A stretch of 32,715 nt of DNA, taken from Perkinsus chesapeaki ATCC PRA-425 (taxonomy: Eukaryota; Protista; Perkinsozoa). A program made the position numbers and the translations under genes. The notes below the pieces were generated by a model, which saw only the letters and a list, made by a program, of their open reading frames with translations, was not told the origin of the DNA and did not search any database. Location: NCBI GenBank assembly GCA_013115145.1, contig JAAPAO010000400.1:1-32715 (forward strand), given 5' to 3'. Shown piece after piece: positions 1 through 32,715 of this stretch (positions within the stretch are counted from its first letter, which is position 1; each line of letters opens with the position of its first letter).

Positions 1-73
1 TGAGGAAGTGGAGGCATAAAAATAATATATAAATGTAATGAGGAAGTGGAGGCATAAAAATAATATATAAATG
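1..73. repeat. Tandem direct repeat, 2 x 35 bp, period 38 bp
   Basis: tgaggaagtggaggcataaaaataatatataaatg occurs exactly at 1-35 and 39-73, separated by taa. It may continue left of the window. Confidence 0.95.
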
Positions 74-114
74 GGATGCCAGCATTATTTTTGTTATTCA
101 CCTTCATTTTTTCA

Positions 115-649
115 GCCTGTTAGTGTGTTTTTTGAGGACGTTCAAGCCCAAAGACAAGCCGAACGCAAACTGCAGTCAAACGTGCCAGGTAAGCAACATT
201 GCATTATATTACAATGCATTATTGTGGCTAGGTCGGGGTAGAGGGACACCGTTGTGGATGATAAAGCAAAAGCAAGAGGAGGATAGGCAGCGAAGAGACT
301 CTATGGAGGCAGGGCGACAAATGAAGGAGATAGAACAGAAGATACTGGTAAGAAGATGGCAGAGACAAGAATCCGGTTATATTAGATAGAGGCCTTTCAA
401 GTGCTCGAATATAGTCTGCGGAATAATTTAGGGATAAATTTGGGATATATTTTTACGTGTCTAATTTACATTAAAACATGTAACGATTCTGCGAGGAAAA
501 TGTATGATAGGTATATTGGAGCATTAATTATTACTATTAAGCATACGTGGATTAGTACCACATTTATCACCAGCATTAGATTATCTGCTAATGGCGATAA
601 TCTAACTAAATGTAGGAAGAAATGTAATCACTCTTATAAAGGGATCTAA
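115..649 (+). CDS. Multi-exon hypothetical protein fragment, 5' end outside window; may be upstream exons of the PP2C gene
   Basis: Exons 115-188 (PVSVFFEDVQAQRQAERKLQSNVP) and ~232-348 (GRGRGTPLWMIKQKQEEDRQRRDSMEAGRQMKEIEQKIL) join in phase across a GT-AG intron. The 3' end is unresolved. Confidence 0.4.
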
Positions 650-1284
650 ATAAATTAGATCATCTAACATTAGATGCTCTGCAATTGGCGTGTTTATAAA
701 TATTAACGAATAGTGGTTATTATCACCCACATTGGTGTGTTCGACACCTCGACGGCAGAGAACCGTGGACGTTCTGCGCGGGCCTCGGGGCCATGAAGTT
801 CGGGTTAAAAATGGCATGAATTCTGCGTGGTCAGGGCGGAAGTGAGAAAAGTGGTGTACGGAAGGATGGGGTGCAAGAAGGGACAGGTGGGAATATTGAG
901 GCGCAGCGGGAACAGCAGAGCCGATGGTTATTGGAACAAGAAGGGTGAGCAGGGTTGTTCTGAAATTTCCGGGAAAATCAGTAGGTCGGAGTGTTCGGAT
1001 ATCTATTAGGCAGGACATGTTTTACCAAGTAGGCTATTGTGAGTATGTTGGCACACAATCCGCTATCCCTTTTTATAAAAGCGGCTAAGTGCAAAGTTTC
1101 ACTATTGCTCGTATAAAACAGGTATCTTTGTTTACAGGTGTCAAGCTCCTGTAATAGCACCTACTCGAAGCCGGAAATTGCAAAAAAATGACGGGAGGTC
1201 CTCAAAATATCTCTTTGTTCTCTCTATCGTTTTATGTTAAGTGCCAGTGGCACTTAATAAGTGGTATATGATAACCTATCTCAG

Positions 1285-4200
1285 GTGGGTGCCACATGAA
1301 TCCGATCCGAGTGGTGATTGGTATTATCATGCAGTAACGGGGACAATGTTGCAGCGCGGCACACAAAAACTATATCTGTAAGTTGATGAGTAGAATCTGT
1401 TGTGACAAACAGGGTGATTCGGTGTTCAATTCTCTCTTGCATTTTATGTACAGTTCGGTTAACAATAGTGGCGCGAAATGTTGTAATTTTGCCCCCGCTT
1501 CTCAGTGGGGCTCGGTGTGTTCAAGGCCAGGGAGCTTGATGCCGTTACCAACACGGGGTCAGCATATAACTTATATTTGTTCATTTGTTTATATTCATTC
1601 GCTCTGAATATGCAATAATTATTTTATATACGTTTATTAGGCCACAACCGGGCGGCAGTTTTGAAGAGTTGTCTCGGGAAGAATGGTTAAGTATCGCCAT
1701 GGCACGGCATGACCCAGTGCAGGCATTGAGGCTGGCTGCAGACGCTACTATGATGCAGGGGAGTAAGGTGTGATGCGAAGGAAATGTGGTATAATTATTT
1801 TCAGGGCGCGCGAAGATGGAGGACAAGCACGCGTTGTTGAAGGATCTGAAGGATATTGGGAAGAAGCTCGGATATAATCTTGACCATTTGCCGAGTCCGA
1901 CAGGAATGTGAGCTGAGGGAAAACAGAGGAATTATTTAGAAATCTATGGAGGCTTGCGGGTCACAGAAATGCGGAAGAGGAGGGTGGATAATAGCGATTT
2001 CATATTCAATCGAGGGACTCACATGTGAGCGAAACACTAATCATGTGCAAAAGTGTGTTCCACGACGGAACGAGTGAGCTCGACTCGGAATCCGAGTCTC
2101 GGATAGATTATTATTATCATCATCATCATCGCCAGTATTGTTTGTATGGCAGACCCTCGAAGAAGAACACATTTGAGTGAATTTGGATGATAGCACTCCT
2201 GTCTTTTCCATCATAAGAGACAATCACTTCCATTTCTCTTTGAAATTCCTTGACCGCTGACGGAAGCCTGGCGCAGCGTTAAAGTCTCCTGTTTTCGCTG
2301 CGGGCTCTTCCTCCTCCTCCTCTGCCGTGGGTAGTGATGAGGTAAATGATTCAATTTGTAAGGTATATGGTCTACGATGGTCATCAGGGTGTGACATGTG
2401 CAGAATACTGCATTAAGCAGACACATAATAAAGTAAGAGAAATGACATATGCGGGGATCGAACCAACGCCTCGGAAATTTAGATACTTCCGAGGTTAGCA
2501 AAGCATAAGGAGCCGATAACTGAGGAGGTTAGCGTGCTTCGCTCCGCTAGTAGAATGATGCATGAATTGCATTTCTGGGTCAGTTCATGCGTAAGCTTTT
2601 CGAAGATGCCTTCAAAGAGTTAGACGAGGAGTTCCTGGCGAAGTATCGAACCATTCCTGACGGCAGCACTGCAGGTGGTCGATCTCTCGCCGACATTCCC
2701 ATACTGGGGTTATTCTCCTCAGTTATTGCGTTGGTGATCGGTATCGATCTCTACGTTGCCAATATTGGTGACTCTGCATGTTTCTTGGTACGACGCGTAC
2801 CTGTGAAAGGTAAGACTTTTTACGGCCATTTATAATGGTGTGGTTTATCTGCTATTAACGGATCTCCGACTGTCTTTCTGGCTCCCCGGATGCATCTCGC
2901 CAAGCTGCTTTGTTGTTTTGGAAAAAAGCTTTTTCCTGCAAGTACTTTCCGATGAGTAATTATTATGGATAATTATGTGTCAAATGTGTCGTCTCCGAAT
3001 GATAATTACTCATTCGGAGACGAACTATAATTTTTCTTATATATATATTGATACTATACAGTAATGTTTCCGGGAGTTCTGCGGGCGTATTAGTGGAAAT
3101 AGCGGCGGGAATGGTCCTTGTGAAGAGGACCAGGCTCCTCGTGTCTTCCAGAACCTGGAATTGAGGCAGCCGAGCATCATATCCGTATCGAGCAGTCTGC
3201 TGCTGGTTTGGTGTTGTTTGGTGCTCACTATTTTTTCAGCGTCGACGTCTACAAACGATGACCATCATCACCAACAGCCTGGCTACACTTTAGATGTTGA
3301 GTTGTGTCATACCAACCATAAGCCTGAAGATACAGCAGGTGAGATCTTGCCCGCTTCGCTCCGCCTAAGATTTGTGTTTTTTAATAGAGAAGGAACGTAT
3401 CATTAAGAATGGTGGAGCATTGGTCACGCCTGGAGGGGGAGTGGTAGGGGTTACCAATCTGACCTATTTTGTATCTTTCTGCGTCGTCAGGCTCGCGTGG
3501 CTGCTGCCGATTACGAAGATAAGATGAAAGCCTACAAAAAGGCGACAAACGCAGGACTCGGCGCGATGGAAAAACCACCAGTAGATCTTACAATCGTCAC
3601 GCGCCACAAATTTGCGACTTTCAGATTGCCCTGGCAGTATCTCGAGCTTTCGGCGACCGAGAGTTCAAAACCCCTAATAAGTTGCTCATATCAGAGCCGA
3701 GCGTGAATCACCATACGTTAAGTCCCGAGACGGACATCGCCTTGGTAGGGTAGATGGGTTGGTGGCCTGGACAGCTTCACTGCAGGTTCTTGTCTGTGAT
3801 GGTGTTACAGATGTTATGACACCGGCGATGATTGGTGCAAAGATTCTTCAGTATAATAGGAAACCGAAGGCAGCTTCGGGAGGGCTTATACAGGAAGCGT
3901 AAGGGAGCATGGAATCATATATAGAAGATGCGATACGGGAATAGCGGAACAGTGATGTAGTTCGAGCTGCTCGTTACTACTCGAGCTGATGCACCCTGCT
4001 TGCCGCCGCTTGCATAGACGTAGAATTATAGCTAAGGGATTGACAGACCGAAGGGTTCTGTTAAACACGATAAAATGCTCTCGAGGAAACTGCCACGGCT
4101 ATAGTGAGGAGCACGCTGTGTTGAACGAGTTGAATACTTTCTTTGTGCTGCTTAACGTCCGTCGACACGCTTGAGCCAAAAGCTTCTGCTGCTTGGGTTG

Positions 4201-5082
4201 GTGGCTTCGCTTCTGACTGTTGCACTAAGTGAGGTGAACTAGGTGAGTGAGAAGTTGTGGTGTTCTCAGTTATCAACGAGGATCACAAGATAACCTAACA
4301 GCAATAACAGTATTTCTGAATTGGCCTCGACCACCAACTTTTGGAGATCTAGACCTCCTGGCCGAGCAACAGGCAAAGGCGTTGGAAGACCCGAGTTCGC
4401 CGAAGGCGGCAAAACGTCAGCGTAGGTAAGGTATTGACGGTTCAGTGGTTGATTGTTGGTGTTGGTAGGAACTGGACCGGCAAGGGAGGTTAGGAAGATA
4501 CGGTGCAAGCATATATTAATGAAGCATAAAGATGTTAGAAATCCACGGGATAGAGTGAGGAATAAACAAGTTACTCGAAGTAAGGCAAATAGAAGGATTC
4601 TTCATAGTGCGCGAATAAAGATATTCTTTATAGTGCGGGAATGAAGATATTCTTTATAGTGCGCTAATAAAGATTCTTCATAGTGCGCAATCCATGAAGA
4701 AGTTGTTGACTGTCTTGTTTGTTTCATCAGCTAAGACTGAGGCGGAGAACACGATGATGTCGATCCTGGCTGAGCTTCGGAAAGATTCTGCCAAATTCCC
4801 AGAGCTATGTAAAAAGTATTCAGAATGTAAGTCGGCGGGCATCAGGAGGAGTTTATGGGACTGGTCGTGGGCAGGTCTGTCGAGCAGAAAAGCTGGTCAT
4901 CTCTGCGGTGATCTTGATTGGTTTGGTCATGGCAAAATGATGCCAGAATTTGAGGAGGCTGCTTTTGCGCTAGATGTTGGGGAGATGAGTGATCTTGTAA
5001 GTGTTAATCTGTATTATTATCATTGATGCTATTTCAGGTGTATTCTCCTTCGGGTATTCATATAATAGTTAGGATTGCGTGA
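1285..5082 (+). CDS. Protein phosphatase 2C (PPM family) fused to a C-terminal Pin1-type parvulin PPIase, with an N-terminal WW-like exon; about 18 exons, true start upstream and unresolved
   Basis: PP2C motifs in order across phase-compatible exons: MMQGSK|[58 protein letters not shown]. Parvulin motifs: [56 protein letters not shown] (TGA 5080-5082). The two parts join through a 47-nt intron, 4422-4468. Confidence 0.85.
4594..4689. repeat. Intronic minisatellite, 4 degenerate units of 24-26 bp
   Basis: Consensus aagat(at)tctt(c/t)atagtgcg(c/g)-aat repeated four times inside the intron 4580-4730 of the parvulin part. Confidence 0.9.
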
Positions 5083-5196
5083 AGGACGATACATCCTCAT
5101 CGTACGATAGTTTCTTGTATTATCTAGTTATTGTGTTGGGGGCAATGTCCCCTGGTTGGTAGAGGAAACTTAAGTTAGGAAATAGCTGACGGCCTA

Positions 5197-5273
5197 AGAT
5201 ACAAGATGGAAGAGACATACGGAAGACAAGAGACATACAAGAGACAGACATACAAGATACGGAAGAGATATAC
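5197..5273. repeat. Low-complexity purine-rich repeat (agacatac / aagatac / ggaaga units)
   Basis: Several interleaved copies of gagacatac, caagatac and ggaagag downstream of the PP2C-parvulin stop. Confidence 0.7.
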
Positions 5274-5319
5274 CAAAACGATGTATTTAAAACGACTTGG
5301 GATAATTATAAAATCAGCG

Positions 5320-5956
5320 AGTAGCATCCAAGACTGCCCTAATCGATGAGGCATACTACAAGCGTCGCCAGTTCATCTGGTGGGCCCCAGTGAGTGATGG
5401 TTCAGCAACCTGTTCTGTGTTTGTGTGGAGAGAACTTCAAAATAGGCAGATTCAACTCGAACCCGAACCCACAACATGTTTGTGGATAAATATATCATAT
5501 ATTCATCCACAAACATGTGCATATATTATATATGCACTTCAAGTTGGGTTGTTGGAGGATCCAACTTGGATCGGTATGAGAAATAAAGCAAATAGGGTCA
5601 TGAAATAGGAGTACTGAGATGCACACGGAAGATCATTCACGATTTCCATCATTTTACAGACTCCGTAAAATTGTCTGCCATGGTGTGTCTGTATACTAAG
5701 GCTTCCTTGAAGGAAGACCAGCTAGAGCGAGGAGCACTCTATGAGGTATGAAAATTATAAGTATTGGTTGAGGCCAACTTCTCAATGAGAAGCTATTATC
5801 GACAAACTAGAAGCAGTGGTTATCAGTGATAAACTCATCACTAACTTGTTTGACCTCTTAAACAGAACGACTGTTGAAGAGGTCCTTACTGCGGTACGGG
5901 TAGAAAAGAATCTTTCCGGAAGATACACTGTGAAACTAAACTTATGCTTTGAGTAA
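5320..5956 (+). CDS. Putative multi-exon hypothetical protein or pseudogene
   Basis: Exon-like segments with GT donors (RVASKTALIDEAYYKRRQFIWWAP|gtgagt; GVLRCTRKIIHDFHH...ERGALYE|gtatga) and a terminal frame EAIIDKLEAVV...KLNLCFE*. Phases could not all be reconciled. Confidence 0.3.
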
Positions 5957-6068
5957 TGAAACCAACTCCTCAGAGAGTATACCAGATATGTGGTCGCCTC
6001 AAACGTCTCCTCCTCTCAACTTTCTCAGTACTGCGATGAAGTAAGACATCTATACCTTCATGGCCGTC

Positions 6069-6870
6069 TTAGCCAATCACGGAGAGCTCTATGGCCTTCA
6101 TATCAATAATAAGAAAGTAGCGAGGCATATGACAATAAGGATTATCACTAACTATGAAGAATCCAACATACGCATTCTGGCGCTCCCCGACGAACTGAAA
6201 TAAGTGAGGAGCACATTCCGTATCTTCACATCCATCGAATACATATGAATCCCCGACATACTCATACCTAAAGCCACATTTCTCACAAGAGAAGTCTCGT
6301 CCATCGACCTCGAATGTCAGTTTGGTGCTGACACTATTCTTAGTTGCTTCAACCACGTCAACATTGTAGATAATCCCACGGTCTTCCCCTTCATAGACAC
6401 CAACCTTGATAGAGCAGATAGGGTCACAACCCTCCATATGGAAGACAGTTAGCCAAATGCCGAGAACTACTGAGCAATGCATAAGAAGCGATAGACTTCC
6501 ACTGCTGCAGCAAACCATGTTGAGTCGGAATGTAGCTGAACGAACACGGGGCGATATCGTGTGGGCTATACCTCCGTAACACGGAGTCCGTGTCGACTCC
6601 GAGATGCTCCCCAGTTCCTAGCCCGATAATCACGCGAAACCAAGCGACAGCAACATGGCGTAAAACAAAATATCTCAGATCACTATTTATATCATCAGCT
6701 ACTTTTTTCTTTATTCCTTGAAGTAGACAACTTTTCTGCGTGCGTGCAACTGTGGAGACAGGCTGTCTCAGACACCTTGTTGAAACCTCTGACTGCGGGG
6801 ACTGGGAGGTAGGGATGCGCCGGCGGTGTACCTGGCAGACGATGATGTGCCTAGGGTACGTGACTGTCAA
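6069..6870 (-). CDS. Hypothetical protein, probably lineage-specific; multi-exon, 5' end unresolved
   Basis: Long ORFs 6424-6870 and 6069-6518. The latter has protein-like composition (IKVGVYEGEDRGIIYNVDVVEATKNSVSTKLTFEVDGRDFSCEKC...). No family recognised. Confidence 0.45.
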
Positions 6871-7119
6871 CGCCCCTCAACGAGGAGCTTTTTCGTATGA
6901 TCAGGAGTCGGCTCTTCCATCAATAATACTCAGTCTCTGTCTCTTCATCATGAAGACTTCATGTGTCTGCGTGCTCACGACATAAGTGTTAGGGCCGTAT
7001 GCAGACCCTCGTAGGTAGCTTAAGCCTTAAGGTGCTTTGGATCCCATAACCTATTGATAACTCCCTCTTCCTTTTGAGACCTTGAGGGCTCAGAGTTCAG
7101 TACTGGGCCGGTATGCGAA

Positions 7120-7595
7120 TCCTGATCCATGGATCAAGCCGATGATCTGAATCACTCAGTGATCTTCTTGTCTGAGCCAAATCAAACGTGATCCTAAATG
7201 CTTGAGCTAGATCAATGATCCTTGATCTCGATCCGTGATCTTTGACCCTGATCCTTGACTCTTGATCGCGAACCGTGAATTTTGATACCATGATACCTGT
7301 GATCTGGATCTCGTGTGATCCTCGTTCTTGATCCTGATCCGTGATCCTTGAGAAGAAACTTGATCCGTGATCCATAGATCAAGGAGCTGACAAATTCTCA
7401 AGGGCTTTGATCCATTTTGCCTTGGCAGAACATCCTTTGATCCAGATCAACCATCGGATCAAGCTCCTCATACATCTCAAGGATCACTCAGCGGATCAGT
7501 GGCACTTTGCGAAGTTTGCGTGCTGATCCACGTTGATCGTGTAACGGGGCCCTTTTGCACCGTTACACTGTTAGTGATCCGTCATCCTGATCCGA
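7120..7595. repeat. GATC-dense degenerate array with orientation switches (fold-back)
   Basis: About 30 GATC sites in ~470 bp by manual count, against ~2 expected. TGATCC units dominate 7190-7443, GGATCA units 7444-7500, and TGATCC returns afterwards. Perfect palindrome tgatccatggatca at 7123-7136. Confidence 0.9.
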
Positions 7596-7879
7596 CTGGA
7601 AAGTGACCTGCGGCAGTTAGTAACTGCCAGTTACCAACATGATGAAGTTAGCGGGAACCGAACCAGGGTCGGACTAACCATGGACCAGAATACCATCTAT
7701 TTGCCCATAGAGTTCGCTGGAAAAAGGCAACTCTCGATTCTTCTGGCGCAATACTTCTTAGTAGTATGTGCCAAATTTGGCGGAAATTGTCCTAGACCGA
7801 AGTTGCTAGCCCACATAGTCTTCGGCGAAGATTTAGCCTAACTTAGGCTGCCTAAACCGCTTAGGCAGTATTAGGCTAT

Positions 7880-9120
7880 TACTATTAGCTGGATGATAGA
7901 AGAGGCTACTAAGTAGACTACAAGTGGCATTTACAATGAGTGAATATATGATGGTTATAAGATGGTTATTTGACACTCTACGTCAGCTAGGATGTACCCT
8001 TACGTCAGGTCTTCAGTTCAAGAAGCATCTAAGCGGAAGACTGGTACTCGCAAAACAAATTGGGAATATGGCGTTACGGCAATGTGGGGCGCTCATGGGG
8101 AAGAATCGAGGCGTCTCTGTCGGAATCTTCACCGAAATATACAATAAAGTACTACTACCAATCATTCTATATGCCCATGAAATATGGGGAGGAACTATTG
8201 CAAATAAAACCATAAGAGAAGAGATAGATCTTTTTGGGGGCTAGCTTCCTTAAAAGAGCTTTAAGGGTTAGAAGGAGTACTCCCCGTCCACTAGTAGTGG
8301 ACCACTACTATATATTGCCTCTGGAGTGATGCCACTATCGCAATTGGTGGCAAAGAGAGTAGTTCTGGCTCACATCCACAAAAGGCCAATGGACATGCAT
8401 ATGAAAGGGAAGGTAGGTACTACCAAATTTCGAGAGCTGCTGGAGGAGTGGGGCTTCCCCACCACTCATCATTACTGTGAGGATAATACACCTGGAAAAG
8501 TTGTCAAACCCGCTGATACCAAATTTCGTCTTTCTCTATTGAGAGATTACCATATTGTTAGAATGGTATCCTCTTTATCTGAACCCTTACGAAGGGCTGT
8601 ACGAAGTTCAAGGCAGAGAGAATACTTGCAGTGCGTTGTGCCGCACAACTTGTGCGGACTAGCAAAAACGGTGCTTTTTTACAACTCTTATCTGGGCACT
8701 CTCCTGAGGAGAGTCTCCTCTGTTAAACGCTTATGAGTATCGGCCCGGCATCAATCATTGATGCACATTCAAGCACATTGATGATCAATGTCGCGGCTCA
8801 TGATATAAACTGTAATCACTGTGGAGTAAAAGATGATAGCTCACACTTACTGCTCGATTGTAAGCGACCGGATCGGTCACGTTTTCGGCCTTCCTTTGTG
8901 GACGAGAGCGGAACTCTCCGAGAGTTACTCTCGGGCAGATAACAATTTGTGTGAAGCGATGTGCAGCGGTCGCTAGCTTTTGTGAGAGAATATTTTTTAG
9001 ACACTTGCGGAATGGAGGTTGAGACTCTCAGCTTGAGAGCATTAAACAGCCTTACTGAGCTCATGGGGATGCCTAATCGAGTGAAGCTGTGTGGCAAGAC
9101 TGAATACTTCGAGTCCTAGA
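7880..9120 (+). mobile_element. 5'-truncated, decayed non-LTR (LINE-like) retrotransposon: RT thumb/connection region plus C-terminal Cys-His finger
   Basis: TLRQLGCTLTSGLQFKKHL matches the YLGV.LD..L.F..H pattern. Also IYNKVLLPIILYAHEIWG, RALRVRRSTP...GVMPL and CNHCGVKDDSSHLLLDC (C-x2-C-x8-H-x4-C). Intronless, with several stops and frameshifts. Confidence 0.85.
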
Positions 9121-9299
9121 GATGAAGCTTCAAGCTTGTGGTCTCGCGCCTGCGTAAGTGAATTCTGCTAGGAGGAGTAAGATCTCTTGAGACTAGCTAC
9201 ATTCGTTTTTGGTAAACCCTACAGTGAGTCACTGTCACCAAGTTCCAATGGGAAACAGAATGCCCTACTGTCAGCTTTGCGGGGGTTTTTAGCCGAGGT

Positions 9300-11000
9300 G
9301 GTGGCCTACCATTGATGGGACATCCCGAACTCGTGTATCTGTGAGCCGCAGATTGCGGTAAAAAACTTGGCTGTTCGGTTGTTTAGTTTTAGAGCATGAC
9401 TATACAACGTGAAAAGTTGTACACATGATTCTTTTCAGTGTTTCAAGAAGTGTGTTCCACGCATATACATTGTGCCATGGACTCGAACTTAGCCAATATT
9501 ACAGCACGCGATAGAACAACAACCGAGAATTGTCATTCACGTCGTGGATTTCACGAGTGCCGTGGAGTGAAATAATCAAGTAAAATGGTGATGATTATCC
9601 TCACCATTTTGCTTGGTTATCATCAGATGATAAGAAGCCTAGGAAATAATGGATATGGACCAAATCAGCCTCTTCTCAATGCCTCATCGACGAATAAATA
9701 TCGCTCAGATCAATCATTTGTGCGGATACTAACGAGATCCTCGTTACTATGGCCTTCAGTTCAGCCTCAACTCGAGCCCTCTCTGACCGTTTCAGCGTCC
9801 ATGTACTGTAGTCCCGTAGCTGTCATGCGCGGCGGTTGCGATCGACTTGGGAACCGTTGAAAGTCGAAGCGCTCTCAAGATGAGGTTTATTAGGGAAAAG
9901 CCAACGTGTTTCTGTTATGATCATTAACAATGGAGCCACAGCACTGTTCATGCTTCTACCAGACAATTATACTATCAAAGGCAAAAGGTGTGTGTGAGTT
10001 TATAGTCCAACGCCGAAAATTGGCTTAGTTAAACTATCCATTCCATGTGCAGCTTCAGAGCGAGAGTTTAATACCTAGGCAAAAGGTTGGACCAAAAAAT
10101 CCACAAGTATATTTTACATATTGGCTGAATGCTAGCAGCTACTACTACTTACCGTGCCCCTCCATCTCAAGGCCTGGAGTCCGTGGGGCTTGCCCACTTA
10201 TGACATAATATGGTCAATATTGGCCCCATCGTGCGTCATATGCGTGAAGGCTTTCCGGAGGACCTCAGTTTATCAGCGATGTTGTCTTCGTAAAATCCCA
10301 TCGAACACGGGAGTGCGGGAGGAATACTCAAACCCGAAACCCGAACACTCCAAAGTTGAGCGGGAAGAGGTTTCGGTTTGGGTATCCATGTCAAAGCATC
10401 AAGGGACCCAAGGCAAATCTAGAGGCTGTTCGAGCCCCAAGTGCCTATATCGGGCACAAATGATGTGCCTGGAATTATTGGAAAGCCATTCTATTGAATG
10501 ACGTCATGACATTGTCATCGCCAAGTATGTCGTTTTGCAACGGTTGCGTTGACACTGTCATCATGACAGTCTTGAACGCCCACAGTTATTGCTATAACTG
10601 GGCCCGAATAGTCTGTCAGTTATAAACTCTACAAGGTGGGCGTTGCGACTTTCCAAGAGCCTTTAGGTCAGTGATGCCTTGACATCGCCGTATTCTGGGA
10701 TGGAAGAGGGAGGGTTAAAATTTTTCAAGAGCTACCTGTCACTATTTGGGGACCTTATGGTCGAACCAGGCTCAGCTCGACAACGAGCCGTACCCGACCA
10801 ACACATCGTATTTGTTATGAATCCTCAGTTAAAAGTTGCCCCTATGGAGGGTGCTTCATTGTAGTGCAAATCCAATATCTTTGTTTCGTGCATTGTGTCT
10901 GAGATTATTTGGTGTTCGTGCGGTACTCCCTTAATCTCTGGAGATTTCACAGCCGCTACATTCGCAAGCTCATCCCGCTTGCCAGATAGATCTGATGCAC
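9300..11000 (+). mobile_element. Second, much older non-LTR retrotransposon RT relic
   Basis: Degenerate RT motifs in the expected order on +: RRGFHECRGV (~9540, QxGFRxxRS-like), MDMDQISLFSMPH (~9660, DxxKAFDxVxH-like), GLQFSLNSSPL (~9755, GxPQGxxLSP-like), AVAIDL (~9830, YADD position), SFRARV*YLGKRLDQK (~10060), and a Cys/His cluster at ~10835-10895. Many stops. Confidence 0.55.
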
Positions 11001-11399
11001 TGAAAGGCCACCGCAATCGCCGTGGACCCTAGGAGCACCACGTGGCCTAGTTTCTCATCGGCAAGCTAGGAAATAGCCCACCAGTTGTGACAGCGCCCTC
11101 AGGCACTACTGGAAGCATACTGGCGTAGCTGGGGGGGCGGGTGGTCGGTAACCCCTGCAGCGGTGCTCGCCCCCACGTTGCCCCCCCGCTGGCAGGTATG
11201 GGTGCTGTGGGGTATGGGTTTTGGGGACAGTAATTGACCCTTAGCGGTGTAAGTCTGCCCCCACCTTGCCCCCCCACTGTCAAGTACCCAGCTACGCCAG
11301 TGCTGAAGATATGCACTTGCTAAGCATGCATTCCGAACCTTGAATAGAGATTCCCTATTGCTCCCTATAGACTGCCGGCGTTTCCTTATCCATCATCAA

Positions 11400-12340
11400 A
11401 GATCGGATGTGTAGCACACACCCAACGGGCTCGAGATTGTCAGTTTTCGGTGATGCGAGCGAAATTGAATTTCGTGGTGCGTACATTCCGGACTAGCTGA
11501 GGCTCAGCTGCAGATCCTGAATAGAATAGCTTGAATAGTGTCACCCCATGATGAGGATAGGATGACCCTATTAGGATCCCATGCCCAACCGGGTTGGGCC
11601 AACCCGTCGATGGTTGACCAATACTGCCAAGTCATCATGCAACCTAATCAGTAGAGTCTAGTGTCATGTCCTCCTGGGCAGGCAGTATAAGTATTAATAA
11701 ACGTCATCAGTTGTATCGCATGTACGACGTCACGCTCAGAGTAGGGCTCCCAACAGATCCCTGGTTGAGAGCATCCGCTCCAGTTTCTCCACTCCCTGAC
11801 GGCCCTTTCTTCCATTGGGGAATACTTTAAGAATTTGATGAATCTCAGTTTAGCTATACGTAGAATATAAACCTTACCTGTGCTAAACGAACCCTCTCGC
11901 TCCCAGGCCGCCTGGCGGTACCCTTGTATGGCCTCGCATGACCAGCGCTTTTGTTCTCTCAACTCGTACCCTTTCACAGTCTGGTAACAACTAAGTTGGA
12001 CTCCGGTGTGACCTTAACACAGTGGATACAGCCCTTAAGGGCTGAGCTCAGTCAGTCCACGCAAATCCGGCCCCCTTCACGGAATCTCCGTAATGCCATA
12101 TCTAGGAAACTACCAGTTGAATAGATTATCTTCGTGCACCCAACTGTGGGTGGCTTATTGAAGGGAGATTTATAGAGCAATGACCGTAGGGGTTCTTTGG
12201 ATGGAAGGATCCTCATCACTTGTTATAAGTCCGCGTACAAGCCTCTATTCGACGACGTGACGTGGCCAAACCAGGGTACGCGTGCAAGCCCCGTTCCGCC
12301 GCCCGTGGCCTCTATGGAACCATATAAGAAGTTTGATATC
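11400..12340 (-). mobile_element. Probable decayed LTR-retrotransposon integrase fragment
   Basis: Minus frame VGCTKII...LRRFREGGRICVD*LSSALKGCIHC resembles the integrase zinc-binding region. It is followed by KYSPMEERAVREW...QLMTFINTYTACPGG, resembling the core end (YSP..NG..ER...NT). Intronless with stops; no LTR pair seen. Confidence 0.45.
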
Positions 12341-12369
12341 CATTCCTTAGTATTCGAGGCTTTAAAGTC

Positions 12370-13007
12370 ATGAAGGTCAGCAGCTGCTGCGTCCACATTT
12401 TCACACTTATCAGGGTAGTCGAGGGTCTTGAAGTAGCTCCTATGGGGATTGTATCAGATAACAGGTAAGGAGGGTCTTCTTAAATGATGTTATTAAGACC
12501 AACTATTCAGTTATACTCACCGTGCAGGAGAAGTGGTATTATCAAGCAACAACAATGCTGGAAGTAGCTAGGCATGATCATCATGCCGTGTGCTCCCCCT
12601 TTGCTCATTTAGACCCTTACCCCGCTCCCGAGGGTGTCTGCCGAACTACCAAACATGGTTACACTGGATGCACTTGTCCGAATAATACCGTTCTCTATTG
12701 CAAGGCTCCTGTGCGATGAGGATTCTTCCGTTCTTTTAAAATGTGTTACTCTCAGTCGAGCTGGTCAGACCTCCCCGAAGCTTGCGTGTGTGGGCAGAAG
12801 TGCTCTGATGACTCAGTCTGCCCCCAGCCACCCGAAGGGTTTAACGCTAAGCCGTTCTGCCACAAAGGGGTCTGCCTCCTGGGCTGTCTGGTGGGTAGCT
12901 TCTATGTAGGCAACTTGACGTTGATTTTTTAGTGGTTAAAGAAATGCCCAACAGACATGACCTGCATCTTTGATTTCTTAATGGTCTGTCAATGGCGCCG
13001 AAGGTGA
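12370..13007 (+). CDS. Small secreted cysteine-rich protein, 5 exons, ~150 aa
   Basis: Spliced product: MKVSSCCVHIFTLIRVVEG (signal-like)...NPYPAPEGVCRTTKHGYTGCTCPNNTVLYCKAP|SSWSDLPEACVCGQKCSDDSVCPQPPEGFNAKPFCHKGVCLLGCL|WLKKCPTDMTCIFDFLMVCQWRRR*. All four GT-AG introns are phase-compatible. Confidence 0.8.
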
Positions 13008-13139
13008 AGTGCTGAGTGGTTGAAGGACCAAGCAACGACGATGAGTTTGTCAAAGATATGGAATATGCCGTCCTCTCTTGAAGTCTCATTCACTTTATTA
13101 TCTTTATTATCTTTATCTTCCCCCACCTGTCGCGTTTGT

Positions 13140-13609
13140 TGTTATTTCTTGCAAAGGGGCCCTTGGAATGTATCAAAGCAACGACGTCATTTAAGAGATC
13201 AAATCAACATCATAAATTGGTAATCGAAACCTCCCTCAGAGCAGTCGTCTTCCTCAAGAATATTAAATACACTATGACGTCTTGTTCAACACCAAACCTC
13301 TTCTACTATCTCTACTTCCATCGCTGGGAGATCATCCCAGCGCTCCTCTTCAGTGCTAATCACAAGACAAGGCCAGGAAAGCACGAGTGTTTGGAGGTAC
13401 AGTTCTAGCCGGTGTCAATATAGCGTCTTAACCCATCCACTCGGCTTACTCTTGTGTCGAGGATTGAGGATAGACTCGCGAAGGCAAAGATGCATTTAGT
13501 TAACAGTTCTAGAGTGTGCGCTGGAGCAGTTTAATATTGCCTCTAGGAAGCGATGAACTTGAATGGTCGCGTAAGCTTCAAGGCACGAATAGTCCAAGCC
13601 AAATCTTGA
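13140..13609 (+). pseudogene. Possible degenerate hypothetical gene
   Basis: ORF 13136-13408 plus downstream exon-like pieces (RLNPSTRLTLVSRIEDRLAKAKMHL|EAMNLNGRVSFKARIVQAKS*). No clean start was found. Confidence 0.25.
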
Positions 13610-13793
13610 GAGATTCATCATCTCTTCGTTTCTTGTGTTTTACTTCTAACAACACAACTCTGATACATTATGATTTAGAAAAGTGATTAATATTGTCGAT
13701 GGTGACTTTCCACCCGTATTGTTCTCTTTGCATAAAGTGAGCATCAGCAGCAGGCGAATCAAGTGACGTACCAGTCAAGATATATGATTAGTA

Positions 13794-15898
13794 TCATAGA
13801 CCTCGGAACTGTTGCAGACCGCCACCACTAAAGGGGTTATTGCTCTGAGGCTGCTGTTGTTGGTAACCGGCAGTGAAGGGATTGGCGGTAGCCGCAGGAG
13901 GAGCAGGTTGCTGATAAGCTTGTTGTGGTGGTATGCCTCCCATCATAGGCTGCTGTTGATTGTACGCCATCGCTTGTTGCTGAGGATAGTATGCTGGTGG
14001 GTAGGGATATCCTTGTTGACCTAAAATGTATCTTACTCGCTTCAAGTTAGGATATCTTTTACCTTGATATCCTCCTACTGGCATCTGTGGTGCCGCTGAC
14101 TGATACGCCACCGGTTGTTGTTGTTGTCCCCATGCATTCATATTGAGTAAGTCCACTGATTGTTGTTGTTGTTGCTGCGGTTGTTGAGGTGTCGGTCGTC
14201 TGTTGTAATAATATCCCCCCAAACATTGTTCTACCAATTACCTTTGAGGAGGTGGCGGTGGCGGTCGCCTTACAACCGGCCGTTGCCTCGCCACTGGAGT
14301 CTCGTCCTCCGACTCAGAACTAGAAGATTCAGACTCAGAACTAGAAGATTCCGACTCCTCGACTGCTGCTGCCGCCTGAAGCACACAATTCCCTCTCCAG
14401 ATGCCCCCCTTGCCAGACCTGCTGGCGCTGCTGTTGCTCCCGACGTCGCTGCTCTTCCTGTTGACGGCGTCGCCTGGCTGCCTCATCATCTGCCATTGCT
14501 CGCTGGCGCTGCCTTTCTTGATCCTACAACATCAAGCATCGTTCCAGCTCAGTAGGTTAGACCCGTCGGTTATCAGTCTAGAGGTCCCCGGTTCTATTTC
14601 CCCCTCCACTACCTGCTTTCTCAATTCCTCCAATTTACTCTTCTCTGGTAAATGCCTTGGACCACTCACCACTGTAGCGTTCAACACTGTAGGGTTAGTG
14701 CTCCCGTCCCGTGGAGCATATTGTGCATCATTGTAGCTTCCATCATATCTGACCAGCACATGTCCGACCACAGCGCCTTACTAGCTCAGAGATATGATAA
14801 AATAAAGTTGGGCGGCGGCCTCCCTTCACCCACCCTGTCCCTGGTGGTGGTGCTCCAATAGCTGTTGTTACTGTTTGACCGGCACTACCGATTCCTATGT
14901 ACTTGTCGCGGCCTTGACGAGCTTTATCACGCTCTGCTCTTAACTGGGCGGGATTATTTACAAGATCTACAATTTCCCGAGACTTCTCTCTAAGTAGAAT
15001 CAATCGGGAGTCGCCAAGTTGAGCTAAAGATACACCACCTTATCCCTGCACCCTTATCCCGACCTTCCTCTGAGTACTGGAAATCTTGAAGGGCTCTTAT
15101 TCGGTGGAGACCATCGCGAGTTTCATCAACTAAACAATGAATAATTACTCATCTGAATAGTAAAAGTAGTATTTTGTTCCTAGTGGTCGAATTGTGGAAG
15201 AGAAGGAAACGAAATAATATGAATTTTGAATGATCTATCTTTCCTGAGGCCTATACTGATAACAAGAAGCTTAGAGATGCCATAACATTATATTCGTTTG
15301 CCAAGCATCACAATACCATACATGGGTAGGCGGTAAATTCTAAATCTTGTGAACCTTTCGGGTCTAGCTAGGGTGCAGTAATAATGTAGGAAAACATATA
15401 AGATACTACGCGATAGTCTTACCAACACGCTCAGATCCAAACTTCAATAAATAGTCCAACAGATTGAGGCCTTTGTAGATCCTCCTCCATTTCTCCTTCT
15501 TATCACCGATGGCAGACCAAACCGTCGACATGATAAGATAATAATCATTGCTGAAAATAAAAAACCAACCCTTGGAATCGAACCCTAGACCTCCAGATTG
15601 ACAGTCTAGGACTATAACCATTAGAGTATATTACAAGTCGTGTGTGCATCGGGCTATATCGATTAACACTGAGTTTGCCACACCCCAGTTCTCATTCGAT
15701 GTTGCCTCTCTTAGATTCTTCTCGAGGGGAGTCTCGGTATGAGTTCTGAAAAAAAACCAATAATAAAAATTCTTCCATCCCGAACAGAAAATTCTGTGAA
15801 ATTATCAAACGACCAAAAGTAACCAACATAAACATTTGTCGGGAAAAATGCGTAAAAAACCAATCCATGTAAACGGCAGAGTAGGACGTATCCATCAC
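13794..15898 (-). CDS. Epsin-like ENTH-domain clathrin adaptor; first exon/start approximate
   Basis: ENTH across exons: LEKNLREATSNENWG (15745-15640), IMSTVWSAIGDKKEKWRRIYKGLNLLDYLLKFGSERV, RIRALQDFQYSEEGRDKGAGIR, EKSREIVDLVNNPAQLRAERDKAR. The tail is Q/P/Y-rich with a DLL motif and two NPF motifs, typical of epsins. Confidence 0.9.
14311..14357. repeat. Coding 21-bp tandem repeat, ~2.2 units, encoding ESESSSS in the epsin
   Basis: gactcagaactagaagattca / gactcagaactagaagattcc / gactc. Confidence 0.9.
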
Positions 15899-16149
15899 AG
15901 ACGGCAGACCGAAAACCGGAGGTGCGAACAGGTATAGGTATACTTGTTATAAAACAGTTTAATTAATTATTATAACTACAAAAAGGTAAGTACTTCCCTT
16001 AACCATTCGCTTCATTACATTTTTTTGGTATATTTTTTTATTCCAGAAAACGCTGACTGAAAAGCACTTGCCATAAGTGGTCAATACAAACTGAATGATA
16101 AAATATAAAATAACTAAAACGCCAATGAGTGTTGGAAAGGGGGGCTTCA

Positions 16150-16790
16150 TTAAGCACGAGAAACATCGGCGAAGAGCTCCCCGCAAACTTTGCATTTTCC
16201 ACCGGTCGCGATCTTCATAGCACAACCTTTACAGGCGAAGATGTGACCGCAGCTCCGTGGGCCTGAGGGTATCATAGGTTGAAGCATGCTAGATGCAGAG
16301 TTGGTCAGAAATTCGTACCGAATTCTGCCTCCCTTTTATGACAACATTTGCATATATTAGTGGCTTTAGGCCTAAGAGATCCACTTTTATTTATCTCTAC
16401 ACGACTCTCTCACTTTTCGGCATCTTCCCGTTTGTCGGAAGATCTTGTCACGCTAGCCATAAATTGAAAGGCAACTTCCACAAATTAAATATCCACCGAA
16501 GCGTTCATACTAGCCTTTTCAGATAGACAAGTTCCTAATAAGCTTATATGGCTCCACAAACAACGCCACATAGATGCCTAAAAGATTGGATTCGATCTGG
16601 AGCCGTCGGCTGCTAACAAGGCCAAATTTGACTTCAAAAAGTTAGGTATTAATCATTACGTTGTATATCCACTACTAGAATGCTATAAGGTATATTTCCA
16701 GTAGTGTTTAGTCCCTAGTGTGAGTCCGCCGACTTGTTGTCGAAGACGACGACGAAGAAAATAATCGATTACTCGGGCGCGCGCTAATGT
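16150..16790 (-). CDS. Small C3HC4 RING-finger protein (putative E3 ligase); start unresolved
   Basis: Spliced 3' exons give VTRSSDKREDAEK|PKATNICKCCHKREAEF|GPRSCGHIFACKGCAMKIATGGKCKVCGELFADVSRA* (TAA 16150-16152). The Cys/His spacing fits a RING-HC. The ORF track does not show it because of introns. Confidence 0.75.
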
Positions 16791-16835
16791 CATTCCCGTG
16801 GGTCAGTGAAGGTATCTTCGTTGTTCACCGTCACG

Positions 16836-17937
16836 ATGAAGGTTACAATTCAGAGTAGAAGGGGAAAGGAGATAGCTGTGGTGACAGTTCCTGATAAGGA
16901 TGCCACTGTAGCTGATCTCAAGAAGGCTATACAAGCCACAATAAAGACCTCAGAAGCGCGTCAAAGGTAAGTATCTTGAGGTTAAGCTTACAAGATGCAA
17001 AATAGGTTGATTGTGGTGCCAAAAGGTATTGTTACAATAGGTTAACTTTGCCGTTATCTTCCGACTCCACTAAGAAGGGATCGAAGCCCGTAGCTCTTAC
17101 CGATGATAAGGCGACCCTTTCCAGTTTTGGCTTGAAGGACAAGGATATTGTCGTCTTTAAAGATTTGGGACCGCAGGTAACCGTTCGACCTCCAAAGATA
17201 TATTATTCACCTATCAGATATCTTGGAGGTTGGTCTTCGTTATTGAATACTTCGGACCCATGATTATCTTCCCTATACTCTACTTTGGCCAAAAGTTTAT
17301 TTACGGTGCAGTATCTCCCGGTGGCCATCCGACCCTCCAGGATGCATTCAAGCATTTCGTAGCTTCTCCCACTGTCACCGTTCGCGAAGCCCAGCTCGTT
17401 GCCACCGTCTGCTGGTTCCTTCATTTCCTTAAGCGCGAATACGAGACGCTCTTCGTGCATCGTTTCTCTAACGGGACAATGCCTCTGCGAAACCTGTTCA
17501 AGAACTGCACATACTACTGGGGTTTCGCCCTCCTTGTTGGCTATTACGCCTGCCATCCCCTATACACCCCTGTAGCCCAACAATGGCAGCGTGTGCTCGG
17601 CTTGGCCATCTTTACCGTATGCGAGATATGCAATTATCGGTGCCACGCTATTCTCAGAGATCTGAGGCCTAAAGGATCAAAGGTGCGCAAAGTCCCACAT
17701 GGCTTCGCATTCGAGCTGGTCACCTGCCCCAACTATATGTTTGAGATTTCGGCATGGTTTGGTTTCAATCTTATGACTCACACTGTGATGGGGGTTGCCT
17801 ATATGCTAGCTGGTGCCGGACAAATGTGGGTCTGGGCAGTCAAGAAGCATCGTAATTATCGCCGTGAATTTGATGGTAAGGACGGTCGTGAGCTCTACCC
17901 TAAGAACCGGAAGATTCTTATCCCCTATTTGCTCTAA
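16836..17937 (+). CDS. TECR: Very-long-chain trans-2,3-enoyl-CoA reductase (TECR/TSC13; steroid 5-alpha-reductase family with N-terminal ubiquitin-like domain)
   Basis: Ubiquitin-like N-terminus (MKVTIQSRRGKEI...ATVADLKKAI), signature FKDLGPQ|ISWRLVFVIEYFGP, HFLKREYETLFVHRFSNGTMP, NCTYYW, VTCPNYMFEI, C-terminal YPKNRKILIPYLL*. Confidence 0.95.
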
Positions 17938-19498
17938 GCAAGATGATATACCTGCTAACTTGAGTTGTTATTAAAATGAGGGCGTGAGGCTGGATTTGAA
18001 GACAGTCACCATCTCCGCGTCACAAGTTCCTCAACATTTTCCGTAAATGATACTGGTTTAGTTAATAGTACTGGGCTTTTTAAATGGACTGTTATTTGAG
18101 TATAAGCGTTAGTGTAATAGTCTTACTTCATCATGAAGTTAACTTCTCACTTTTGCTCCCTGGTGTATGTTCATCCAGGTGGTCACCGTACGTAGCTTGC
18201 ACGCATGCGCATATTAGATAACAGCGGTATTCAGATATTAATAAATATGAACTTTGCATTGTTGTAGGACAGTGCCAATCGCTACCCTTGCTCATCTTAC
18301 TGAATTCCTATATGTTGCCATGAACTGTTACGCGGCATTTACCACTCAAAGCAGTTCGCCTACTGATTGGTGCCGTTTATCATTTGTCTGGTCTGTTATA
18401 AAGGTCGCCTAAGGCCTGGACTCTCCTTACCCTCGGTCCTCTGTCCCTTTTTGTCATCCTTCATTTCACAAGATGATACTTCTACATTCATAGCTGTATT
18501 TCGCCTGATAGTTGTTTAGCCTTGTGGTGTTCCTCGGGGCTCCGAAGGTATCCCTGATGTGCAGATTCAAGTTGTGCTAGAGACTGTGTTATAGTCCACC
18601 AACAAGGCGCGCTTCCTTTCTGCAACCTTCTACTCACACTGATTGCACTTCAATGAGCAACATTCTACTTGCGAGGTGCCTCCTCTATGTCCTTCTGTAG
18701 TGTTATTGATGAACCTCATCACGGTGCTTGGTCACTTCTAGCTTATCGTTATATAAGATTGGTATGCCTATCTCTGGAGAAGGTGTGTGTCAGCAGCTCC
18801 GATTACGAGCTGCAGAATGCAGAATGGTGGAGGCATGCTCACGCGTGCATTGCCGCATCGCGCACGGAAACAAGCAACCCCTACAACGGTTCCTACCACT
18901 TCGTGGCCCTGGACCACTGCAAGGAGTATCGGTGTGCATCATAATGGACATCTAGTATGGGCTCAAATGTGAGCCGTTGGAACGACGCTAGCAACTTGAC
19001 TGTGGGACAACACTACTCTTATTAATTTGGTGCTCGCCTTGATGGAACAGCATCATAATCATCACCCCTACCTACTACGAGCTCGTTTTCAATAAGTGTT
19101 GAACTAGAAGGCGCTGCTGTCGAAATACTCGATGCTTTGCACCGCGAGGGAGCGGTGGTTGGGTTGCGTATTGACCATCATAGATTGTAACCCTAGCGGC
19201 TTGAACTCGGTTATAAAATCATCAGGGTTCATTGTGTTGCACTTGATGACTTCATGCAGTCTCACTCAACCCTCGGGAAGGCTTATCACGTATATAAGGA
19301 GTCTCATCATCCATATTGGTCTACCGGCATCGAAGCCGCCTACATAAGCGATGGCTCGCTGCCATTGAGATGTGGATTCTCGCTGTTGCGAAGGAGTACA
19401 TCCCTTAAACGCGTATCTGTGACAGCAACCCCCGTATGGCTTTTTCGTTGAGGGATAGGGCATGCCTATTGTTGTTTAGTGTTATTATTTCTGGGGTC

Positions 19499-21006
19499 AT
19501 GTCATCTGTGCTATCTGCTGCTGCACCGCAAGTAGACCGTCATTCAGCTACCACTCCTTGGCCGCCACCACCCGCTTCAGATTCCAGGAAGTTCTCGAGC
19601 TTTCCCAACAGCGCTTGTACAACTCCCTGCCACTCTGAGCTATCTTGTAACTTGAAAGAACAAGATAAGCTTCGCCTCAACCTCTTGCCTGTGAGCACGG
19701 GCCCTCATGGCCCTATGGTGTCCATGTCGGCTCCGGCATCACCGAGGTGCAAGCTGTCTGGGTTGGGGAAGTCGTTCGGCGTAAGAGTGACACTGAGGGA
19801 CACATTCCTCCAATTTGAACCGGAAAGTGTCCCGTCAGAAAGTGGCTCCAAGTAAGCAGGTGTAGGTTATTAATATTTATTTATATTTTCAGGCATCACG
19901 GTCTTTTAAGAAGGCGAAACTCTGAACCTGATGTCGCTGGTTTACACACCCCTGCCAAGTATAATAAGCATCGATCTATGACTGTTACTCTTGCTCAAGT
20001 CGAGTCCTTTCGAGAAAGATCGAAACAATTGCCGTCGTTCTCCCAATTAGACACGGTATTCGATTGTGACATCATTGATTGTGACCTGCTCCCATCTCAA
20101 GAGAATAAAGAAGGCCTGCCTGCTGATGATGATGAGGCGTTGCCCTCTGGTATGGTAGACTTAGCCAGTATCGATGTTAAGGAAAATAATAGTGAGAAGA
20201 ATGGTATTAACGACGACGACGCTGATAAGACCACTGTGATGATCCGACATCTCCCGCGTCATCTTTCTCAGCAAGATATTATCCACCAAATTCTGGCGCC
20301 TAATGGCTTCCTACCTGGACAAGTTGTCGATTTCTTCTATGCCCCTATAAACTTCAAGACGTTACAGAATGCTGGCTATTGTTTTGTGAACTTCCGTGAG
20401 CCTGATACAGCTCACGAATGTTTCACGAAGCTGAACAGCTGTTCTGGTATGGCCGACACTGTGTCCTGGGCACGCGTTCAAGGCTGCGAAGCAAACAAGA
20501 ACCATTATAAGAGCTCTCCTATAATGAAAATGATAGACCTTTACAAGCCTAAATGGTTCTCTATTGATGGTAATGAGATCACCTTATCTGATGATAATAA
20601 AAATCAAGACGTGGCTACCTCTCCTGGAGGACCATCTTCATCTCATCGAAAGTCCTTTAGCTTCAGGCATGGGACAGATTTGTATTTGGGTGCGAATGGT
20701 GAGGTTAATAGATTCAACTCTGCTGCTGTTGGTTCATCATCATGTCCTTATAAGCTATTCATCGGTGGTTTGGATTCGCAGACTAACTCTGAGGATTTAC
20801 GCAAGTATTTTTCTCAATTCGGAGATGTTACCGAATGTATTGTTAAGAAGGTTGAAGGCACTGGTATCTCCCGTGGATTCGGATTTTGTAGCTTTTCATC
20901 TCATCAAGGCTACACCAACTGTTTATTATACCAATCGTGGCATCAAATCAATGGTCGTAGCATTTCTGTACAACCTTATTCACGTCGACGTGCGAAACGC
21001 TGTTGA
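19499..21006 (+). CDS. Mei2-like RNA-binding protein (Mei2-type RRM plus a canonical RRM); 3' end uncertain
   Basis: Exon 1 (MSSVLSAAAP...VTLRDTFLQF...SGSK) joins exon 2 in phase. Mei2 RRM3-type: KTTVMIRHLP...DFFYAPINFKTLQNAGYCFVNF...WARVQG. Second RRM: KLFIGGL (RNP2) and RGFGFCSF (RNP1). Confidence 0.88.
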
Positions 21007-21319
21007 GTCGATACGTATGCTGCCTCTGCTGCTGCTGCTGCTTATCAATCTACTTTTCCACAGTACCTGTCTTTTGGCAATGAGACGATCGTGTTTTTGC
21101 TCTCACACGTGTTGAATGCTCTGTACTATGTGTTACGGAATTCTCATTGTTCCTTAATGATAATACAGCAGCCGCATGTCTTCTGTGCTATGTCACCAAG
21201 GTATCATCAACAGTCTTGCTTCATGCTCCTGCTGCTGGTCTACGATTATATACACACCACGTGTATATGATTATTATGAGCTGTAAGAAATGATGATCCA
21301 TCTCTATAGATGATGATCT

Positions 21320-23400
21320 TCAGGTCTTGATTAACACTCTTGTTGAGTTGTTGTGAAAGTAAACCAATTGTGGCCAATAAAAAGAACAAGAAGCTCTCAC
21401 GTGCTCTTGGCAGGGGAGAAGAGAACTAAGCTTTATGGTGACATCATCCTGGAATGCCAGATAATCAAGCACACGAATTAATGCTTGAATCTTAAAGTTA
21501 GGAAGGAGTGTCGATATCCAAAACTGGAAATGAGTGTTAAGGCGATGTTGTTACGCTACTGGATGATTGATGAAATTACGAGTAGTTGCATCCATGTATT
21601 ATTGTGGGCTTCCTAACCACAATAAGGAAGTTAACATTGTCCTGAGCATTCATTCTTCTTCGCGCATTTGATACTTGTTGGAAACTGGCAGCACTAAGAA
21701 TACGCTCCTGTTCGAGGAGTTGCGTTAGAACAGAGATGTACTCCGAAGCTTCGAATCTCTCCTTCTCGTACTCGGAACAGTTGAGCACTTGAGATTTACC
21801 AGCCAATTTGTGGCGTTCAACACAAGTGAATAGATTATCTTTAAAACATCGTTAGTTAGACAATGTACAACACGTGTTAATTAGTTCGATAAGGCCATTT
21901 ACCACCGTGGTGACCATCTATGCGACTTAGTCTATCTGAATAGAGGTAATTACTACCACCCGTGGATGGATGCTCTCACCTCGGTGACGCTTCTGCCGAT
22001 AGTTAACGTTATTAACACTATCAGGATTCACTTTATCCCAAGTTGGCCTGCACATCCCTCCTCGATATTTACCATCATTTGTTGCAACCTAAGAAGTACT
22101 TCAGTTCAATCGTAGGCGCGACTCTTACCGTCCGATGCTCGAAAGGATTTGCCACTTTATGTCGAGAAGGTCGTCCGTGAGCTTGTGTTTGCATCAGAAC
22201 CTGTTATCAAATTCTCAATAGTAAATAAGTTATGAAAACTAATGCTTTGGAGGGCCGGCGCAGAAGGGGTCATCAATAATCATTTGCCTCGGTGGCAGCT
22301 AGCTAGCAGTACTACACTCCCTGGCCAGCCCAGCCCTGTTACTAGTCGGCCGAAAAGCATTTTACTAGACGACATTTCACAGAACTCCACAAAGTTTGAT
22401 TTCTCACGAAACAAGCCTCGAAATAGATTCAGAGAGATTTACAATACCAAAGGCCCACCTTTGAGGTATCGTAGGGATGCCGATGAGCCAGGTGGAACCA
22501 CTGGGTTGAATTTATAGGAGGCCAATACGCGGATGGTATCAGAGCTTGAATGGGCGACTCACGAGGCCGCCTTGAAATGGAATCTGGTGCTGTTTGGGGG
22601 CTGACAAGAAGGAGAAAACGATTTGCGTTTCGGCGCTGTGATGGTCGAGCTGCCGTACTGGCTTAATAAGAGATAATATCTTGAATAGTACTCGGGAGGC
22701 TTACGTCGCAGTAGGGGGGAAATTCGACTTGTGTGATTGATCAAACTTTGGGTTATCAGAAGATAAATGAAATCGACTTGGAATACGAAAGTCAGTCAGA
22801 TGTAATTATTAACCAGTTGCTGAGACCTATCGCCACACAGTCTACTGCAACAACCACACGTATCGGTTGTTGTTAAAGTCGACACTTACCGAAGTGCGCG
22901 TTTCCGCTCTTCAATGCTTTTAGTTTCGATCCTATTATGATAGTCAGTTCTACACGCGGAGTAGCATCCTCGACGAGCCCGATGTCTTCGGGCAGATGCC
23001 TCCGCCTAAGGAGGTGAACCTCAACACGTGATTGATAACTTTAAGGGTCACCTCGACAATCTTTCGTTGAGATATTGTGGCTCCAGTGAGGTAAGATTTT
23101 CGACCGTTATTCACCCGCTTCATCGCAACCCTCGACATTTTAGGAGCATTGTCATAGTAACCCATAGTAGACATGCCTGCTGCCTCGGTGACAGCCAGCG
23201 GGTTGAGAATAGGATCACCGAGCCAAGGTGACCTACGACAAGAAGGGGACGAACTCGGCCGCTTAGACGGCCGCATTTATAAAGTAGAAAGACTACTGCG
23301 GTGGTGAATTGACAACAGAACGAACCCATTTAGGTTTTCAGAGACTTCAGCAGCAGCAGCAGTTGGAGTAGTGATAAAAATGCATCTGAGTATAATAGCA
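21320..23400 (-). CDS. Multi-exon hypothetical protein; 5' part unresolved
   Basis: Four consecutive exons (~22200 to 21600) join in phase: VLMQTQAHGRPSRHKVANPFEHRT|VATNDGKYRGGMCRPTWDKVNP...RHR|DRLSRIDGHHG|DNLFTCVERHKLAGKSQV...; the last exon reads IQALIRVLDYLAFQDD...VLIKT*. ORFs 22559-22744 and 22950-23276 are probable upstream exons. Confidence 0.55.
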
Positions 23401-23466
23401 GATCCTCCCGTGGAAGGCCCACTGCGGAGGTCTAAACATATTTACAAGCGCCGCCCGCCGACTCTT

Positions 23467-26400
23467 TCAAATAAGTGGCGCGCGAAGATGGTCGCTTCCG
23501 GCAGAAATCTCCCTCTTGTTCGCGGACCGTTTGTTCTCCACGTACATGCCGGCAGCAACACCAATGACGCTGCAAACAGTGGCAATTAAAATCTGAATGA
23601 AAATTAATAAGGGCCAGCCAGCAGAGCGTTGAAAATTACGTCTCTGGTCCACGATGAAGAGGAATCGCCTCTGGTTGCCGAATCCAAACCTTCACCAAGT
23701 GCAGCGGCTGATGAGCTCGCTTCCGAGACCGACTTCAGAACCAACGGCTCCGCTGAAAAAGGTACAAATAAAGTTCAGAAATGACGACAATTTTCCTACC
23801 GGAGACCGTCCTGCCGAGCACTTCCTTCTTGGCCTTTTGTAGAGCCTGTACGATATCTAAAGAGGCGCATTGGCCACCTAGAGTGTCGTCGTCATTGGCT
23901 CCATCAAACGCGATAGATTCCACATCAGTGCAGCCCCACTGGCTAGTCTCCTTATTAAACGCCTGACACGGAAATGGACTCCTTCCGTTTAAAGATGGAC
24001 TGTACGGCTTGCCTTGGGGATGGTGTACTTCGGTGTGACGTAATCGGGCGGAGTCGATTGCTTGTTAATAGGGCTTTCAGCTGGTGACACCCAAATAGGA
24101 TGAATATCGTTGGTGAAGCCAATCATATGAGCGTACCTACCAACAAAGCCCATGACCAACATTGATACTGACAAGAACCGATACCAGTTGGGAACGCCAA
24201 AAGTGACGCCCAAAGCAGGCTCAGTGTCCTTGGTTGGGAGCCTATTATAGTAGCCATCGTTGTACATAGCGATAAGCTTCTTGCCCATAGACCACCATTC
24301 ATCGACCACATGCTTCTGCAGCTTCCTCTGAGCCTTTTCAACTGCAGTAGAGGAATAATGACAATCGCACCGCAATCGATGGTTACGTTTTTTGGTCTCG
24401 TTATTAGCGGCCAACTCGTCCATTCTGGCGAGCTCAACATCGACCAAATCTTGCATTTTTTGGCGCATTGGGAACACAACCTGCAGCAACTTCAACGGCT
24501 ATCATCGGTTTGCTCGATTCTCACCTGCTCGCTCATATTCTTGAAGTTCATGTTCATCCAGTTGCTGACGAACTGGAAGGCCCAGAAGGCGGACTTGTGG
24601 TCGAACTCGAGCAAGAGCCCTCGCTTATAAGACTTATCAACTCCGTCCCAGTCAGTGTCGGCACGGAAGGGCAAATAGACGCTTGTCATGGGCTGATCCA
24701 CGGCGAACCTGAAAGAACCGTCGCTGCGCCACGAAATTAACGTCCCCACTTACCAGCCGACAGAGTCCTTGACGTTAGCCTTAGGTTGGCCGAAGAAGGA
24801 GTAACTCGTTCTAGGTATCGAAATTCCGCGAGGGATTTGACCGAAAACTGCGGAGCCTCCTTCGAGACGATACGGCGTACCCCACGGGCCGGCCAACATT
24901 CCCTGGGAAAGATCGAACTCCGTGCCAGCATAGTAATCACCTGATGAGGTAAGCATGACAGGAATCTTACAACAAGCTCACAAATGCCTACTGAAATACT
25001 GCATGAAGTCTCTGTGGGAAAGCTTCTTTTCAACTGGAATGGAGAAAGGCATTTTCCTGACGTCGAGCTGGAATGGTATAGCCATGCCAGGGTTGGCCAG
25101 GTTGAAGATACGCCAGGTTCTCAAAGCACCGTAAGCCGGAATAGGCTCCTTCGCGCCGGTGTGGAAGGTCATGGCATCGAAGCCAACAACTTTATTCCAG
25201 TTAAGCGGCTCCTGACCGTCCCAAAGCCCCTTGGCTTGAGTGGCCTCCCGTATCTTGGGGTTAAACAGGATGTCATCGGTCGGCTCCAGAGGAAGATCAC
25301 CAATGATGAAGTTGTTGGATATAACAGAAATGTGGCCCTCCGGGACTTTCTCAGCGGCCCACACCGACTTGGTGATGTTCTTGGCGCCTCCGGCAACATG
25401 GAAGATCCAAGTTTCACCTACAGTGTCGGAAATGGTCAATGCCTCACCAGCATCATCATAGGCTTCGACACCTCCGGCTTGTGTGCCTGATATTCAGCAC
25501 TTTGAGAAATCACAACAACTATGCTTCTTACCGTAGCTGACTTCAAAAGGTTGAATTAGGAATCCGTAGTCCTCGACGAGCTGCCCCATAAGCTCGACAG
25601 CACACCTAGCTGTAGCACAGCGCTCCAGGGCGATCTTCATGAGCTCTCCTATATCGAGCAATGCGGCATCCGGGCCCTCGGCGTCGTTGATCATCATCGT
25701 CCCTGAAGCTTACCAATAGAAGCTTGGCATGCACGATGAGCCTACCGCAGCTGGATTCGCCAAAAGCCAGACCGGCCTCGTTCATGAGAGGCAAAGTGCT
25801 CTCCCAATAGCCGTAGGTGGTCATTGCTGGCTGGAAAATGTAACCGTTGGGTTCAAAAGGTTTGAAGTCGGGATAAAACTCGGGCTCGTAGAGCTCAGCC
25901 CGGCCAGTGGTAATCATACGGGGGAAAGCTCCGGGGTTGGTGAAAACCGGTCTAACTGTATCATTAGGGTAGGTCTTGGGGGTGACGTAGGCCATACGAT
26001 TATCACAGGAGCTGCAATCAGCATTCATGCCACTCATGGCGGTGCCCTGAGAGAGACAATTATACAACAAACATGGACGGTCGACGTACCTCTACTGTAC
26101 CGGCAGCATCAATACCGATAGCAGTACATCCTATCTTGGCAGGAAAATCATGGGGATCGTACCTAGAAAGAAGTGGATGCTAGTGTGTATCTTGCAAGGT
26201 GAAGCGAGATATATATAGAGCCGATATGCACAATAACCTATTCCGTATCTTGCAAGGTAAAGCTCAAGATTATAGTCTCCCTGCGAGACTCAATGCGCGC
26301 ACACCTCGAGGTACACTTACACCCGTCGCGTAAGAGACGTATACCAAATATAAACCCCGTCACGTAAGTCGACCTTTTACGTATCATGCAAGGTTCAAGA

Positions 26401-26497
26401 AAAGATATACTTACCCATTCGGAAGGTCAAGTGCGGAAGCACCGCTAATCGCTGCAAGCAGCAGGGCAGCAGCCGTCCCGACTAGAGAACAGGTCAT
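23467..26497 (-). CDS. Peptidase family C69 (dipeptidase/secernin-like Ntn hydrolase) with signal peptide and C-terminal transmembrane helix
   Basis: Signal exon MTCSLVGTAAALLLAAISGASALDLPNG, then CTAIGID (Ntn nucleophile Cys), TYGYWESTLPLMNEAGLAFGESSC, LLDIGELMKIALERCATARCAVELMG, GETWIFHV, WAAEKVPEGHISVISNNFII, RTWRIF, RGISIPRTSYSF. The last exon ILIATVCSVIGVAAGMYV (TM)...RAPLI* ends at 23467. Confidence 0.9.
26187..26394. repeat. Dispersed short direct repeats in the first intron of the C69 gene
   Basis: gtatc(t/a)tgcaaggt at 26187, 26245 and 26381; cccgtc(g/a)cgtaag twice between them. Confidence 0.75.
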
Positions 26498-28212
26498 GAA
26501 TTAAATAGACTGTTAAAACTGATTAATACGGTGGCTAATACAAGAACACAGCTACCACGCTAGTTATTGCCAACAGCAGTCTCAGGCAACACAACAAAAC
26601 CGTTTAACATGAATCGCTTCGCTCCGCTGCCAGCACGGTATGCCGCAGGATCGAATCCCACGAGAGACATTTTTGCTCAAGAAAACCCAACCGGTGAGAA
26701 CAGCTCCGATGACGAAGATACGTAACGGACGCCTGAACTTTTGGGCGCAGCTGAAGAACCCCACGGGCCAGCTCACGGCGCGAACGGTTCAAGCAAGCCG
26801 TTGAATGATTCAACTTGAATCGATAGGATGTGCTTCAGGATTGATGGAACAGTCTTATACAATTCGGCCACAGTGGTCTTATCAACACCACATTAACGCG
26901 CTGGAAATTGGTGTGCACGGTTTACCAGTATAATGTTGAATTAGATTCAGTGAAGCGATCGACACTTAATGCGCAAAGAGGCCAAAGAGGCCAATTATTG
27001 CAACTTGTTTGTCTGGAAAGGTTCATGAGAGAGACCTCCTAGAAGGTCCACAGTCACTTGCGACAACTCCTCGGCACATCGTGCCGTAACAGGTCCTCCG
27101 ACGTGTCACGCAGAATACGTATTCTTGTTGCGACGCAGTAGTCACGTCTGGTACCAATCCGAGACGTATCAGTAAGGGGACACGTCACACGTCAACACTC
27201 CCGTGATAACGTATGCCAGACAATATAAACCTATATGGATCACTTCTGACTCAGAAGTTCCGAGCTCACTCCGGCACCCTGTTGGTATCGTACTATTAAT
27301 CGTTTGCAAGCCTCCCGAATCGGAAAAGGAGGGCTGCAACTTGCAGCCCTCCTGCAAGTAGCAAGTCGACATACTCTTCTTGAAACATCGGCAAGTAACT
27401 GCATGCTCCAGGCGGGCAAACATCAGTCTGCAACGCATCAGTTCTGAAGAATACCCGAGCATTTAGGATACAAATACCAATCGACGCGTAAGACGCGGCA
27501 AACATGGCAGTCGATGGATGATGTTATATTTCATCACCAGACCTTACCGAAAGCAACTCCTTCCACCTACGAAGTCCGGCGAGTGACGGTGATGAAAGCT
27601 TCAGAAAGGTTGCGGATCCGAATACTCAATCGTCAACAATGCGGCGCAAGATGAGCTAGGCAATACAGTATAGGTATTGAACTCTCCCAGCAGTTGCACA
27701 TAGACAGTCTAACTCAGCCATTTTTGGCGTTGGACTATAAACTCCCACACACGCAAGATGAACTGTTAAATGTGTGTCAGCTCTGGGGCAAACTTTGCCC
27801 GGCAAAGTAACTGGCCCTCGACGGTTGTTATGGATCGAGTTACTGTATCTCGTCCTCGAAATCTGGATGGCAATCAGCACATCACAGCTACCAGCAATGC
27901 AGAATACTAGAAAAAATGCTACTGACATTCAAACTCAATACCTAAATCCCCCCTGTTCTGCGACTGATGGGTCCCTGCACGCACCATGTGGGCGCGCTTG
28001 TTGGGGAGCCTGCCCCCTCGAGAGGGCTCTCAATGTAGAGGTTCGGGGCCCGAACTTCGGGCATACCAGGAAGCCGGGTATCGAAGTGGAGCACACATTT
28101 CGGGTATGGTCCTCTCGAACTTCCACTAATGGATACTTCATCATCCACAACGTCATGTTCATCGTGGCCCTAGAGTACCAGGGTGGCCGGTTTTTCATTC
28201 TCTCTTTCGGAT

Positions 28213-28690
28213 AAAGAATTTCTATTTTTCCGAAAGAAAGAATGTCTATTTTTCCTCGGAAAAATAGGAAAAATAGCCACTCCGAAAACAAAAGGCCTAG
28301 CACGTAGGAAGGCTGTTACTAATAGCGTGATACGCTTATGATGCTCGGCACGGATCTAGTATCCACGAGGTTGAGAAGAAACCATAAAAAGGGATGGCTT
28401 TTATATGACCCTACCAGAGATCGAACCAGCTCCTTCCTCGTCTGGGGGTATGCCTCAGCGGAAATGATTTGCGTAGGCATCCGAATACGCTAAGTTTGTA
28501 GTAATTTATTACATTATCTTAACTCTAATAGTATGCTCCACTCTCGATGATGCGCATAATTAATGACTCCAGTCCTATTTCAGCAAAATTTCCGTCATTA
28601 TTCTATTTTTCCTTATTTTTCGCATTTTTCGTATTTTTTCGAAAGAAAGATAGCATGAAAGAAAGAATCGCTATTTTTCTTTCCACCGGC
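28213..28690. repeat. Segment bounded by clusters of ctatttttc motifs (possible non-autonomous element)
   Basis: gaaagaaagaat..ctatttttc at 28232-28254 and 28657-28679, a further partial copy at 28213-28231, an inverted pair ctatttttcc/ggaaaaatag at 28246-28267, and more tatttttc copies at ~28600-28640. Confidence 0.7.
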
Positions 28691-28738
28691 CACCCAGCGT
28701 ACTCTAAGAGTACGCTGCAGTCGAGGTTAAAGGTGTGT

Positions 28739-30247
28739 TCATATAGATGATTGCAGGTGGCCCTTATCAAAGGCCAAATGGAGGGTGAAACGATAACTGG
28801 ATGCCAGTCGAAGGTTAACAGTTATTAGGCACATTTATTCCGATTACTAGTGAGTCATTGTAGAGGATGATTAACATCTCTCAATGAGAGATCTCATCCG
28901 CTCACACATCAACGATTCTCAAACTCGTAATCTACTGCGTTCTATGCTGTGGAGACAAAGCTCTACGGATTTCGTAGTATGGAACTCGCCATAACACAGG
29001 AAGAGCGAAAACCGATTATCATATTTTGAACCTCGGCGATTGGGCCGTCGCCAAAACTCCATGCGTGTCCAGTTCAACGATACAAGTACTAGTGCCCCTG
29101 AGCCTTCCGAGTCATGAACGAAAGACCGGTACAGTGACCAGCTATTATGAGCAACAAAGATCACCACCATCAAGTAAATGAATGCAGAAGGGAAATGTTG
29201 GCACTACCAAGGCCGAATAAAGAGAAACACCGAAACTATGAGATGTTCAGACGCGAAATGTCAGCCCATTAAGGATATCAACTTATCCGGGTTGAATGGG
29301 GAAAAGCTACAGTGAGAAGGGTATTACAGTAGATTTCGAGATAACATGTTAACGAAGGTAAAACCGACCATTAGCATCGTTAAACTCCATCAAGTAGGGT
29401 CACAAAGTGGCCATCTTCCTGAACTCTGCACTGGGCTCCCATCTGTCCTGGAAGGAGACAAATCTCGAGTCCTTAGTGTCACGAGTCCTTAGCTATAAAG
29501 TGCCTCAATGAGGCTAGACTGAGAAGAGGCCGTATAATTATAGTAGGATGTTGATTTTTTTCTGTTTTACGTTGGAGTGTGTCTGAAACTGCTAACTTTA
29601 CACTGTCGGCCAGTGAAGCTGGTTCAGTTCAGTGACTGTTTACAGTTCTCAGCCATAGCCGATTAGCTGCCCTGTTTCGCCCTTGCTTGTGTACAGTAGT
29701 GGGTTACTCCATATGACTCACACAGACTTGGGCATCTCGGCACCGGTGTAACGTTTCCCACATCACTCAGACGTAATATCTATATATACTTATCTAGTCT
29801 GGCAAAGCCATTTGTAGTCAATTAGAGTGGTCAAGAGTATGGTGAGGTTTTACCACCACTACGAGTCGCCGTCTACAAACATACACATTAATAGTTCTTC
29901 GATATCATATCTACTTTCGTATCACACCCAAGATAGGCGGAAAGACACCAAAGCGGACCGCAACTGAAACCCACCTCTGAGCAGCTCGACAACTAGGTCA
30001 TGAGTGATGACGATCTGTGGTAAGCGGAGATTTCAGACGGAGATGAAGTGGGCGATTCGCAGCAACGTGTAGAGTCCACTACAGCTACGGTGCCCGTGTG
30101 ACAGCTCAAGTTTTCAATCTCTTCGGCAAGAAGAAGTTTTGTGAAGAGCGGAATTATTCCGTCTACGAATGAGTGGAAAGTTTGGGTCATAGGGAGCGAG
30201 ATTGTGAACTTGAGCTTCGTACGGAACTTGCTTTCGGTCCAAGGCAT
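28739..30247 (-). pseudogene. Degenerate paralogue A of a tandem multi-exon gene family; 5' extent uncertain
   Basis: Shares exon sequence with 31427-32715: HLAFDKGHLQSSI*, ITSLRIVDV*ADE, MLIILYNDSL, CLSAYL. It has in-frame TGAs and an internal deletion of ~390 bp relative to copy B. Confidence 0.65.
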
Positions 30248-30619
30248 CTATTGAAAATTGGGTTCGGAATAATCCCTAAATGCGCTGCCTCCGCGCCTGC
30301 ACCTCTTTTGTCTCCTCCGAAATTGAGCTAGTTCTCATCGGGCCTCCATGAAGTGGAGATGTTCAGACTAACTATTGCCTACCACCGTCAGCCGCTGTCG
30401 CACTGCGCCACAGTGATTATGGTATTCCGCAATGTCCATCGACCAGCGGTCACGTTCGGATGGAATGACCAGCTAACAGGCTCTCGAAAGATTTGTAAAC
30501 ACCGCAATTACATCCCGCTATTAATGGATCCAGCCGGAACCGCCATTCGTTTGCTTGTTTCATAGGGTGAAATTAAAATGGAGAAAATAGAGAGAACAAT
30601 GAAGCTATACATTGCCGGG

Positions 30620-31389
30620 CAATCATTGCCCACTCAAACTTAAACCTTTCTTGATGAGATTAGTCAGAGATTGCGGACTCCAGCAGGATTCACGGTTGTC
30701 CCGGTGACACAGTTGCTTGTATGGGGCCTGTGGTAGGAGGTTCCTGTATTCCTTCAACGTGTACCCATTCGTAACTGTGTGCCTGCTATGTTGGATGTGA
30801 ATCGATTCCGTTCGGCCACATGTAGCTACGAGTCTTTATATCGTAGCTGTAGTACCTGCTGCTGTAGTCGGTCACGGGCGGAAGAGCTAAGTGCGCACGC
30901 GTACGTTGAGCTTAGCGTATAAGAAAAGATTCGCCAGAATCCTTTATCCATGCTGTTGGTGAGAAGTTAGCTTCACCTACGCTTCGTTACTTGTCTCCGC
31001 CCTCAGAAGACTAGCTAAAACAATATGAGGCTGATGCTTTCCAACTTCCAAGCTCATTGGCCGCCCTTTCGGAGTCGCGATACACTCCATATTTTATAAA
31101 TGTTGAGGAAATCTTTTCTCCTTTTCTGTTAAGAGCATTGAGTGGCGTTGTATGCATAACCATGCACTGATTCTACGACCAGGTGTTTTCCCATCTCAGC
31201 TAACCCTATATCCTTCATGATCTTCATCATCCAAAAGGTTCTCCTCATTGTGGCTTTAGAGTCCGCCGCAGTTGAGCTCAAGTTGAACGAATACTCGACA
31301 GGAGATATGTAGGATACACCATCGATATACAACTTCCCTTGTGATAAAAACAGTGTTAGGGATTTCCCATTCAAGCAAGCCCCCACCAA
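30620..31389 (-). CDS. Putative hypothetical multi-exon gene or pseudogene fragment
   Basis: ORF 31129-31389 and a downstream open segment NGYTLKEYRNLLPQAPYKQLCHRD (~30770-30630). It may be the 5' part of paralogue A. Confidence 0.3.
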
Positions 31390-31426
31390 TGACGGTATGC
31401 TAGACCATGTTCATGTTTCTCTCACT

Positions 31427-32715
31427 TCATATAGATGATTTTAGGTGGTCCTTATCAAAGGCCAAATGGGCACTGCCAGGACCGAACAGGTGTGATAGTT
31501 AACTGCAGCTGTAACCAGTCTGAGAGTCTCCTCTTTTTCGAGGTTATAATCGAGCTCTAAGCTGTGATACTCGTTTCGTATTCAGGATGATTATGGTCTG
31601 TATGCTGTATGTGGGGGTAAGTGCGGCACTGCAGACACATGTCCCAGCCCACCAAACATAAACAAGAGAAAGGAATGCATAAGCACGGTCTGTGTAATTG
31701 GCTGTAACAGCAATAATGTAGTCAACTCCATTCAATCCATGACTTAGAACTCTTTTATTGTAGGACTGTATAAACGGCGGAACGTGCATTATCTCCGCAG
31801 CGGGGAGTTTCTGTGCATTCCGGCAGTAACAAGACAATCTACCTTTTCACTCGTAGCATGTGACCGGCTCGTTATTCGAGTCAGACGTCCACAGTTATTA
31901 GGCGTATTTATGCTCTTCATTAGTGAGTCACTGTAGAGTATTATCAATATCTCTCATCTGCTCGCATATCAACGCCTCCCAAACTTGTAATGCTGTGTTT
32001 TGAATTGAATGGGCTAAGCCATGCTGCATCCGACACACATGAGAGATAACGAAAAGCTCCAAGCTCGAATAATTGATATTCGAAAATAATTGAAATGCGA
32101 CTTCTTTGATTTACTCTAGTCAATAGACTGAATGAGTGCCTTTTACCAACTCCTCGTAGTGGTAAACCAGCCACAGGCTACGAAGTGATTGAGTTACGGA
32201 GCAGAGCCGAACGATGGATTGGTAGAGGAAGGCAAGTACTTCACTGTTGGAACTCAATAATGAAAAACACAGAAACCACAAGATGCACACATGTCGCACG
32301 AAATGTTCACCCACAGAGGGATTCAACTTACAAATACAAGCTATCAGAAAGAGAGTATTATATCGATTACTATAACCATACACATTCATATTTTCTCAAT
32401 AATATATCTTCTTTTGTACCGCGCATCAGATAGGCGGAGAAAAGACAACCATCAGGGCGAACCACAACTTCATACAGGCCGCGAACCGGGAAGGCCAACA
32501 TCTTTCCACAACTTGTCCATTTACCATTTATGTGCTCGAATATATGAAAATAACAATGACCATCCGGATGACTTGAATCAGTTACTAAAACGATATCAGG
32601 TTTGATAAGTCTAATGTCTCTGATGTAGTTGTGACCGCGTGGGATATAACTCACAGTCTCTTTGTGGACAATCGGGTTCATTAAGTCTTCTAGCCCAAGT
32701 ACAAAGCAGATGATT
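31427..32715 (-). pseudogene. Paralogue B of the same family, running off the window; apparent frameshift near 31950
   Basis: HLAFDKDHLKSSI*, ILIILYSDSL, ITSLGGVDMRADE, GCLFSAYL. Mostly third-position differences from copy A define the reading frames. The ADE and ILIILY segments are out of frame in this copy. Confidence 0.6.

What the first reader, a model, noticed from the sequence alone, without database searches (positions are those of the whole stretch)
1285..5082. PP2C phosphatase fused to a Pin1-type prolyl isomerase, with a WW-like module upstream
Seen in sequence: the complete PP2C motif set is joined through a 47-nt GT-AG intron (4422-4468) to a complete parvulin domain (...AAKRQR|[19 protein letters not shown]...). 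There is no in-frame ATG between the PP2C stop-like codon and the parvulin domain; the first lies inside ILMKH. The parvulin keeps the Pin1-type basic loop (KHKDVRNP, compare human KHSQSRRP), the catalytic Cys (YSEC) and the His of GIHII. Exon 1285-1377 ([21 protein letters not shown]) resembles a WW domain lacking its second Trp. Established: Pin1 is WW plus parvulin and isomerises pSer/Thr-Pro bonds, and some phosphatases act only on the trans isomer. Inference: this looks like a Pin1 with a PP2C inserted between its two domains, an isomerise-then-dephosphorylate enzyme in one chain. I cannot tell whether the architecture is already catalogued in alveolates.
Basis: partly seen in the sequence, partly recalled or inferred. 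Interest (0 to 1): 0.8.

Follow-up and report, generated by a model that had tools for sequence, protein, structure and literature searches.

The report
PP2C phosphatase fused to Pin1-type isomerase
This Perkinsus chesapeaki gene encodes one protein that joins an apparently intact PP2C phosphatase to a Pin1-type prolyl isomerase. The fusion is conserved in related parasites and already sits unstudied in public databases, but the supposed WW domain upstream is not supported.

Summary
The window is a whole 32,715-bp contig of Perkinsus chesapeaki. The finding lies inside the deposited gene model FOL47_007020 (KAF4660797.1, partial, 637 aa). My 20-exon table (116-5082) reproduces that protein exactly.

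**Domains.** Pfam finds a full PP2C domain (E 1e-40) with all metal-binding motifs, and a full parvulin domain (E 4e-19). The parvulin is closest to Ess1 and Pin1.

**The junction.** No RNA covers the 4421/4469 junction, but comparison supports it strongly.
- P. olseni and P. marinus use the same donor and acceptor.
- The intron is diverged and 47, 54 and 55 nt long, yet the spliced frame is kept in all three.
- In P. olseni the intron is open in frame.
- In Amoebophrya sp. A25 a co-linear orthologue carries a PP2C-like region and the first part of the parvulin in one exon.
- The six best AlphaFold DB matches also span both domains.

**WW reading.** It is not supported: Pfam gives 12.3 bits against a cut-off of 26.9, and no WW structure matches. 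The module is predicted as a helix, five strands and a helix.

**What remains open.** The isomerise-then-dephosphorylate mechanism is inference. The architecture is catalogued, but I found no paper on it.

The parts
116..188 (+). First exon present in the window (N-terminal charged and helical region). The true 5' exons lie beyond the contig end.
   Evidence: RNA contigs X1 and X2 cover it and carry a further 143 and 38 unmatched letters upstream. The 30 letters printed encode ...QRYGPAPN, as in P. olseni and P. marinus. Exon table verified.
232..347 (+). Exon 2 of the window (GRGRGTPLWMIKQKQEE..., predicted long helix)
   Evidence: The introns 189-231 and 348-834 appear as GT..AG joints in RNA contigs. 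Helix 32-63 in the AF2 model.
835..944 (+). Exon 3 of the window (low-complexity stretch, then the helix that leads into the beta module)
   Evidence: An RNA contig covers 835-905. The join 944/1285 comes from the annotation and from conservation only.
1285..1377 (+). The 'WW-like' exon ([21 protein letters not shown]...). It encodes the first strands of a small beta module.
   Evidence: Conserved in P. olseni and P. marinus. WW HMM sub-threshold. AF2 pLDDT about 85-91, strands 8 residues apart from the second strand on.
1641..4421 (+). Twelve exons: 1641-1762, 1805-1907, 2363-2432, 2483-2527, 2584-2674, 2723-2809, 3240-3338, 3388-3443, 3491-3580, 3625-3744, 3786-3898 and 4270-4421. They encode the end of the beta module, the PP2C domain (Pfam match 1741-4294) and most of the linker.
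   Evidence: PF00481 1.2e-40. The motifs RRAKMED, DGHQG, GDS, CDG and DN align with ABI1 and are invariant in alignment A4. Coordinates.
4422..4468 (+). The 47-nt GT..AG intron that joins the PP2C linker to the parvulin. It contains the stop TAA at 4427-4429.
   Evidence: The same donor (CAGC|GT) and acceptor (AG|G.AC) occur in three species. Introns are 47, 54 and 55 nt and poorly conserved, while the flanks keep the protein with synonymous changes.
4426..4431 (+). Alternative donor GTAAGG, 4 nt downstream of the annotated donor and present only in this species
   Evidence: PWM score 9.3 against 4.84 for the 4422 donor. With the acceptor at 4468 it shifts the frame and ends the protein at ...RRNWTGKGG (model C). 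With an AG at 4492-4493 it is in frame (model B). Absent in P. olseni and P. marinus.
4469..4579 (+). Parvulin exon 1: the end of the linker, strand 1 with the catalytic His (CKH), and the Pin1-type basic loop KHKDVRNP (4522-4545)
   Evidence: Aligns with Ess1 and Pin1. Third-position changes between species begin directly at the acceptor.
4731..5082 (+). Parvulin exons 2-4 (4731-4826, 4875-4996, 5038-5082), carrying the catalytic Cys (SEC), the GDL/M/F proline pocket and SGIH. The stop TGA is at 5080-5082.
   Evidence: PF00639 3.5e-19 and PF13616 1.4e-20. PDB best matches Ess1 1.4e-25 and Pin1 about 1e-21. pLDDT 95-98.

Best explanation
**What it is.** The region is the larger part of one multi-exon Perkinsus chesapeaki gene, FOL47_007020. 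At least 20 exons lie at 116-5082 on the + strand, and the 5' end is off the contig. It encodes a protein of roughly 690-700 aa, by comparison with its full-length orthologues. I put this at about 0.9.

**Layout of the protein.**
- a charged, helical N-terminus
- a small beta module of a helix, five strands and a helix
- a PPM/PP2C phosphatase domain with every metal-binding motif intact
- a disordered, basic linker of about 35-40 residues
- a C-terminal Pin1/Ess1-type parvulin with its catalytic His, Cys, Ser and His and its proline pocket intact

**Splicing.** The two catalytic domains are joined by removal of the 47-nt intron 4422-4468.

**Mechanism (inferred, not shown; about 0.4).** The parvulin binds Ser/Thr-Pro sites, probably phosphorylated ones. 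It either speeds their cis/trans exchange or simply holds them. The tethered PP2C then removes the phosphate, or a nearby phosphate, from the same substrate. The flexible linker lets both active sites reach one substrate.

**History.** The Amoebophrya orthologue keeps the parvulin but has lost the PP2C metal motifs. This suggests that the parvulin end is the more strongly constrained part of an old fusion in the perkinsid and dinoflagellate lineage.
For: **Gene model.** The exon table reproduces the deposited protein exactly. RNA contigs confirm the two upstream introns and show that the mRNA continues 5' of the contig.

**Domains.** PP2C 1.2e-40 and Rotamase 3.5e-19 on P0155. The PP2C motifs align with ABI1. 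The parvulin aligns best with Ess1 (1.4e-25) and Pin1.

**Fusion.**
- Donor and acceptor are identical in P. chesapeaki, P. olseni and P. marinus. The introns are diverged and 47, 54 and 55 nt long, yet the frame is kept after splicing.
- Coding-type substitutions start immediately after the acceptor, and no ATG is available there.
- The P. olseni intron is open in frame.
- Full-length fused models exist in P. marinus (688 aa) and P. olseni (699 and 700 aa).
- Amoebophrya P0178 is co-linear with the Perkinsus protein. Its residues 310-673, which run from the PP2C-like region to the parvulin's SEC motif, lie in a single exon.
- The six best AlphaFold DB cluster matches align to the query up to its last residue.

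**Structure.** AF2 mean pLDDT 83.6, with both domains confident and the linker 484-518 below 50.
Against: - No RNA read or contig covers the 4421/4469 junction. Only two small runs were offered, and they covered only the 5' exons.
- A stronger-scoring donor lies 4 nt downstream in this species and could yield a PP2C-only product.
- All Perkinsus proteins cited are gene predictions.
- In the parvulin basic loop, the residue matching the second Arg of the Pin1 RR pair is Asn, so phospho-specificity is not assured.
- To my knowledge, PP2C enzymes are not generally proline-directed.
- Nothing here shows any enzymatic activity or any coupling between the two domains.
Confidence: 0.85

Rival explanations
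1. There are two separate products. The PP2C mRNA ends at or just after TAA 4427-4429. The parvulin is made from its own mRNA, created by spliced-leader trans-splicing at the AG at 4467-4468.
For: From my own knowledge, Perkinsus uses spliced-leader trans-splicing. A stop codon directly follows the annotated donor. No RNA covers the junction.
Against: The parvulin frame has no ATG before the M of ILMKH. Starting there would delete strand 1 and the catalytic His. The TGPAREV stretch upstream of that M is kept by synonymous changes in three species. The frame is preserved across introns of 47, 54 and 55 nt, and the P. olseni intron is open in frame. Amoebophrya has both parts in one exon.
Confidence: 0.04
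2. In P. chesapeaki the tandem donor GTAGGTAAGG is used both ways. Splicing at 4422 gives the fusion. Splicing at 4426 to the same acceptor shifts the frame and gives a PP2C-only protein ending ...RRNWTGKGG, or a transcript that is degraded. The parvulin would then be attached to only a fraction of the protein. This rival can coexist with the main reading.
For: The 4426 donor scores 9.3 against 4.84 for 4422, in a matrix built from the gene's other 18 donors. The resulting 43-nt intron fits the gene's short-intron class of 41-56 nt. The frameshift outcome is shown as model C.
Against: The second donor is absent in P. olseni and P. marinus, so it is not a conserved feature. GTAGG-type donors are used elsewhere in this gene, in introns 12 and 14 (gtaggg), and intron 13 has gtagat. 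There are no RNA data.
Confidence: 0.2
3. The fusion is real, but the parvulin acts mainly as a binding or targeting module for Ser/Thr-Pro motifs, or as a chaperone-like domain. It takes the role the WW domain has in Pin1 and is not a catalytic partner in an isomerise-then-dephosphorylate cycle.
For: No WW domain is detected. In Amoebophrya the PP2C motifs are lost (TGP in place of DGH, GK in place of GD) while the parvulin is kept, so the pair can persist without phosphatase chemistry.
Against: All the parvulin catalytic residues and the proline pocket are conserved in Perkinsus and Amoebophrya. That is more conservation than binding alone would need.
Confidence: 0.35
4. The upstream module is a true, degenerate WW domain, and the protein descends from a WW-parvulin Pin1 into which a PP2C was inserted.
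For: WW is one of only two weak Pfam hits for the segment and the best-scoring one for the window's own protein. The motif G-W-x(10)-W-Y-Y-H-x-x-T-G matches the first half of the WW profile. A PRPF40A chain (2l5f) appears at E 3.3 in the PDB profile search.
Against: The score is 12.3 bits against a cut-off of 26.9. The second Trp and the Pro are absent. No WW structure appears in the Foldseek or VIA searches. The model has five strands, 8 residues apart from the second strand on, flanked by helices. That is more like an OCRE-type octamer-repeat sheet: RBM5 and RBM10 OCRE give Z 3.3 and 3.0, and an OCRE cluster shares the most features in the Atlas. Those matches are also below noise.
Confidence: 0.12

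Closest known systems
Pin1 / Ess1 (WW + parvulin prolyl isomerases specific for pSer/pThr-Pro)
   Same: The C-terminal domain is closest to Ess1 (7kkf, 1.4e-25) and human Pin1 (about 1e-21). It has the long loop after strand 1 (KHKDVRNP, compared with Ess1 KHKDSRRP) and the aligned His, Cys, Ser and His residues.
   Different: No verified WW domain. A 300-residue PP2C and a disordered linker precede the parvulin. The second Arg of the RR pair is Asn. There is a 3-residue insertion after the catalytic Cys.
PPM/PP2C phosphatases (for example ABI1, PPM1A, PPM1K)
   Same: Full-length PF00481 match, with the motifs RxxMED, DGH, GDS, DG and DN conserved.
   Different: It carries a C-terminal parvulin and an N-terminal beta module. 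It has an insert ([17 protein letters not shown]...) that it shares with its closest non-fused relative P0158 (38% identity, no parvulin).
Amoebophrya sp. A25 CAD7946191.1 (P0178), plus AlphaFold DB entries such as A0A7S2VLK5 and A0A1Q9C9P7 ('ESS1')
   Same: The Amoebophrya protein shares the order N-terminal helices, GW...WWW module, PP2C-like fold, linker, then parvulin with [17 protein letters not shown]. The AlphaFold DB entries align to the query through both catalytic domains.
   Different: In Amoebophrya the PP2C metal motifs are lost, Pfam no longer detects PP2C, and hhalign gives 80% probability. I could not fetch the AlphaFold DB entries, so I could not inspect their motifs.
Trans-acting Pin1-phosphatase pairs (Pin1 with PP2A on Cdc25C and tau; Ess1 with Ssu72 on the RNA polymerase II CTD)
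   Same: The proposed logic is the same: prolyl isomerisation controls access of a conformation-specific phosphatase. This comes from my own knowledge, not from a test here.
   Different: Those are separate proteins, and their phosphatases belong to the PPP or Ssu72 type, not to PPM. Here the two activities would sit in one chain.

Membership tests
PPM/PP2C phosphatase (PF00481) | Profile match above the curated threshold over the whole domain | tested here: met
   140.2 bits against a cut-off of 20.3, covering profile positions 4-254 of 255 and residues 165-471 of P0155.
PPM/PP2C phosphatase (PF00481) | Metal-coordinating acidic residues and the phosphate-binding Arg (RxxMED, DGH, GDS, DG, DN) | tested here: met
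   Aligned with ABI1 3kdj and invariant in alignment A4. Window coordinates.
PPM/PP2C phosphatase (PF00481) | Mn2+/Mg2+-dependent Ser/Thr phosphatase activity | not testable with these tools
   Needs recombinant protein.
Pin1-type parvulin | PpiC/Rotamase profile match above threshold | tested here: met
   PF00639 70 bits (cut-off 21.7) and PF13616 74.4 bits (cut-off 22.5).
Pin1-type parvulin | Closer to Pin1/Ess1 than to the Par14, Par42, PrsA or SurA types | tested here: met
   Ess1 1.4e-25 and Pin1 about 1e-21, against Par42 1.8e-12 and PrsA 1e-11 or weaker.
Pin1-type parvulin | Catalytic His, Cys, Ser and His and the Leu/Met/Phe proline pocket | tested here: met
   CKH, SEC, SGIH and GDL..M..F all align with Ess1 and Pin1.
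Pin1-type parvulin | Phosphate-binding basic triad in the loop after strand 1 (Pin1 K63, R68, R69) | tested here: inconclusive
   The loop is full length. The Lys and the first Arg are present and the second Arg is Asn (KHKDVRNP). There is an extra Lys, as in Ess1 KHKDSRRP. The same loop occurs in Amoebophrya.
Pin1-type parvulin | N-terminal WW domain next to the PPIase domain (canonical Pin1/Ess1 architecture) | tested here: not met
   No WW detected. The PP2C and a linker precede the parvulin.
WW domain (PF00397) | Profile match above threshold, including both signature Trp residues and the C-terminal Pro | tested here: not met
   12.3 bits against a cut-off of 26.9. Only profile positions 3-19 of 31 are matched, and the second Trp and the Pro are absent. 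The exon alone has no hit at E <= 1.
WW domain (PF00397) | Three-stranded antiparallel sheet that matches solved WW domains | tested here: not met
   The AF2 model (pLDDT 86.5) has five strands between two helices. No WW structure is among the Foldseek or VIA matches.
OCRE domain (PF17780) | Octamer-repeat beta sheet with a profile or structural match to RBM5/RBM10 OCRE | tested here: inconclusive
   Strands are 8 residues apart from the second strand on. VIA gives Z 3.3 (5mfy) and 3.0 (2mxw), which is below noise. An Atlas OCRE cluster scores 0.54 with 147 shared features. There is no Pfam OCRE hit.

The most novel reading that the evidence does not exclude
The protein is a single-chain 'isomerase-coupled phosphatase'. 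The Pin1-type parvulin converts pSer/pThr-Pro sites to the isomer that the tethered PP2C accepts. It would be a natural fusion that shows PPM phosphatases can be isomer-specific and proline-directed. The fusion would be ancestral to perkinsids, Syndiniales and dinoflagellates. In Amoebophrya, and perhaps in the dinoflagellates, the PP2C has decayed into a pseudophosphatase scaffold.
Probability: 0.2. Interest if true: 0.75.

Novelty: new variant of a known kind. Interest (0 to 1): 0.5.

Why it matters
Coupling between prolyl isomerisation and isomer-specific dephosphorylation is known only for separate proteins, such as Pin1 with PP2A and Ess1 with Ssu72. A conserved natural fusion of a Pin1-type isomerase with an intact PPM phosphatase would give a compact system for testing that coupling directly. 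One polypeptide and two point mutants would be enough.

It would also extend the idea to the PP2C family. It concerns Perkinsus, an oyster and clam parasite near the base of the dinoflagellate lineage, whose signalling enzymes are hardly studied.

The value is limited in two ways. The gene models are already public. Everything about function is inference.

Tried and rejected
- **RNA evidence for the junction.** Only two small runs of the same species label were offered. Their contigs cover just 116-905, so there is no evidence either way at 4421/4469.
- **Alternative splice models.** Model B (donor 4426 with an acceptor at 4493, 68 nt, in frame) and model C (donor 4426 with the acceptor at 4468, frameshift) were built. 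I rejected them as the main form because the 4426 donor is absent in the other two species.
- **WW reading.** Tested with Pfam on the exon and on a 66-residue segment, a profile search of the PDB, an AF2 model, Foldseek against the PDB and VIA wide. None supports WW.
- **OCRE reading.** It stays a lead only.
- **Stand-alone Pin1 in Perkinsus.** The search with the parvulin domain alone found only 4 candidates and was uninformative. Whether this is the only Pin1-type parvulin of Perkinsus is unknown.
- **Rfam.** No RNA family anywhere in the window.
- **Atlas search for large clusters with both domains.** None was found, only PP2C clusters.
- **Literature.** Searches for PP2C + parvulin + fusion, Perkinsus + parvulin, Perkinsus + Pin1, PP2C + rotamase and dinoflagellate + parvulin found nothing on this architecture.
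Full report
**Identity of the window.** A search with the P. olseni orthologue returned P0155, 'hypothetical protein FOL47_007020, partial [Perkinsus chesapeaki]' (KAF4660797.1). It is 637 aa long and lies on a contig of exactly 32,715 bases, the length of the window. I built an exon table from the sequence and completed it with a 45-nt micro-exon (2483-2527) and three upstream exons. Joining the 20 exons between 116 and 5082 reproduces P0155 letter for letter. The finding is therefore the larger part of a deposited gene model.

**RNA evidence.** Only two small runs with the same species label were offered. Their contigs cover 116-188, 232-347 and 835-905, with GT..AG joints at 189-231 and 348-834. 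They also carry a further 143 and 38 letters that lie before position 116. The 30 letters printed encode ...QRYGPAPN, which precedes PVSVFF in the P. olseni and P. marinus proteins. The gene is therefore transcribed, its first two annotated introns are real, and its 5' end lies beyond the contig. Nothing was laid on 906-5400, so the PP2C/parvulin junction has no direct RNA support. None was listed, which does not mean none exists.

**Domains.**
- Pfam on P0155 gives PP2C at 1.2e-40 (residues 165-471, profile positions 4-254 of 255).
- It gives Rotamase at 3.5e-19 and Rotamase_3 at 1.4e-20 (residues 521-634).
- Against solved structures, the PP2C part aligns with ABI1 and others. The motifs RRAKMED, DGHQG, GDS, CDG and DN fall at the metal-binding and phosphate-binding positions. 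They are invariant in an alignment with more distant PP2Cs.
- The parvulin part is closest to Ess1 (7kkf, 1.4e-25) and human Pin1 (about 1e-21). It is well ahead of Par42 and the PrsA types.
- The His of CKH, the Cys of SEC, the Ser and His of SGIH and the GDL/M/F pocket all align.
- The loop after strand 1 is full length (KHKDVRNP, compared with Ess1 KHKDSRRP). The second Arg of the phosphate-binding pair is Asn.

**Is the fusion real?** In this window the annotated donor (AGC|GTAGGT at 4422) is followed 4 nt later by a better-scoring donor (TAG|GTAAGG at 4426). The scores are 4.84 and 9.3, in a matrix built from the gene's other 18 donors. With the acceptor at 4468, the second donor would shift the frame and end the protein after nine more residues, RRNWTGKGG (model C). 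Comparison with relatives settles which site is the conserved one.
- P. olseni (L001) and P. marinus (L002) have the same CAGC|GT donor and the same AG|G.AC acceptor, and neither has the second donor.
- Their introns are 54 and 55 nt, against 47 nt here, and are barely alignable.
- The flanking exons keep the protein sequence through third-position changes that begin directly at the acceptor: ACT/ACA, GGA/GGC, GCA/GCG, GAG/GAA and GTT/GTC/GTG.
- The spliced frame is preserved in all three species. In P. olseni the 54-nt intron is even open in frame, so the PP2C and parvulin frames are one continuous ORF there.
- The parvulin frame has no ATG before the Met of ILMKH. That Met lies after the catalytic His, so a stand-alone parvulin starting there would be truncated.
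- Full-length fused models exist in P. marinus (XP_002772065.1, 688 aa) and P. olseni (699 and 700 aa).

**Relatives outside Perkinsus.**
- Amoebophrya sp. A25, a syndinian, has a 737-aa protein (P0178) that is co-linear with the Perkinsus protein. The match runs from the N-terminal R..P.W.I motif through a GW...WWW module and a PP2C-like middle. It ends in a parvulin with [17 protein letters not shown]. The BLASTP co-linear alignment has E 8e-13 and the parvulin C-terminus E 4e-17.
- Its residues 310-673, which run from the PP2C-like region to the parvulin's SEC motif, are encoded by one uninterrupted exon. The fusion there needs no splice at that junction.
- Its PP2C signature is degraded (TGP in place of DGH, GK in place of GD). 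Pfam no longer detects it, and profile-profile comparison gives 80% probability.
- A Foldseek search of AlphaFold DB clusters with my full-length model returned six top matches that align to the query up to residue 637. Some are named only 'peptidylprolyl isomerase' or 'ESS1'. I could not fetch these sequences, and their organisms were not shown.
- The closest non-fused PP2C I found (P0158, 38% identity) has the same internal insert but no parvulin.

**The 'WW-like' module.**
- The exon is real and conserved in all three Perkinsus species.
- As a WW domain it fails. The score is 12.3 bits (E 0.18) against a cut-off of 26.9, on the first half of the profile only. The exon alone has no hit.
- A profile of the segment finds no significant match in the PDB.
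- AF2 predicts the segment confidently (pLDDT 86.5 alone, about 85-91 in the full model). It forms a helix, five strands that are 8 residues apart from the second strand on, and a helix.
- Neither Foldseek nor VIA returns a WW domain. The best Z is 4.9, below the noise level the tool states.
- OCRE domains of RBM5 and RBM10 appear at Z 3.3 and 3.0. An OCRE cluster shares the most language-model features.
- The sequence can be read as octamers: DPSGDWYY / HAVTGTML / QRGTQKLY / LPQPGGSF.
- I regard OCRE-like as a lead, not a result. I did not check that note.

**Structure and mechanism.** The full-length model has mean pLDDT 83.6 and pTM 0.62. It shows two confident catalytic domains separated by a low-confidence linker at 484-518.
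- **Shown:** one conserved reading frame, two domains with complete catalytic residue sets, and a flexible tether.
- **Inferred:** the parvulin recognises Ser/Thr-Pro sites, probably phosphorylated ones. It either isomerises them or holds them for the tethered PP2C.
- **Background:** Pin1-type enzymes are known, from the literature and not from a test here, to gate conformation-specific phosphatases in trans (PP2A, Ssu72).
- **Cautions:** the Asn in the basic pair is a caution. PP2C enzymes are not generally proline-directed. The Amoebophrya pseudophosphatase suggests the pair can work without phosphatase chemistry.

**Novelty.** The architecture has been in public protein databases since the P. 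marinus annotation, as 'protein phosphatase 2c, putative'. It is annotated automatically in P. olseni. I found no paper that mentions it. It is a new, uncharacterised combination of two well-known enzyme families, not a new kind of enzyme.

Noticed in passing
L003:2001-7426 (Amoebophrya sp. A25, CAD7946191.1): This is a co-linear orthologue whose PP2C-like middle has lost the metal-binding motifs (TGP in place of DGH, GK in place of GD) while the Pin1-type parvulin stays intact. It looks like a pseudophosphatase-parvulin fusion. Residues 310-673 lie in one exon.
   Followed up: partly
L002:2022-6864 (P. marinus GG680905.1): On this scaffold the P. marinus annotation splits the gene into two models: 178 aa (Pmar_PMAR028182) and 498 aa. 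All exons, including the WW-like one, are present and conserved. A second scaffold carries a full 688-aa model.
   Followed up: yes
P. olseni models P0151 and P0156: One isolate's model skips the 93-nt WW-like exon in frame (669 aa). Another model replaces the last PP2C exon and has an unrelated N-terminus of about 270 residues (848 aa). These are probably prediction artefacts, but exon skipping is possible.
   Followed up: no
window:4588-4688: A 26-nt unit repeated four times in tandem (84% matches) lies inside the 151-nt intron between parvulin exons 1 and 2.
   Followed up: no
window:1-73: A perfect 38-nt direct repeat (1.9 copies) sits at the very start of the contig, upstream of the first exon held in the window. 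It may explain why the assembly broke here.
   Followed up: no
window:1908-2362, 2810-3239, 3899-4269: Three long introns of 371-455 nt stand among a majority of 41-56 nt introns in the same gene. Rfam finds no RNA family in them.
   Followed up: partly
window:17230-17937 and 19978-21006: Two long intron-free ORFs lie on the + strand. From a reading of the translations only, one looks like a steroid 5-alpha-reductase or enoyl-reductase type membrane protein, and the other like an RRM-containing, Mei2-like protein.
   Followed up: no
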